A stretch of 64,000 bases of DNA. Source: Bdellovibrionales bacterium. GTDB taxonomy: Bacteria; Bdellovibrionota; Bdellovibrionia; Bdellovibrionales; UBA1609. The DNA lies in assembly GCA_965199825.1 (NCBI GenBank), contig OZ241329.1, positions 1,600,001 to 1,664,000 of the forward strand. Reading direction: 5' to 3'. Shown piece by piece: positions 1 to 64,000 of this stretch. Made by a program: the position numbers and the translations under genes. Positions within the stretch are counted from its first letter, which is position 1. Every line of letters starts with the position of its first letter. Below the pieces are notes generated by a model. That model was not told where the DNA came from. It worked only from the letters and a program-made list of their open reading frames with translations, and made no database searches.

Positions 1-127
1 ATCAAATAAAATCCTTGCGAGTTCAAGAAAGAAAATTTTCGTCGCGAAGTTTGTTCAGCTGCGAAAGCAGCTCGAGGCAGCGCGACCGAGTGAAAAGCTG
101 CGGAAAAACCCGCAGCCACAAGACTCT

Positions 128-763
128 TTACTGCACGATCTTTTGAATAATCGAAGACGACGCGTTGGCTTCTTTCGCAAACTTCTCGCGAAAGCTCATT
201 GCGCTCTTTGAGTTTGGAAATAAACCGACATTTACGCGGTACCAGGTGCGGCCTTTGATTTCGACTGGAACATAAAAGGCGTTCCAGCCTTTTTCTTTTA
301 ATTCTGAAGCTTGCGTCTTTGCTTCGTCTTCTTCGGCATAGGCTGCGACTTGAACCGTGTATTTGCCAATCGATGGATTCACAACATGGGGTGGGATCGA
401 TGATGGTTTTCGCTCTGAGGTTTCTGATTTTGCTGGAGTCGAGGCCGCCACGTGCTCGGTGGGGCTTACTTTTTTGTAGCCATCGGCTTCGGCACCTTCG
501 GGAGGTTTTTCGGCTTGGACGAATTCTTCGGTTAGGTTTTTTATTTCTTCGTCGGATAAAGATTTTTCGTCTTTTTCGTCGCTCTCGGATGCGACTTCGC
601 GTCCAGTTTTGTAATCTTGCTCGAGTGAAGCTCTACGATAGTCGCTGTCGCTCACTTGCTTGCCTACAAAAGTTCCCACCGAAAATGAAAGCAGTGAAAC
701 AAAAAACACCAAGACAAGTTTGACGACCGCATCCATCTTTGTAGCACCCTTTTGATTTTTCAT
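128..763 (-). CDS. SPOR-domain membrane-anchored cell division/peptidoglycan-binding protein
   Basis: N-terminal TM helix, acidic linker and C-terminal SPOR motif (YTVQVAAY...WYRVNVGLF). ATG at 763 follows a GGGGGG RBS. Confidence 0.85.
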   Translation of the reverse strand: MKNQKGATKMDAVVKLVLVFFVSLLSFSVGTFVGKQVSDSDYRRASLEQDYKTGREVASESDEKDEKSLSDEEIKNLTEEFVQAEKPPEGAEADGYKKVSPTEHVAASTPAKSETSERKPSSIPPHVVNPSIGKYTVQVAAYAEEDEAKTQASELKEKGWNAFYVPVEIKGRTWYRVNVGLFPNSKSAMSFREKFAKEANASSSIIQKIVQ

Positions 764-868
764 TTTCCCCCCTAGTATTGAATCATTAGAATACCGACAG
801 CACAAAGGTGTGGTCAATCTGTCAAAGTCTTGACAAGTCCCTTATTAAAAAGATTCTTTAAAGTCTCT

Positions 869-1690
869 ATGGCAAATCTTGATTTACAAAAAGCCTTAAT
901 CGATGCCACCGCCGCCGTTCTTGAAGGGCGTGAGATTCTTTTAAAACATTTTAAAAGACTCAAACATGTTCAAGAAAAAGAACAAGCCGGTCTGGTCTCC
1001 GAAGCCGATCTTGAAAGCGAAACCGCAATTACCACTTACCTTAAGTCCTGCTATCCAGAAATTCCGATGCTCGGTGAAGAGCAAGCTTTCAAAAATAATT
1101 CGAGCGATGCGCCAGGAAAAACATTTTGGGTCCTCGATCCTCTCGACGGCACAACAAACTATGTGCATGGCTTTTCGATTTTTTGTATTTCGCTAAGCCT
1201 AGTGGTCGATGATCAGCTCACCCTTGGTGTGGTTGATGTTCCACTCCTTAACACCACCTACACCGCGATTCGGGGGCAAGGGGCCTATCGCGACAAATCA
1301 CGCCTTCAGGTTTCTGAGACTTCGAGTTTAAAAAAATCTCTGCTTGCCACCGGTTTTTTTGCTGACGATGCCGATGCGCTCGAGTTGCAGATCAAAATCT
1401 TTTCGCACTTCGTGGCCCAAGCTCGCGGAATTCGGCGTGCGGGTGCAGCCGCCTATGACTTATGTCTAGTGGCCGAAGGGGTGTTTGATGCTTTTTGGGA
1501 AAAGAACTTAAAGCCCTGGGATACCGCTGCAGGAGTCTTGTTGATTCGTGAAGCGGGTGGGCAAGTGACCACTTATCAAGGTGAGGAATATAAAATTTCT
1601 GACGACACAATTCTTGCGTCGAACAAAAATCTTTTTGCCGCCATTTCGACCGAATTAAGTAAGTCCTGTCAAAAAACTAAAAGCTCATAA
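869..1690 (+). CDS. suhB: inositol monophosphatase family protein
   Basis: GEE, WVLDPLDGTTNYVHG and WDTAAG motifs; start moved to ATG 869. Confidence 0.9.
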   Translation: MANLDLQKALIDATAAVLEGREILLKHFKRLKHVQEKEQAGLVSEADLESETAITTYLKSCYPEIPMLGEEQAFKNNSSDAPGKTFWVLDPLDGTTNYVHGFSIFCISLSLVVDDQLTLGVVDVPLLNTTYTAIRGQGAYRDKSRLQVSETSSLKKSLLATGFFADDADALELQIKIFSHFVAQARGIRRAGAAAYDLCLVAEGVFDAFWEKNLKPWDTAAGVLLIREAGGQVTTYQGEEYKISDDTILASNKNLFAAISTELSKSCQKTKSS

Positions 1691-1780
1691 TCCAAATCAT
1701 TGGCAATGATAACTGCCAATCGGGTCGAGTTTTCAATTCTTTCGTCTTAAAAAAGTCGCGCTTTTATGACCACTGTCTAG

Positions 1781-1797
1781 TTGGCATCTCGGTTGCT
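1781..1797 (+). promoter_or_regulatory. sigma54 -24/-12 promoter of the fli/flh operon
   Basis: TTGGCATCTCGGTTGCT has exact GG-N10-GC spacing, about 30 bp upstream of fliL. Confidence 0.8.
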
Positions 1798-1825
1798 CTT
1801 TCAAACCTTTGAGTAGGGGGAAAGT

Positions 1826-2362
1826 GTGGCAGAAAACAATGCGGCCGAAAAAGTTCAAGCCGCTGCAACCGGATCTAGTCCAGCAGCGCAGAAACCAGTT
1901 TTGTTTATAATTCTGGCAGTGGTAAATATGCTTATCGTCATTGGTGTGGCGGTGATGCTTTTCCTTGGGCAGAAAAAGAAGGCTCATGAAGCAAACATCG
2001 ACGACGTGATTCAAGGCGCGCACGATGAAGAGGTCAAAGAAAAGCTCGACAAAGATTTCGTGGGTAAACTTGTTCCCCTCGAAACTTTTCTTGTGAATCT
2101 TGCCGGATCTCGCGGGCGAAAACTTGCAAAGGTGAACATGGAACTCGAAGTTTCAAACGCCGAAGTACAAGAGGAGATTGATAAGCTCAAGCCAAAAATT
2201 CGCGATATCATTATCATTATTGTTTCGAGCAAAACGTACGCCCAGATCTCGATGAAAGAGGGCAAAGACCAATTGCGCGATGAAATCAGAGATCAAGTGA
2301 ATCTGTTTTTGACTAAGGGCCAGATCCAAAAAGTGTACTTCACCGAATTCATTTTCAACTAG
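1826..2362 (+). CDS. fliL: flagellar basal body-associated protein FliL
   Basis: TM helix plus LETFLVNL...KIRD...VYFTEFI; first gene before fliM. Confidence 0.92.
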   Translation: MAENNAAEKVQAAATGSSPAAQKPVLFIILAVVNMLIVIGVAVMLFLGQKKKAHEANIDDVIQGAHDEEVKEKLDKDFVGKLVPLETFLVNLAGSRGRKLAKVNMELEVSNAEVQEEIDKLKPKIRDIIIIIVSSKTYAQISMKEGKDQLRDEIRDQVNLFLTKGQIQKVYFTEFIFN

Positions 2363-2369
2363 GGAACAC

Positions 2370-3374
2370 ATGAGTCAGGTTTTATCACAAAGTGAAGTCG
2401 ACGCCCTTCTTGCCGCAGTGAGCGAGGGTGAAGTTGCGGCAGACACAAGTAAAGACAAAGGCAGCTCGAATGCATCAAAATCAAATGATGACCGAGTTGT
2501 TGTGGTCTACGATCTTACAAGCCAAGACCGTATTATTCGCGGTCGTTTGCCACAACTTGATGTGATCTATGAAAAATTCATGCGCTCGTTTCGTGTGTCG
2601 CTCTCGTCGGCGTTAAGAAAAATTGCAACTCTCAATCACGCAAGTACTGACTTCTTAAAATTTGGTGAGTTTATTAATACTCTTCCAATGCCCACGTGCA
2701 TGAGTGTTTTGCGGTTTAATGCACTTCGAGGATCAGCTCTTTTCGTGATCGAATCAAAACTTGCCTACGCTTTGGTCGATAATTTTTTTGGCGGAGCAGA
2801 CCGACCGTATTCGAAAATCGAAGGCAAAGACTTTACCCCAATCGAGCTTTCTATTGTTCGTAAAGTTGTTGATCTTGCAATCGATGATTTAGAAAATGCT
2901 TGGATCTCGGTTGAAAAAATTGATTGTGCTTTTGTGCGCACCGAAATCAATCCTCAGTTTGTTGGTATTGTTCCACCTACAGATATTGTTATTGCCTCGA
3001 CTTTTGATGTGGAACTCGAAAATGCCAATGGCACAATCACTCTTGTTATTCCTTACGCAACCATTGAGCCGATCAAACAAAAACTATCTACAGGGTTTCA
3101 GGTTGAGAGTGATCAAACAGATAAGAGCTTGTGGACGAGCGTTTTACGCGCCCAGTTGCTCGAAACCAAAATTGATGTGCACATCGAACTTGGACAAACC
3201 GCAATCACTCTTGATGATCTGATGCATTTAAAAGTCGGCGATGTTTTGCCGCTCGATCAAGATGCTTCGGGCGAGCTCGATGTACAAATTGAAAATGTTA
3301 AAAAGTTCAAAGGTTACCACGGCACTCATCATGGAACAGTCGCAGTACAAGTGACTCGTCCCATAATTAAGTAA
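2370..3374 (+). CDS. fliM: flagellar motor switch protein FliM
   Basis: LSQSEVDALL CheY-binding N-terminus and SpoA C-terminal domain. Confidence 0.97.
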   Translation: MSQVLSQSEVDALLAAVSEGEVAADTSKDKGSSNASKSNDDRVVVVYDLTSQDRIIRGRLPQLDVIYEKFMRSFRVSLSSALRKIATLNHASTDFLKFGEFINTLPMPTCMSVLRFNALRGSALFVIESKLAYALVDNFFGGADRPYSKIEGKDFTPIELSIVRKVVDLAIDDLENAWISVEKIDCAFVRTEINPQFVGIVPPTDIVIASTFDVELENANGTITLVIPYATIEPIKQKLSTGFQVESDQTDKSLWTSVLRAQLLETKIDVHIELGQTAITLDDLMHLKVGDVLPLDQDASGELDVQIENVKKFKGYHGTHHGTVAVQVTRPIIK

Positions 3375-3383
3375 GGGGATAAA

Positions 3384-3740
3384 ATGGCAGCAGAAGATAA
3401 AGTAACACCTCTCGAAGTGGTTCAAGGCGAAGGGCAAGGCGATGGACGCAGCCGATTTGTTTCGCTTGGCGAATCGAAAGATCGAAACCTCGATCTGATC
3501 ATGGACATTCCACTGCGTGTGACCGTGGAGTTGGGCCGCACAAAGATGGTTGTGAGTGATCTTTTAAATCTCGGCCAAGGAAGTGTGATTGAGCTCAGCA
3601 AACTTGCGGGCGAGCCTATGGAAATTTTGGTTAACGATAAACTTGTTGCTCGCGGCGAAGCGGTTGTTGTGAACGAAAAATTTGGAGTGCGATTGACAGA
3701 TATTATTTCGCCCACAGAACGAGTGGAGCAGTTGAGGTAA
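3384..3740 (+). CDS. fliN: flagellar motor switch protein FliN
   Basis: DIPLRVTVELGRT...GEAVVVNEKFGVR. Confidence 0.97.
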   Translation: MAAEDKVTPLEVVQGEGQGDGRSRFVSLGESKDRNLDLIMDIPLRVTVELGRTKMVVSDLLNLGQGSVIELSKLAGEPMEILVNDKLVARGEAVVVNEKFGVRLTDIISPTERVEQLR

Positions 3741-3742
3741 TT

Positions 3743-4288
3743 ATGCCTATTGCAATATTCTTACTTTTTTTGAGTGCGGCTTTTGCCCAGCCCAAAGACC
3801 TCGCAAGTTCAAAAATCGAGAAGGATAGTCTTGAGACTATCGAGCAGGACTTTGCCAAGGCCGAACAAAAAGAAGAAAAGATTCCTGTTTTAAAAGATGT
3901 GCCCAAAGCCAAAGCCGAATCCCAAAATCCATTTTTGCGTATGCTGATGGCTTTGGGTGTGATTGCCGCATTGGGTGGAGGCACGATTCTTTATGCTAAG
4001 AAATTTAAGAAAAATAAAACCACTAGTGCGACCTCTCCTAAAATCCAGGTTTTAAACCAGCACTACTTAGGCCCAAAAAAGAGTTTAGCGATAGTAAAAA
4101 TCGCAGGCGAGAGTATCTTAATTGGAATCACTGATCACAATATAACTCCCATTCGTGTGCTCTCTCTCTTGGATGATGAATTGCCACCGCAAGCTCCAAG
4201 CGATTTCAATGCGGCAATGGACAACATCGATTTTCTCGATGAAATCCAAGATGAATTCACTTATTCCTCATTGGGCCTCCGCGAATGA
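3743..4288 (+). CDS. fliO: flagellar biosynthesis protein FliO
   Basis: TM helix plus [22 protein letters not shown]; lies between fliN and fliP. Confidence 0.88.
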
Positions 4289-5019
4289 AAAAGCTTTTGC
4301 TTGTTCTGGCATTTTGCTTTGCGCTTCCGGCGGTGGCCCAAGTGACTTTGCCTTCGGTCAACTTCGGTATGAAGTCCACCCAAAATCCGGGCGAGATCGT
4401 AAACTCTCTTAAAATTATTATTGCCCTTACCGTTTTGACTCTCGCCCCAGCGATCATGATCATGATGACAAGCTTTACTCGTCTGATCATCGTGCTCTCA
4501 TTTTTGCGCCAGGCTTTGGGCACTCAACAGATGCCGCCCAATCAATTGTTGGTGGGCCTCGCACTTTTTTTGACCCTCTTTATTATGGCGCCCCAGTTTA
4601 CAAAAATAAATGCCGAATCGATCCAGCCCTTTTTGAATAATCAGATTAGCCAGGACGAAGCACTTGAAAAGGGTTTAGCCCCTTTAAGAGCATTTATGTT
4701 CAATCAAACCAGAGATTCCGATCTGTCCTTATTTGTAAAGATGGCCAAAGTCGATGCACCAAAAACCCGTGCCGATGTTCCAACCCATGTTTTGATACCA
4801 TCGTTCATCTTGTCAGAATTAAAGACCGCATTTCAAATCGGGTTTATTATCTTTTTGCCTTTTTTGGTTATCGATATGGTGTGCGCAAGTATCTTGATGG
4901 CAATGGGAATGATGATGCTTCCGCCAGTGATGATCTCTTTGCCGTTTAAAATTATGTTGTTCGTGTTTGTGGATGGATGGGCGTTACTCGTTGGCTCTTT
5001 AGTAAAGAGCTTTGGATAA
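4285..5019 (+). CDS. fliP: flagellar export gate FliP
   Basis: MMTSFTR, QQMPPNQ and GMMMLPP motifs. Confidence 0.97.
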
Positions 5020-5022
5020 AAT

Positions 5023-5295
5023 ATGACAGAAGAATTAATTATTCGTTTAGGTGGAGAAACTTTAAAGGTCACAGCACTCGTCGCAAGCCCGATGTTGATC
5101 GGTGCACTTGTTGTGGGCTTGATGGTCAGTATTTTTCAAGCGGTGACTCAGATTAACGAAGCCACACTTTCGTTTATTCCAAAAATGGCGGTGGTGGGAA
5201 TCGTTTTTGTGATTGCAGCCCCTTGGATGATGGATCAACTGAGCCAATTTACGGTTCATTTATTTGAGGGGATTAGCGAGTTCGTGAGAAATTAA
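5023..5295 (+). CDS. fliQ: flagellar export gate FliQ
   Basis: FQAVTQINEATLSFIPK. Confidence 0.97.
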   Translation: MTEELIIRLGGETLKVTALVASPMLIGALVVGLMVSIFQAVTQINEATLSFIPKMAVVGIVFVIAAPWMMDQLSQFTVHLFEGISEFVRN

Positions 5296-6065
5296 TGGAG
5301 AATATTTACCACTTCACTTTAACAGAGGTCGTCTGCTTCGGAATGGTGCTCCTCCGAATGACCGCTTTTATTGTGGCGTGGCCGGTGTTTGGAACAAACT
5401 TGGTTTCAACTCCCATTAAAATTTTATTTGCTTTGGCTCTCACATTTATTCTTTATCCGGTTGTGGGTTACAAACAGCTCAATCCCGAAGCTTTGGTCGA
5501 AATCGTTGCGGTCAGAGAAATCTTTATTGGATTAAGCCTTGGGTTTCTTTCGCGTTTGTTTTTTTTCGCAGTGGGTATCGCCGGCCAATTGATCAGCATC
5601 ACGATCGGCTTAAGCTCGGCCCAATTGTTTAACCCTGCTGTCAACGAGAACTCCACATCGATCGAGCAATTCCATTTGATCTTGGCGAGCTTGTTTTTTT
5701 TAAGCATCAACGGCCATCAAATGCTTTTGTCAGCACTTGCAAAAAGTTTTGAATTTGTGCCGCTCAGTGCCCAATTTATTAATATCAAGGCCTTTGGCCA
5801 ATTGGATGTTTTAATCCAAGAGATTTTTTTGATTGGTGTAAGGCTCTCAGCCCCCATTTTGATTTCTATTTTATTTTTAAATTTGGCAATGGCGGTGATT
5901 GGTCGAGCCGTACCCCAAATGAATGTTTTGGTCACAAGCATGCCAGTTAACATCTTGGTCGGCTTTGTGGTTTTGTTTGTGACTGTTCCTTTGTTACTCG
6001 GTCAAATGGATGATCTGGTGAGCATTACTTTTGCTCGACTGTTTCAAGTCATGAAGGCGTTTTAA
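5295..6065 (+). CDS. fliR: flagellar export gate FliR
   Basis: polytopic protein with RAVPQMNV; operon position. Confidence 0.95.
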   Translation: MENIYHFTLTEVVCFGMVLLRMTAFIVAWPVFGTNLVSTPIKILFALALTFILYPVVGYKQLNPEALVEIVAVREIFIGLSLGFLSRLFFFAVGIAGQLISITIGLSSAQLFNPAVNENSTSIEQFHLILASLFFLSINGHQMLLSALAKSFEFVPLSAQFINIKAFGQLDVLIQEIFLIGVRLSAPILISILFLNLAMAVIGRAVPQMNVLVTSMPVNILVGFVVLFVTVPLLLGQMDDLVSITFARLFQVMKAF

Positions 6066-6067
6066 TA

Positions 6068-7132
6068 ATGTCTGATGATCAGGGTGAAAGAACCGAAGAG
6101 GCCACGCAGCAGCGAAGAGATGATTTTCGCAAGCGGGGCCAAGTTGCCCAAACAAAAGAATTAGGGTCGGTCTTTTTACTCTTTGGATCGCTGATGTCGA
6201 TCTGGCTTCTTGGCCGATTTTTCTTGATGCAATTTTCTGAGATTTTTAATCGCTCCTTTACCGAATTCTTTTTAAAAGCGGCAAGACAAAACGAATGGGT
6301 TCCGGCAGGAATTTATGCGCTCGAAAAAATAGCGCTGCTTGTTGTGCCTTTGAGTGTTGTTTTTTGGTTGATGGCTTTTGCCTCAAGTGTTGTGCAAACT
6401 GGTTTTATGTATAACGAAGAAGCATTTGATTGGGATTTAAATAAACTCAATCCACTTGAAGGTTTAAAGAAGATCGCAAGCTTTAGATCTCTTGTTGAGG
6501 GCGGAAAGTCTTTCGCTAAGTTACTGATCATCGGTTTTATTGTTTATTTACTTTTAAAGCGTGAGGCGATGCGCATCCCTCACTTGATGAATTATTCGAT
6601 CGAGCAAATTTTTAATTACCTTGGTTCACTGATTGGAAAATTGCTTGGCGGAGTGGCCGGCTTTATGGCGGTGCTTGCGGGTGCGGATTATTTTTTTCAA
6701 CGTTGGGATTTGGAAAAAAAGATGCGCATGACCAAGCAAGAAATTAAAGAAGAGCACAAATCGCGCGAAGGGGATCCGATGATTAAATCACGGATTCGCC
6801 GAATTCAGCGCGAGATGGCGGGCAAGCGGATGATGAAGGAAGTGCCCAAGGCCGACGTCATCGTGACCAATCCAACCCATATTGCGATTGCATTAAAATA
6901 CGATGAAACGATGGCCGCTCCTCGTGTGATTGCCAAAGGTGCGGGCCTGATTGCCGAAAAAATTCGGGCGATCGCAAAAGAAAATGGAATTCCATTGGTC
7001 GAAAATAAACCTCTGGCTCGCACCATGTTTAAAACAATCAAAGTGGGCCATAGTATTCCGCGCGAACTGTATAACGCCGTAGCCGAAGTTTTATCTTATG
7101 TTTACAAATTAAAACGGAGAGGTCGGCGCTAA
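6068..7132 (+). CDS. flhB: flagellar export switch FlhB
   Basis: ERTEEAT N-terminus and NPTH autocleavage motif. Confidence 0.97.
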   Translation: MSDDQGERTEEATQQRRDDFRKRGQVAQTKELGSVFLLFGSLMSIWLLGRFFLMQFSEIFNRSFTEFFLKAARQNEWVPAGIYALEKIALLVVPLSVVFWLMAFASSVVQTGFMYNEEAFDWDLNKLNPLEGLKKIASFRSLVEGGKSFAKLLIIGFIVYLLLKREAMRIPHLMNYSIEQIFNYLGSLIGKLLGGVAGFMAVLAGADYFFQRWDLEKKMRMTKQEIKEEHKSREGDPMIKSRIRRIQREMAGKRMMKEVPKADVIVTNPTHIAIALKYDETMAAPRVIAKGAGLIAEKIRAIAKENGIPLVENKPLARTMFKTIKVGHSIPRELYNAVAEVLSYVYKLKRRGRR

Positions 7133-9226
7133 ATGGATGCTCTTTTTCAGTTCGCCAAGCGCTTTGAGAAGTACACAAAAAATACCGATCTGATGATCGC
7201 AGTGGGTTTACTTGCCATTTTGGCGGTGATGCTGATTCCATTGCCACCGGTGTTGCTTGATTTAAGTTTAACAATTTCGCTCGCCATGTCGCTCTTGATT
7301 TTGCTTGTGGCAATCTATGTAAAGCGGGCAACCGAATTTAGTGTATTCCCAAGTTTGCTGTTGATGACAACTTTGTTTCGTTTGTCATTGAACGTTGCAA
7401 CCACTCGACTCATTTTGTCCGAAGGTCACCGAGGGCCTGAAGCTGTGGGTCAAGTGATTCATGCTTTTGGAAATTTCGTAGTAGGCAACAATTATGTGAT
7501 CGGCATGATTGTGTTTGTGATTCTCGTGGTGATCAACTTTATCGTAATCACCAAAGGTTCTGGTCGTGTGGCCGAAGTTGCAGCTCGATTTACCTTGGAT
7601 GCAATGCCAGGTAAACAAATGTCGATTGATGCTGATCTCAACGCCGGTTTAATCAACGAGACCGATGCCCGCAAACGTCGTCGCGAAATCGAAGCCGAAG
7701 CCGATTTTTATGGGGCCATGGATGGTGCGAGCAAGTTTGTTCGCGGAGATGCGATTGCCGGGATCATCATCACATTGATCAACGTGGTAGGCGGACTCGC
7801 CATCGGTATGTTGCAAAAAGGTCTCGATATTTCGACTGCTGCAAAGTACTACACCATGCTCACCATCGGGGATGGCATCGTCACCCAAATTCCTGCGCTG
7901 ATCGTGTCAACCGCAGCCGGTGTTGTGGTCACACGCACAGGTTCAGAAACCGATATCGGTACAGAAATTTCGGCTCAGTTATTTGTAAGACCTCGAGCCC
8001 TTTATATTGTTTCGGCAGTACTTGGACTTTTAGGTTTAATACCTGGTCTCCCAAAAATTCCGTTTTTTGTAATTTCGGCTTTACTTGGTGGGATGGCCTA
8101 TTTTGTTGCCCGCACCCAAGAAGATAAAAAACTGGCTGATGAAAAAACCGAAGTCGAAAAAACCAGAAAGCCCGCAAAAGAAAATGTCGAAGGTCTTTTG
8201 CCTTTAGACTTAATCGAACTCGAAGTGGGTTATGCTTTGATCAGCGTGGTTGAAAGCGATCAGTCAGGTGATTTACTCGAGCGCATTGTGAGTATCAGAA
8301 AACAATTCGCACTGGATTTAGGCATCGTTGTCCCAAGCATTCATATCCGCGACAACTTGCAATTAGATCCCGGGGAATATCGTTTACTTATTAAAGGAAA
8401 CCGCGTTGGCGGGGGTCAACTCCGAGCCGAATCGATGCTGGCGATGGATCCCGGAAATGTCATCGACCGTATTGATGGCACTCCAACCAAAGAGCCCGCA
8501 TTTGGTCTTGATGCCTTATGGATTTCAAAACAACAAAAAGAAGAAGCCGAAATGGCAGGCTACACCGTTGTCGATTTACCAACTGTAATGGCCACACACA
8601 TTACCGAAATTGTTCGCACACATGCTCACGAATTGTTGGGACGCCAAGAGGCCGACACACTGATTGCTAATTTTAAAAAGAATTATCCAAAAGTGGTGGA
8701 AGAATTGATTCCCGATCTTTTGCCGTTTGGATCTGTGGTGCGTGTTTTACAAAATCTTTTGCGCGAGCAAATTTCGGTGCGCGATCTTTTAACCATTTTT
8801 GAAACACTCGCAGACGAAGCCCAAAAAACCAAAGACACCGAGATCCTCACCGAGTCGGTCCGTAAAGCAATGGCCCGCAGTATCACGGCCAAATTTGCCA
8901 ACGACGGCAAAGTGCAAGTGATCACACTTGAGCCACGCTTTGAAGAGTTGATCGCAAACTCTCTGATTCAAACCGAGCAGGGTGTGCAATTGGTGATGGA
9001 CCCACGTATGGCCCAAGAACTTTTAAGCCGAATTGCAAAAGCCCTTGAGATTCATCCCGAAATTGCGGCGCAACCATTACTGATGGTGAGCCCAACGGCA
9101 CGAAGGCATTTATTTAAACTCACTTCGCGATTTATTCCTCAGCTCGTCGTGCTCTCACACGGTGAAATCGCAAGTGATGCAAGAATATCGTCTGTAGGAA
9201 TGGTGGAGATGTCCGATGCAGGTTAA
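7133..9226 (+). CDS. flhA: flagellar export protein FlhA
   Basis: RVAEVAARFTLDAMPGKQMSIDADL FHIPEP motif. Confidence 0.98.
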   Translation: MDALFQFAKRFEKYTKNTDLMIAVGLLAILAVMLIPLPPVLLDLSLTISLAMSLLILLVAIYVKRATEFSVFPSLLLMTTLFRLSLNVATTRLILSEGHRGPEAVGQVIHAFGNFVVGNNYVIGMIVFVILVVINFIVITKGSGRVAEVAARFTLDAMPGKQMSIDADLNAGLINETDARKRRREIEAEADFYGAMDGASKFVRGDAIAGIIITLINVVGGLAIGMLQKGLDISTAAKYYTMLTIGDGIVTQIPALIVSTAAGVVVTRTGSETDIGTEISAQLFVRPRALYIVSAVLGLLGLIPGLPKIPFFVISALLGGMAYFVARTQEDKKLADEKTEVEKTRKPAKENVEGLLPLDLIELEVGYALISVVESDQSGDLLERIVSIRKQFALDLGIVVPSIHIRDNLQLDPGEYRLLIKGNRVGGGQLRAESMLAMDPGNVIDRIDGTPTKEPAFGLDALWISKQQKEEAEMAGYTVVDLPTVMATHITEIVRTHAHELLGRQEADTLIANFKKNYPKVVEELIPDLLPFGSVVRVLQNLLREQISVRDLLTIFETLADEAQKTKDTEILTESVRKAMARSITAKFANDGKVQVITLEPRFEELIANSLIQTEQGVQLVMDPRMAQELLSRIAKALEIHPEIAAQPLLMVSPTARRHLFKLTSRFIPQLVVLSHGEIASDARISSVGMVEMSDAG

Positions 9227-10604
9227 AAAGTTTGAAGCAAAAACAATGAAAGAAGCTTTAGAGATGGTCAAAGCCCATCTTGGTCCTGAAGCAATTATTT
9301 TGTCAGCCAAAGACAACAGCAAAAGTTATGGTTTGATGGGACAAAAAAGTGTTGAAGTCACCGCCGCAGTTTCAGAAGAAATCTTGCGCCGAAAGAACTT
9401 AGCCGAAAGCAAACTGAGCGCGGTCGATAAAACTCGCTATCAACAAAGCTCGGCCCAAGCCCAAAAGAAATTTATCGAAAAAGCGGCGAGACCTCCACAA
9501 AATGTCACACCCATTCGCCAAACCACACAGCAGCGCTACGTGGATATCGAAGAGGCTCCTGTTCAACAAGCTTCACCGCGTGGATATGAAACTCAAATGG
9601 CTCGTGCACGAATCAAAAGTGCCGCGCGCCAAGCGTATCATGCAGGCCTTGAGACCATGACCCAACCTCGAGCAAAAGAAAATAACAACGAGATCGTGGC
9701 GCTCAAAAATGAAATTCAAAATTTAAAATCATTGCTCGATAAATTTAAAAACGTTCCCCAAAACTTTTTAAATCTTCATCCCGGCGCGGATCGTGGAGTT
9801 CCGTTTGAGCTCACTGGAACCTTTGCCAAGCTTGTGCGCTCTGGATTGTCTGAAGACAATGTGGTCGAGATTCTTCGTTTAGCAGAACAAAATCTCACCC
9901 CAGAAGAAATCAAAAAACCCGCTCATCTCGAGGCGTGGCTTGTTCAATTTTTATTACAAAACTTAAAAGTGACACAAAATCGCACGCGCGGATTTTACCA
10001 CGTCTTTGTGGGTCCCGCAGGACAAGGCAAAACCTCAAGCCTCGTCAAGTTTGCAAGTCAGCTCGTGATTCATGATCGCAAAAAAATTGCGATCGCCACT
10101 TTAGACTCTTTTAAAGTGGGTGCGGCTGAGCAGTTAAAAATTTATGCTCAGATTTTGAATGTGCCCTTTGCAGTGATTAAAGATACCAACGACTGGCACA
10201 CTCTTGATTCTAAACTGAATCAGTTTGATCATGTGCTAGTGGATGCTCCGGGCTTTCAACTCAAAAACGCTGATGAAATTCGTTGGCTCAGCGAACGATT
10301 GCCACCACAAAAAGATTCGGGCCGTGTGATCCATTACGTTCAATCGCTCTTATCAAAAGACGAAGGGGCCTTTGAGATTGCCGAGCGCTACAAAGTTTTG
10401 GATTTCCAAGACACCATTGTGACCAATCTTGATGAGTCGGCTCAACATGGATTGATTTATAATTTTCAAAAGCGCTTTCAAACTCCTCTTCATTCTTTTG
10501 GTATTGGATCAAAGATGCCCGAAGATTTTGAGGCCGCGAGTAAAGAGCGTGTTGTCGATTTAATTTTTAAAATTTCTCGTATCAAGAAAGGTTTAGCATC
10601 ATGA
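9216..10604 (+). CDS. flhF: flagellar SRP-family GTPase FlhF
   Basis: MQVKKFEA N-terminus, GPAGQGKT P-loop, position after flhA. Confidence 0.93.
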   Translation: MQVKKFEAKTMKEALEMVKAHLGPEAIILSAKDNSKSYGLMGQKSVEVTAAVSEEILRRKNLAESKLSAVDKTRYQQSSAQAQKKFIEKAARPPQNVTPIRQTTQQRYVDIEEAPVQQASPRGYETQMARARIKSAARQAYHAGLETMTQPRAKENNNEIVALKNEIQNLKSLLDKFKNVPQNFLNLHPGADRGVPFELTGTFAKLVRSGLSEDNVVEILRLAEQNLTPEEIKKPAHLEAWLVQFLLQNLKVTQNRTRGFYHVFVGPAGQGKTSSLVKFASQLVIHDRKKIAIATLDSFKVGAAEQLKIYAQILNVPFAVIKDTNDWHTLDSKLNQFDHVLVDAPGFQLKNADEIRWLSERLPPQKDSGRVIHYVQSLLSKDEGAFEIAERYKVLDFQDTIVTNLDESAQHGLIYNFQKRFQTPLHSFGIGSKMPEDFEAASKERVVDLIFKISRIKKGLAS

Positions 10605-11413
10605 ACTCGCAAAAAACAAAAACCATCAGCATCACTTCAGGAAAAGGCGGAGTGGGCAAATCGACATTTGTGGCTCACACCGCGGTTCAACTCGGTAAAC
10701 TCGGTCATCGGGTTTTGGTTTTAGACGGCGATTTAGGCATGGCTAATCTTGATATTATTTTTGGTGTGCGACCAAAACTCACATTAAGTGATGTGAACAA
10801 AGGTTTAGCCACAATCGAAGACATTTGTGTTGAGGTCGCTCCGAATGTGGATCTGTTACCAGGTGCAAGCGGAGTTTACGAATTACAAAATCTCAATGCT
10901 TTTCAAAAAAAATCGATTTTGGATCAAATCAGCGTTCTCGAAAAATCATACGACTACATGTTGATTGATACCGCACCCGGAATTGCCGATCATGTTTTAG
11001 ATTTAAATTCTGCCGCACAAGAAATTATTGTGGTGGTGACTCCGGACCCCTCAAGCATTGCCGATGCGTATGCCTTGATGAAGGTCTTGTATCAACGTCG
11101 ATCAGAAACTCGATTTAGTATTGTTTGTAACCTTGTGCGTGACGAAAATGATGCGAGCCAAATCTTTCGCAGGCTCAATGATGTGGCCGCTCGCTTTTTA
11201 CCAATCACACTGAATGATCGCGGTCATATCCTTGCGGATCCCGAATTGAGACGCTCAACACGGCTCCAGAAGCTTGTTTTTGAGGTCGCACCGTTTGCGC
11301 AGTCCAGTCTAGGTTTTAAACAGTTTTCCGAAAAACTGAGAAGTTCTAGCGAAGTGCAACCCATCAAAGGGGGCCTCCAGTTTTTTTGGATGCAGATGGC
11401 TGGCGTCGCTTAG
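10601..11413 (+). CDS. flhG: MinD-like flagellar number regulator FlhG/FleN
   Basis: SGKGGVGKS, DGDLGMANL and DTAPG motifs; follows flhF. Confidence 0.92.
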   Translation: MNSQKTKTISITSGKGGVGKSTFVAHTAVQLGKLGHRVLVLDGDLGMANLDIIFGVRPKLTLSDVNKGLATIEDICVEVAPNVDLLPGASGVYELQNLNAFQKKSILDQISVLEKSYDYMLIDTAPGIADHVLDLNSAAQEIIVVVTPDPSSIADAYALMKVLYQRRSETRFSIVCNLVRDENDASQIFRRLNDVAARFLPITLNDRGHILADPELRRSTRLQKLVFEVAPFAQSSLGFKQFSEKLRSSSEVQPIKGGLQFFWMQMAGVA

Positions 11414-11481
11414 TCAAAATGGACTTCTGAATTGATTCTCGTTTTGATAGAATAGGTAATGAGGGTGAGGGCAAGCGCGCA

Positions 11482-12276
11482 ATGGCAATAAATCAAAAAG
11501 ATTCTTCGTTACTACGAAAGTATAAAGAAGAGCCATCAAAGGTATCAGCAGATCAAAAAGATAAGCTGATCATGGAGTATGCTCCACTCATAAAATTTAT
11601 CGCCCAAAAGATAGCCGTGCGTTTGCCATCGAATATCGAACTCGATGATTTGATTTCAAGCGGTGTGATTGGTTTGATGGATGCCATCGAAAAATATGAT
11701 CCCACCCGCGACAATAAATTTAAAACCTATGCTGAATTTCGTATTCGTGGATCGATCCTTGATGAGTTGCGAGCCCAAGACTGGGTGCCTCGCTCGGTGC
11801 GCGACAAGGCCAAGATGCTTGATCGCACGGTGATTGAACTCGAAGCCGAACTCGGTCGCACGGTGACCGATGAAGAAGTGTGTGAGCGCTTAAAGATCAC
11901 GATGGATGACTTTCATGATCTGGTGAACCAAGTGCGCCCCGTGAGCCTCTTATCGATTGATGATGCCGCCACATTTTCAAACGTCGATAAAAAATCGATC
12001 TTAAATATTTTAGAGGGGACCAAGTACAACAACCCCTACAACCAACTCAACATCAAAAGTGTAAAATCGATTGTTGCAAAAGCGATCGAAGATTTACCCG
12101 AGCGCCAAAAGCTTGTTTTATCACTTTATTATTTTGAAGATTTAAATCTAAAAGAAATCGGCAAAATTTTGCGCGTCACCGAATCGCGCGTCTCACAACT
12201 TCACGCCCAAGCGATCACTCGCCTGCGCGCAAAGCTGATTCAAAATTTCGAAGAACAAGAACTCGAAGCGGTTTAA
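11482..12276 (+). CDS. fliA: RNA polymerase sigma28 factor
   Basis: DDLISSGVIGL, RIRGSILDELRAQDW and TESRVSQLH. Confidence 0.96.
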   Translation: MAINQKDSSLLRKYKEEPSKVSADQKDKLIMEYAPLIKFIAQKIAVRLPSNIELDDLISSGVIGLMDAIEKYDPTRDNKFKTYAEFRIRGSILDELRAQDWVPRSVRDKAKMLDRTVIELEAELGRTVTDEEVCERLKITMDDFHDLVNQVRPVSLLSIDDAATFSNVDKKSILNILEGTKYNNPYNQLNIKSVKSIVAKAIEDLPERQKLVLSLYYFEDLNLKEIGKILRVTESRVSQLHAQAITRLRAKLIQNFEEQELEAV

Positions 12277-12998
12277 CGCAATCTGTCCTCGACAAAACGC
12301 TTCATATCACTTTGTTCTTTCAGCGACATATTAGGAATTCGTTCGTTTCCGAATAATCTCAAAACTTGTAACATCACAAATGCTGTATGTTGCAGATCCC
12401 TGGGTTCAATCGAATCAAAAAGTGGAGTTGCAATCACGTTTTTAAAGCTTGCTCGCAAACAATCAAGAATCACTTCTTTTGAAGCATTTGGATCGTTGAA
12501 TTGGGCATCACAACTTAAACATGAAACAGTGCCTCGGCTAAAATCACGCTCGGTTACCACAGGTAGGAGCTTCGTGGGCAGAGGCGGACATCTTGGGTTG
12601 GATTCCGAGAGTTTTGGATATTGGTAGGTGTGATAGCTACAAAAATATCTGTATTTTGTGTTGATGGAGCCTGTTGAGCGTTCGTGGGTGGGTTGATCAT
12701 AAATTGGAGCGGGTTGAATGATTAACTCAACTCTGAGTCCATCTGCCCGACCTTTTGGCAATTGATTAAATTGTTCTTCCATAATTTTACAAACATCGTG
12801 GGGACGATCACGAATTTCATCTGTTGCTATTTCGCGGTCCTCAATGACAACCGGCTGAGCCATGTAGTCATAAGCATTCCCTTGAGCCTGACACACACCA
12901 TAAGGCACAGTATAATAAGTCGACTCACATAAAGAATCCGCCGCCTGCGCGCTCATGCCTACCAAACTAAACAATAAGATAATTTTTTTCATATTCAC
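12273..12998 (-). CDS. hypothetical secreted Cys-containing protein
   Basis: signal peptide MKKIILLFSLVGMSAQA; no recognised domain. Confidence 0.7.
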   Translation of the reverse strand: MNMKKIILLFSLVGMSAQAADSLCESTYYTVPYGVCQAQGNAYDYMAQPVVIEDREIATDEIRDRPHDVCKIMEEQFNQLPKGRADGLRVELIIQPAPIYDQPTHERSTGSINTKYRYFCSYHTYQYPKLSESNPRCPPLPTKLLPVVTERDFSRGTVSCLSCDAQFNDPNASKEVILDCLRASFKNVIATPLFDSIEPRDLQHTAFVMLQVLRLFGNERIPNMSLKEQSDMKRFVEDRLR

Positions 12999-13031
12999 CC
13001 TTTTTAAAGACGAGTCATTCGTCTCTCAAGG

Positions 13032-13631
13032 CTACTGAGCAATTAAAAGGCCATCGCACATCAAAAAAACCGTGATGCGAAAATGCGGGTGGAGGTGTTT
13101 GCTGATCTCGATCAAATGATCTAAATCGGTTTTATTTGAAGCAAACCAATACCACTGCTGTCCATGCTTGATCACAAGTTCGACACTCATCGGAGTGTTA
13201 AACCCAAACCGTTTTTTAATGGGTAGATCGATATAGGTTTTGTCTGTAGGAAACTGAGCGGCCACTGCCAGTCGAAAGATAAAATCCCTAAAATCTAAAA
13301 CCGACCACCTTAACGATTCCTGATTGCTATTGAGTTTTTGTGATTTTACAATTGTTGTACGGCCAAACTCAAAAATATGATTAAAAATGGTGTTGAGATC
13401 GTGATTTTGGTGATGAGCCAGTCGGGTTACTTTCCATAGAGCTTCTTCTATGGCGAGCTCAACCTCCGCTCCTGACTCGACTCCCACGGGAACCTCTTCA
13501 GCGATCGCAATCAGTGATTCAGATATTCCTGGATATTGGTGCTCGATGGTAGCGCCTAGCAGATTAAGGCATCCAAGTGAGGTTGCGGAAGCGTTCATCA
13601 TAAATAAAAAAAGTAGGGGTATCAAAATCAC
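13032..13631 (-). CDS. hypothetical secreted protein with C-x3-L motifs at both ends
   Basis: signal peptide ending ASA, then CLNLL; C-terminus CDGLLIAQ. Confidence 0.65.
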   Translation of the reverse strand: MILIPLLFLFMMNASATSLGCLNLLGATIEHQYPGISESLIAIAEEVPVGVESGAEVELAIEEALWKVTRLAHHQNHDLNTIFNHIFEFGRTTIVKSQKLNSNQESLRWSVLDFRDFIFRLAVAAQFPTDKTYIDLPIKKRFGFNTPMSVELVIKHGQQWYWFASNKTDLDHLIEISKHLHPHFRITVFLMCDGLLIAQ

Positions 13632-13639
13632 TCCGCTCG

Positions 13640-14554
13640 CTACTTTAAAACCGCAGTTTTAATTTTGCCAACCAATCGGGCTTCAACCTGTCTGACCGCT
13701 TCGCGAGTCACACCCCACGACTCACCAATATCTTGTAACGTCAGCGGCTCTTCTGAGAGCACGCGGTGTTCTAAGAGATACAGTTCGCGCTCACTTAATG
13801 AGGGTTTGATTCCTTCGATCTCGTTTTTTAGCAGCTCGATTTGCTCCGCTTTTTCGAGTTGATCATCGGGTGCAGCCTCTAAGCTTGCCGCTTGTAAATC
13901 CATTAGGGTCCCTGAGTCTTCATCACCTAAAGGCTGACTGAGCGACATGTCGCGACCACTCAAACGGCTCTGCATAGTGCGAATTTCATCTACCGAAATT
14001 CCTAGCTGCCCACTTAATTTTTTTAATCCCTCAGGGCCTGCACGCTCAAGTTGTTCGCGCTCACGTTGCAATTGATAAAAAAGTTTGCGCTGACTTTGGG
14101 TTGTTCCAATCCGCACCATCGAATATTGACGCATCAAAAATTCTTGGATGTATCCACGAATCCACCACACCGCATAGGTAATGAGGCGCACACCTTTATA
14201 AGGATTAAATTCCTTTACCGCATGCATCAGCCCCACATTGCCTTCTTGAATGAGGTCAATCAACTTTGCACCAAATTTGGAATATTCGGCGGCGACCTTG
14301 ACCACAAAACGCAAATTGGCGGTGACCAATCGTTCGGCCACATGAGCATCATGAGATTCGTAATACTCTTTGGCTAAACGCTCTTCTTCTTCACGAGTGA
14401 GGAGCGCATATCGACGAATCTCTGCCATATAACGGGTGACAGGATCAATGGTGGCAAGATTTTTATGCGCCTGGGGTATAGGAAGATCCTGATCAAAAAC
14501 AATCTCAGGATTCACGACCTTTAATTTCTTAGCGCGACCTTTTTTTTTGACCAT
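13640..14554 (-). CDS. rpoH: RNA polymerase sigma32-family factor
   Basis: sigma70 regions 1.2-4 with RpoH-box-like TTQSQRKLFYQL. Confidence 0.9.
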   Translation of the reverse strand: MVKKKGRAKKLKVVNPEIVFDQDLPIPQAHKNLATIDPVTRYMAEIRRYALLTREEEERLAKEYYESHDAHVAERLVTANLRFVVKVAAEYSKFGAKLIDLIQEGNVGLMHAVKEFNPYKGVRLITYAVWWIRGYIQEFLMRQYSMVRIGTTQSQRKLFYQLQREREQLERAGPEGLKKLSGQLGISVDEIRTMQSRLSGRDMSLSQPLGDEDSGTLMDLQAASLEAAPDDQLEKAEQIELLKNEIEGIKPSLSERELYLLEHRVLSEEPLTLQDIGESWGVTREAVRQVEARLVGKIKTAVLK

Positions 14555-14859
14555 CAGGCCAACGCTTCATCAATTTTCTTTTCAAGTGTTTTTTGAACCA
14601 TGCCTTTGACTAAGGCCAAATGAAAAGGCAATTCCACAACGACTTCGACGCTTGATCCACCAGATGATTTTGTAATTTGCAGTTTTGCAGTAAAGAGTTT
14701 GCTTTTTGCTTCCCCACTCAAAGTTTTTTTTGAAAAATCACATTTGTAGTTGGGATCTAATTTTCGGAGTTCTTTGTCGTGATCAAGAAGTTTGGTGAGT
14801 CGCGAAAAAGACTCTTCGGCCTGATGATCTGACTGACGTGTTATTTTTATTGACGGCAT
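14554..14859 (-). CDS. small polyhydroxyalkanoic-acid-system-like protein
   Basis: about 100 aa ending VVELPFHLALVKGMVQKTLEKKIDEAL, resembling that family. Confidence 0.6.
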   Translation of the reverse strand: MPSIKITRQSDHQAEESFSRLTKLLDHDKELRKLDPNYKCDFSKKTLSGEAKSKLFTAKLQITKSSGGSSVEVVVELPFHLALVKGMVQKTLEKKIDEALA

Positions 14860-14909
14860 GGAGCAGACGATATCTTGAAACCCCTCTCAAGTCATGAGAA
14901 AAGGCCTCT

Positions 14910-16688
14910 ATGTCATTTTTAAAAGAACTCAAAAGAACGCATTACTGTGGTGAATTAAATAAAGAACAAACCGGCAAAACTGTTGTGATTATGGGGTGGG
15001 TCGATTCTCGCCGCGATCATGGTGGGCTTGTGTTTGTCGATCTGCGCGACCGCGAGGGGATTGTTCAGGTTGTAATAAATCCTGGGCTCGAAGCAAATGA
15101 ATCGGCCAAAGGCATGCGCAGCGAGTGCGTTGTGGCAATTCAAGGTGTGGTGCGTGCTCGCCCTGAGGGCATGATCAACAAGAAAATTAAAACCGGCTTG
15201 ATCGAAATCGAATCCCTCAAATGCGAAATTTTATCTGAGGCCGAAACTCCACCCTTTCAAATCAGTGATTCAAAAGTCTCAGAGACTCTGCGCCTTAAAT
15301 ATCGTTACCTAGATTTACGATCTGAACGTCTTCAACATTATTTATTTACTCGCCATAAAATAGCCCAACTCGTCCGTTCCGAACTTTCGAACATGAAATT
15401 TGTCGAAGTCGAAACACCAATTTTATATAAAAGCACTCCAGAAGGAGCGCGCGATTATTTGGTTCCATCACGCGTGAACCAAGGTACGTTCTACGCTCTT
15501 CCCCAAAGTCCCCAAACTCTCAAACAACTTTTGATGATTGCTGGGTTTGATCGCTACTTTCAAATTGCCCGATGCTTTCGCGATGAAGATTTGCGCGCCG
15601 ATCGTCAGCCTGAATTTAGTCAGATTGATATCGAGATGAGCTTTATCGAAGAAGAAGACATTTTGAATATTAACGAAAAGCTTTTAAAAACAATTTGGAA
15701 GACAATTAAAAATGTAGATGTCGGTCCTGTCCAGCGTATGTCGTATGCCGAAGCGATGGAACGGTTTGGTTCAGACAAGCCCGACTTAAGAATTCCCTTA
15801 GAGTTAAAAGATCTTTCGTCTTTGTTTAAAGAGTCGAGCGGCTACAAAGTTTTTGATGATGTCGTCGGCCGTGGGGGAGTGGTCAAAGCTCTCGCTGTGC
15901 CAAAAGCCGGCGAAATTTCGCGCTCACAAATCGAAAAGATCACAGCTCTCGCCAAACAAATGGGCGCAAAAGGTTTAGGATTTATCAAATCCGAAAAAGG
16001 CTCGCTGAATGCGTCGATGGGCAAATTCTTTGCGCCAGAAAAAATCAGTGAGATGTATGCGCAAGCGGGCGGCGTCGACGGTGGAGCTGTATTTATCGTT
16101 GCCGATGATTTTGATATCGCATGCTCAGCACTCAGTATGCTCCGCACCCACTTTGGTCACGAGTACAAACTTGTTGATGAATCAAGTGATCGCTTTTTAT
16201 GGGTGATCGATTTTCCATTGCTCGAGTTTGATCGCGAACAAAAGCGGTGGTCTGCTCGGCATCATCCCTTTACCGCTCCCAAAGACGAGCATTTCGAAAT
16301 CTTGCGCGACCGAACCGAAAAAGAGTATGGCCAAGCCTTAGCTAAAGCCTACGATCTTGTCTGTAACGGATACGAGATCGCAGGCGGCAGCGTGCGGATC
16401 CATCGCCGCGATGTCCAGCAGACCATGTTTCAGGTGCTCGGCCTCACAGACGAAGAAATAAAAAACAAATTCGGATTTTTTATTGAGGCATTGAGCTATG
16501 GCACCCCACCCCATGGTGGGATTGCTTGGGGAATGGATCGACTTGTGATGCTCCTTGTCGGCACCGATGCGATTCGTGATGTGATTGCCTTTCCAAAAAC
16601 AGCTAAAGCTACCGACCTAATGGCGGATGCTCCGAGTTTGGTTTCGCGTGAGCAGCTGATTGAGTTGGGATTGCGGTTAAATAAATAA
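14910..16688 (+). CDS. aspS: aspartate-tRNA ligase, probably non-discriminating
   Basis: [26 protein letters not shown] and [12 protein letters not shown]. Confidence 0.97.
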
Positions 16689-16691
16689 AGT

Positions 16692-16866
16692 TTAGTAGGG
16701 CGGCATTCCGCATTCGCCCTTGATTACGTCTTCGAACTTTTGAGTTTGGTATCGTTCGAGGCAGTCCTTTAAGAAATGGATATATTCCTTGGCTCCGTGA
16801 TCGGGTTTTGAATTAAGAATTGGGATTAAAGCATTATCGATTTCATAGCTCTCTTGGCTTAAGAGG
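16692..16866 (-). pseudogene. orphan C-terminal fragment paralogous to the adjacent lipoprotein
   Basis: KEYIHFLKDCLERYQTQKFEDVIKGECGMPPY aligns with KDYIKILKDCLNRYQSESFEDVITGECGMEP; no convincing start of its own. Confidence 0.7.
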
Positions 16867-18189
16867 TTACTTCTGCTTTTCAGGTTCCATACCGCATTCG
16901 CCCGTGATGACGTCCTCAAAACTTTCAGACTGGTATCTGTTCAGACAATCCTTCAAGATTTTGATATAGTCCTTTTCATTTCGATCTTGATCGGAATTGA
17001 ATGTTGGCATCACGCCATAAAGAAGTTTTGTTAGATTAGCATATGAAAGATCCACTCGACTTACAATCCACCGCATCTTTGAAGCATTAAAATTTCCAGG
17101 GGTACGCGCGGGAAGTTTACTAGCCCTCAGAGGTTGCTTATAAAAAATAAATTCATATTTTTCGCGATAAACCAAACTCAATTCAATAAGAAGCTGTGTC
17201 AGATTTAAATGGCTGCTTGTACGCACCTTAACTAAATCCCGAAGTATGGGATTCTCTCTCTCGATACTCCAATTTGGACCACAATAAAGAATATGATCGT
17301 TTTTCCATTTTGCAAAACGAGCTGGGTCGGCAACTCCAACTGTATCAAAGAAACCAAAACCTTTTTTGAAACGAATCCAGGTTTTTAAATTTGCAAGCAT
17401 CGCTTGGCTGTAAAAATCATTCTGCGTTTCTTGATAGAGCGCTTTGACATAGGGAGTGATGTGAGAGTTCGCCTCAACATTTCCATCAGCCGCATAGCCG
17501 TTGATTTCTGCAATGGCCTGCGAATCAATAATGGAGATCGCTGTACCCGTTGTTCGACAGTTTCGAACTGGATTCGAATTGAAGCCATATGAAATGGCCT
17601 TTACAGAAAGAGACTGCAACGTATCAATGATCAATTGTCGACAAAACAAAGATGCATTCATCCGCAAATAACCAATTGCATGGCCCACATCACTGGCTTC
17701 AGACCACGAATTTCCACAGTCCATATCTTTCACCAAAGCACTGAACCTTTCAGCGACATCGGGTGATACGTGATGCTGATCACCAATTATCATATTGATG
17801 CCGCGTTTGATTTTGATCGTATAAAGGCGTGGATCCTCACCACCAAAAACTGCGGTGGCAGTCGGGTCAATAGCAACATAAACACCTGGCCCTGTGTCTG
17901 CGCCAAAAACAATATTTGGATTCCAAAATCGATTGGCCCATGAGTTGATCCTTTTGTTAAGGTCATCAACAGATTTTGGATTGAACTTCTCTTTTTCAAC
18001 TTGTTCCCATCGAAATGTCCAAAGATCCCGATCCAGGGGCGCAAGATACGGAGTGAGTATTTCGGTAAGTCGAGCTTGAAAAGATTTATTTTGGGTTTCG
18101 GCAGAGGGAAATCTTTTTATATAATTTGAATGCTTCGCCGTCGCGCAGGCAACAAGTATTAGTAGTAAACAAAATCTATAGACTTTCAT
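16867..18189 (-). CDS. lipoprotein with possible ADP-ribosyltransferase-like N-terminal domain
   Basis: GGAG RBS, lipobox LVAC, TFRW...GPGVYVAIDP...FGG...LYTIKI motif; fold is inference. Confidence 0.6.
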   Translation of the reverse strand: MKVYRFCLLLILVACATAKHSNYIKRFPSAETQNKSFQARLTEILTPYLAPLDRDLWTFRWEQVEKEKFNPKSVDDLNKRINSWANRFWNPNIVFGADTGPGVYVAIDPTATAVFGGEDPRLYTIKIKRGINMIIGDQHHVSPDVAERFSALVKDMDCGNSWSEASDVGHAIGYLRMNASLFCRQLIIDTLQSLSVKAISYGFNSNPVRNCRTTGTAISIIDSQAIAEINGYAADGNVEANSHITPYVKALYQETQNDFYSQAMLANLKTWIRFKKGFGFFDTVGVADPARFAKWKNDHILYCGPNWSIERENPILRDLVKVRTSSHLNLTQLLIELSLVYREKYEFIFYKQPLRASKLPARTPGNFNASKMRWIVSRVDLSYANLTKLLYGVMPTFNSDQDRNEKDYIKILKDCLNRYQSESFEDVITGECGMEPEKQK

Positions 18190-18393
18190 TGAAGTACTCC
18201 TAAAGGTTTTATTTTTGTACATTAGTGGAGTTAAAAGAATATCCATTTGAGTCTACTGGCCGTTGGTCTCCCTGCAATTTCTTGCGGCCTTAAAGCTGAT
18301 TTTTAACGTGCTCATACGGTTGGTGCGCGTTTGCGAAAACTCCGAAGGTGTTTAAAGCTTAGCTGGCTAAAATTTGATGGGTCAAATCAAAGT

Positions 18394-18850
18394 GTCGTGC
18401 CCGCTCAAAGTGTCGTGCCCGCTCAAAGTTGTCGTGCCCGCTCAAAGTGTCGTGCCCGCTCAAAGTGTCGTGCCCGCTTAAAGTGTCGTGCCCGCTCAAA
18501 GTGTCGTGCCCACTCAAAGTTGTCGTGCCCACTCAAGTTGTCGTGCCCACTCAAAGTTGTCGTGCCCACTCAAGTTGTCGTGCCCACTCAAAGTTGTCGT
18601 GCCCACTCAAGTTGTCGTGCCCACTCAAAGTTGTCGTGCCCACTCAAGTTGTCGTGCCCACTCAAAGTTGTCGTGCCCACTCAAGTTGTCGTGCCCACTC
18701 AAAGTTGTCGTGCCCGGTCAACGTCGTCGTGCCCGGTCAACGTCGTCGTGCCCGGTCAACGTCGTCGTGCCCACTCAAGTTGTTGTGCCCACTCAAGTTG
18801 TCGTGCCCGCTTAAGTTGTCGTGCCCGCTTAAGAGTATCGTGCCCACTCA
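18394..18850. repeat. tandem array of 25 copies of an 18/19-bp unit (GTCGTGCCC + 9-10 bp)
   Basis: counted directly; variants gctcaaagt(t), actcaa(a)gtt, ggtcaacgtc and gcttaag-type. Confidence 0.97.
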
Positions 18851-19015
18851 CTCACACCACCAACGCGCGGACCAGCTTCACGATCTAAAAACCCAAGCCT
18901 CAAATCAAGACTATGACATCACCCCAAGAATAAACAAAATTAGTATAACCCCAAACTGCTCAGCATAAAATGGCAAGCCACCAGCTTCCACAAACCCAAC
19001 CAAGGTCCGCACCCT

Positions 19016-19043
19016 TAAAGTTTCACCCGTCTTATTCCGAGAC
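19016..19043 (+). promoter_or_regulatory. sigma28 (FliA)-like promoter
   Basis: TAAAG-N15-TCCGAGAC upstream of an AGGAGG RBS; spacing is 1 nt longer than the enteric consensus. Confidence 0.55.
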
Positions 19044-19067
19044 AGTAATGTGCACAGGAGGTGCTTA

Positions 19068-19295
19068 ATGGAAAAAATCAGTGGAATTGTTTCGAGTTCG
19101 GCAAGAGTTCCGGCAAGTGACAGCCAAGCCTCTGCTCGGCCTGGGGCTCCAACTCTTGGTCGCTCACAAGCAAATCTTGCAAAGCAAGACGTTGCTATCG
19201 TGTCGGATTTAGAGACCCGATTTTTTAAACCTGAGCGCGGCGAAACTCCCGATGAGCTAACTCCAAAGGGAACATATTTGGATCGCGAAGCTTAA
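19068..19295 (+). CDS. small hypothetical protein
   Basis: AGGAGG RBS before ATG 19068; MEKISGIV...RPGAPTLGR. Confidence 0.75.
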   Translation: MEKISGIVSSSARVPASDSQASARPGAPTLGRSQANLAKQDVAIVSDLETRFFKPERGETPDELTPKGTYLDREA

Positions 19296-20347
19296 GCGAT
19301 TTGCTCGAGACAAAAACCAAAACTTTCTAACGATGCAATCTTTGACAAACTCGCGAAGCGGCGTTGTCCATCAACCATTTTCAAAACCAAAATCGCATCC
19401 ACACTCAAATGAATGAGTTGTCTGACCGCCAGCACATTCCACTGTGGAGCCCCAAGTTGCACCAACATCTCAAGGCGCAACAAGGCCTGCTGAGCATTGT
19501 CGGCATGAAGAGTTCCAAGTCCACCTTTGTGGCCGGTGGCAAAGGCCATCAACAAATCTTTTGCCTCTTCACCTCGCACCTCACCCATCACGATGCGATC
19601 GGGCCTCAATCTTAAGCTTAGTTTTACAAGATCAGCCAAACTGACCTCGTCAAGATGACCTTGCGAATCCTTGCGCGACAAAAGTTTTGTCGAAAGGGGA
19701 TTGGGGGTTAACAGCTCATCGGTATCTTCAATGATCACCGCGCGCTCGGTGTTCGAAATTTCATTGAGACAAGAATTTAGAATCGTGGTTTTTCCTGTGC
19801 CGGTTGAACCCACCACGATAATACTGGCGTGAGATTTCAAAAGACCACGCAATTGCTCGATCGCCTCTGCCGAAGCCCAACCCTGCTTCTCTAATGTGGC
19901 AAAATCGATGGCTGATTGCCGCTGCCTGCGAAAGCTCATCTGAAAAAGAGATTGCACAATCGGCCGCTGCACAACGCACAATCGAAAGTTACGAAAGCGT
20001 CCATCCCCTCGGGGAGCATTGATATTGGTGACGATCTTTGATTCAGCACAAACGCGATGAAAAAAATTAGAAAATGTTTGCAGCGATAAAAAACTTTGCT
20101 CCGAGCAATTCCAACGGCCCTCCTTTTCAAACCAAATCTGGTCCTCGCCATTGATTAAAATTTCTGTAACAGCCTCATCAAGAACAAGCGGCGTCAGAGG
20201 TCCAAGACCTAAGTGTTCGGCTCGCAAGCGATCTTTAAATGGACAACTTTCGGTTTGTTTCAAAATAAAATCTTCGAGCGCAATTTCACTTTCTTGCTGG
20301 GCCTTTTCGATTTGCTTTTGCAAAACGAGAAATGCTTCGTTCAACAT
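19292..20347 (-). CDS. cpaF: Flp/Tad pilus assembly ATPase CpaF/TadA
   Basis: VTEILING, GSTGTGKTT, IEDTDEL, LRLRPDRIVMGEVRG and TGH..TLHA; start placed right after the cpaC stop. Confidence 0.9.
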   Translation of the reverse strand: MLNEAFLVLQKQIEKAQQESEIALEDFILKQTESCPFKDRLRAEHLGLGPLTPLVLDEAVTEILINGEDQIWFEKEGRWNCSEQSFLSLQTFSNFFHRVCAESKIVTNINAPRGDGRFRNFRLCVVQRPIVQSLFQMSFRRQRQSAIDFATLEKQGWASAEAIEQLRGLLKSHASIIVVGSTGTGKTTILNSCLNEISNTERAVIIEDTDELLTPNPLSTKLLSRKDSQGHLDEVSLADLVKLSLRLRPDRIVMGEVRGEEAKDLLMAFATGHKGGLGTLHADNAQQALLRLEMLVQLGAPQWNVLAVRQLIHLSVDAILVLKMVDGQRRFASLSKIASLESFGFCLEQIA

Positions 20348-20348
20348 C

Positions 20349-21626
20349 TTACAGCTCACTGTAGCGCTCATGATTTTCAAAACCTTTTGGGAGTTTGGGG
20401 ATTTCGGCCGGGCCTTCAAGACTCTCAAGATAGGGAGTAACAAAAACCACAAGTTCGGTGCGTTGATCAATAAAGTTCTTTGACTTAAACAGCTCGCCTA
20501 AAATTGGAATTTTTTGAAACGGGAAAAATTCTTGCGAATGACTGCCTAACTGATTTTTGATTAGCCCCGAAAGAATGATTGTTTTACTTCCAATGAAATT
20601 GAGCTGAGATTCAATCCGATTTGTTTTTAAGCCCGGCACACCATCAATCATTTGCGAAGGATCAATCAACGAAACTTCAATAGTCATTTGGAGACTCATA
20701 TGACCGGTGTGATCGGCTTGAGGTTTAAATTGCAACAACACTCCATGCTTTTTCCAGCTCACTTCTTGATGCCTCAACGTTTGCATCCGAATCGGAAATT
20801 CACCGCCCGCCATAAACTCGGCACTTCCGCCGCTGCGACAAACCAAATTAGGAGAAGCAAGCACTTGAGCTTTACCATTGGTCTCGAGGTTTTTGAGTTG
20901 GGCCAAAAGCCCGCCCTCGTCGCGAAACTGCGGCAAAAGCTGGGCTTGATAATTATTTTGCCAGTCCACTCCGACCTCTTGCAAAAAGGTATGGCTCACT
21001 TCGGCCAGCATCACGTGCAGCCGCACCAAGGGCTCGAGGCTTATACCTTTGTTCGCCTCAACAAATTCAAGACCGAATTTTTTGGTTAAATTTGTGGCTT
21101 GAAGTTTTTGGGTGTCATTTGCAAAGGTGAGGGTAAAGGGCTGACTCGGGTCCCACTGCATGATCGCCGGAGGTAGGCCAATTTTGCGAAATTCAGAAAA
21201 TAAAAAATGGCGGGCGTGATCCAAAACTTCTTTTTCCATTTTGGCCTGAAAATAATAAGGCACACCCTCTAATAAGTTCGCGAGCCTTATCCAATCTTGA
21301 AAACGCCACAGTTCTCCTTTAATTTTAAGGTGGTCGCCCTCCCATTGAAAATCGAGTCCTTTTAAAGCTAAGAGATCGCCCTCACGCACAACGGCGTGGG
21401 GGAGGATCAAAATTTTATATTGGCTCTCACCAATGCGGGCATTGATTTGGCCGCGCTTCATAGCGGTAACTTCCAGTCGCGAACCAAAATCATGCAAACG
21501 AATATGCGAATTTTGCGGAATAAAAACATGCTCATGATTTTTGAGATTGATAAATCGCCGCTCGCCCTCTTGAAGCACAAAGAGTTGGCCTGCAAAAGCA
21601 AAATGAAAAAACAAAAGCCACATCAT
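20349..21626 (-). CDS. cpaC: Flp/Tad pilus secretin CpaC/RcpA
   Basis: ASPNLVCRSG..AEFMAGGEFPI, IPILGELFKS and ELVVFVTP. Confidence 0.9.
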   Translation of the reverse strand: MMWLLFFHFAFAGQLFVLQEGERRFINLKNHEHVFIPQNSHIRLHDFGSRLEVTAMKRGQINARIGESQYKILILPHAVVREGDLLALKGLDFQWEGDHLKIKGELWRFQDWIRLANLLEGVPYYFQAKMEKEVLDHARHFLFSEFRKIGLPPAIMQWDPSQPFTLTFANDTQKLQATNLTKKFGLEFVEANKGISLEPLVRLHVMLAEVSHTFLQEVGVDWQNNYQAQLLPQFRDEGGLLAQLKNLETNGKAQVLASPNLVCRSGGSAEFMAGGEFPIRMQTLRHQEVSWKKHGVLLQFKPQADHTGHMSLQMTIEVSLIDPSQMIDGVPGLKTNRIESQLNFIGSKTIILSGLIKNQLGSHSQEFFPFQKIPILGELFKSKNFIDQRTELVVFVTPYLESLEGPAEIPKLPKGFENHERYSEL

Positions 21627-21679
21627 ATTGGGTGATCAATTGCAAAATGATAGAAAGGGATAAATCGAAATGACGACTT

Positions 21680-22771
21680 CTAGAGATCCGGATCCGAAAT
21701 TAAAAATCCGATTTCCAGATGACCTTTGGAAGACCCGAACAGAAGCTGTGAGTGATGGAGTTTGAGGAGCGCTTGAGAAATGCTTAAGCCCAATCCATTG
21801 CCCGTTGTGTGATGCATGATATTTTCGTCGAGAGTAAAGGGTTTTAAAATCTTTTCGATAATTTTACTTGGGATCGCTTTTCCAGGATTGATCACCTTAA
21901 ATTCTTTGTTGTTTCCAACAACACGGATCTGACAGTCATTAGGCGAAAATTTAATCGCATTATCAATCAGCCGTATAAGAACGGAGCGCAATATTTTTTC
22001 GTCCCCTTTAAAGTTGTCGTCAGTGGCTTCAACCAATAAAGTTTGTTTTTTGGTTTTTAAAATTTCTGCAAATTGATGTTGAAGGCCTTCACAGATTTTA
22101 TCAGCCGAAGTTTTTTTGAGATGGGTTTTGAGTAAACCAACTTCGGCCGAAACCAATTCTAAACTGTCTTGGGTCAAAGTTTGAAGCCGCGAGGCACTTT
22201 GTTTTAAGCGATCGGTATATTTTTTTTGTTCAACACTCAATTCGGTCTCGGTTAAAATTTCGAGATAATTAATCAGATTGGTGAGCGGAGTTTTTAATTC
22301 ATGATTGATCAAAATCATAAAATGATTTTTGGCATCATCAAGACTTTGCAAAGATTCAAGAGCGCGCTCAAGTTCAAAATTTTTCTGCTCTAATTGTTCG
22401 CGCAAGCTAAAACGTTCAACCGCTTTATCAACCGCATTTGTTAGATCAACCGAATCCCACGGTTTGGTGACGTAGCGATAGATATGACCTTCGTTAATGG
22501 ACGAGATCACAGACTCGACGTCGGTAAATCCGGTGAGCAAAATCCGCACCGCTTCGGGCTGAAGCTTTTGGCTTTTTTTAAAAAACTCAACACCTGTCAT
22601 GTTGGGCATGCGTTGATCAGAAATAATGGTGGCGACTTGATGATGTTCTAACAGAGCTAGACCTTCGTCCCCAGAGGTAGCTTTAAGCACTTCATATTTT
22701 TTGCGAAACAGGCGCTCAAGCGCATCAACAATATCTGTTTCGTCATCAATACACAGAATGGCATGTTTCAT
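21680..22771 (-). CDS. hybrid response regulator/sensor histidine kinase
   Basis: REC domain (DD, SDQRMP, KPW), HELKTPL H-box and HATPase GNGLGL. Confidence 0.92.
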   Translation of the reverse strand: MKHAILCIDDETDIVDALERLFRKKYEVLKATSGDEGLALLEHHQVATIISDQRMPNMTGVEFFKKSQKLQPEAVRILLTGFTDVESVISSINEGHIYRYVTKPWDSVDLTNAVDKAVERFSLREQLEQKNFELERALESLQSLDDAKNHFMILINHELKTPLTNLINYLEILTETELSVEQKKYTDRLKQSASRLQTLTQDSLELVSAEVGLLKTHLKKTSADKICEGLQHQFAEILKTKKQTLLVEATDDNFKGDEKILRSVLIRLIDNAIKFSPNDCQIRVVGNNKEFKVINPGKAIPSKIIEKILKPFTLDENIMHHTTGNGLGLSISQALLKLHHSQLLFGSSKGHLEIGFLISDPDL

Positions 22772-22855
22772 AAAATTAAATTCAGTGTAGAATTAATTAG
22801 AAGCTTTTATCAATGGGGGAACTCTCGATCAAAGTCGTGATTGTCGTTGAATGAG

Positions 22856-22883
22856 TCAAGTCTCGTTCAAAAGGCGACGAAAA
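22856..22883 (+). promoter_or_regulatory. sigma28 (FliA)-like promoter
   Basis: TCAAG-N15-GACGAAAA, same geometry as the site at 19016. Confidence 0.45.
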
Positions 22884-22907
22884 CTGATTGTGGAGAAGGA
22901 AAACTTT

Positions 22908-24527
22908 ATGAAGCGTAGCATTCTACTTTTGACACTCGTATTTGGACATCAAGCTTTTGCGCAGTACATACAAGGCGGCGCATCAGTGGGTCAGGGCTGT
23001 AATTATCCGGTGCAAGCTGGGCGCGGAGCTGTAAGTGAGTCCGATGATCTTCAAAGACTGCGTAAAGAAAAAGAATCCTTAAGAAAAAAAGTGGCGCGCA
23101 AAAAATCGGATTGGAACAAGAAAAAAAATGCGGTCAAAAAACTTGAGCGCGATATCGGAAGAGTTCTTTCACCCGGTGCTAGTAAAATTGTTCTCGATGC
23201 GATGACCACCGGAAATTGCGGACCCATGAATTGCAGCGGAGCTTCGGCTGCTTCTTATAATGGCGCAAACCAAGGAAGAGAAGCTCAGCCCATATCGACA
23301 GGTAGTCCAGCCAGTACAGGCGCAGAAGGCCCACGCACAATGACCGCAGATCCTAACAATCCATTTTGTATTCCAGACCGAAACTCAAATATTGTGAATC
23401 TCCTCGGTCGCTACTGCAACGGCGGAGCGGTCGACAGCGAAATCTGTGCAGCGAGTAATCCAATTACAAAAGGCGGCAGACAATCTGGCGATGCGGTCGA
23501 CAACTGTCGAACAGCGATTCAAAATTATCCCAAAGATAAAGCAGACGAAAAAGATTTAAAAGACGAAATGGATTCTCTCAACGCCGAACTTAAAGACAAA
23601 GACACAGCTATCGATGATGCCAAAGATACAGCTGACGACGACGATAATAAAAAAACCGAAGGTTGTCAGTTTTGCCAAAGCATGTCGCAAGCTCCTGCTC
23701 CTAGTATTTGGCAATCTGCTTTGTCCACTCTCGCAATCGGCGCGGTAGGTTTTGCCACTTACAAAGGCGTTGAAAATGCTCAAGACTTGACTGCACGTGC
23801 GGGCTATCCCGTGAGTCCTGTTCCAGCTATTGTTGCGAGCTATCCATTTTTGCAGGCCGCTCTTTCGGGCGGCGGAGCGGGTGGAGTCGGCAGCGGCGGT
23901 TATGCCTGCTCAGGCACAGTTGGAAACCAAAATATGAGCCCCTATGGACAGATCAGTCCGTTTTCTCCCTTGGGCGCTCTCTATAGTCCTCAGAGTGGAG
24001 CCTTCGGATATCCCAATAGTATTGCGGGTAATGGTACTGGATATCCTGGCTATGGCTATGGTGGTTATCCCAATTACGGAATTCAAGTTGGTAGCCAAAT
24101 TGGTGGTCAATACGGAATACAAATTGGCGCACAATATGGGGGTCAGATCGGAACCCAAATCTCTCCTTATCCAAATTTTGGCGGTCAGTACGGAGCTGCA
24201 ACAGGTTCAGCTCTTGGCAGCTCGCTCGCTTTACAACAAATTCAGCAGCAAGCTTTGATTGCTCAAGACTATGCGCAACGCGCTTCGACCATTGCTCAAC
24301 TACAGGGGCAAATGACTCAGATTCAAAGTCAGATTTATGCTGTGGGATCAGGTGCGACACCCGCATATCAGATCGCTCCCTATCCCGGTGCGAACTATGG
24401 TACGACGAGCGGTGCATATGGGTTACAGCTAAGTGGCGGTCCAGTTCCGGTGCCCGTTTCGAATAGCACTAGCGTTCTTGGCACCTACGGAACTTATGGT
24501 TCAACAGGTGTGATCAACTCGCGCTAG
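22908..24527 (+). CDS. secreted coiled-coil protein with G/Y/Q/S-rich low-complexity C-terminus
   Basis: AAGGA RBS, signal peptide ending AFA, coiled coils, CQFC, GxQ[IY] repeats. Confidence 0.8.
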   Translation: MKRSILLLTLVFGHQAFAQYIQGGASVGQGCNYPVQAGRGAVSESDDLQRLRKEKESLRKKVARKKSDWNKKKNAVKKLERDIGRVLSPGASKIVLDAMTTGNCGPMNCSGASAASYNGANQGREAQPISTGSPASTGAEGPRTMTADPNNPFCIPDRNSNIVNLLGRYCNGGAVDSEICAASNPITKGGRQSGDAVDNCRTAIQNYPKDKADEKDLKDEMDSLNAELKDKDTAIDDAKDTADDDDNKKTEGCQFCQSMSQAPAPSIWQSALSTLAIGAVGFATYKGVENAQDLTARAGYPVSPVPAIVASYPFLQAALSGGGAGGVGSGGYACSGTVGNQNMSPYGQISPFSPLGALYSPQSGAFGYPNSIAGNGTGYPGYGYGGYPNYGIQVGSQIGGQYGIQIGAQYGGQIGTQISPYPNFGGQYGAATGSALGSSLALQQIQQQALIAQDYAQRASTIAQLQGQMTQIQSQIYAVGSGATPAYQIAPYPGANYGTTSGAYGLQLSGGPVPVPVSNSTSVLGTYGTYGSTGVINSR

Positions 24528-25510
24528 TACGCTTCTTTGATCGTCGGATGAACAGCTGGCGATTGATTGTTTTGCGATTGCTGGTAGGCCAAAAAGCCGC
24601 CAGCAGCAACTCCGATTCCGATCCAAAACCATTTTGATTTAAAAATAGAATTTGGTTGTGGCGCTTGAGTTGCAATTCGAATCGGTGTGTCCTCATGAGG
24701 TCTTGCGGCTAATTCACTCAATTTAATTTTTGGTGTGGTTGAGTTTTCAACCACACAGCCATTGGGATAAATCACCTGATGAAGCTTTGGATAACTCTCG
24801 CTGCTCTTGGTCCATTCGGGTGCCCCGCAATTGCCAAGGACTAAGGGCTCAAGATGAAATTCCATCTCTTTTAAATCTTTGGCTTTTAAGGTCTGCGAAA
24901 ATGGAGAATAGCTCTCTGAAACAACAGTCAGGCGAAACGGGGCGAGCGGAACTACGAAAGAATCGGTTTTTTTAAGCTCTCTCCCATTAACCAAAATCGT
25001 CGAGATCGAACTTGGCCAAGTGGCAGTCGAAATCGTTATCAAATGCGAAGACCTTTTTAAGTTTTGATAAGACTCTCTTAATGGGGGGGCAAATAAATCT
25101 TCATCGGGCTCCAGCGTTGAATCAAAGGCAATTGCTTTTTCGATCCAACGATTGCGATCCTCATGATCAGTTTCTAGTGAAGCCAATCGAAAATAAGAAT
25201 TAAAGATGGCTTGTCGAGCTTTAGCCGTCCAATCACTTTTAAGATGACGATGAACAATGTATTCATATTGTTTTTTTGCAGTTTTAATATCGGCATTTAA
25301 AAACAAGTTTTCGGCCTGCTCAAAATCTCCGATCAGAGTCAATTCTTCGGCCGAAGTGCTACGTGCTTTCAACCACCACTCACTAAACAATTTTGCTCCA
25401 GAATTTTGACGAACCTGTTTTAAAAAATCGGCATTCTTTGTTTCGGGGGCTTGAATCATTACCTGAGCATTCATTGTCAGGCCAAAAATCAACTTAAAAA
25501 TCAGATTCAT
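24524..25510 (-). CDS. hypothetical exported protein with helical region and C-terminal membrane anchor (Tad locus)
   Basis: short signal peptide; KSKWFWIGIGVAAGGFLAY anchor; coupled to the upstream gene. Confidence 0.7.
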   Translation of the reverse strand: MNLIFKLIFGLTMNAQVMIQAPETKNADFLKQVRQNSGAKLFSEWWLKARSTSAEELTLIGDFEQAENLFLNADIKTAKKQYEYIVHRHLKSDWTAKARQAIFNSYFRLASLETDHEDRNRWIEKAIAFDSTLEPDEDLFAPPLRESYQNLKRSSHLITISTATWPSSISTILVNGRELKKTDSFVVPLAPFRLTVVSESYSPFSQTLKAKDLKEMEFHLEPLVLGNCGAPEWTKSSESYPKLHQVIYPNGCVVENSTTPKIKLSELAARPHEDTPIRIATQAPQPNSIFKSKWFWIGIGVAAGGFLAYQQSQNNQSPAVHPTIKEAY

Positions 25511-26003
25511 GAGAGTGGGTTCCTTCCATAATAATCCGCGAGGACTGTTTTGACAGAGACTTTTCAAGAACTATTCCAGGATTTTTATGATTTTGAACCA
25601 CCACAAAATAAGTGGGTCCGTGCTGAACGATGGTGCGCGCAAGATCTGATCGGACCAAAACTGCAAATTGCCTCGGGTTGAGTGGGGCTCGCACCAACTT
25701 GACCGCTTGGCTTACCCGAGCCGAGGGTGTGGGCGAGTGGGCCGATGCCGCATACAAATCGACAAAACCAAACTGTCCAAAAACTGGGTCCAAAGATTCG
25801 ATATTTGAGACTTCGATCGGTATGAGCTGAAAGCCCTCGGGAATCAAAGTTTCAAGAGTTTGGGGGGCATTCAAAGGGGCTGAAGTGTTCAAAAGCAAGT
25901 GGGCCATAAATACCATTGCGGTTAGAACAAAGCCGGTGATGGGCCAGGCTTTAACGGCCTTCTTTAAAAGTTCTGTGCTCTTTCCAGAAATTTTTAGCGT
26001 CAT
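25494..26003 (-). CDS. CpaB/RcpC-like Flp pilus assembly protein
   Basis: TM helix plus LIPEGFQLIPIEV...VDLY resembling RcpC; Tad context. Confidence 0.6.
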   Translation of the reverse strand: MTLKISGKSTELLKKAVKAWPITGFVLTAMVFMAHLLLNTSAPLNAPQTLETLIPEGFQLIPIEVSNIESLDPVFGQFGFVDLYAASAHSPTPSARVSQAVKLVRAPLNPRQFAVLVRSDLARTIVQHGPTYFVVVQNHKNPGIVLEKSLSKQSSRIIMEGTHSHESDF

Positions 26004-26157
26004 GATTTCTCCAGTTTTCTTTTATAAAAAAATAAGGTCTTACGTTTTTTTGATAATTCGAAATTGCCAATTCAAATGCGCCCAACAGACTCATAAAAAT
26101 AAACAAAACAAAGATCATCTCCACAAGGGATTGACCCGATTGAGTTGAGGATTCCAT
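25951..26157 (-). CDS. TadE-like minor pilin
   Basis: QSG|QSLVE prepilin motif followed by a hydrophobic helix. Confidence 0.7.
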   Translation of the reverse strand: MESSTQSGQSLVEMIFVLFIFMSLLGAFELAISNYQKNVRPYFFIKENWRNHDAKNFWKEHRTFKEGR

Positions 26158-26813
26158 TTTGATCTTTCTTTAATAAGTGTTGCCGAACATTGACCTTTGA
26201 TTTTGGGATCAATATGCAAATTTTGTTTAATTGCTCTAGGCACCACATCAATCATTTGTGTTGACCAAGAAAGGGCCAGACTTTGCTGCTCTTTAAAATT
26301 ATTGACCGGTCTGTAGCGAGGCGACCTCGAGTTTTCTGGATAAGGCTCGACTGCAAGACCAAGTGAAGTCATTTTTTGTGAGTTCACCGAACTGTGTAGA
26401 AATTCAGCCGAGGTTCGAATGCTCATCATCGATTGGGCCGAGAGCAAACGGGCCTGCATGAGAATTGCTTTTTGGGCGTAGTGAAAGGCATCTTGCTGCG
26501 AGTGAACAAGGTCCAATGCTTTCGAAGCAAATTCTATGGCTTCTATATTCAAACTGATTTTTGCAATTTTAAGCGCGAACTTTGCCATCGTCTCCGCTTT
26601 TTGAAGAGCGTAGGCTGCAGTATTCATCGCCAAAAGGTTTTCTAGTTTTTGCCCAAGATCTTGTTGGGTCTTGGCGAGTTTTCGGCGGCAAACATGATGA
26701 GTCGAAACCTGAATATGCAAACAATGAAACAGTTGAAACGAAAAAAAACCTAGTGTGAGCAACACCGGTAAGCACGCCAAAAATAAAACAATGCCCTGAC
26801 CTTTATTGTTCAT
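26115..26813 (-). CDS. TadG/TadE-like pseudopilin
   Basis: NNKG|QGIVLFL prepilin-like N-terminus. Confidence 0.65.
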   Translation of the reverse strand: MNNKGQGIVLFLACLPVLLTLGFFSFQLFHCLHIQVSTHHVCRRKLAKTQQDLGQKLENLLAMNTAAYALQKAETMAKFALKIAKISLNIEAIEFASKALDLVHSQQDAFHYAQKAILMQARLLSAQSMMSIRTSAEFLHSSVNSQKMTSLGLAVEPYPENSRSPRYRPVNNFKEQQSLALSWSTQMIDVVPRAIKQNLHIDPKIKGQCSATLIKERSKWNPQLNRVNPLWR

Positions 26814-27151
26814 TGTCGGTCGTCCATCACATGGCGCATGCTCAAAGTCTGTTTCAATCCTTCGCGTCGCGTGGACTTCAAATAGGGTCGATAGCTGACG
26901 TAGGCCTTTTTGTTTTTGCCCAAATTCGACAACCGAATGTAGGGGTCTCCGGCCACTTGAAGTGCCGAGGTCAAACGATGTTGAGCTTCACTCTGACAAT
27001 GCTCAACCTTATTTGTCTCGAGCAAACAAACCAAGGCCTCTTGCCCAACATAGCGCGAGTACTCGCGAGCAAGCCCGTAGTAGCTCACACTGCAAAGACC
27101 TACGAAAAGTAAAAAGGTGGTGAGTGTTGCAGTTATCGATTCGATCAGCAT
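26810..27151 (-). CDS. TadE-like minor pilin
   Basis: MLIES plus hydrophobic helix and a Cys pair; directly after flp. Confidence 0.55.
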   Translation of the reverse strand: MLIESITATLTTFLLFVGLCSVSYYGLAREYSRYVGQEALVCLLETNKVEHCQSEAQHRLTSALQVAGDPYIRLSNLGKNKKAYVSYRPYLKSTRREGLKQTLSMRHVMDDRQ

Positions 27152-27152
27152 C

Positions 27153-27377
27153 TTATCTGTCGTTCATGAAAGTGCTAAAACTGCGGCGCTCAACATCTCG
27201 ATCTTCGAGTCGTTGATGCTGAACAACCTGGTCGCGGCCTTGAAGTTTTTGAATCACATTGCCAAACTGAACTCGTACAGTTTTGTTCAGCAGGTTCATA
27301 ATGCCGATGGTTGCAACCGCCATGAGCGCAACGATGATGAGATATTCGATAAGACCTTGGCCTCTTTGGTTCAACAT
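27153..27377 (-). CDS. flp: Flp type IVb major pilin
   Basis: NQRG|QGLIEYLIIVALMAVA Flp motif; GGAGG RBS. Confidence 0.9.
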   Translation of the reverse strand: MLNQRGQGLIEYLIIVALMAVATIGIMNLLNKTVRVQFGNVIQKLQGRDQVVQHQRLEDRDVERRSFSTFMNDR

Positions 27378-27477
27378 GAAATCCTCCAATTGTTGAAATT
27401 GGAGGTTGCAAGTTGGGAATCAAATCGAAGTCTTATTCAATTATATTAGAGGCAAAAATATTCGCTATCCGGCGGAC

Positions 27478-27732
27478 TTATTTCTTTGTGGGTGGGGCGG
27501 CCACTATTTTTTTGGGAGCTTTGACCTTTTGGGGGCGCAAAGATTTACGGCGCTGAACGATTTGATCGAGAATTTCAAAAGCCTCACGCTGCAGATCATT
27601 TTCAAAAATAAAGCGGTAGAAACCCTCGATCTCGGGACTTTGACGAAACTTTTTTGTCGAAGTGGGCAATGTGTCGGATTGAACAAAGTCGATGGACGAT
27701 CCGTCTTCAGAGAGTTTTACTTTTTCGGGCAT
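27478..27732 (-). CDS. small hypothetical protein
   Basis: TTGACC-17-TATTTT promoter and AAGGAG RBS before ATG 27732. Confidence 0.75.
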   Translation of the reverse strand: MPEKVKLSEDGSSIDFVQSDTLPTSTKKFRQSPEIEGFYRFIFENDLQREAFEILDQIVQRRKSLRPQKVKAPKKIVAAPPTKK

Positions 27733-27769
27733 GGCTTTTGGGTTCTCCTTGTGCCGAAAATAGGAGATT

Positions 27770-27798
27770 TTGCAGGATGGGTCAAGTTCTGCTAGTTT
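27770..27798 (+). promoter_or_regulatory. sigma70 promoter of folD, leaderless geometry
   Basis: TTGCAG-17-TAGTTT (TGn extended), 7 nt before ATG. Confidence 0.6.
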
Positions 27799-27805
27799 CA
27801 CACCC

Positions 27806-28657
27806 ATGCAAGTGATCGACGGCAAACATGTGGCCAAGCTTAGGCGTTTAGAGCTTAAAGGTAAAATTACTGAATTTTCCTATAAAAACGGCAGACCCCC
27901 GGGCCTTGCGGTGATTTTGGTTGGCAATAACCCAGCAAGCCAGGTTTACGTGGGCGCCAAAATTAAGGCCTGTCAGGAAGTGGGCATCAACAGTTTTGAG
28001 CATCGACTTGCAGCCGATATTTCGCAAAATGAGCTCAACGTCGAAATCGAAAAACTCAACCATCAATCCGATGTGGACGGCATATTGTTGCAGCTTCCTT
28101 TGCCCGCACATTTATCCTCAGAAATAAGCCTTGAGAAATTGGATCCAAATAAAGATGTCGATGCTCTAACCGTCACAAGTCAGGGGCTTTTATTTTCTGG
28201 TCACCCTCGCGCAAAGCCGTGCACACCTCAAGGCGTGATTTCTCTTTTAAGGCATTATAAAATTCCGCTTGTTGGCATCAACGCGGTGGTAGTTGGGCGA
28301 TCGAATATTGTGGGTAAGCCTATGGCCCATTTGCTCTTGCAAGAGAATGCGACGGTCACCATTTGTCATTCAAAAACAAAAAATTTAAGGGCCTTTACCA
28401 AAAATGCGGATCTTGTGGTGGTTGCGCTTGGAAAGCCCGGGTTTTTAGGCGGCGAAGATTTTAAATCGGATGCGGTAGTGATTGATGTTGGAATTCATCG
28501 GATGGAACAGGGCACGCGCGTAAAGTTGCTGGGTGATGTTCGATTTGATGAACTCTCGGTGAAGGCGGCCACGCCTGTTCCCGGCGGGGTTGGCCCGATG
28601 ACTATAGTCACATTGCTCGAGAATACGTTAGAACTTGCTCTTTTAAGATTGAAGTGA
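27806..28657 (+). CDS. folD: methylenetetrahydrofolate dehydrogenase/cyclohydrolase
   Basis: DGILLQLPLP, KDVD, PCTP, GRSNIVGKP and PVPGGVGPMT. Confidence 0.97.
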   Translation: MQVIDGKHVAKLRRLELKGKITEFSYKNGRPPGLAVILVGNNPASQVYVGAKIKACQEVGINSFEHRLAADISQNELNVEIEKLNHQSDVDGILLQLPLPAHLSSEISLEKLDPNKDVDALTVTSQGLLFSGHPRAKPCTPQGVISLLRHYKIPLVGINAVVVGRSNIVGKPMAHLLLQENATVTICHSKTKNLRAFTKNADLVVVALGKPGFLGGEDFKSDAVVIDVGIHRMEQGTRVKLLGDVRFDELSVKAATPVPGGVGPMTIVTLLENTLELALLRLK

Positions 28658-30436
28658 AGTCCAAAGTACACTGCATTTACTATCTTGAATTCTCTTTTTA
28701 GGAACAAGAACATTTTTTGGAACTTCTCTTGATCCTGCAGTGGGAATATCAAGACCATATTGCTTTGGATTGCGATTTAAAAAGTAATACGCCAAAAATT
28801 TATTCACGTAATTGATATCTTCTTTACTGAGTTTGCCCGTTGCCACTGTGCTTGCATAAGTCACATTGTATTCGCCATTTAAAAGCAATTCGCGAAATTT
28901 TTCATAAGCCAAACGTGCTGGTTTTTTTACCCGATGAATTTCAGTCAGCGTATCGCTCACACCCTTTAGGCCTAAACGATGGGCCAATATTGCAAAGGTG
29001 GTGTCGATCGCCACAAGTTTATCAATTGCAACTGAGGTGGACACCGCATCAGCACAAGATGATGGAAATAAATAATAACGTTCATCGTCTAAGGCGGGTG
29101 CTTGCCCTTTTAAGTTTTGATAAACGAAGAGGCCATTTTGACGACCAGTATCCCAATGAAACTGAAAAGGTCCAACTGCAGTTTCTTTTGCTGGAATTGG
29201 ATCTGATTTCCAAAGTGTTTGGCGCTTTAGCATTTGTGATTCGGTCAGAGTTTTTAAAAACGAAGCGGCTGGAACATCATAAGACGAATACAACTGCGAG
29301 AGCTGCACGCGAAGGCTCATACTGTCTTGCATAAAGTCAGAGAAAATTGGCTTAACATCATTAATCACCGACTGCAGGCCCGGATTGTCTTTATTTTGAT
29401 CCCAATCCGCCAAAACTTTTTTGGTGCGAGCATGTTGATCTTCATTAAATAAATAAGCTTCGCTCTGGATGGGTGGCTGTGGTGGAATTGGTATTGGCTT
29501 CTCGACCACTTTTTCTTCTTTAGGTGCACGCACCTCAAGGATCGGATGGACCACATGCTCACCATCACTCATGGTAAGTAAAAATGAGGTTTCATCGCGC
29601 TCGCCGGTATTTCCTAATAGCGAAGCATCTGTCAGCTGCGGAGCATCGGTGGTGGTGCTTGTAACAGCTGTGGGATAAGCCATACCGTATCCGGATTGTT
29701 TAGCGGCGCCGGTTAAGCGCATCACGTCTTGTTTGTCATCATGAAGATCGATTTGATAAAAAGAGCGACCACCTGGCATCGTAAAATCCATCACACGGGC
29801 ATTGGTCAATTCTTTGGTTCGCTGCATCTGGCTTTGGATCCGCGTTGTTGAATCACGACCTTGAGAAATCAGATTTGTAACCGCCTCGTAGCTTCGAGAC
29901 AGCATTTCGGCGCGGTCTTTAAGAATTTTTTGGGGTATCAAATCTGAGTAAGAATTTAAAAGATAGTAGCCCTCAATGCTCGATTTTTTTCGCTCGATGG
30001 TGCCAGAGATATCATAACCGCCGCGATCTAAAATTGTGGTCGATTTTACGTCTTTAAAACTGATTTTTTGTTGGTCGGCTTTGATCTCAGGAATTGTAAA
30101 GTGTAATTTTAAAAGACTGCCCGAAGGTTCGAGCAAATGAATTTGTAAATCATTTTTGGTTATCTCAACATGACGGATCAAAGATTGAAGGCTCTTGGCT
30201 TGGATGGGCTCTTTGTAAGTCACAAGGCGTTGATCGTTACCGCCCGTAAATGGAACGCCATCTTCTTCATCCACACCACCCGAAAGGGCTGCACTAACGT
30301 TAAGACGGTCCTGCCCGTTAATGCCTAGATTGCCATCGGCGCATCCGAGGAGCGCCAAAAACGGCAGCGAGAGACAAATTGCGCGGCCAAGAATAAATTT
30401 AATTTGATCTGATCCCACAATTAACAATGGCTTCAA
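28643..30436 (-). CDS. lipoprotein with divergent MltD-like lytic transglycosylase domain
   Basis: lipobox LLGC; LTES, AVGPFQF..TG..GL, DERY and NYVNKFLA resemble SLT/MltD motifs. Confidence 0.65.
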   Translation of the reverse strand: MKPLLIVGSDQIKFILGRAICLSLPFLALLGCADGNLGINGQDRLNVSAALSGGVDEEDGVPFTGGNDQRLVTYKEPIQAKSLQSLIRHVEITKNDLQIHLLEPSGSLLKLHFTIPEIKADQQKISFKDVKSTTILDRGGYDISGTIERKKSSIEGYYLLNSYSDLIPQKILKDRAEMLSRSYEAVTNLISQGRDSTTRIQSQMQRTKELTNARVMDFTMPGGRSFYQIDLHDDKQDVMRLTGAAKQSGYGMAYPTAVTSTTTDAPQLTDASLLGNTGERDETSFLLTMSDGEHVVHPILEVRAPKEEKVVEKPIPIPPQPPIQSEAYLFNEDQHARTKKVLADWDQNKDNPGLQSVINDVKPIFSDFMQDSMSLRVQLSQLYSSYDVPAASFLKTLTESQMLKRQTLWKSDPIPAKETAVGPFQFHWDTGRQNGLFVYQNLKGQAPALDDERYYLFPSSCADAVSTSVAIDKLVAIDTTFAILAHRLGLKGVSDTLTEIHRVKKPARLAYEKFRELLLNGEYNVTYASTVATGKLSKEDINYVNKFLAYYFLNRNPKQYGLDIPTAGSREVPKNVLVPKKRIQDSKCSVLWTSLQS

Positions 30437-30496
30437 GAATCAAACCACCACTCAAACGGGGTTGACTCCGTTTAAACCCAATATGACATTGCCTTC

Positions 30497-31588
30497 ATGG
30501 CTAAAAAAACTGTTTTATTCGATGAGCATCAACATGCGAGCGCAAAAATTGTCGAGTTTGCGGGTTGGCTAATGCCTGTGGAATATGAGGGGCTTCGGCA
30601 CGAGCACAATTGGGTGCGCTCCGAGGTCGGAATTTTTGATGTTTCACATATGGGTGAAATTCGGGTGCAAGGACCAGACGCTTTGCAAACCCTGGAATGG
30701 ATCACAACAAATTCGGTGGCAAAATTAAAATCAGGCCAAGCTCAGTACTCACTTTTTCCAAATGGCAAAGGTGGGGTGGTGGATGATCTGATCGTTTACT
30801 GCTTAAAGCCAGGCGAGGATTATTTATTGTGCGTGAATGCCTCGAATATCCAAAAAGATTTTGATTTTATGATTGAGAATAATCGTGGGGCCTCGATCAC
30901 CAACGAGAGTGAACATTGGGCCCAAATTGCGGTGCAAGGTCCAAAGGCAGTGGCACTTGTGTCGCATGTTTTTGATTTTGATGCGGCTCTGATTTCGAAA
31001 TTTCATTTTGCACCTCGCGCCTTTGAGGGGGTGTCGTGTTTGCTTGCTCGCACTGGGTACACTGGTGAAGATGGCTTTGAGATCTTTGTTCCTACGGGCG
31101 AAGCGGTCAGTCTGTGGCGGAGGTTTCAACAAGGTGGAGCAAAGCCCATTGGCCTTGGCGCTCGCGATACTCTAAGAACCGAAATGAAATACAGCCTTTA
31201 TGGGCACGAAATCGATGATGATACCAATCCCTATGAGGCCGGATTGGGTTGGGTGATCAAACCTCGCCAAAAAGATTTTTTGGGTCGCTCAGACCTCGAA
31301 GCCGCAGCCCGAACCAAAAAGCTTGTTGGGTTTAAAATGAAAGACCGAGCCATTGCCCGCCATGGCTATTCAGTGTGGTCGACCACTGGAGAACCGATTG
31401 GTCGGGTGACGAGCGGGACCCCTTCGCCCACCCTTCAGGAAAATATTGGTATTGGTTATGTGGATATGGCATTTTGCGAGGTTGGTACTGAGATTTGTGT
31501 TGATATTCGTGGTCGACGTTTGCGCGCAGAGATAGTATCTACACCTTTTGTGAAACAGACGTCGCTTCAGTCAAAGGAGAGCAGTTGA
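30497..31588 (+). CDS. gcvT: glycine cleavage system T protein
   Basis: FDVSHMGE, RTGYTGEDGFE and GLGARDTLRTE. Confidence 0.97.
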   Translation: MAKKTVLFDEHQHASAKIVEFAGWLMPVEYEGLRHEHNWVRSEVGIFDVSHMGEIRVQGPDALQTLEWITTNSVAKLKSGQAQYSLFPNGKGGVVDDLIVYCLKPGEDYLLCVNASNIQKDFDFMIENNRGASITNESEHWAQIAVQGPKAVALVSHVFDFDAALISKFHFAPRAFEGVSCLLARTGYTGEDGFEIFVPTGEAVSLWRRFQQGGAKPIGLGARDTLRTEMKYSLYGHEIDDDTNPYEAGLGWVIKPRQKDFLGRSDLEAAARTKKLVGFKMKDRAIARHGYSVWSTTGEPIGRVTSGTPSPTLQENIGIGYVDMAFCEVGTEICVDIRGRRLRAEIVSTPFVKQTSLQSKESS

Positions 31589-31977
31589 GCAACTTTCATA
31601 TTCCCGAAGAAAATTATTATTCAAAAGATCACGAGTGGGCTCAGGTCGACGAAAATGTTGTCACCGTGGGAATCACCGAATTTGCCCAAGACCAATTGGG
31701 CGAAATTGTTTATGTTGAACTTCCAGAAGAAGGCCAAAAGGTCACACAAAACGAAACCTTTGGTGTGGTCGAAAGTGTCAAAGCGGTCAGTGATCTCTTT
31801 GCACCCGTTTCTGGAACAGTGATTGAAATCAATCAATCTGTTGCCGATGACCCAGGTCAGTTGAATGACGACCCAATGAATGTGGGGTGGTTGATCCGAA
31901 TCGAAATGGATACCGAAAAAGAGCTTGCGAATTTGATGCGTGCTCCTGATTATCGAAAGTTGATTGTTAAAAAATAA
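31585..31977 (+). CDS. gcvH: glycine cleavage system H protein
   Basis: HEW and VESVKAVSD lipoyl-Lys motif; TTG start with AAGGAG RBS. Confidence 0.97.
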   Translation: MSNFHIPEENYYSKDHEWAQVDENVVTVGITEFAQDQLGEIVYVELPEEGQKVTQNETFGVVESVKAVSDLFAPVSGTVIEINQSVADDPGQLNDDPMNVGWLIRIEMDTEKELANLMRAPDYRKLIVKK

Positions 31978-31982
31978 GTAAT

Positions 31983-32066
31983 GCCCGAGTGGTGGAATGG
32001 CAGACACGCTAGACTTAGGATCTAGTGCCGTAAGGTGTGCAGGTTCAAGTCCTGTCTCGGGTACCA
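31983..32066 (+). tRNA. tRNA-Leu(TAG)
   Basis: cloverleaf with anticodon arm CTAGA-CTTAGGA-TCTAG, long variable arm, GTTCAAGTC and encoded CCA. Confidence 0.97.
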
Positions 32067-32141
32067 AAAAACCTAATCTTAAAAGCTCAGACATGCTTCA
32101 GCTTCGCTGAAGAACTCGCTTTTAAGATTAGGTTTTTTTTT
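32066..32141 (+). terminator. 21-bp perfect inverted repeat with inner hairpin and T-tract after the tRNA
   Basis: AAAAAACCTAATCTTAAAAGC / GCTTTTAAGATTAGGTTTTTT enclosing CTTCAGC-TTC-GCTGAAG. Confidence 0.7.
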
Positions 32142-32209
32142 ACTTTTTTTTTGGATTGGTGTTGGGATTTGAGTTCCTATGGGTTTTTGGCGTTAGCGGT
32201 TGAATATTT

Positions 32210-32935
32210 ATGATCAGAAGTCTTTTAGTATTATTTTTTTTTGTATCTGTTAGTTGTTCTAAAAATAAACATTTGCCTTACGTAGTGCACCTGCCGCAGG
32301 TTCATTCAACCGATAACGGCCTGTGGGAATCCGTTGAAGACAATCTTTCTTTAACCCAACAAATTATTGAGTCGCAGCTTGAGATACTCCATATCCTTTT
32401 ACAACATCAGCCCGCTGCTGTTTTTGTAGAAGCATACATTCTTTTTGTTACCAGGTCTGATCTGTCACACTTTTATCTCCAAGATGTTCAAGAACATTTT
32501 AGAGGTGCGATCCCAACAAGCGAGAGCGAACTGACAGAGACTCAAAGACAAATCCTCTATGAATTTGGCGCCCCATCTGTCGCTTTGGCCTTAGGTTCTA
32601 TTTCCAAGATACATCCAACATCAGATTACCAATTTGAAGCGAGCATCCTTGCAAGGCTCAAACAGTTAATCTCAGCGCCACAAGCAGAAGGAATTTATTT
32701 TTTGGAGGATGCAGAAGTCAAAAACTTGATTTTTGATATGAGAGAACAAAAAGCTTTAGAGAAAATAAAACAGTACGTCGAAATAAATAAACCTACAGCA
32801 CAAATATTTCTTATTTATGGAGCTTTACATTACTTTTCTCCGTTCGATAGTAAACTCCCGTTTATCGTATTGAGAAAAATGGGATCTTGCTCTGAACTCC
32901 TAGTTTCGAAATTAGGATTTAACAGCAAGTTGTAA
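32210..32935 (+). CDS. hypothetical lipoprotein/secreted protein
   Basis: FFVSVSC lipobox-like signal; near C-terminal SCSELL. Confidence 0.7.
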   Translation: MIRSLLVLFFFVSVSCSKNKHLPYVVHLPQVHSTDNGLWESVEDNLSLTQQIIESQLEILHILLQHQPAAVFVEAYILFVTRSDLSHFYLQDVQEHFRGAIPTSESELTETQRQILYEFGAPSVALALGSISKIHPTSDYQFEASILARLKQLISAPQAEGIYFLEDAEVKNLIFDMREQKALEKIKQYVEINKPTAQIFLIYGALHYFSPFDSKLPFIVLRKMGSCSELLVSKLGFNSKL

Positions 32936-33039
32936 CTTGTGGTGCGTACCAAACCGGTGATGCGGATAAGTTAGAACCTTGCATCGCCTCATTTTCAAAA
33001 TGAGCAAAGTTGCTTAACCGTAAATTGATCCCGCCATGC

Positions 33040-33954
33040 TTATTTGTATTTGCGGTTGATGTTATATTTTCGTGCGAGTTCGATTTGTGGATTTACTTCA
33101 CCAGGAAAATTTTGAGCAAACCAGCTCACGTTTTTTTGAATAATTTTTTCTATTTTGTCATTGAGGTAGCCAGCATCGATTGCTACGTTTGCTTCATTAT
33201 CTAAATATGATTTTCTAATTCCCGGAAGGTCTATTACCGACCCAATATTCAACGCTCTTAATTGCGGAACTCCATCGGCATCAAATGTGTAGATTGGATC
33301 ACCAGAAGATCCGCCTCTTGTAGGACAGTCATGCAAATAAAGATGATCGATCGATTCGCTTCGAAGTCTGCAAGGAGATGTCCAAATTGAACCAAATTTT
33401 TTATCACCTTGGATGCCAGTAAGAGTGACATTTAGCTTCTCTTCGGCTTTTGCTAATTTTATCCAGCCAATCGTTTTAACAACTCCAATACATCTCTCAA
33501 CATGCAAGATAACCCAGTCATTTCCGTTTACATTGTCAGGTCCCCAAAGAATTGGTTTAGCGGCCAATGTGAAGAATTCATTGCTGCCGAGCTGCCCGAT
33601 CGTCAACGTGACCGTGAAATTCTCGGAATCGGCGTCCTCGTCGCCAAATACAGAATGACGAGCGGCTAGAACATGGCATGGAGATATGGTAAATGCTCCA
33701 GACCCCAGTTTATCTTTTTTATGATTAGACAAAATTTGTCGATTGGTTGCGATGCTGCCGATAAATCCCGCGAGAGGATCGTCTCCTATCGGCTCTCGAA
33801 GATCTTGAACAAAAATATTAGCTTTAAGAAAAACAGAATTGAGATCACCAATTGGAGCGTCCCAACCAATGGAAGGGATTGCGTAAAGATTTGAACTCAA
33901 CGTCATGGTCATTAAACAAAATAAGCAAATGTAAACTAATCTGAGATAATTCAT
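33040..33954 (-). CDS. secreted trypsin-like serine protease
   Basis: signal peptide; triad motifs LAARHSV, NDWVIL and GGSSGDP. Confidence 0.85.
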   Translation of the reverse strand: MNYLRLVYICLFCLMTMTLSSNLYAIPSIGWDAPIGDLNSVFLKANIFVQDLREPIGDDPLAGFIGSIATNRQILSNHKKDKLGSGAFTISPCHVLAARHSVFGDEDADSENFTVTLTIGQLGSNEFFTLAAKPILWGPDNVNGNDWVILHVERCIGVVKTIGWIKLAKAEEKLNVTLTGIQGDKKFGSIWTSPCRLRSESIDHLYLHDCPTRGGSSGDPIYTFDADGVPQLRALNIGSVIDLPGIRKSYLDNEANVAIDAGYLNDKIEKIIQKNVSWFAQNFPGEVNPQIELARKYNINRKYK

Positions 33955-34202
33955 ACTAGAGCAGGCACTAGCATTTGCTTCGAAGTAAGGTCAACGATTA
34001 CGTCACCAAACAGTTTTAGTAGATATCGACGATTTATGAGTCGATCTCATGACCCTACGTCCACCAAAGCCACATTGAAAGATTCACTCTTGAACAGCTG
34101 ACTTATTTCATAAATGACTAAGACGATGACGTTCCATTTTATTTTTTGTTTGTCTTGGGGCATGACGATATAAGCGATTTAACAATTTTTTAAAGGTCCG
34201 CT

Positions 34203-35051
34203 ATGTTTTGTGGGAAACAGTTATTCAGTTTTGTAGCGTTAATAGTTTTGTTTAGTTCTGTTACAGCCGTTGCATCGACTCCAGCAGAAATTCTAAATTC
34301 TAACATTGAATTCCTAGAGCTTCCCGCAAACGCCAAGATCGCCTTAATTCGGGCTCATAATAAGCAATTTGGGCTAGGCCTTGCTCAAAGAGAATTCACC
34401 GTCGGTCATGTGGTTCGAACCTCTTCCCTGTATTTTGCTGCAGTGATAGGTAGTCGGCGAGTGATCGCAGAAATTAAAAGCTCATTAAATAAAAAAAATT
34501 TAAGGCTCGGTATGGTGCAGATCGAAATCGATGAATATTTGAAAAATGGAGAGACTCCACCTTTGTTTCAAAATTCAAGAATCGAAAATCTTCCGCTTAC
34601 ACATTCTGATCTAGTGCAACTTAACAATTCATGTATAAAAACGATTGATCAATTTTTTGGCCTTACGACGCAGGAGTTGTTAAAAAATCATTTCGACTCT
34701 CATACTGGAATATTTTTTAGAACCAAATTTCGCTATTATGATCTCTTCGAAAATTATGGCCATATTTTGTTTGACGATGTTGTGCACCGAGCTCAGTTTT
34801 CTCGCACGCATTTATCAGCGAATACGAGTCTTGATGGGGTTCGGATGAGTACTGAGTGTCGCAGATATTCAAAAAGCTTGGGGCTCAATACTGTTGGCGA
34901 TGTCAAAAATCTCCACGATAACTTCTTGCAAAATTCATCTTCATTTTTGCCAAAGAAAGAAAAAACCGAAATTGAATTTTTAGAACTGCGACGCGTGCTG
35001 AATGCTCTTATTCAAACGTCTTGCGAAGCAAACTTATTACCAAATTATTGA
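34203..35051 (+). CDS. secreted protein with three RNA polymerase alpha-CTD-like repeats
   Basis: signal peptide ending AVA; IEFLEL...TVGHVV...EIKSSLNKKNLRLGM; IENLPL...IKTIDQF...QELLK; LDGVRMS...GLNTVGDV. Confidence 0.7.
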   Translation: MFCGKQLFSFVALIVLFSSVTAVASTPAEILNSNIEFLELPANAKIALIRAHNKQFGLGLAQREFTVGHVVRTSSLYFAAVIGSRRVIAEIKSSLNKKNLRLGMVQIEIDEYLKNGETPPLFQNSRIENLPLTHSDLVQLNNSCIKTIDQFFGLTTQELLKNHFDSHTGIFFRTKFRYYDLFENYGHILFDDVVHRAQFSRTHLSANTSLDGVRMSTECRRYSKSLGLNTVGDVKNLHDNFLQNSSSFLPKKEKTEIEFLELRRVLNALIQTSCEANLLPNY

Positions 35052-35091
35052 ACGCTGATCTGAATATTTGCCCAAAAGTTACGCCACGTGA

Positions 35092-35583
35092 TTAGCCGTA
35101 CCACAATTTCCATTCTGCTTTGAGGTTGCGGTACGACTCACATTCTTCTACCGCCTGCCATGCGACTTTAAAAATTTCTGCGCATTGGGCTTTGATGGGG
35201 TCAGGATCGTTTGCAAGCTTTGAACGTCCATGACTGCCGCTCACACCTTTTAATTCCTGTGGAACGGGGCCATCATATTTTTTTCCGGAGCGATGATTGG
35301 CGTAGCGTCGAGACCGGGTGTAACCCATTTGCAAAAATTTGCGGGCCATGTCCATTCCGGCAAAATCATTCTCAGATTTATACTTGTGAAAGGCTTGTGA
35401 GATTGCTTGAGCCGATTTTTCTGCGAGATCAGGAGTCTTAAATTTCCATAAGGGCAATATTTCTGATTTGTACGGTTCGACGAGCAAAACGCCTTGTTCA
35501 CCAATACCTACGCGGTAGAGCTCTGGACGTTCGCGGAAATTTATTTTTTTAAAATCTTGAGTGTAGTCAAAGGCCATAGCCAT
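35092..35583 (-). CDS. DUF4385 family protein
   Basis: YRVGIGEQGVLLVEPYKSEILPLW and DMARKFLQMGYTRSRRYANH. Confidence 0.85.
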   Translation of the reverse strand: MAMAFDYTQDFKKINFRERPELYRVGIGEQGVLLVEPYKSEILPLWKFKTPDLAEKSAQAISQAFHKYKSENDFAGMDMARKFLQMGYTRSRRYANHRSGKKYDGPVPQELKGVSGSHGRSKLANDPDPIKAQCAEIFKVAWQAVEECESYRNLKAEWKLWYG

Positions 35584-35757
35584 CAAGTCTTATGAGTTTT
35601 AGAAGTCCCAATCAATACCTAACACTCACTTTATTTCAGAGGTGTCTAACAGTCTCACCCAACATGTAAGGCAGGCGCTCTCTTAACTACTGCTAAGGCT
35701 TTTTTAAAAGGCATGGATGTTGAATTGATTATCAAAAAATATTTTAATTGAAGAGGT

Positions 35758-36624
35758 TTGTCGGTGGTCTTTGCAAGGAAGTCTTTATTTGTAGTTACCG
35801 CAATTCTTTTATCCACATCCTCAATTACGTTCGCTGACGAGTCTGAGTCTAATGCTTCTGCGAAAAGAATTTTAAATTCTGGAATTGAAATATTGGGTTT
35901 ATCTTCAAGTAATCAGCTCGAACTGGCGCGCGGTTATGAGATTCAATTCCAAAAACCTCTCAAATGGGAGGACTTCAAGGTTTTAAGGGCGGTCCAAATT
36001 TCTTCTGTTTACCTGACTGGAGATACCGGTTCAAAGGGCCCCGTTGCACAAATTAAAAAAGCTCTGAGTAAATATAATCTTCGCCTTGGGATGGTGAAGG
36101 AAGAAATTGATTATTTCAAAGTCCATGGCGATTCTAAGGGTTTCTTTGCTCAATCACGGATTGAATACCTGCCGTTAGAAAAGGATGATTTGGTTCGTCT
36201 CAATGCTGCTAAGGTGATCACGATTGCTCAATTTTTTTCACGGACAGTCCAAGACTTTTTAATTGATCCCACTGATTCTTTTAGTCCCGATTTCAATGCT
36301 AAAAAGCAAGTATTTGGCGAAATTTTTGAATTTTACAAAAAAACCTTGGATGATGATGTGATTCAACGATCATATCGAAAACACAACCAACTATTTCCTG
36401 AAGTCTCTTTAAACCGAGTTCGAATGAGTTCGAGTTTAAGAGGAATTTTAGAAAAATCGAATCTCATTACTGTTGGACCAATTGCTAAGCTTTCCGATGA
36501 AGAAGCGGTGACACTGGTTTCGCATCACCATATGGAGTCCAAAGTCGAAGTTGAATTTTATGAGTTGCGAGAGCATCTCATTCAACTGACTGCCTCAGCA
36601 TGCCAAGGGGCCTTAACTAACTAA
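35758..36624 (+). CDS. secreted alpha-CTD-repeat protein, paralog of 34203..35051
   Basis: colinear similarity (ILNS.IE.L.L, NLRLGMV..EID, SRIE.LPL, DDV..R, VRMS, E.EF.ELR); GAGG RBS with TTG start. Confidence 0.7.
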   Translation: MSVVFARKSLFVVTAILLSTSSITFADESESNASAKRILNSGIEILGLSSSNQLELARGYEIQFQKPLKWEDFKVLRAVQISSVYLTGDTGSKGPVAQIKKALSKYNLRLGMVKEEIDYFKVHGDSKGFFAQSRIEYLPLEKDDLVRLNAAKVITIAQFFSRTVQDFLIDPTDSFSPDFNAKKQVFGEIFEFYKKTLDDDVIQRSYRKHNQLFPEVSLNRVRMSSSLRGILEKSNLITVGPIAKLSDEEAVTLVSHHHMESKVEVEFYELREHLIQLTASACQGALTN

Positions 36625-36883
36625 GTTCGGCCGAGCTCATAAAAGCTTTTAAATCTTTATTCGCCTCTGGATCTTGGGACACAGCTTGTGGATCTAACTT
36701 CTCGAGGTGAAGTCCATTGAAATTCTTGAGTTGTTCTGAGAGTTTTGTTTGATCAAGCGGCGTGGCGATCCATAGTCCATTGCTGGATTGGATCACTTTT
36801 GACCCACCTGATTTAAGCGTATCAATAATTTCTGTTTGGGCAGCGGATGCGCCCTGACCAAAAGTCATCGCAAAAAAATTCAT
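36617..36883 (-). CDS. small hypothetical protein
   Basis: ATGA-coupled to the upstream nitroreductase. Confidence 0.65.
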   Translation of the reverse strand: MNFFAMTFGQGASAAQTEIIDTLKSGGSKVIQSSNGLWIATPLDQTKLSEQLKNFNGLHLEKLDPQAVSQDPEANKDLKAFMSSAELS

Positions 36884-37497
36884 ATGATCGAAAAAAACTT
36901 TTCTTTGGGCTGACGCACTTTTTTGAAGTGCTGAAATTGATCATTAGGACTTCGATATCCCAATGCGACCACTGCGATGGTGTGTAGGTCGGTTGCATCT
37001 AAGATGCGGTCGTATTCGGCGCCGTTAATACCCTCCATAGGACAGGCATCAACTTTGTTAACCGCTGCAGCATAAAGCATAAATCCCATCGCGATATAGG
37101 CTTGCCGTTTACACCATTCTTGCGATTCAACCGTTTCGGGTTTTTGGGCAATTGAGTTGACCATCACATCGCGAAAATCTTTAAGGACTTCTGTGCCGAC
37201 ACCACGAGTTTTTGAAATGAGCTCGACATAGTTGTCGACAAAACTCTCGTCCATTCTTTTTTCGATCTGAAACACAATCAAATCTGAGCAATCTGTAATT
37301 TGGGATTGATTGTAGGAGACCTCGCGCAATTGTTTTCGGATATCGCGGTCTTCTATCAATATCAAATGATAGGGCTGAAGACCAAATGAGGAGGGTGCGA
37401 GGCGTGCTGCCTCCATGACCGCATCGAGTTTGTCTCGAGAAATTTTTCTGCTGGGATCAAAAGTCTTAACCGCATATCGCCAATTGAGTGCATCCAT
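36880..37497 (-). CDS. NAD(P)H nitroreductase, NfsB-like
   Basis: WRYAVKTFD, APSSFGLQP, DACPMEG and ALGYRS. Confidence 0.92.
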   Translation of the reverse strand: MDALNWRYAVKTFDPSRKISRDKLDAVMEAARLAPSSFGLQPYHLILIEDRDIRKQLREVSYNQSQITDCSDLIVFQIEKRMDESFVDNYVELISKTRGVGTEVLKDFRDVMVNSIAQKPETVESQEWCKRQAYIAMGFMLYAAAVNKVDACPMEGINGAEYDRILDATDLHTIAVVALGYRSPNDQFQHFKKVRQPKEKFFSII

Positions 37498-37558
37498 GAT
37501 CAAAAGGGTAGTCGTTTAAAAAAAGGGGCGCAAGCAAGTCAGGTGGAGCTGTGCGCTA

Positions 37559-38986
37559 TCAGGGTAGGCCAACGTCACCAGACCGTCTTAAAGACGACAA
37601 ATCCCTAAATGATTTGGTTGGTATTTGCTCAGGGGTGGTGCTGTGTTTAATGATCATCAAGCCACAATTTTGTTTTTCACATCGTGAGGCATAGCCTTGA
37701 GCAAAAAACTTTCCTTTATAATAAACCTTCATCCCGATTTGCTGATTGTTAAAGGCCTCATTCAAAGTCGACATCAGCAACCCTTCACTCGGCACAACCG
37801 GATCAAGCACAATACTTAAATTTCCGTTGTTCGCAAAAGCGGTTCGACTGAGCAAGATTCGGCTCTCATCTTTGGTTTCATCAATATAAAGCGAAAAGGT
37901 TTTTGGATTTTGGGGGCCGTGATGAGGATAAACACTTTGGCTTGCTCTGCCCGAGATACAGGGACGAGTCGAGGGCTGCCCATCACAAAAAGTTACAAGC
38001 TCGCGAGGGGGCACAGAGATCAATTGAAAGTAGGCCATTTCAATTCCCGCCGTGGTATCTGCAGATTCAAAAATCAAAAACGTCTCGCCCTTATTCCAGA
38101 GTGAGCATGGGATATTTCCTGTAGCCGGATTATTTGTAGGATCACATACATTTGTTGCATCACTTAAAAAGCGATCAAACATCTGTTGGTCTTTTATTCC
38201 TCGACTCATGGTAAACACAAAACTGTGTGAGCCATTGCCCAGAACTGGCCGGTAGGGTCCGCGCAAAAATGGATATCCGCCAAGCCCTGGACGAAATGTC
38301 TGGGGCGCAGCCGGTGTTGGCTCAGCTGGAATTTCGGGTCGCGGCTTTGGATTTCGTGGCTGCGGCGACACCGTGATTGAAAATCCATCATCCTGGGATT
38401 CGACCGGTTTTTGAGGTGTTTGCGGTGTGATCACAATTTCGGCTGGCTTTGCTTGTCGCGGTTTTTGGGGTTCGGGGGGCATAAGGCGAACCGTTGGTGG
38501 CCGCGGCTCAGTCGGAGGCAGTGGCATCGCTTCGATCGGAATTGGCTGACTTGGCTCAATCGCACGAGGGGTCAGAGTCAGTGTGCGCGGCGCCTCGGGT
38601 GGCGGCGTCGGAAGAGCCAAAGCTCGTGGCACGGTGAGCGAAGGTAGAGTGGGCTTGGGTGCTTCAACTCGTGGAGTAATTTCGGGCAATGGGCGTTCGA
38701 CAACAGGCGGTGTTGGCTTAAGCGGAGGCAGAGGTGGCCTTGCCGCAGGAACCGGTTTTACGGGCTCAACAAGTGGGATGCGAGGAGGCGTCGGTTTTTC
38801 AACGATCGGCGAGGGCGATCTTTCTGGCCTTGCTGGAGGTGCTTCGATGGATTGACGTGGAGTGCTTCGCGGCTGTTCCACAGAACGGTGTTCACCCCAC
38901 GCTGGGGGCGCACTGTTTTTATAGTCGTCGAGTTCATCGAAGACATTGGCTTGGGCAAAAAGAGAGAGAAGTAAAATAAGATGCAC
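37559..38986 (-). CDS. secreted protein with long Pro-rich stalk and Cys-containing C-terminal domain
   Basis: short signal peptide ending AQA; Pro-rich N-terminal half. Confidence 0.75.
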   Translation of the reverse strand: MHLILLLSLFAQANVFDELDDYKNSAPPAWGEHRSVEQPRSTPRQSIEAPPARPERSPSPIVEKPTPPRIPLVEPVKPVPAARPPLPPLKPTPPVVERPLPEITPRVEAPKPTLPSLTVPRALALPTPPPEAPRTLTLTPRAIEPSQPIPIEAMPLPPTEPRPPTVRLMPPEPQKPRQAKPAEIVITPQTPQKPVESQDDGFSITVSPQPRNPKPRPEIPAEPTPAAPQTFRPGLGGYPFLRGPYRPVLGNGSHSFVFTMSRGIKDQQMFDRFLSDATNVCDPTNNPATGNIPCSLWNKGETFLIFESADTTAGIEMAYFQLISVPPRELVTFCDGQPSTRPCISGRASQSVYPHHGPQNPKTFSLYIDETKDESRILLSRTAFANNGNLSIVLDPVVPSEGLLMSTLNEAFNNQQIGMKVYYKGKFFAQGYASRCEKQNCGLMIIKHSTTPEQIPTKSFRDLSSLRRSGDVGLP

Positions 38987-38997
38987 AACACACAAAT

Positions 38998-39013
38998 TGC
39001 AACCGCGGTGCCC
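38998..39013 (-). promoter_or_regulatory. sigma54 -24/-12 promoter
   Basis: GGGCAC-CGCGG-TTGCA on the minus strand, exact GG-N10-GC. Confidence 0.75.
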
Positions 39014-39064
39014 CTCTCAGTGCGCGATAAATAACAATCGAGCAAGACTTCGATGCTCGGCACT

Positions 39065-39093
39065 TTGACACCAAGGTACAACTTTCATAACTT
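39065..39093 (+). promoter_or_regulatory. sigma70 promoter of ppa, leaderless geometry
   Basis: TTGACA-17-TAACTT, 7 nt before ATG. Confidence 0.75.
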
Positions 39094-39100
39094 CAAATTT

Positions 39101-39637
39101 ATGAATCCATGGCACGACGTCATCATAGGTCCTGATGCTCCAAATATTTTAAACGCGGTCATTGAAATCCCAAAGGGATCAAAAGCAAAGTATGAACTCG
39201 ATAAAGAAACGGGCTTACTGAGGCTTGATCGATTTCTTTACAGCTCGGTTCATTATCCCTGCAATTACGGTTTTATTCCCCAAACCTATTGCGAGGATCA
39301 TGATCCCCTAGATATTTTGGTGTTGGGTCAAGAGCCAGTTGTGCCTTTGTGTTTGGTGCGAGCCAAACCCATTGGTGTGATGAAGATGATCGATCACGGT
39401 GAGGCCGATGACAAAATCATTGCGGTCCATGCTGATGATCCAGAGTATGCCCACTTTAATTGTATCGATGAATTAGCCCCTCATCGCATGATTGAGGTCC
39501 AAAGATTTTTTGAGGATTATAAGATTTTAGAAAACAAACATGTGGTGATCGAAAAGTTTTTTAAAAGCACCGAGGCGTATCAAATTATCCAAAGTGCGAT
39601 CGATCTGTACAACAAAACTTTTAAACTAAAAAAGTAG
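39101..39637 (+). CDS. ppa: inorganic pyrophosphatase
   Basis: [24 protein letters not shown] and DDKI. Confidence 0.96.
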
Positions 39638-40339
39638 AGTTCCGGTCACACCAACCATCCCGTTCGAATCGAGCTGCGGCAATATCGAAAACGCTTTGCC
39701 ATTCGAATCTGGCATATGGTGTTGGCTATAACTGTGACCAACAAGATAGCCTAAAGTTGAACCAAAAATCACATCCGACAAATGATGTCGACCCGACGCC
39801 ATCCGACTGACCGCGGTCAACGCGGTTAAAAAATAAAAAGGTGCAGCGGTTTCAAAACCATAAAACTGATCGATCACTGCAGCAGTGGTCATCAAAGTGG
39901 ACGTGTGTCCGGAGGGAAATGAATAGTGATCTCCCCCATCGGGCCGTTCATGAGGAATCGCTAATTTTAACACGGTAGTGTAGCCAAGATTTGCCACCAG
40001 GGCCTCGAGCTGAGCTTCACCAAATTGCAGAGAATGGTCATCATCGTTGAGATACGCATGTAAGAGTGCGGCAGCTCCAACGCCGACGCCGATAATCCCT
40101 GTGCCCAAAAATTGATTGCCAATATTCTCTAATCCACCAAGACGATTGCGATTAGAAAAATACTGATCCACTGAGGAGTCCAACAAAATTAAACTTAAAC
40201 CCGTAGCCGACAGGCCATAAACAAAAACTTCAAGATTCTGTTTGGCAAATAAATCGATGCTGCCTTTTTTCATATGTTCAAACGGATTGTAGGCGAGGGC
40301 CTGAGATCCAATAAAAAATAAAACTAAAAATCGCATCAC
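39626..40339 (-). CDS. PAP2 family phosphatase with signal peptide
   Basis: K-x5-ERP, SFPSGH and [12 protein letters not shown]. Confidence 0.88.
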
Positions 40340-40343
40340 GTTT

Positions 40344-41174
40344 TTAAAAACTCCAGTGGGCCGACATAATGGGCTCGCCCTCGTAAGAGGTTGTCGGCAT
40401 GATCAAAGGCCAAGCCGAATTTAATTTTGATTTTGGATGATTGCGACGAGTGATCACTTTTGAAAAGCTATAGCTCAATGCAATTGCAATCGGCATATCA
40501 CTCCACCAGTGAATTCCGGTTCCAACAAGTCCCATCGAAACCCAACCCAACGCAGGATAAGCAATATAAGGCATCCAAGTTTGTTCAGGATAATTGTCCA
40601 TAATGATAAAGAGGCTTACAGAAAACGACTGCAGATGACCCGACGGCATCGCATCGTACTCTTGAGTGTTATGAGAGTAATCCACCTGACTCGGAAGCAA
40701 ACGCCAACGGCCTGTTCGCGAGGTGCTCTTGAAAGGACTTTGTCGACCTGTGGTGTGCTTCATCAATTGAACAATAATGCCGCTCGACAGAATTCCCTCA
40801 CCAATTTGATAGGCGGTTCTTAATGCTCGTCGATCAAAAATTCCGGCAGCCAAAAATCCACCGATCGCCACATACTGAAAGGGCCCTTTACTAAAGCTCT
40901 CACCCGCATCGACGATATCGTGAAAGTTATCGTTTGTGTCATATTGGCGTTTTTCAGCCTGCCAAGTTTCATAATCGGTCATGGTCATCACCCCGGTGAT
41001 CGCGGTGAGGCTTAAGAGTGACGGGATATTTTGTTTGGTAAATGTGTCTTGAGCCCAGTCGCTAAGATTGCTCGGAATGTTGGTGATGATTTTGTAGAAC
41101 TTGGGCCGCTCCACCTCTTCACTTGCTTGGACCGAAAAATGAAAGACGAATAAAATAACTGCTAAACTTTTCAT
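40344..41174 (-). CDS. divergent PAP2 family phosphatase with signal peptide
   Basis: KHTTGRQSP, MPSGH and IHWWSD. Confidence 0.8.
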   Translation of the reverse strand: MKSLAVILFVFHFSVQASEEVERPKFYKIITNIPSNLSDWAQDTFTKQNIPSLLSLTAITGVMTMTDYETWQAEKRQYDTNDNFHDIVDAGESFSKGPFQYVAIGGFLAAGIFDRRALRTAYQIGEGILSSGIIVQLMKHTTGRQSPFKSTSRTGRWRLLPSQVDYSHNTQEYDAMPSGHLQSFSVSLFIIMDNYPEQTWMPYIAYPALGWVSMGLVGTGIHWWSDMPIAIALSYSFSKVITRRNHPKSKLNSAWPLIMPTTSYEGEPIMSAHWSF

Positions 41175-41770
41175 AATAAAACTCCCAGCCGCACAAGCGC
41201 ACCCCAAAGTGTGTTTGGTCCTGCGGTCGAATAGTAGGGCCCAACCTCAATGAGAGTATGTGCAACCCCAAAAAAATCAAATCCATATCCAAATCCTCCG
41301 CGCACCATCACTCCGGTATCATTGGTGGAGGAATTTGGAATCAAGGAGGTTTGGGTAACAATTTGTAAACTCTCAACCCCTAGATCAAAATGATAATAAT
41401 AACCTGAGCCAATAGTAGGTTTTAAAAAATTCATATAGGTGAAAAGCCCAGAATAGGAACGAATCGCCAGCCTGCGCTGATCGCGTTGATCGCGACCGAA
41501 TTCTTCGAGCAGTGCGCTTGCCAAAAATCCAAAAAGTTTTTGATCGTCTAAGCGGTAGTAGGCCCCTGGCAGCTCAAGCAGTCCACCCGAGATACTCCAC
41601 AATCCGTCGGCATGGGCCTCGCCAATTTTTTGTTGCAGGTTTGAATCATGCTGAGGATAGGGCGAAAAACCGGTGCCCACATAAAAATACCACTGATCTT
41701 GAACCCCTTCTTCGGCAGAGACAGCTTGGTTAAACAAACCGAGCGCCAAAATGATAATCAAAACTGGCAT
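41171..41770 (-). CDS. putative outer membrane beta-barrel protein
   Basis: signal peptide, alternating aromatic/Gly beta strands, C-terminus VRLGVLL. Confidence 0.65.
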   Translation of the reverse strand: MPVLIIILALGLFNQAVSAEEGVQDQWYFYVGTGFSPYPQHDSNLQQKIGEAHADGLWSISGGLLELPGAYYRLDDQKLFGFLASALLEEFGRDQRDQRRLAIRSYSGLFTYMNFLKPTIGSGYYYHFDLGVESLQIVTQTSLIPNSSTNDTGVMVRGGFGYGFDFFGVAHTLIEVGPYYSTAGPNTLWGALVRLGVLL

Positions 41771-41852
41771 TTTTTCCTTTACCTTATTCATTCTTTTAGA
41801 GAAGTCGCGACAGTGCGATACTCCAGCAATGAATTTTGAATTTGATTTCGCC

Positions 41853-42455
41853 ATGATTCATCTCAAAAAGAAAGTTTTCTGTTTCGCTAGCACGCTGCTT
41901 TTTTGCCAAGTGATTTGTGCTCAAGAAATGTGCTTGAGCCAACTTGCCAAAGGCCGACTCAGAAATTTTACTTCTGAGCATATCACTGCAGCGACCGCAA
42001 TTTTGAATGACCCTGAAGTGTCACACTATCTGCATGATCATCCCGCAAATGAAATACCCGATGAATTGGCAAAAATGATTCGCCATGAAGACGACTCGTT
42101 GATCAAAGGATATTGGTATCAGGACGAGCTGGTTGCCTTAGTGGGTCTGCAGCACGATAAAAATCAACTGAGATTTATCGCAAGAACCGAATCCGAAAAA
42201 CAGTATCTGATGATGTGGTTTGCGGTTAAGCCTTCACAACAAGGCCGAGGTTTCGGAACAGGTGCAACAAGAGCTCTGCTCGAATTCTTGTTCGACCACA
42301 CGGACCTTCCGGGAGTGTTTGCTTGTTTCAACAAAGAAAATGTTTTCTCTCGAAATTTAGTGGCAAGAGTTGGATTTTCGCTCACCACTCGCATTGGAGC
42401 CAGCGGATTGATCTGCGCTCACCTTAGCCGCGAGCGATTTTTAAATAAACATTAA
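41853..42455 (+). CDS. RimJ/RimL-type GNAT acetyltransferase with N-terminal signal-like peptide
   Basis: LR....ILNDPEV..YL, QQGRGFGT and ENVFSRNLVARVGF; hydrophobic N-terminus then CLSQL. Confidence 0.8.
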   Translation: MIHLKKKVFCFASTLLFCQVICAQEMCLSQLAKGRLRNFTSEHITAATAILNDPEVSHYLHDHPANEIPDELAKMIRHEDDSLIKGYWYQDELVALVGLQHDKNQLRFIARTESEKQYLMMWFAVKPSQQGRGFGTGATRALLEFLFDHTDLPGVFACFNKENVFSRNLVARVGFSLTTRIGASGLICAHLSRERFLNKH

Positions 42456-43981
42456 TTGTTTGGGCAAGCTAGACCGTGAAGAAGAGCTTCGCGTTGGCCT
42501 GGCACCTGGGATCGAGCAGCAACTTGCAACGCGGTGATTGCGGCTTCATATTTGTCTTTAATATCTTTGCAGACCGCTTTATTTTTTTGGACTTGTTTTG
42601 CTAGCAACTCGCCAACTTCTTTGTGTGTATTCGAATTGCTAGAGGCCGCGTTATCGCGCCATGCGTTTTTAAAGCTATCTAAATTTTGATTCAGCATGAG
42701 TGTTTCAAAACGTTCGTTTTCTTGTGGAGTTTGGCAATTTTCAACATAGGCATTGATCTCGCTAACCTTATAAACATAATTTGTAGATTCAAGTAATTTT
42801 GCATTATCACATTTTTTATAATAGCGCGTGCTCGGTTTAATTTGCGGCGGTTGCGAATTTGCTAATTCCAAAACAGCAATTCCGTTGAAGGGTGCAGTTT
42901 CTTTGGGCGCAGCCGGGGCCGCGTCCGCTTTTAAAATAGGCGATTTTGGAGCTTGTGGTTTTTCTACCGGCGTATTGGCAACCGGTGTGGTGAGCTCAGG
43001 AGCTGGACGGGGAACGGGCACGCTACTCTCATTTATCGATGCAGCCGAAGGGACCGGGACTGAGCCCCCGCCTAAATTCGTTTTGGCGGCGGCTGCTGGG
43101 GGTGGAGTGGCCGAGGCTGTTCGTGGGGCTGGTGAGCTCGCAGTTCTTGGTGAAGTTGCACGCGCAGTTCTTACAGTCGGTCTTACCGCAGCTCCAGAGC
43201 CGCGGCTTCTTGCGTGTGAAGTTCTCGCCGGAGTTGATTTGGGTGCAGCCAGTGGAGTTGAACTTGAAGCTCCCGAACCATAACAATCCTTGCCGCCACA
43301 GGCGACGGTGCAGCCTTCGATATATTTTTCTAAATCTTCTTTTGTTTGAAGCGACATCGCGGTTTTGAATTCGGGCATATAATATTGGCAATAACCATTC
43401 GTGGCGAGACGATGAAGTTCATCGTATTCATCATAGGTTTTTTCGACTTGGTACTGACTGTAGTTACTTATCATAGCATAGCTTTCAGGTTGGAGAGCCA
43501 ACCCACTGCCGCCGTACTGTGCGGCATCGCCGCTCGTTTCATTTGTTCCAAAACTATTTTGATATTTCGATTCTAAAGAAGATTGCGCCTTCTTTTTTCG
43601 CAATTGCTCTCCTAACGACCTTTCAACACCGGTAAAATAATTTTTAAATTGTTCTGTAAAACTACAGTAATCAGATTTGATCCCCGAACCACTCGAAGCA
43701 CAGGCAGAGCTTGCAAATCCGCTGCGCACACTGGTAGTTCCACCAGGCTTTTCTTGGCAATTGGCAACCACTACAGCCCAACGTGTACGAAGGTTTGTAA
43801 ATGTGATTCCCCATTCTACAGGGTGAGATTCAAAGCAAGATGTGGGCGGTGCTTTTGCTGGTGCTATAGGGGTTGAACGTCGGCTTGAACTTGATGTGTC
43901 ATCGTGACATCGGCCTGTTTTTGGATCTCGGTAGCAAGAGTCATCAGCGAAAATAGAAAAACATAAAATTAAAAAAATCAT
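42452..43981 (-). CDS. secreted Cys-rich protein with Ala/Pro/Ser/Thr linker
   Basis: short signal MIFLILCFSIFA; two globular regions joined by a low-complexity linker. Confidence 0.75.
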   Translation of the reverse strand: MIFLILCFSIFADDSCYRDPKTGRCHDDTSSSSRRSTPIAPAKAPPTSCFESHPVEWGITFTNLRTRWAVVVANCQEKPGGTTSVRSGFASSACASSGSGIKSDYCSFTEQFKNYFTGVERSLGEQLRKKKAQSSLESKYQNSFGTNETSGDAAQYGGSGLALQPESYAMISNYSQYQVEKTYDEYDELHRLATNGYCQYYMPEFKTAMSLQTKEDLEKYIEGCTVACGGKDCYGSGASSSTPLAAPKSTPARTSHARSRGSGAAVRPTVRTARATSPRTASSPAPRTASATPPPAAAAKTNLGGGSVPVPSAASINESSVPVPRPAPELTTPVANTPVEKPQAPKSPILKADAAPAAPKETAPFNGIAVLELANSQPPQIKPSTRYYKKCDNAKLLESTNYVYKVSEINAYVENCQTPQENERFETLMLNQNLDSFKNAWRDNAASSNSNTHKEVGELLAKQVQKNKAVCKDIKDKYEAAITALQVAARSQVPGQREALLHGLACPNN

Positions 43982-44092
43982 ATCTTCATGATCAAGCATT
44001 TTGGCCCAAATAAAAATGGCAGGATAAAAGGCCTAGACCTAGGTCGCTCGTGAAATGATCCGATTTTCGGTCAGCATTCCCGGACCACAAGA

Positions 44093-44746
44093 TTGAAAGA
44101 GTCATGTCATTCTTGTTTGATCAATTACCAAAAATTGCATTTCCCAAAATCAATAAAGGAGATTTCAATGATCGAACAATCTATCGACAATGACTTTAAT
44201 GATTTTAAACTCACATTTTTGCAGTCTATAAAAAAATATCCCGCAGCTTTGAGCCGAATGCTTTGCCGTCCGTTAAAAGCGGTGAAGAGTCAATATTCAG
44301 AATCGTGGGTAGTTTTAGCCTGCTATACTTTTGTGACATGCTTTTTGGCGCAAATGCCGTGGATGATTTCATTTCATTATCCGCCATATTTTTTAAATAC
44401 TTCGTTTAACTTCGTGTTTGATGCTGCGGTAATCAGTTTTGCAATCCACTTATGGACAGCTGCGGAAAATCCCGAGTCGGATACGTTTTTACCAGTTTTT
44501 AAATCACTGCTTATCGCTTTTATGATCAGCACGATCTACTGCTTACCTTTATCGTTCCTAGCGATCCGATACATGGTGATGTTTGCTTTTGTAAGTCAGT
44601 TGATGGTGGGACTCAAAGTCGCCATACTGACATGGCTATTTTATTTTGTTTTTAGAACGCATTCGCATTTGGCCAGAAAACATATTCTTACAGTCAGTGT
44701 ACTTTCGGCCTTTTTCTCAAGCTATATCATTCCGAGTTTATTATGA
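44093..44746 (+). CDS. polytopic membrane protein (Yip1-like topology)
   Basis: about five hydrophobic helices; true start may be 44168. Confidence 0.6.
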   Translation: MKESCHSCLINYQKLHFPKSIKEISMIEQSIDNDFNDFKLTFLQSIKKYPAALSRMLCRPLKAVKSQYSESWVVLACYTFVTCFLAQMPWMISFHYPPYFLNTSFNFVFDAAVISFAIHLWTAAENPESDTFLPVFKSLLIAFMISTIYCLPLSFLAIRYMVMFAFVSQLMVGLKVAILTWLFYFVFRTHSHLARKHILTVSVLSAFFSSYIIPSLL

Positions 44747-44910
44747 TCACCATTTTTTTGTTGGCTGCGTTGGCGGATCCCGTACCACCGGTAAAAAAAG
44801 AAATTCCGGTGGGTGCTCGACCAGATCCAAAAATTCAAATTAAAAAATTAGAAAAGTCGGTGGATAAAATCCTGATTTGGAAAAATAAGCTTGAAGGATT
44901 TCATTGGTGA
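44743..44910 (+). CDS. 55-aa small exported protein absent from the ORF track
   Basis: ATGA overlap with the upstream stop; MITIFLLAALA-DPVPPVKK...EGFHW. Confidence 0.45.
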   Translation: MITIFLLAALADPVPPVKKEIPVGARPDPKIQIKKLEKSVDKILIWKNKLEGFHW

Positions 44911-45254
44911 TTGAGCTTCGATTTTAGATATGTCGAAATCTCAGTCCGGCCATAAATCCTTTGAAGTAACTCAAAGCCCTGAGCGCCCATAAAATCCTCA
45001 ACCGTTTGGCGAGATTGGTCATGCTCAGCAAAGACTTTATCAAGACGGTAGGAGTGGCGGCAAGCCGGGGTTTGAGCCACCACCTGATTATCACAGATAA
45101 TGCGGATCGGGAAAATGCAAAACATGAGATCATTGAATACGTCTTTAGAGTAGCACGCCGAACTACTTTGAATTTGTTGCGGATTAAAAACTTCGACTTC
45201 ACCAAATTGTGTGGCGCTAGCAAAAAAACAAATTATGAGTTGAACCAAAATCAT
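44901..45254 (-). CDS. small secreted four-Cys protein, paralog 4
   Basis: signal peptide; C..C..PI.IIC..VVA...C..FM..QGF. Confidence 0.75.
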   Translation of the reverse strand: MILVQLIICFFASATQFGEVEVFNPQQIQSSSACYSKDVFNDLMFCIFPIRIICDNQVVAQTPACRHSYRLDKVFAEHDQSRQTVEDFMGAQGFELLQRIYGRTEISTYLKSKLNHQ

Positions 45255-45272
45255 CGGATCTCCTGGGTAAAA

Positions 45273-45635
45273 TTAATTCTTTCGATTAAAAGTTAAGAAA
45301 TGAATCTGGGTGGTTGGATTCAAAAGATATTTATAGGATTGATCCAACACAAAACCTTGATCAGTCATAAACTGGTGAATGGCTTCATAGGATGTGTCGA
45401 CCTCTTCTGATTTGCGAAAAATATTAAGGCCTTCGGAACAGGCATTCACCTCGGCCACCACAGTCTCATCGCAAATCAGTTCGATCGGCATTAAGCAAAT
45501 TTGTCGATCCACGAGTACGCAGTTGTTTGAGGCAGAGAGTCTCTGCTGATCGATCACACTTACAATTCCCAGATCGAGCCCGTAAGCGGTAAGCGATTTA
45601 AGAAAGATCGAAACGATGATTAAATAGAATTTCAT
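45273..45635 (-). CDS. small secreted four-Cys protein, paralog 3
   Basis: VSVIDQQRLS...C..C..PIELIC..VVAE..C..FM..QGF.LDQ. Confidence 0.78.
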   Translation of the reverse strand: MKFYLIIVSIFLKSLTAYGLDLGIVSVIDQQRLSASNNCVLVDRQICLMPIELICDETVVAEVNACSEGLNIFRKSEEVDTSYEAIHQFMTDQGFVLDQSYKYLLNPTTQIHFLTFNRKN

Positions 45636-46004
45636 TTAGTCTTTGGTGACGGTCATCACTCTGTACGCCGCGCCATATCGAAGGGCCTTCGAATTAAGAT
45701 AAAGATCTTGATCAATTTTAAAACCGTTGGAACGAATGAAATCTTTTGTGGTGGCCCAGGAAAGCTCTGCGTCCCGCCTTTTACGTGAATTGCCAGAGTA
45801 TGCGGAACATTGTTCGAGTTCCGCCACAACTTTATTTCCACAAGCGATAGTGATTTTTTCACCGCAATAGGGGGACGCTGTAACGATACAGCTTCTTGCT
45901 TGAGACAAAACGGCTTGATCTAAAACATGGACTTCAAGGCCCAGCGCCGCTTCGCAAGTAAAGACGATCAGAAGAGACAAAAAGTTTACAAGAGATTTGT
46001 TCAT
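45636..46004 (-). CDS. small secreted four-Cys protein, paralog 2
   Basis: AAGGAG RBS before ATG 46004; VHVLDQ..LSQARSC. Confidence 0.78.
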   Translation of the reverse strand: MNKSLVNFLSLLIVFTCEAALGLEVHVLDQAVLSQARSCIVTASPYCGEKITIACGNKVVAELEQCSAYSGNSRKRRDAELSWATTKDFIRSNGFKIDQDLYLNSKALRYGAAYRVMTVTKD

Positions 46005-46096
46005 TGGGAGCTGCTCCTTAGATTTCGGAAACCTATTGCAAGATATAATCCCAAGATGCGCCCCATAAATGTTTTTTATTAATCTTGCTACCGACT

Positions 46097-46453
46097 TCAA
46101 TTTTTTATGAAAGTGATAAGTGGGACTTTGCCGTTTTTCCAAATTAAAAATTTAAGTGACTGATCAACCTCAAATTTCTCTCGGTGCATGAACGCCGTGA
46201 GAGTTGAAATGGCGACAGAGTGTTGTTCTGCAGTTTTATTTCTAAAAAAAGTTGTACAGCCCATAATCTCGGCGGTGACTCGACCCCCGCAAAACAGTTG
46301 AATTGGATCTCCGCAATCTCTGACATCAAGAATTAAACAAGATTTTGCCTGAGAGAGATTTTTTTGATCCAAAACATGGACCTTTGAAAAGTCCTGAGCT
46401 TGGCTTAAAATAATATTAGAAAAGATGAGAAAATTTACGAAAGTCATGAACAT
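46097..46453 (-). CDS. small secreted four-Cys protein, paralog 1
   Basis: AGGAGG RBS; VHVLDQ..LSQAKSC. Confidence 0.78.
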   Translation of the reverse strand: MFMTFVNFLIFSNIILSQAQDFSKVHVLDQKNLSQAKSCLILDVRDCGDPIQLFCGGRVTAEIMGCTTFFRNKTAEQHSVAISTLTAFMHREKFEVDQSLKFLIWKNGKVPLITFIKN

Positions 46454-46673
46454 CGAGGCCTCCTAGCAAGGAGGTTTAAGGCTTAAAATTTTTGTTTTCT
46501 AAGGATTTTTACTGCTCATCCAATAAAAACCAGTTTGTTTAGTTGTTATCGTAGCATCGGTAACATGCTCAATGCTCTTTTGACTGGATCTAATACGTCG
46601 ACTTGGTTTCTCTCGAAGGTCCTTCTTTACATAACAGAATTGTCTTAATGAATTTTTTGCCTTGATTTCATTC

Positions 46674-47105
46674 GTGCTCGGAAGAGGACTTGTTGTTCAC
46701 GGAGCTGCTCGTGCCGCTCCTCCACAGACGGGGAAGCCGCTCGTCAGCCATCGTGGCTGCCGCATCTTGCCGAATGCTTCCTTTGGTCGCATCCAACAAG
46801 ACGACGCGACTTCTCTTCAAGTCCTCTTCTTACAATGCTGTGCGATTGTTATTTGAATTTGTTGGTTTAATTTTTCTTTTGTTTTTTTGGTGCTCGGAAG
46901 AGGACTTGTTGTTCACGGAGCGGCTTGTGCCGCTCCTCCACAGACGGGGAAGCCGCTCGTCAGCCATCGTGGCTGCCGCATCTTGCCGAATGCTTCCTTT
47001 GGTCGCATCCAACAAGACGACGCGACTTCTCTTCAAGTCCTCTTCTTACAATGCTGTGCGATTCTTATTTAAATTTGTTGGTTTAATTTTTCTTTTGTTT
47101 TTTTG
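46674..47105 (-). repeat. two tandem 216-bp tRNA-linked repeats, each ending in the tRNA-Leu 3' end
   Basis: GTGCTCGGAAGAGGACTTG recurs at 46674, 46890 and 47106; I count 4 differences between the units. Confidence 0.95.
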
Positions 47106-47190
47106 GTGCTCGGAAGAGGACTTGAACCTCCACACCCTTTCGAGCACAGGCTTCTGAGACCTGTGTGTCTACCAATTTCACCATCCGAGC
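47104..47190 (-). tRNA. tRNA-Leu(CAG)
   Basis: GCTCGGATGGTGAAATTGGTAGAC...CAGGT-CTCAGAA-GCCTG...GGTTCAAGTCCTCTTCCGAGCACCA. Confidence 0.97.
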
Positions 47191-47232
47191 AGTGAGCACT
47201 AGTAATGAATGCTTTGGGGGTTTTAGGTCAAC

Positions 47233-48072
47233 TTATTTTGGTACCGAGGCTGGCATTCTTGACGAGGCCGAATCAGGCGCACGAAGCGACAAAATCCCTG
47301 AACCTGGAATCTCATTAAAATCTTGGGCGGTAAAAAAAGTTCGGGATTTTAATTCGCGAAACAGTTCGGCCCCCGACAAATGATTTTTGAGATCATCAAG
47401 ATCTGACAATGTGGACTGATAAATTCTTTGGCCAAATCGCTCAACATCCGCAATCAACGGACCGCGTAGGGGATCGAGACGCACGATATATTTTAAATGC
47501 GAAGGTTCAAGTTCTGCAGAGCACAGCACGTAAGGGGACAACTGAACATCCACTGCCACATGGGGTTCTGAACAACGATAACTGGCATTATCCTTTGGGG
47601 TGGAGCACGCAAATCTTGAGATGTGGGTGACTCGTGGCTCAGCTGGAAATGCATGAACACGTGCTCGAACATTACTGTCGCCTTTGGCGCCTAAAATATC
47701 GAGTTGGTGTTTTTCGCTGCGGGCGCCGGCACGGGCTAAGAGGCCCAAGTATTTTTCGCGCACCCAAAAGGAAAATAAAAATTCGATTTCGGTGTGATGG
47801 TCTTCTTGAAAGCCTTTAAGTGCTTTGAGTCGCTCAAGCCAAGTGTCGGCATCAAAGGCTTTGACCAAACCTTCAGCTTGTTCAAAACGCGAATCATCTT
47901 TCGCGGCATAAAGACTTTTGTGAATCGGCTGCAAACGCGCACGTAAAACTTCGGCGACATCGACCTTTAAAGTTTTTTGCATACTTTGTTTGTCGTGGTC
48001 CGAGAGTTCGCGACAGGTCAGCAAATCATCGGCATAGCTCAATGAGAGAATCAATAAAAGTGAGATCATCAC
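47233..48072 (-). CDS. hypothetical secreted protein
   Basis: short signal MISLLLILSLSYA. Confidence 0.7.
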   Translation of the reverse strand: MMISLLLILSLSYADDLLTCRELSDHDKQSMQKTLKVDVAEVLRARLQPIHKSLYAAKDDSRFEQAEGLVKAFDADTWLERLKALKGFQEDHHTEIEFLFSFWVREKYLGLLARAGARSEKHQLDILGAKGDSNVRARVHAFPAEPRVTHISRFACSTPKDNASYRCSEPHVAVDVQLSPYVLCSAELEPSHLKYIVRLDPLRGPLIADVERFGQRIYQSTLSDLDDLKNHLSGAELFRELKSRTFFTAQDFNEIPGSGILSLRAPDSASSRMPASVPK

Positions 48073-48076
48073 AACT

Positions 48077-48829
48077 TTATCGGTCGGTTTTGACTAACTT
48101 TAGAGCGTGGTCAAAGGTCCAGCGACGAAAGGCCAGGGTGCACTGCTTTTTCCCACCAAAGCCGGGGCGTTTGCTCAAAAAAAATTGATTTTGTTTGAGG
48201 CACCGATTCAACACGCCCTTGGCGGCGTAAGAAGCGAGGATACAGGTTGGGTCAGCAAATTCTTTGATGAAATGATTTAGCCACTGTTCCGACCAAAACT
48301 GCGACTCCATTTTTTCGCTAAATGGATCGTACAAAATCCCATTAAATAAGGTTTGAGTTTGAGGATGATCATCTAATGCCCCAAAAATTACGAGCTGTGA
48401 GGTCTTTATCCAGAGTTTCAGTTTTTGATAAATGAGTTTGGGGTCGATCTCCAAAGTTTTTGCGACACTTTCCACCACAATCAAATTTTCAAGAGCAATC
48501 GAATCCAAAAAATATTGGGTTAAGGCCTGTTCTTTTTCGTAGGAATGAATCACTCCAAAATCTTTGTTATATTTTAAACTTAAAGCGGCACATAAAACTT
48601 CGGAATATCCGAGGCCGAGTCCCACGTTGATAATTTTGGGTTGAGGATAAAAACTGAGTAGCAATTCCAAAAGTTCACCGTAAACGTAAATAGTTTCGGA
48701 TAAAGCTCCGCGTTGGTTGTGCATCAGTTCGGTTTGGCCGTGCTCATCTGTAAAAAGAACCGAGGGCGACCCGTCTTCGGTGAGCAATATCTGGCTCCCC
48801 CTCAATTTTAAGTCTATAAGCTGTGACAT
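48077..48829 (-). CDS. stand-alone MnmC-type (MnmD-like) tRNA methyltransferase
   Basis: TEDGSPS, MHN..GALSET.YVY, VGLGLGY, YDPFS and RPGFGGKK. Confidence 0.8.
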   Translation of the reverse strand: MSQLIDLKLRGSQILLTEDGSPSVLFTDEHGQTELMHNQRGALSETIYVYGELLELLLSFYPQPKIINVGLGLGYSEVLCAALSLKYNKDFGVIHSYEKEQALTQYFLDSIALENLIVVESVAKTLEIDPKLIYQKLKLWIKTSQLVIFGALDDHPQTQTLFNGILYDPFSEKMESQFWSEQWLNHFIKEFADPTCILASYAAKGVLNRCLKQNQFFLSKRPGFGGKKQCTLAFRRWTFDHALKLVKTDR

Positions 48830-49775
48830 GTCTTACTTTCCGATTAGTGAATTCTATAAAAAACGTTTTGGCGAAAAGGTCTATAAAATTCCTGTGAGCA
48901 CCGCCGGAAGTTGTCCCAACCGTGAAGGTCTTAAAGGAATGAAGACCTGTAATTTTTGTGATGTTTGGGGCTCGGCGGCCTATCCTGAATCGCGCGAACT
49001 TTCGCTCGTTGATCAGATTAAAAAAACAAGAGCCACAATCCAGGCTCATACCAATGCCAAAAAATTTTTGGTTTACTTTCAAGCCTACACAAACACATTT
49101 CAAAAATCTAAAATTCTCAAAAACCAATTTGAAGTCGCTAAACAATTTTCGGATGTGATTGGTTTTGTTGTTGGCACGAGGCCAGACTGTTTATCAGATG
49201 CGGTTTTAGAATTGTGGAATGAAACATCCCAATCTCATTTTGTCGCGGTCGAAATGGGATTACAGAGTTTTTCGGAATCCCAACTGGTCTGGATGAGGCG
49301 CGGTCATACCGCCCAAAAATGTGTGGAGGCTCTTTATCGCCTTCATCGTGACACACCAAAAGTGGATTTAGGAATTCATCTTATTTTTGGTCTGCCGGGT
49401 GAGACCAATCAGGATATCGTTGAGGCCGCAAAAAAGACCAATGATTTGCCAATCACAAATATAAAACTTCATCATCTTCATGTGCTCGAAAAAACGCCAC
49501 TCGAGCAAGATTATCGCAGAGGATTATTTACGCCGCTGGATCTTAAAGAGTATGCCGAGCGTGTCGCCTTGTTTTTACAACATTTACGAAAAGACATTGC
49601 GGTTCATCGCTTATCGGCCCTTTCAAGACGGAGTGACGAATTGATCGCACCCGATTGGACCGCAAAAAAAATGGCGATCTATCAAACTATTTTGGATGAG
49701 TTAAAGGTTCAGAAAGCTTATCAAGGGCAGCTTTATCAAGACGAATCTCATTGCCCTTCATCTCAGTATTCCTAA
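48828..49775 (+). CDS. TIGR01212 (YhcC/YtqA-like) radical SAM protein
   Basis: CPNREG....TCNFC, YFQAYTNT, GTRPDC and IKLHHLHV. Confidence 0.9.
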   Translation: MSYFPISEFYKKRFGEKVYKIPVSTAGSCPNREGLKGMKTCNFCDVWGSAAYPESRELSLVDQIKKTRATIQAHTNAKKFLVYFQAYTNTFQKSKILKNQFEVAKQFSDVIGFVVGTRPDCLSDAVLELWNETSQSHFVAVEMGLQSFSESQLVWMRRGHTAQKCVEALYRLHRDTPKVDLGIHLIFGLPGETNQDIVEAAKKTNDLPITNIKLHHLHVLEKTPLEQDYRRGLFTPLDLKEYAERVALFLQHLRKDIAVHRLSALSRRSDELIAPDWTAKKMAIYQTILDELKVQKAYQGQLYQDESHCPSSQYS

Positions 49776-50679
49776 AATCAGGGATTAGATTCCCATGGGG
49801 AAATCCGACAAAATCTTTTTTTATTTTTGTTAGCACCGAAATAAATTCTCGATTGGAATCCCTACAGATTGCTTGGCGCACTTTGCCGTTTTCAAAAAGA
49901 GTGTCTCCGATCACGCGGGCATGGTGCTCAGTAGAATTTTTTAATATTTTACTGCCAATCAAATACGAGTGGGTGAGGCTGCGATTTTTGATTGGCATAT
50001 AGGATTCAAGTTCAATCAACCAATCTGGCCGATCAGGAAAAAACCGATCATGGCAAAAATCGGTTTTTGAATGAATCAACAGCGGGCAGTCTTGCTGATG
50101 AGTGCAAGGCGCCAGTATTGAATAACCAGACTCGATCAATTGTTTTCTCCAGGCCATCAGCCGTCGGCTTTGATCGGTCTGTGAGGGTTCGATAATCAAA
50201 AAGTGGTTAGATCGCAAATGGGGTGTTTCGATTTCATTGATGCTGTAAGAAAAAATTCCGCAGCCCGAGTTGGGGATTTTTTTTAAGCGTTGTGGCCTTT
50301 TGATATTAAAAAAATCGCAAAGATCATTGTGCAGTTCAAAGGCGGTGTTAGATTTTTCAATCACTCCATAATCACAGTCAATTCCGGATTCAAACAAAGC
50401 CAGTTGAAAGTTGCCAGCACCACTCCCAACTTCAAAAACCTGATCAAAAATCTGAGGGGGAGTTTCTTTGAGCACATGCTGAATGCGCAAATAATTATAT
50501 GGAAAAAAATAAGCCAAGTACGCCGCGGGTGAACGGTCCCATGGAGTCGTCTTTATGGGTTGTTGAAAATAAGTCGAGAGCTGAATCACTTGCTGGCTCA
50601 GTTTTTTAAAATCCCTTGGCAGTTCAATACCAAAATTTTTGAGTTTTAAAAAAATCCAATCTGACAATTTGGGATTCAT
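49687..50679 (-). CDS. Rsm22-like SAM methyltransferase
   Basis: AYLAYFFP, EVGSGAG, IIEP and APCTH..CPL...FCH. Confidence 0.8.
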   Translation of the reverse strand: MNPKLSDWIFLKLKNFGIELPRDFKKLSQQVIQLSTYFQQPIKTTPWDRSPAAYLAYFFPYNYLRIQHVLKETPPQIFDQVFEVGSGAGNFQLALFESGIDCDYGVIEKSNTAFELHNDLCDFFNIKRPQRLKKIPNSGCGIFSYSINEIETPHLRSNHFLIIEPSQTDQSRRLMAWRKQLIESGYSILAPCTHQQDCPLLIHSKTDFCHDRFFPDRPDWLIELESYMPIKNRSLTHSYLIGSKILKNSTEHHARVIGDTLFENGKVRQAICRDSNREFISVLTKIKKDFVGFPHGNLIPDFRNTEMKGNEIRLDKAALDKLSEPLTHPK

Positions 50680-51623
50680 TTGATGCTTTCCAATGCAGTC
50701 TCAAGCACGGTGTTCACCGAGAGTTCGCGCATATCGTGAGTGGCAGTGGGAGGGGCTTCAACAACTTGGACGAAAGCGCCGAGGGGACGCCATCTTTTAG
50801 CACGATGAGCTCGCACAGGACTGTAAAGCCCAAGTGTTGGAACTCCCAATGAGGCTGCGATATGAACAACCCCGGTACTTGGCGCAATCACCAACGCGCT
50901 CTCTGCATAAAGGGCCAAGAGCTCTTGGGTGTTTAAGCGATCATCCAACCATGTAATTTGATCTTCACTTTTCAAGGCTATTCTTAAAGGCTCCAAATAT
51001 TTTTCATCCATCTTTGTGCCCGTAATTATAATTTGTTTATATTTTTTGAGCTTAAGGATCAGCTGAGCATAAAAATCGGTTGGCCAATTGAGCGCAGAGC
51101 CGCCCATCCCAGGGTGCACCACGATAAAACTTTTGGGTTGATGACCCCATGGTTTGTTTAAAACAGTTGGCGCCGCAAGCTTGAGAGGATGGGGCATCGG
51201 GAGTGAAGGTTTAATTTGCTGACACAGTTCGAGATTGTATTCCAACTCGTGTTTTTCACTTAAGTGTCTTTTTTGGCGCACACCGCGATTATAAAATAGG
51301 TAAGAGTGCCACTGACTCAAGCGGCCCGCCCGCAAGGGAACTCGGCTTAAAAATAAAATCAACGACACCCACCACGGCGCATGAAACACCACCGCCCCTT
51401 GAGGGCGAATCATTCGGATAGCCTTAAACATGCGATAGGCCTGCGAAAGTGAAAAGGCTTTTTGAAATTCGATGCCTGCCCGAATGGGCCGGGCATGATC
51501 GAGAACAAATCCAGTGCCATTGGTTATAAACCAATGCACCTTTTCGTCTTTGAAATCTTGGTCACAGGGGAGAGTTAAAATAAGATCGCCAATGCGGTCC
51601 ATCCGCACAAAAATAAATGCCAT
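50676..51623 (-). CDS. glycosyltransferase family 9 (heptosyltransferase-like)
   Basis: RMDRIGDLIL, HPG, STGVVHIAASLG and RWRP. Confidence 0.9.
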   Translation of the reverse strand: MAFIFVRMDRIGDLILTLPCDQDFKDEKVHWFITNGTGFVLDHARPIRAGIEFQKAFSLSQAYRMFKAIRMIRPQGAVVFHAPWWVSLILFLSRVPLRAGRLSQWHSYLFYNRGVRQKRHLSEKHELEYNLELCQQIKPSLPMPHPLKLAAPTVLNKPWGHQPKSFIVVHPGMGGSALNWPTDFYAQLILKLKKYKQIIITGTKMDEKYLEPLRIALKSEDQITWLDDRLNTQELLALYAESALVIAPSTGVVHIAASLGVPTLGLYSPVRAHRAKRWRPLGAFVQVVEAPPTATHDMRELSVNTVLETALESIK

Positions 51624-51709
51624 AGCCAACAATGACATGTTCCTGGCCCAAGGTCCAATACAGCAAAAAAAAGGCTGCCACACCAAAGTCCAACTCCTAT
51701 GCTTGAAAG

Positions 51710-52972
51710 GTGCAAAAAATTTTAGTTGGGCTTTGCCTTATTTTTATTGGCTGTAGTGGAAATCAAAATGCTTCGAGCACGAATACATCGACTTTGCCAT
51801 CGATTGGCAATGTTGCATCGCCTGCACCCTCAGCTGGTCCGGTTACAAATGATGCATTCAGTGTGAATGCGGTGATGCCCAATACCGAAATCGCTTATTT
51901 TATGAATAAGTCTTCAGCCTTTGGCACAAACTGTAGCATCGATGCCACCGTCACTGGGCAAAATATTGTGTGCTATCTCGATATGAACGAGACCGATGTT
52001 TATACCCAACCTTTTTCTCTCGTTTATAATGTGCCGCAAACCATGTGTAAATATTTTGAGTTTACACCTTACTGGTATTACAATCACGAAACCGGATTTG
52101 GGCCAACCCGCTACACAATCTCAATTGATTATTCTGATACAAGCCGCCAGATTTTAAGTTCGGTAAATTGTAATGTGGATGGCGTTTCTTATCCGGGTTG
52201 CGCAAATATTCCCGAACTCCAAGTGGTCGATGCGATTGCTGGATCGGTAAAATGTATTTATGATCAAAGTCCCGCATCGGCCAATTGTTGTTTTGGAAAT
52301 TACACCGCAACATTAACAAGCACCATCAATGGTGCTCAACCTTTGACCTCGACAACATCGTCAAATTGGAATACCGCCGGCGGGATGAACAACTGCACCG
52401 GAGGACAAGGGCATAACAACTGGGCTCTAAAAACTAAAGTTGGCTATCCTGCAACCCAAATTACTTACATTGCCGGAGTTGGACTCAACAATGTTTATAC
52501 AATGGTGCCACCAATCAATGGTGGAAATAGCGGAGTCAACGTCGAAGTAGCAAACTTTTACGGCGATGTTTCGCAATCTCACTCAGGCTATGTTTCGTCG
52601 CGAACAACCAATCGCCCCTATGCGGTTGATCCGGTAGATGATCGCAATGGATCATTAATGCTTCCGGGAAATGATTCCTATTTTTTTGATTGCCAAGATC
52701 ACAACCATGAAACCGTCAATAGTGTTCGTGTTTATGTAAGAGCTTGGAATACCTATTCTGATTTTCTGGTTTACGGCACGAGCGGTGGTGTGACTTATCA
52801 GCCCAATGTGTCGGGGATTGAGGGATCAAACTGTTCGGGAGTAGGAACGTATTGCGATGATTTTATGAAGTGGGATTCCCACGTGGGATCGCCCTCAAGA
52901 ATCAGCAGAGATTATGTGGGACCCTACACAAGCGCTAATCGTCAGAGCTATTTTCCCGAAGAGTCTTATTAA
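51710..52972 (+). CDS. Cys/Asn/Tyr-rich surface lipoprotein
   Basis: lipobox FIGC, Ser/Thr linker, many Cys. Confidence 0.8.
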
Positions 52973-55755
52973 GAATAAGAATCCACCGGCAAACACGAGC
53001 ACACCAAATTTTTATCTCCATAGACATTGTCCACGCGACCCACCGTCGCCCATAACTTATGGTGCGATACCCACTCTAATGGGCTTGATGCTTTTTCGCG
53101 CGAATAGGGATGATCCCACTTGCTAGATGTCATGTGCGCCAAAGTGTGCGGTGAATTTTTTAAAACATTATTTTCGCGATCGGCTTGATCACTTTCAATT
53201 TCGGCTATCTCTTTACGAATACTGATCATCGCTTCGATAAAGCGATCAAGCTCAGCCTTGGACTCAGATTCGGTAGGCTCAACCATCAAGGTTCCTGTCA
53301 CGGGCCACGACATTGTGGGCGCATGAAATCCATAATCCATTAGGCGTTTGGCCACATCATCAACCGTAATTCCACAACTACTTTTAAAATCACGAAGATC
53401 AAAAATACATTCGTGGGCAACAAATCCCTCACCATTGGTATACAAAAGCGGAAAATGATCTTTTAATTTTTGGGCAATATAATTGGCGTTGAGAATAGCA
53501 ACTTGAGTTGCTTTTTTAAGACCATCAAAACCCATCATTCGAATGTAGGCCCAAGAGATTGGTAAAATACTCGCACTTCCAAATGGGGCCGCAGTAACTG
53601 CTGTGGCAGCTCCCGGTTTTAAAAATCGATGGCTTGGCAAAAACGGCGCAAGATGTTTTGCCACACCAATGGGCCCCACTCCTGGTCCGCCCCCACCGTG
53701 AGGAATACAAAATGTTTTATGAAGATTCATATGAGCAACGTCTGCGCCAAGATCAAAAGGACGAATCAGTCCAACAAGCGCATTCATGTTTGCCCCGTCC
53801 ATATAAACCTGACCGCCTTGATCATGAATGATTTTACAGATCTCACCGATATGTTCTTCGAACACACCATGGGTGGAGGGGTAGGTGACCATCAATGCTG
53901 CTAAATTATTTTTATGGAGTTCAGCTTTTTGTTTGAGATCAGCAATATCAATATTTCCCTGATCGTCACATCGAACCACCACCACTTTCATACCCACCAT
54001 CGTGCTGCTCGCAGGATTTGTTCCATGGGCTGAACTTGGAATTAAACACACATTGCGCTGAGTTTGACCCTTCGAATGATGAAAGGCCTTAATCACCAAC
54101 AGTCCGGCATATTCACCTTGCGATCCCGCATTGGGTTGAAGGCTCACTTTTGAAAAGCCGGTGAGATCACACAAGTCCTGCTCGAGTTCAGCAATCAGTT
54201 CAAGATAACCTCGAGCTTGATCGAGCGGGGCAAAGGGATGAAGGTTTGCAAACTCAGGCCACGTCACAGGAATCATCTCAGTTGTTGAATTGAGTTTCAT
54301 CGTGCAAGAGCCAAGCGGAATCATCGAATGCACTAAAGATAAGTCTTTGCTTTGAAGCCTCATCATATATCTGAGCATTTCTGTTTCAGAATGGATCTCG
54401 TTAAACACGGGATGCTCAAGAAATTTCTTTGTGCGTAAAATTTCTGGTGGAATCGGATCGGGTTCGGCTTGTTCTAACTTATTAATATCAAAGCAGCCGA
54501 GCAATCGAGATAAGGCCGATTCGGTTGTTGTTTCGTCGAGTGAAATTTGGAGTGTTGAGGAATCAACCAATAAAACATTTAAATTTTGTTCTAAACATTT
54601 TTTATTGATCGCAACCGAATCTTTAACCCGCACTTGTAAGGTGTCAAAAAATTGCGAGGTCAAAACTTCAAGTCCCGCTTTTTTTAAAGTCGTCTTTAAT
54701 TGCGAGGTGAGATGACGGATGCGCGATGCAATTTTTAATAGCCCATCTGGCCCATGGTAGACCGCATACATCGAAGCCATAACCGCCAACAGAACTTGAG
54801 CCGTGCAAATATTGCTTGTCGCTTTTTCGCGGCGAATGTGTTGCTCACGGGTTTGGAGCGCAAGCCGGAGTGCTCGATTGCCATGAACATCTTTTGAAAC
54901 GCCGATAATTCGACCAGGTAAAAGTCTTTTATGCTCATCACGACACGCCAAAAACCCAGCATGCGGTCCGCCGTATCCCATGGGAACACCAAAGCGTTGG
55001 CTAGATCCCACAACTAAGTCTGCGCCCATTTCGCCAGGAGATTTATAAAGAGTGAGACTCAAAAGGTCCGTGGCCACAATGACCAAGGCTTTTTGTGCAT
55101 GAGCCGTTTTGACCAGATCGGTGATGTCATTGATCTGTCCCGATGAGGCCGGGTACTGCACAAAAACACCAAAGGTATTGGCACTCAACTGATCGGTGAT
55201 TTTAATATTTAAAGGTGCTGCTCTGGTTTCAAGCACTTCGCGGGTTTGTGGAAACACATCACGATCAACAAAAAATTCATCGGCGTCGTGATTGGGACAA
55301 ATGGCGTAGGCCATCGACATCGCTTCTGCGGCTGCGGTGGCTTCGTCTAATAACGAAGAGTTGGCCATCGGCATCCCGGTGAGATCGGTGATCATGGTTT
55401 GAAAATTAAGTAGGGCTTCCATTCGGCCTTGAGAAATTTCGGCTTGATAGGGAGTGTATGCAGTATACCAAGCCGGATTTTCAAAAATATTTCTTAAAAT
55501 CACCGAAGGTGTAATGCAGCCGTAATAACCTTGGCCAATAAACGAGGTATTGATTTTATTTTTTTTGGCAATACTTCGTGCGTATTCCAAAAGTTCGGTT
55601 TCACTTAAAGCTTTTTTTAAATCAGATTTAAAATCTTTAAGTAAAGATTTTGGAGCTGCTTTTGAAATCAGCTCCTCAAGGTTTGAACTTTTTAAAAACT
55701 GCAACATCTGTTCGATGTCGCGATCGCGAGGACCGAGGTGTCGCTCAACAAACAT
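52969..55755 (-). CDS. gcvP: glycine dehydrogenase (P protein)
   Basis: [23 protein letters not shown] and [11 protein letters not shown] lysine. Confidence 0.98.
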
Positions 55756-56210
55756 TATTTTTTCCGATTTGGTGTTTTCTTTTTGGAAAGTTTTTGTGTT
55801 TTGGCTTTTTTAACTGGAGTTTTTTTGGCTGAAGTTTTTTTCACAGGCTTAGGATGAATTCGTTTTTGAATTTCGTCCGAAGCTTTCTCAACCCAAGTGG
55901 AATTGGATTTTGCAAATTGAAACAAGGATTCCAATTTTTTTTCGGCCTCATTGCGTGTGGTTTTAAATGATCGCATAAAACGATTCACTTCGCGGTCTAA
56001 TTCACGCTGAGCGCGGTGGAGTTGACGGACGAGCTGTTTGTATTTTTGCTCCAGCCCTCGTAATTTTCTTTTGGCCGCAGGGCTCAACAAGTCGCGTACG
56101 CCATGCGATTGAATTTCGTTTTTTAAACGCAAAACTTCTTTTTTAATTTTATCGAGATCCGCGTGTTTTTTGATTTCGGCACGAATTTTAGTCCAGTTGA
56201 TCGAAGCCAT
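55755..56210 (-). CDS. basic coiled-coil protein with Lys-rich tail
   Basis: TTGACC-17-TAACCT promoter, GGGGG RBS, KKT..KK repeats. Confidence 0.75.
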
Positions 56211-56285
56211 AGAAAAATCCCCCTTTTTCAAGAGCCGAGGTTAACTCTCTTGAGTGGTAGGGTCAAGACGGCTAAAGGATTGGCC

Positions 56286-57482
56286 ATGATCTCACTTCGT
56301 CAATGGTTGAAAATTTTAAATTGTCCAGCACGGGTTGGTGGTCGACTTCGCTATGCTTCGCGCGCGCGATATGAGTCAGGGGACTTCGAGCTCTACGGTC
56401 AAGGCTGTGTGGTCAAAATTAAATCTCACGGTGTTCAATCAAAAGCCAGCGATGGGGATTTGATTTTGCTTGGCGTGGATCGGCCACCAGTTGCAGGCAT
56501 CATTCATTTATCCGGGTTAGCAGAGATCGAGATTGTGACAAAAACCTCAACTCCACCACAGATTTTTAGCAACGCCGAAATTCAAAAAAAGTGGTTTCAT
56601 TTTTTGCGTGATATCGAAGAGATTTTTGATGATCTTGGCCTATTGAGAGTAACAACACCGACACGAGTCAAATCCAATGGTCTTGAGCCAAGCATCGAGC
56701 CGATTGCCAGCGAAGATCTTTTTTTACCAACAAGTCCAGAGCTCGCCTTAAAAAAAATTTTGAGTCATGATTTTACCGATATCTATGAAATCCGCGCCTG
56801 CTTTCGGAAAGAAACCCCAACGCCACATCACTTAAGTGAATTTACGATGATCGAATGGTACAGGGGCTTTGCCGATCTCAGAAAAATTGAAAACGACATT
56901 GAAGTTTTGATTCAAAAACTTTTCAGTAAAAATTGGCATCATGATAAACGTCCACTACAAAAAATGACAATGGCCGAGGTCTTTCAAGACGCGCTTAATT
57001 TTGAACTCAAAAGTTCAACCACCCAATTAGAAATACAAAATTGTTTACGCGAGCACGGCCAACATTTCCAAACGGATTGGAACTTTGACGACAGTTTTAA
57101 CGCCTTATTTGTGACCCTTGTGGAACCCTATCTTAAAAACAAAGGCCCATTGCTTATAGGTCAATTTCCACCTTCGCAAGCGGCGTTGGCTCGAATTAAT
57201 CAGGACGGTTGGGCCGAGCGTGTGGAACTCTATTGGAATGGCTTAGAGCTTGCAAATGGCTATGACGAACTTGTGGATCCGGTAGAACAGCGAGTTCGAT
57301 TTAATAAAGATATACAAAAACGAAAGCTCAACCATAAAATTGATTTACCCATAGATGAAGACTTTTTGGCGGCACTCACTGCAGGCTTACCTCCAACGGC
57401 CGGGATCGCACTCGGTCTTGAGCGCTTATTTATGGCCTGTGTCCAACTTTCAAATATTCAGGATCTTAAATTTTTTAATTAA
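56286..57482 (+). CDS. epmA: EF-P lysine aminoacylase EpmA/GenX-like
   Basis: LPTSPELALKK, CFRKE..HH..EFTMIEWY, ELANGYDEL and GIALGLERL. Confidence 0.88.
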   Translation: MISLRQWLKILNCPARVGGRLRYASRARYESGDFELYGQGCVVKIKSHGVQSKASDGDLILLGVDRPPVAGIIHLSGLAEIEIVTKTSTPPQIFSNAEIQKKWFHFLRDIEEIFDDLGLLRVTTPTRVKSNGLEPSIEPIASEDLFLPTSPELALKKILSHDFTDIYEIRACFRKETPTPHHLSEFTMIEWYRGFADLRKIENDIEVLIQKLFSKNWHHDKRPLQKMTMAEVFQDALNFELKSSTTQLEIQNCLREHGQHFQTDWNFDDSFNALFVTLVEPYLKNKGPLLIGQFPPSQAALARINQDGWAERVELYWNGLELANGYDELVDPVEQRVRFNKDIQKRKLNHKIDLPIDEDFLAALTAGLPPTAGIALGLERLFMACVQLSNIQDLKFFN

Positions 57483-58071
57483 AATTATTTTGTCGATTGG
57501 TTCTTTTATAAGTGTGGCCGATCCTGTTACGAAAAGGTGCACCGCTTTTTTAGCTCTGGGAGATCCGATCACCATTGCAATGATCAAGGCCAATAAAATT
57601 GCACCGCATATTGAAAGTTTTAATCAACTTGAAGTATTGGCCCATTTTCTTAAAGATCCCGTGACTCAAGCCGAGTTGATAGAGCCGGCCAACAAATTTC
57701 AGATCACTACCTTATCCCAAGCATTGAATGTCCATCCGCTCGTTGCTCAAAATCGAATTCGCCATACCAAAGCCAATTTGCTTAAAAACGCCACAATTGT
57801 AGTTAATGTATTTAGCTCTACTCCGATCACACAACTTGATGATTTCTATATTCATGGCGAACTGTATGAAGTGTCCCAATCTTTAAAAGTGGGCCTTCGG
57901 ATTGAGCAACTTTTATCAACCATCAACACCGATTCTTGGATCAATTCTAAAAGTCGTATTGATCAACGACTCAAACTCAAAACCGAATTGATGGCCCAAA
58001 ATAAATTCGACTCCTCTTTTGCAAAACTCTTTAATGATGTGGTCGTTGCGGTTTTAAACAATTCCAATTAA
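57439..58071 (+). CDS. hypothetical secreted protein
   Basis: signal-like IKIILSIGSFISVA then CTAFL; start uncertain. Confidence 0.55.
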   Translation: MSNFQIFRILNFLIKIILSIGSFISVADPVTKRCTAFLALGDPITIAMIKANKIAPHIESFNQLEVLAHFLKDPVTQAELIEPANKFQITTLSQALNVHPLVAQNRIRHTKANLLKNATIVVNVFSSTPITQLDDFYIHGELYEVSQSLKVGLRIEQLLSTINTDSWINSKSRIDQRLKLKTELMAQNKFDSSFAKLFNDVVVAVLNNSN

Positions 58072-58083
58072 GGTTCGTGCATT

Positions 58084-58866
58084 ATGAAATACATTCTTAT
58101 TTTTATGACTTTCTTTATCGCCTCTTGTGCAACCACCACCGAGCAAGGTGCTGTGGGTGTGGAGCGGCGTCAGTTGATGATTGTCTCAAGTGATCAAGTC
58201 AATCAAATGGCGGATCAGGCCTACGCAAAGGTGAAATCCGAAGCCCTCGATAAAAAAGAATTAGATGTAAATACAAAACTTTTAGAGCGAGTGAAGCTGA
58301 TCTCGCAAAAAATAATTCCACAAACCGCAACGTTTCGAAAAGATGCACCCAACTGGAAATGGGAAGTTCATGTGGTCTCAAGCGACATTCTTAATGCCTA
58401 CTGTATGCCGGGTGGAAAAATTATTTTTTATTCTGGCATTATCGAAAAACTCGGTCTTGATGATGCCCAGATTGCGGCGATTATGGGTCATGAAATTGCA
58501 CATGCCTTGCGTGAGCATGGCCGCGAGCGTGTGTCTGAACAAATGCTTCAGCAAGGAACACTTCAACTGTTGATGGCTACAGGAAAATTAGACTCAAAAT
58601 ATGCCCAGCTGATCGGGATGGGAGCCACGATGATTTTGACTTTGCCCCATAGCCGCGGGCAGGAGAGCGAAGCCGACAAGATTGGTTTAGAACTTATGGC
58701 GAGGGCCGGTTATGATCCTCGTGAAGCTGTGACACTTTGGCAAAAGATGTCTAAGGCAGGAGGCAATAAACCACCTGAGTTTATGAGCACACATCCCGCA
58801 GATGAGCGACGCATCCACCAGATCCAAGCTCTGTTGCCAAAGGTTGAGCCACTTTTTAAAAATTAA
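58084..58866 (+). CDS. M48 family metallopeptidase lipoprotein
   Basis: lipobox IASC, NAYCMPGG, HEIAH, ESEAD and STHP. Confidence 0.93.
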   Translation: MKYILIFMTFFIASCATTTEQGAVGVERRQLMIVSSDQVNQMADQAYAKVKSEALDKKELDVNTKLLERVKLISQKIIPQTATFRKDAPNWKWEVHVVSSDILNAYCMPGGKIIFYSGIIEKLGLDDAQIAAIMGHEIAHALREHGRERVSEQMLQQGTLQLLMATGKLDSKYAQLIGMGATMILTLPHSRGQESEADKIGLELMARAGYDPREAVTLWQKMSKAGGNKPPEFMSTHPADERRIHQIQALLPKVEPLFKN

Positions 58867-59150
58867 GATTCGATATTTTTATTGATGTCTTCTTTAAGTT
58901 CTTTGCCGACTTTAAAAAAGGGAAGTTTTTTTTCTTCGACTTCAATCACTTCGCCGGTGCGCGGATTGCGACCCTTATAAGCTCCGTATTCACGATTCAC
59001 AAAAGATCCAAAGCCCCTAATTTCGATCCGGTCGTTTCGCATCAAGGCCTCTACCATTGAGTCAAAGATCGTATTCACGACTGTTTCCGCTTTGACACGA
59101 GTGATGCCCGCTTTATCCGAAATAAAATTGATAAGATCTGCTTTGGTCAT
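58863..59150 (-). CDS. HU/IHF-beta family DNA-binding protein
   Basis: MTKADLI, IEIRGFGSF, GRNPRTGE and PFFKVGKELK. Confidence 0.95.
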   Translation of the reverse strand: MTKADLINFISDKAGITRVKAETVVNTIFDSMVEALMRNDRIEIRGFGSFVNREYGAYKGRNPRTGEVIEVEEKKLPFFKVGKELKEDINKNIES

Positions 59151-59184
59151 AATTAAGCGTAGGCAAAAATTTTTTTTATCACAA

Positions 59185-60441
59185 TCAAAATCTCATGGTC
59201 GAAAGGGTTTGGTAATAAGCCTCAAGCGTCTGATCAACCATGCGTTTTGTGTCAAAAAGTTTAAGCACTTTGTCGCGCGCCTGGCTGCCCAAAACTTCGG
59301 TAAGAATGCGCCCATTAAATACCGCCAAGAGCAGCCCCGCCAAGGATTCGGTATCGGCAGGACGAATCAAAAATCCATCCTTGCCGTCATCGATAATGGT
59401 GGCAATGGGTGAGACTTCACTTCCGATCACCACTTTTTGTTGCGCCATGGCTTCGAGCATCGAAGGCTCAAAGCCAGTGGTCCTAGAACTTAAATTTACA
59501 AACACATCCCCAAGAGCAATATGATCTGCCACTTGGACTGCAGAGAGGGCGCCGGTAAAAATCACTTTGCTGCCCAAAGCTAAACTGAGCATCTCAAATT
59601 CGATTTCCTTAAATTTTGGACCATGACCAATAATGACCAGTCGAGCGGATGGTTTTTTGATCACCGTTTTTTCAAAAGCGCGCAAAAGATTTCTCATCCC
59701 ACTGACTTCGCTCATATCTGAAATTGTCACAACAATTTGGGCGTCGTCTGGGAAGCCAAGTTTTTTTCTTAAGTCGGCCGATTTTTCTCTGGGTGAGAGA
59801 TCACCGATCTCAATCCCGTAGGGGATAGTATGGATTTTTTTTTCGGGATAAAGATAGTATCGTTCAAGACCAATTTTTTGTTGGGGGCTTGTAACAAAAA
59901 CGGTGTCGGCGGTTTTTAAGAGTCTTCGATCTTTACCCAAATAGGTGAGCAAATAGCGCCAGGTCAGTTCAATCCCCGTGCGCAATAAACTTCCGAGAGT
60001 TTCCTGGGAGCGGCCCAAGATTGAGGTCAACTCAGACATACGGGTGGCCTCGACGTCATAAGCCATTGCCACTTTATAGTTATTTTTTTGTTTACCCACT
60101 TCGTAGCCGCTGCGATCTAAACTGTGCACAATATGAAATTTGTTTTGTTTGTGCAGAGAAATAAATTTGTGATTTGCCAATTTTGGAAACTGACCTCTTG
60201 GCTCTTTTGATTTTTCACCCAAGAAATAGGCATGAACTTCATCCTTTATCACCTCTTCGCGATGATCAGGATTTTGCCAAGATAGGATTGTGACATGATG
60301 ACCTTTTGCCACAAGTCCTCGGGCGATCGGCCACAAAAATCCATAATCGGCGGCGCGTCCTAAGATTGGAAATTCGCGAGCGATAAAACAAATATTTAGT
60401 ATTTGGGGCAATTGTTTTTTGGCCATAAATAACTCTGCCAC
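59185..60441 (-). CDS. glycosyltransferase family 4
   Basis: GHHVTIL, IPYGIE, LEAMA and DGKDGFL. Confidence 0.88.
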   Translation of the reverse strand: MAELFMAKKQLPQILNICFIAREFPILGRAADYGFLWPIARGLVAKGHHVTILSWQNPDHREEVIKDEVHAYFLGEKSKEPRGQFPKLANHKFISLHKQNKFHIVHSLDRSGYEVGKQKNNYKVAMAYDVEATRMSELTSILGRSQETLGSLLRTGIELTWRYLLTYLGKDRRLLKTADTVFVTSPQQKIGLERYYLYPEKKIHTIPYGIEIGDLSPREKSADLRKKLGFPDDAQIVVTISDMSEVSGMRNLLRAFEKTVIKKPSARLVIIGHGPKFKEIEFEMLSLALGSKVIFTGALSAVQVADHIALGDVFVNLSSRTTGFEPSMLEAMAQQKVVIGSEVSPIATIIDDGKDGFLIRPADTESLAGLLLAVFNGRILTEVLGSQARDKVLKLFDTKRMVDQTLEAYYQTLSTMRF

Positions 60442-60444
60442 ATC

Positions 60445-61350
60445 TTAAGCATAGATGCGAAGCAGTTCGTTTGAACAATCGGGTGGCGGTGTCCATTGAG
60501 GAGACTCGGATAAAATCCTCTTCAATGTCTGAAAGCTCACTTCTCCAATATAGTCTTTTGAAAATTGAATTGGGCACATGCTGCTTTGCATAGGACTTAA
60601 CAATGTTGGAGTTTCTGACGCCAGTGATAAACCCAAACTTTCGGTCCACAAAGGACTCATCGGTTTGATTGGACTGATCACAAGGAGTTTAGCCTCAGCA
60701 ATTTTTTGGCGACGAATTTCAACCTCGGGACTTGAGATCACTTCGGCTCTGATCAATTTTAAAACTTTGGATCTTTTGAAGCCAACCAGTTCTTGTTTTT
60801 CATCAAGTAAACAAATTTTATGGTCAGGAAATTCAAGCTGAAGCTGTTTTAAATTTTGCAGTAGGCTTGTAAAACTGCGCCACACTGAGGGCGAGCCCGA
60901 GATCACGATTGTTTTGGAGGGTCGGCTTGCGGTCTTTTCAATAGAGTTGGGAAGGAGAATCTGATTCTGGCTTGGCTTAAGCCAAGAATTTGACGACACG
61001 ATGAGAGTATCGGCTTTTTTGATCACTAAATTTTCGATAAAGTTGGGCTTGTTGTTTAAATGAAATATTATTTTCGATTTGGGGCACGTTTTAATAAATA
61101 TTTGTGCCAGTGCAGAGGCGCCAAAAAATCCCAACACATCTGGTTTTAATTCAAAGAGCATTTGTGCAAAGCCCAAAGGATTAAAACTTAAAAAAGGTTC
61201 TAATAAATTGGGCAGATCCAGGGGCGATTTTTTTTTGGCAAGCGAGATTAGGCTGACTCGATGATTGGCTTCCCTCAGTAAACGAGAAAGATTGATCATT
61301 TGAAGAGCTTGAATTTGGTCAAATGGATCAGCGACAAGTACGGTGTGCAT
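60445..61350 (-). CDS. divergent glycosyltransferase-like protein
   Basis: weak GT-B features (HRVSLIS, KPDVL, KADTLIV); adjacent to the GT4 gene. Confidence 0.45.
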   Translation of the reverse strand: MHTVLVADPFDQIQALQMINLSRLLREANHRVSLISLAKKKSPLDLPNLLEPFLSFNPLGFAQMLFELKPDVLGFFGASALAQIFIKTCPKSKIIFHLNNKPNFIENLVIKKADTLIVSSNSWLKPSQNQILLPNSIEKTASRPSKTIVISGSPSVWRSFTSLLQNLKQLQLEFPDHKICLLDEKQELVGFKRSKVLKLIRAEVISSPEVEIRRQKIAEAKLLVISPIKPMSPLWTESLGLSLASETPTLLSPMQSSMCPIQFSKDYIGEVSFQTLKRILSESPQWTPPPDCSNELLRIYA

Positions 61351-61355
61351 CTTTT

Positions 61356-61763
61356 TTAAGTTTTTAAAAGTTCGATCAGTTGATGAAGCACTCGGCGATT
61401 GGCCTCGGGCAAATCTTCGTTTTTGAGTTCATCAGGCTCGACCCACTTTAATTCGGTATGGTGGACTGCCTTGGGTTGGCCGCGCCAATAAAACACATCA
61501 TAAAATAATAACAGAATCGAAGTGTCGCCGTAGCTATGAGTGGTCGCAAGTCGTAAATGCCCAATGTCAGATTCAATGCCGAGCTCTTCTTGCAGTTCGC
61601 GCGCTAGCGCTTTTTCGGGACTCTCATTGGTTTCAATTTTTCCGCCAGGAAATTCCCAAACTCCTGCTAAAGATCCTTCGGGTCGTCGACCCAAAAGTAT
61701 TTTTCCTTGGCGACGAACAAGCCCGGTGACCACTGGGATCCAGCGCACGGGCTTGTTTTTCAT
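61356..61763 (-). CDS. NUDIX hydrolase, MutT/NudG-like
   Basis: WEFPGGKIE.NES...ALARELQEELG Nudix box. Confidence 0.92.
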   Translation of the reverse strand: MKNKPVRWIPVVTGLVRRQGKILLGRRPEGSLAGVWEFPGGKIETNESPEKALARELQEELGIESDIGHLRLATTHSYGDTSILLLFYDVFYWRGQPKAVHHTELKWVEPDELKNEDLPEANRRVLHQLIELLKT

Positions 61764-62767
61764 CGAAGCCCGTCCTGCGCCAGATCGGCCACTTGCCTAA
61801 AAAACGAGGGGCCCTCAAACACAAGTGCCGAGTAAGTTTGGACAAGATTCGCCCCAAGTTTAAGTCGCTCAAAAACATCTTGCGGAGTCATCACTCCGCC
61901 ACACGAAACAATCAGCAAATCTTTACGCTGAGGTCCTAGTGCTTGAATTGTTTGCTTCAAAAAATCTTTTGATCGCTCAGCCAAAGGCAAACCCGAAACA
62001 CCGCCATCTTCGGGAAATTGCAAGCCTGACCGAATCTCACTGGATGAATTGGTCACCACAAAACCATCTATTCCTGCTTCAACCGCAACACTCAAAACCT
62101 CTTGAAGTTGTGATGCTGAAATATCGGGGCTTATTTTTAATAATAAGGGAGGCGTTTGGTCAGAAGATCTTTTACCTTGGGGCTCTTTGTTGCCCGCGAT
62201 GAGAGGCTCTAAAAAATTCTTTAATCGATCAGGTGATAAAAGCTCACGTAAGCCCGCTGAGTTAGGTGAGCTGATGTTAATCACAAATCCGTCAACCAAA
62301 CCCGAAAGCAAATGAAGACAGGTGAGATAATCATCCACCGCACCTTCAAGAGCAGTCGACGAGTTTTTGCCGATATTTGCAAACACCGGTGTAAATCGAG
62401 GTTGATACAATTTTTTGAGTCGTTTGATAACGGCTTCCACACCATCCGATGGAAAGCCCATCTTATTCCACAGCGCTTGCTGTTTAACGTCTCGCTTGAG
62501 AGTGATTCCGCGGTGACCCTTTTGGGGTCGCGGCGTGATGGTTCCGATTTCTAAAAAGCCGGGACCAAAGGTCCACCAATCCTCAATGCTCACTCCATCC
62601 TTATCCACTCCGCCCGCTATTCCTAAGGGATTTGTAAATTCCAAACCGCGCCAGCTAAATGAGCTCCACGACAATGTTTGAAATTCTTGGAAGCGACTTA
62701 AAAAACGAAGTGCCAGTGGCATTAGATCGTGAGCAGCTCTTGGGGGAAGCCATAACCAAGGTTTCAT
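61760..62767 (-). CDS. pyrD: dihydroorotate dehydrogenase (quinone)
   Basis: NPLGIAGGVDK, NKMGF, NISSPNS, LKISPD and GGVSG. Confidence 0.93.
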   Translation of the reverse strand: MKPWLWLPPRAAHDLMPLALRFLSRFQEFQTLSWSSFSWRGLEFTNPLGIAGGVDKDGVSIEDWWTFGPGFLEIGTITPRPQKGHRGITLKRDVKQQALWNKMGFPSDGVEAVIKRLKKLYQPRFTPVFANIGKNSSTALEGAVDDYLTCLHLLSGLVDGFVINISSPNSAGLRELLSPDRLKNFLEPLIAGNKEPQGKRSSDQTPPLLLKISPDISASQLQEVLSVAVEAGIDGFVVTNSSSEIRSGLQFPEDGGVSGLPLAERSKDFLKQTIQALGPQRKDLLIVSCGGVMTPQDVFERLKLGANLVQTYSALVFEGPSFFRQVADLAQDGLR

Positions 62768-64000
62768 CACCAAGCCTGGCCTCTCAGTTTGAGCGCGGTT
62801 TCGAGCCGCTGGAGCGAGACCGCCATCGCTGATGTTCTCATATCTAAATTGTTTGGTTTGGAAAATGCGATAACACGATCAAAAGCTCGAAACATAATTT
62901 CGCGCAGTTTATTTCGCACCTCTTCTTCGGTCCAAAATAACCAACCCAAATCCTGCACCCACTCAAAATAACTCACCACCACGCCGCCACCGTTGGATAA
63001 AATATCTGGCAACACCATCACACCATTTTTGTTGAGATAGTCACTGGCTTCGGCAGTCATTGGTCCGTTTGCGCCTTCAACAATAACTTTGGCTTTAATT
63101 CCGCGCATATTTTTTTCGTGAATCACACCGTCTAAAGCACAAGGAGCTAAAACATCGCATTCAACATGAAGCAAATCGTCATTGGTAATGGCTTGGGCAT
63201 CTGGGAAACCCTTAACCGTTTTTGTATCCTTCACGTAGCGAACAAGATCGGCAATGTTAATGCCTTTGGGATTATGAAGAGCACCTTGAACATCGCTCAC
63301 TGCAACAACTTTTGCACCAAGGGCATAGGCTTCGATGGCGGCATGCATGCCCACTTTTCCAAACCCTTGAACCGCAAGTGTACTTTCGGCAAATTTTTTA
63401 TTTAAAACCACCAACGCTTTTTCCATAATAAACACAACACCCAAACCGGTTGCGGCTTCGCGCCCAAGAGATCCACCAATTTCAACCGGCTTTCCGGTCA
63501 CAACACCGGTTTGTGAGTATCCCGTTTCCATTGAGTACTGATCCATCATCCACGCCATGGTTTGGCCATCTGTTCCCACATCGGGTGCGGGAATGTCTTT
63601 GTCAGTGCCGATAAATAAACCAAGTTCAGATGTGAATCGACGAGTGAGATTTTCGAGTTCGCGCTTTGACAGCTGATTGGGATCAACTTCAACTCCGCCC
63701 TTTGCCCCTCCGAGCGGAAGTCCCATCAGCGAATTTTTGTAAGTCATCAGCGAAGCAAGTGCTGCGACCTCTGAAAGATCAACCGCGGGATGATAGCGCA
63801 ATCCACCTTTGTACGGTCCGAGCACCTGATTGTGTTGCACTCGATATCCCATGAAGGTTTGGATTCGATCGTCATCCATTCGAACCGGAATCGAAACAAC
63901 TAAGGCTCTTCGCGGATGTCGCAATCGTTCCAGCGCATTGGGGTTGATCTTGATTATCTTCCCCGCGGACTCCACGGTAAGCATCACGTTTTTATATAGG
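62767..64000 (-). CDS. gdhA: Glu/Leu/Phe/Val dehydrogenase (glutamate dehydrogenase), 5' end probably outside the window
   Basis: GPYKGGLRY, GGAKGG, PAPDVGT, GFGKVG and SYFEW; frame stays open to the window edge. Confidence 0.9.
   Translation of the reverse strand, partial: LYKNVMLTVESAGKIIKINPNALERLRHPRRALVVSIPVRMDDDRIQTFMGYRVQHNQVLGPYKGGLRYHPAVDLSEVAALASLMTYKNSLMGLPLGGAKGGVEVDPNQLSKRELENLTRRFTSELGLFIGTDKDIPAPDVGTDGQTMAWMMDQYSMETGYSQTGVVTGKPVEIGGSLGREAATGLGVVFIMEKALVVLNKKFAESTLAVQGFGKVGMHAAIEAYALGAKVVAVSDVQGALHNPKGINIADLVRYVKDTKTVKGFPDAQAITNDDLLHVECDVLAPCALDGVIHEKNMRGIKAKVIVEGANGPMTAEASDYLNKNGVMVLPDILSNGGGVVVSYFEWVQDLGWLFWTEEEVRNKLREIMFRAFDRVIAFSKPNNLDMRTSAMAVSLQRLETALKLRGQAW

Follow-up and report, generated by a model that had tools for sequence, protein, structure and literature searches.

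The window analysed here, a stretch of 64,000 nucleotides, carries two forward-strand open reading frames, genes A and B, at the coordinates given for them in an earlier note on this DNA. Each is predicted to encode a signal peptide, three repeats resembling the RNA polymerase α subunit's C-terminal domain (alpha-CTD) and a C-terminal cysteine tag (Table 1). The two proteins are colinear over their whole length, with 104 identities in 283 positions (37%; E = 7e-51), and are by this alignment the paralogs that the note had described; no further paralog was found in the 2.84 Mb genome. For gene B the most probable start codon is GTG 35764, with GAGG located 7 nt upstream. The alternative start TTG 35758, which would give a protein of 288 residues, is disfavoured because the ribosome site would lie too near to it, and the database gene call for B (P0004) also comprises 286 residues.

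Table 1. Genes A and B, the gene between them and their features (positions in the window).
Feature	Position	Strand	Description or basis
Gene A	34203..35051	+	282 residues: signal peptide, three alpha-CTD-like repeats and Cys tag
A, predicted signal peptide (Sec/SPase I)	34203..34274	+	Residues 1–24; heuristic and sequence
A, repeat 1	34287..34541	+	Predicted alpha-CTD fold, with a loop inserted after helix 1 and an additional C-terminal helix
A, repeat 2	34566..34778	+	Profile A4 matches RpoA-CTD in the PDB; ortholog P0006 matches PF03118
A, repeat 3	34812..35015	+	Structure match to 8w9z_A; aligned to repeat 3 of P0002, which is PF03118-positive
A, C-terminal Cys-x3-Leu tag	35022..35036	+	Motif enriched in signal-like proteins of the genome
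DUF4385 gene	35092..35586	-	PF14328, E = 6.9e-63
Gene B	35764..36624	+	286 residues from GTG 35764; same layout as A
B, predicted signal peptide	35764..35835	+	Heuristic
B, repeat 1	35866..36120	+	Alignment to A
B, repeat 2	36145..36357	+	Sequence alignment
B, repeat 3	36391..36594	+	Sequence alignment
B, C-terminal Cys-x3-Leu tag	36601..36615	+	Motif scan

The DUF4385 gene between A and B is probably unrelated to them; neither this gene nor the C-terminal Cys-x3-Leu tag appears in the earlier note. The neighbourhood consists of genes for a trypsin-like protease and a nitroreductase together with orphan genes, and nothing in it suggests an operon arrangement. No word of ten or more bases is shared upstream of A and B, and promoter-like sites are fewer than expected by chance. 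One RNA run contributed three partial reads only and is uninformative. A and B are not RpoA: the Pfam scan gave no match to the α N-terminal domain, for which they have no room, and the genome's own rpoA sits at C1:350-351 kb. The product of that gene is 82–84% identical to RpoA of Bdellovibrionales genomes. By this comparison the host belongs to the Bdellovibrionales, in keeping with the predator lineage assumed in the note, and a predatory life is assumed for it from its taxonomy.

Kinship of the repeats with the RNA polymerase alpha C-terminal domain

When A and B are compared directly, the significance of their likeness to alpha-CTD is weak. Neither protein has any direct match in a Pfam scan, whether to PF03118 (RNA_pol_A_CTD; cut-off 23.8 bits), the family for which the earlier note had suggested a scan, or to the ComEA family or any other, and PF03118 run over the genome did not detect them at E ≤ 10. 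The genome's own RpoA-CTD aligned above shuffled sequences with repeat 1 of A (p = 0.007) and of B (p = 0.038), and was not significant against the remaining four repeats. The repeat 1 sequence quoted in the note is present in the proteins; of the core that it described for repeats 2 and 3, repeat 3 retains T-V-G and lacks the I-E-x-L start. An apparent similarity between repeats 2 and 3 was rejected as an overlap artefact of the chosen segment limits. A near-length search of 5.8 billion proteins with A returned no relative besides A itself, a search of 5.8 billion proteins with alignment A3 returned the query rows alone, and searches of the PDB sequences and of the Atlas with full-length A were blank. 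The 92 candidates from a metagenome pattern scan included no relative of A or B. Mature B retrieved PF03118 clusters from the Atlas at 0.83, which we treat as a lead only. In a search of 60 related genomes with A, a single stop-interrupted match (E = 0.007) was discarded.

The kinship is made solid by the homologs and by structure. A profile of A and B matched five of 1.84 billion proteins, namely A, B, their orthologs P0005 and P0006 (E = 3e-20 and 1e-16) and P0007 (E = 9e-7), which contains several PF03118 repeats (116 bits). P0006 matches PF03118 at the position of A repeat 2 (E = 0.002). Profile A4 was assembled from A, B, P0005 and P0006, for none of which a score at the PF03118 cut-off was seen; against 177,635 PDB sequences its top seven matches were RpoA-CTD chains (E = 0.005–0.014), followed by ribosomal L18 (E = 0.04–0.07), and the part of the profile that matches RpoA-CTD is repeat 2. 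In addition, A is colinear over 246 residues (E = 3e-7) with P0002 of genome G067, one of about 17 candidates examined, which passes PF03118 (60 bits) through its second and third repeats; the cut-off is reached by the homologs P0002, P0003 and P0007. With the A/B clade excluded, one leave-out profile missed A and B (E = 2.1 and 25), and a second detected them weakly, with B ranked third (E = 0.037) and A fourth (E = 0.13) among the 20,414 open frames of the genome.

The AlphaFold model of A was obtained from a seven-sequence alignment that included true alpha-CTD repeats and has a pLDDT of 86.4 and a pTM of 0.80; a two-sequence model was poor (pLDDT 47.7) and its fold searches were uninformative. 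The top rows of a Foldseek search were alpha-CTD chains, with probabilities up to 1.00 and E values of 0.06 or worse, and the three best matches in a structure search of 48,161 chains were alpha-CTDs. Repeat 1 superimposes on the E. coli alpha-CTD (1lb2_B; Z = 8.2, r.m.s.d. 2.8, 71 residues aligned), where a Z of 8 does not settle the matter if folds are helical, and on 1z3e_B (Z = 7.2, r.m.s.d. 2.2, 66 aligned), and repeat 3 superimposes on the α subunit of the plastid polymerase (8w9z_A; Z = 6.5, r.m.s.d. 2.8, 65 aligned). For repeat 2 the structure search returned SAM/HhH domains alone, near Z = 4.4, and no alpha-CTD chain. An alpha-CTD fold is a prediction of the model for repeats 1 and 3. 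Profile and predicted-structure matches together support the alpha-CTD/HhH fold that the note had read into the three repeats, and the structural check that it had suggested came out in favour of that reading. We take homology of the A/B repeats to alpha-CTD, with extreme divergence, as established by the transitive profile search combined with the predicted fold.

Predicted export, distribution and origin of the family

The N-termini of A and B open with one or two basic residues, followed by a hydrophobic core (mean hydropathy over nine residues of 3.0 and 3.1, respectively) and an A-x-A-type site after residue 24. Both have the n-h-c make-up of predicted Sec/SPase I signal peptides, small residues occupying -3 and -1, in agreement with the Sec-type signals reported earlier. 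Signal calls were made with an in-house heuristic and by inspection; the heuristic is lax, with 918 of the 2600 genes of the genome called signal-like, and none of the RpoA controls scored. Export of A and B is likely on these features.

PF03118 run over 151 genomes of the order gave additional matches outside RpoA. When 109 genomes of the family were scanned with a repeat profile, 14 of the 108 other genomes had more than one match, comprising one with a second RpoA copy, three that were sources of query rows and ten new ones from three genera with genome sizes of 1.3–2.5 Mb; 20 regions, a subset of the additional matches, were taken for inspection. In total, 33 non-RpoA alpha-CTD-repeat proteins were gathered; three have unreadable starts and 30 are readable. 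A signal-like stretch and a Cys tag are present in 28 of these 30 (27 by script and one by eye), with the tag pattern relaxed for the family from strict Leu to Cys-x3-[L/F/M/V]. They are spread over 14 genomes of the order, the present one included, with three proteins lacking a genome assignment. On inspection, the 28 have a hydrophobic core and then a small-residue cleavage site, and the tag is located either just after that site or near the C-terminus. L213 and P0007 are the signal-less members. PF03118 is passed by 16 of the 17 signal-bearing relatives scanned, and several members also match HHH_5. The homologs are thus mostly signal-bearing and, where the genome is known, come from Bdellovibrionales, a distribution that suits the earlier proposal. 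On this evidence the putatively exported alpha-CTD-repeat design recurs in one predatory order and is not a single oddity. The A/B type itself is rare, and was matched, besides its own genome, once among 383 genomes from the order and once among 400 from the phylum, both matches being the same genome, itself the source of a query row; the distribution of the family is patchy. Over 111 genomes of the phylum PF03118 gave three extra matches. Several genomes had a further PF03118 match that was dismissed, from its translation, as DNA ligase, a PolX-like protein, a second RpoA copy or noise.

The origin of the domain is best seen in one relative (G333), in which a signal-led, tagged protein contains a 254-base stretch that is 87.8% identical to the rpoA of the same genome. 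At the protein level, 68 of 78 residues agree with the relative's own RpoA versus at most 61 with any of 111 other RpoA loci. Comparison of the copy with rpoA gives dS = 0.43, dN = 0.07 and dN/dS = 0.16, a ratio that mixes both branches and remains below 1 with an equal division of the synonymous changes. Given this identity and dN/dS, the domain of this one relative can be taken as recruited from its own rpoA and kept under selection; Arg265 and Gly296 are retained in it. A and B would by extension derive from their lineage's own rpoA, with a donor that is untraceable in their case. Comparison of A and B with a related strain shows differences at nine synonymous and nine non-synonymous bases (low depth), a synonymous excess with p of about 0.015 versus an assumed neutral share of 0.24.

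The C-terminal Cys-x3-Leu motif occurs in 53 of the 918 signal-like proteins, where control positions give 9 and 5, and in 24 of the 1682 other proteins, where they give 29 and 18; after the signal the counts are 84 versus 20, inflated by lipoprotein cysteines. Among 94 tagged proteins scanned with Pfam at cut-offs of 1e-3 and 1e-4, 76 have no family and 18 have matches, which we judged, on small numbers, to be seven cytoplasm-type proteins with a convincing signal, three ambiguous cases, five envelope-type proteins and three false signal calls. The seven comprise an ABC1 kinase, a MutS_V ATPase, a PrkA_C protein, a peptide deformylase, a weak DnaJ match and two OmpR-type winged-helix DNA-binding proteins. 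An untagged comparison set of 80 signal-like proteins, taken from the window as well as from 20 regions, has 35 with Pfam matches, mostly to envelope families and with five false signal calls; the two cytoplasm-type proteins with a real signal in that set both bear the motif on inspection. Since ATP-dependent and DNA-binding domains are of little use in the periplasm, this pattern would fit cargo destined for the cytoplasm of another cell, and delivery of A and B into a target cell appears likely from the class of their tag. The genome encodes four secretins, and no tag-reading machine was identified. Neither exported alpha-CTD repeats nor a Cys-x3-Leu tag were found described in the literature searched (mostly non-subscription, main texts).

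Functional surfaces and candidate roles

Three faces of alpha-CTD are distinguished in one source (PMC1874639): the 265 determinant contacts DNA (Arg265), the 261 determinant sigma region 4 (Asp258 and Glu261) and the 287 determinant CRP and other activators (Val287). In the A/B clade, which consists of four proteins, 13 repeats were scored for these contacts. We take Asn268, Gly296, Lys298 and Ser299 to belong to the 265 determinant, and Thr285, Glu286 and Glu288 to the 287 determinant. Arg265 and Gly296 are kept in none of the 13 repeats and Asn268 in one; the loss of the DNA-contact arginine mentioned in the note therefore holds throughout the clade, in which the 265 determinant is not kept. 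Other family members contribute 67 repeats, of which 34 have Arg265, 32 have Gly296 and 18 have both. From this pattern of retention, relatives that keep Arg265 and a GK-type hairpin could compete for UP-element DNA, whereas A and B probably cannot. In the CRP patch of the clade, Val287 is found in two of the 13 repeats, Thr or Ser at 285 in eight, an acidic residue at 286 in four and an acidic residue at 288 in five; retention of Thr285 and Glu288 may be structural in origin, and position 287 is Ala in the RpoA of the host itself. In the sigma patch, position 258 is acidic in seven repeats and position 261 in three, with both acidic in A repeat 1 alone. The partnership of NusA AR2 with alpha-CTD is described for γ-proteobacteria (PMC6614797). 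CRP and NusA-AR2 are not favoured as partners of the A/B clade. The earlier note had proposed titration of prey transcription factors; titration of CRP or NusA finds no support in the tests made here.

Our leading explanation, held tentatively, is that A and B interfere with prey transcription. They would be exported through the predicted Sec signal peptides and delivered into the cytoplasm of the prey cell. Their binding there would be to protein partners within the transcription machinery, not to DNA, and would disturb prey transcription. Against it stand the surfaces for known partners, which are poorly kept in the clade, and the mutual identity of the four clade members of only 24–38%, a low value for proteins that mimic a single conserved surface of the prey. 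A broader version, which we consider doubtful, is that copies of the organism's own rpoA tail have arisen repeatedly in Bdellovibrionales behind a signal and a Cys tag; the products would be multivalent mimics that are delivered to shut down prey transcription and, together with the tagged OmpR-type domains, kinases and ATPases, would be cargo of an undescribed route that reads Cys-x3-Leu/Phe.

In our ranking, interference with prey transcription is followed at a narrow distance by a scaffold role, and then by nucleic-acid binding, drift and self-regulation. The second of these, also a doubtful proposition, regards A and B as exported effectors whose alpha-CTD fold would now serve another purpose, as a general SAM/HhH-like binding scaffold, a compact three-repeat unit with a new surface and a target outside transcription. 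It accommodates the erosion of all three classical determinants, the pTM, which suggests one rigid three-repeat body, the presence of the inter-repeat helix and linker among the conserved positions of the clade and the resemblance of repeat 2 to SAM/HhH domains, with no alpha-CTD chain in its structure lists. It accounts less well for the fresh copy of the rpoA tail in the relative described above, which is under purifying selection with Arg265 and Gly296 retained, and for the tagged OmpR-type DNA-binding domains of the same genome, which suggest a transcription theme.

We consider it unlikely that A and B are exported nucleic-acid binders whose ComEA-like action, in the periplasm or on the DNA of the prey, would capture or compact DNA so that it can be taken up as food. 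The alpha-CTD does bind DNA through 265 and its neighbours (PMC1874639), and ComEA is a periplasmic DNA binder (PMC3879209), a precedent which makes the note's premise of no obvious periplasmic role for such a fold too strong; the many other family repeats with Arg265 or Gly296, and the HHH_5 matches, point in the same direction. The absence of both residues from every repeat of the A/B clade argues against such binding by A and B, as does the charge of the mature proteins, which are not basic overall (30 Lys + Arg versus 27 Asp + Glu in A, 34 versus 36 in B).

Still less probable is that A and B are by-products, old and drifting captures without function from a signal-plus-tag cassette that picks up pieces of the organism's own genes. 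The large share of tagged proteins without a Pfam family, the patchy distribution and the broken start of a relative's copy (L219) would agree with this; the four clade members, with their low mutual identity, all have the signal, the three repeats and the terminal Cys intact, and the synonymous excess and the confident fold model also weigh against it. That the N-termini are not functional signals and that A and B regulate transcription in their own cytoplasm is very improbable, since the laxity of the heuristic and the existence of signal-less alpha-CTD repeat proteins (P0007, L213 and two Atlas clusters) are offset by the hydrophobic core in 28 of 30 members, the cleavage site seen by inspection and RpoA controls of which none was called.

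An RNA polymerase domain is not expected in a protein with the apparent design of an export substrate. The predatosome paper (PMC2797640) assumes that degradative enzymes are delivered via Sec, and a review (PMC13689555) states that prey transcription stops 20–25 min after entry. Interference by A and B with prey transcription would bear on how Bdellovibrio-type predators silence their prey and on how Sec-exported proteins reach the prey cytoplasm. Both proteins are small enough for direct tests in E. coli, and the tag offers a handle on the delivery route; even if inert, they would be an example of an essential-gene domain recruited into the secretome.

Comparison with known systems

A and B resemble the alpha-CTD of RpoA (PF03118; PDB entries 1lb2, 3n4m and 1z3e) in the predicted fold of repeats 1 and 3, in the sequence profile of repeat 2, in the hydrophobic core and in the terminal Leu-Gly-Met-type motif of repeat 1. 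Unlike RpoA, they consist of three tandem copies without an α N-terminal domain, carry a signal peptide and a Cys tag and lie outside the ribosomal protein operon; their repeats contain insertions, have lost the DNA-binding residues and fall under the Pfam cut-off. Tandem PF03118-type repeats outside RpoA are shared with stand-alone multi-alpha-CTD proteins (P0007 and Atlas clusters from Bacteroidota and Bacillota), for which no function is described in the literature searched. P0007 and A/B have in common an extra helix after repeat 1, whereas P0007 has neither signal peptide nor tag. Small helical HhH-type domains and predicted export are features shared with ComEA-type receptors; A and B differ in having no ComEA-family match and in the loss of the hairpin glycine, no competence locus was seen near them, and on these comparisons they are not ComEA. 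The other signal-led tagged proteins also bear the motif at a free end, and in A and B the putative cargo is an RNA polymerase domain.

Relatives and an rpoA-derived copy

A repeat-profile search returned 7–11 alpha-CTD-like matches per genome in G362, G017, G376 and G330, small-genome relatives in which the alpha-CTD-repeat family, judged by sequence, has expanded. In the small-genome genera RpoA frames often run to 400–590 residues. The true RpoA of G334 reaches about 800 residues owing to a long Pro/Ala/Lys-rich repeat tail. The G333 protein combines a tail recently copied from the rpoA of that genome with a Cys tag (Cys-x3-[L/F/M/V] pattern) at its C-terminus; by eye it also contains an ankyrin-like region, where Pfam gave no match. 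The final 100 residues of the G376 protein resemble a RelE/ParE-type domain by eye, and no such match was found with Pfam at a cut-off of 1e-3.

Tagged OmpR-type proteins

The two L163 proteins, encoded by neighbouring genes in the window's own genome (G000), are exported-looking transcription factors, as suggested by their sequences. Both have a predicted signal peptide and an N-terminal Cys-x3-Leu, match Trans_reg_C, an OmpR-type winged-helix DNA-binding domain (E = 3e-15 and 2e-9, respectively), and apparently lack a receiver domain. A second domain of this type apparently lies C-terminal to the first in both.

Other window genes and cytoplasm-type families

The secretin/ATPase genes in the window are probably a Tad-type pilus locus. 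Read from an internal start, the window acetyltransferase has a predicted signal peptide followed by Cys-x3-Leu. About 5 kb separates the two L253 genes; the SpoVR, DUF444 and PrkA families are usually found in a cytoplasmic operon.

Coordinates of the features (L, fetched locus; signal-led, predicted N-terminal signal peptide)
Feature	Position	Strand	Match
Signal-led protein with rpoA-tail copy	L224:494-1978 (G333)		
Alpha-CTD-repeat protein, tagged	L217:1586-3529 (G376)		
True RpoA, extended tail	L214:1279-3723 (G334)		
OmpR-type winged-helix pair	L163:1180-1896, L163:2080-2802 (G000:C1 about 1,217,200-1,218,800)	-	Trans_reg_C
SpoVR+DUF444 fusion, signal-led, tagged	L253:3228-6317		
PrkA-like protein, signal-led, tagged	L253:11688-14087		
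MutS_V ATPase, signal-led, tagged	L151:5085-6746		
ABC1 kinase, signal-led, tagged	L150:91-1986		
Peptide deformylase, signal-led, tagged	L241:13314-14210		
GNAT acetyltransferase	window 41751-42455	+	
Secretin and type II/IV secretion ATPase genes	window 19292-21626	-
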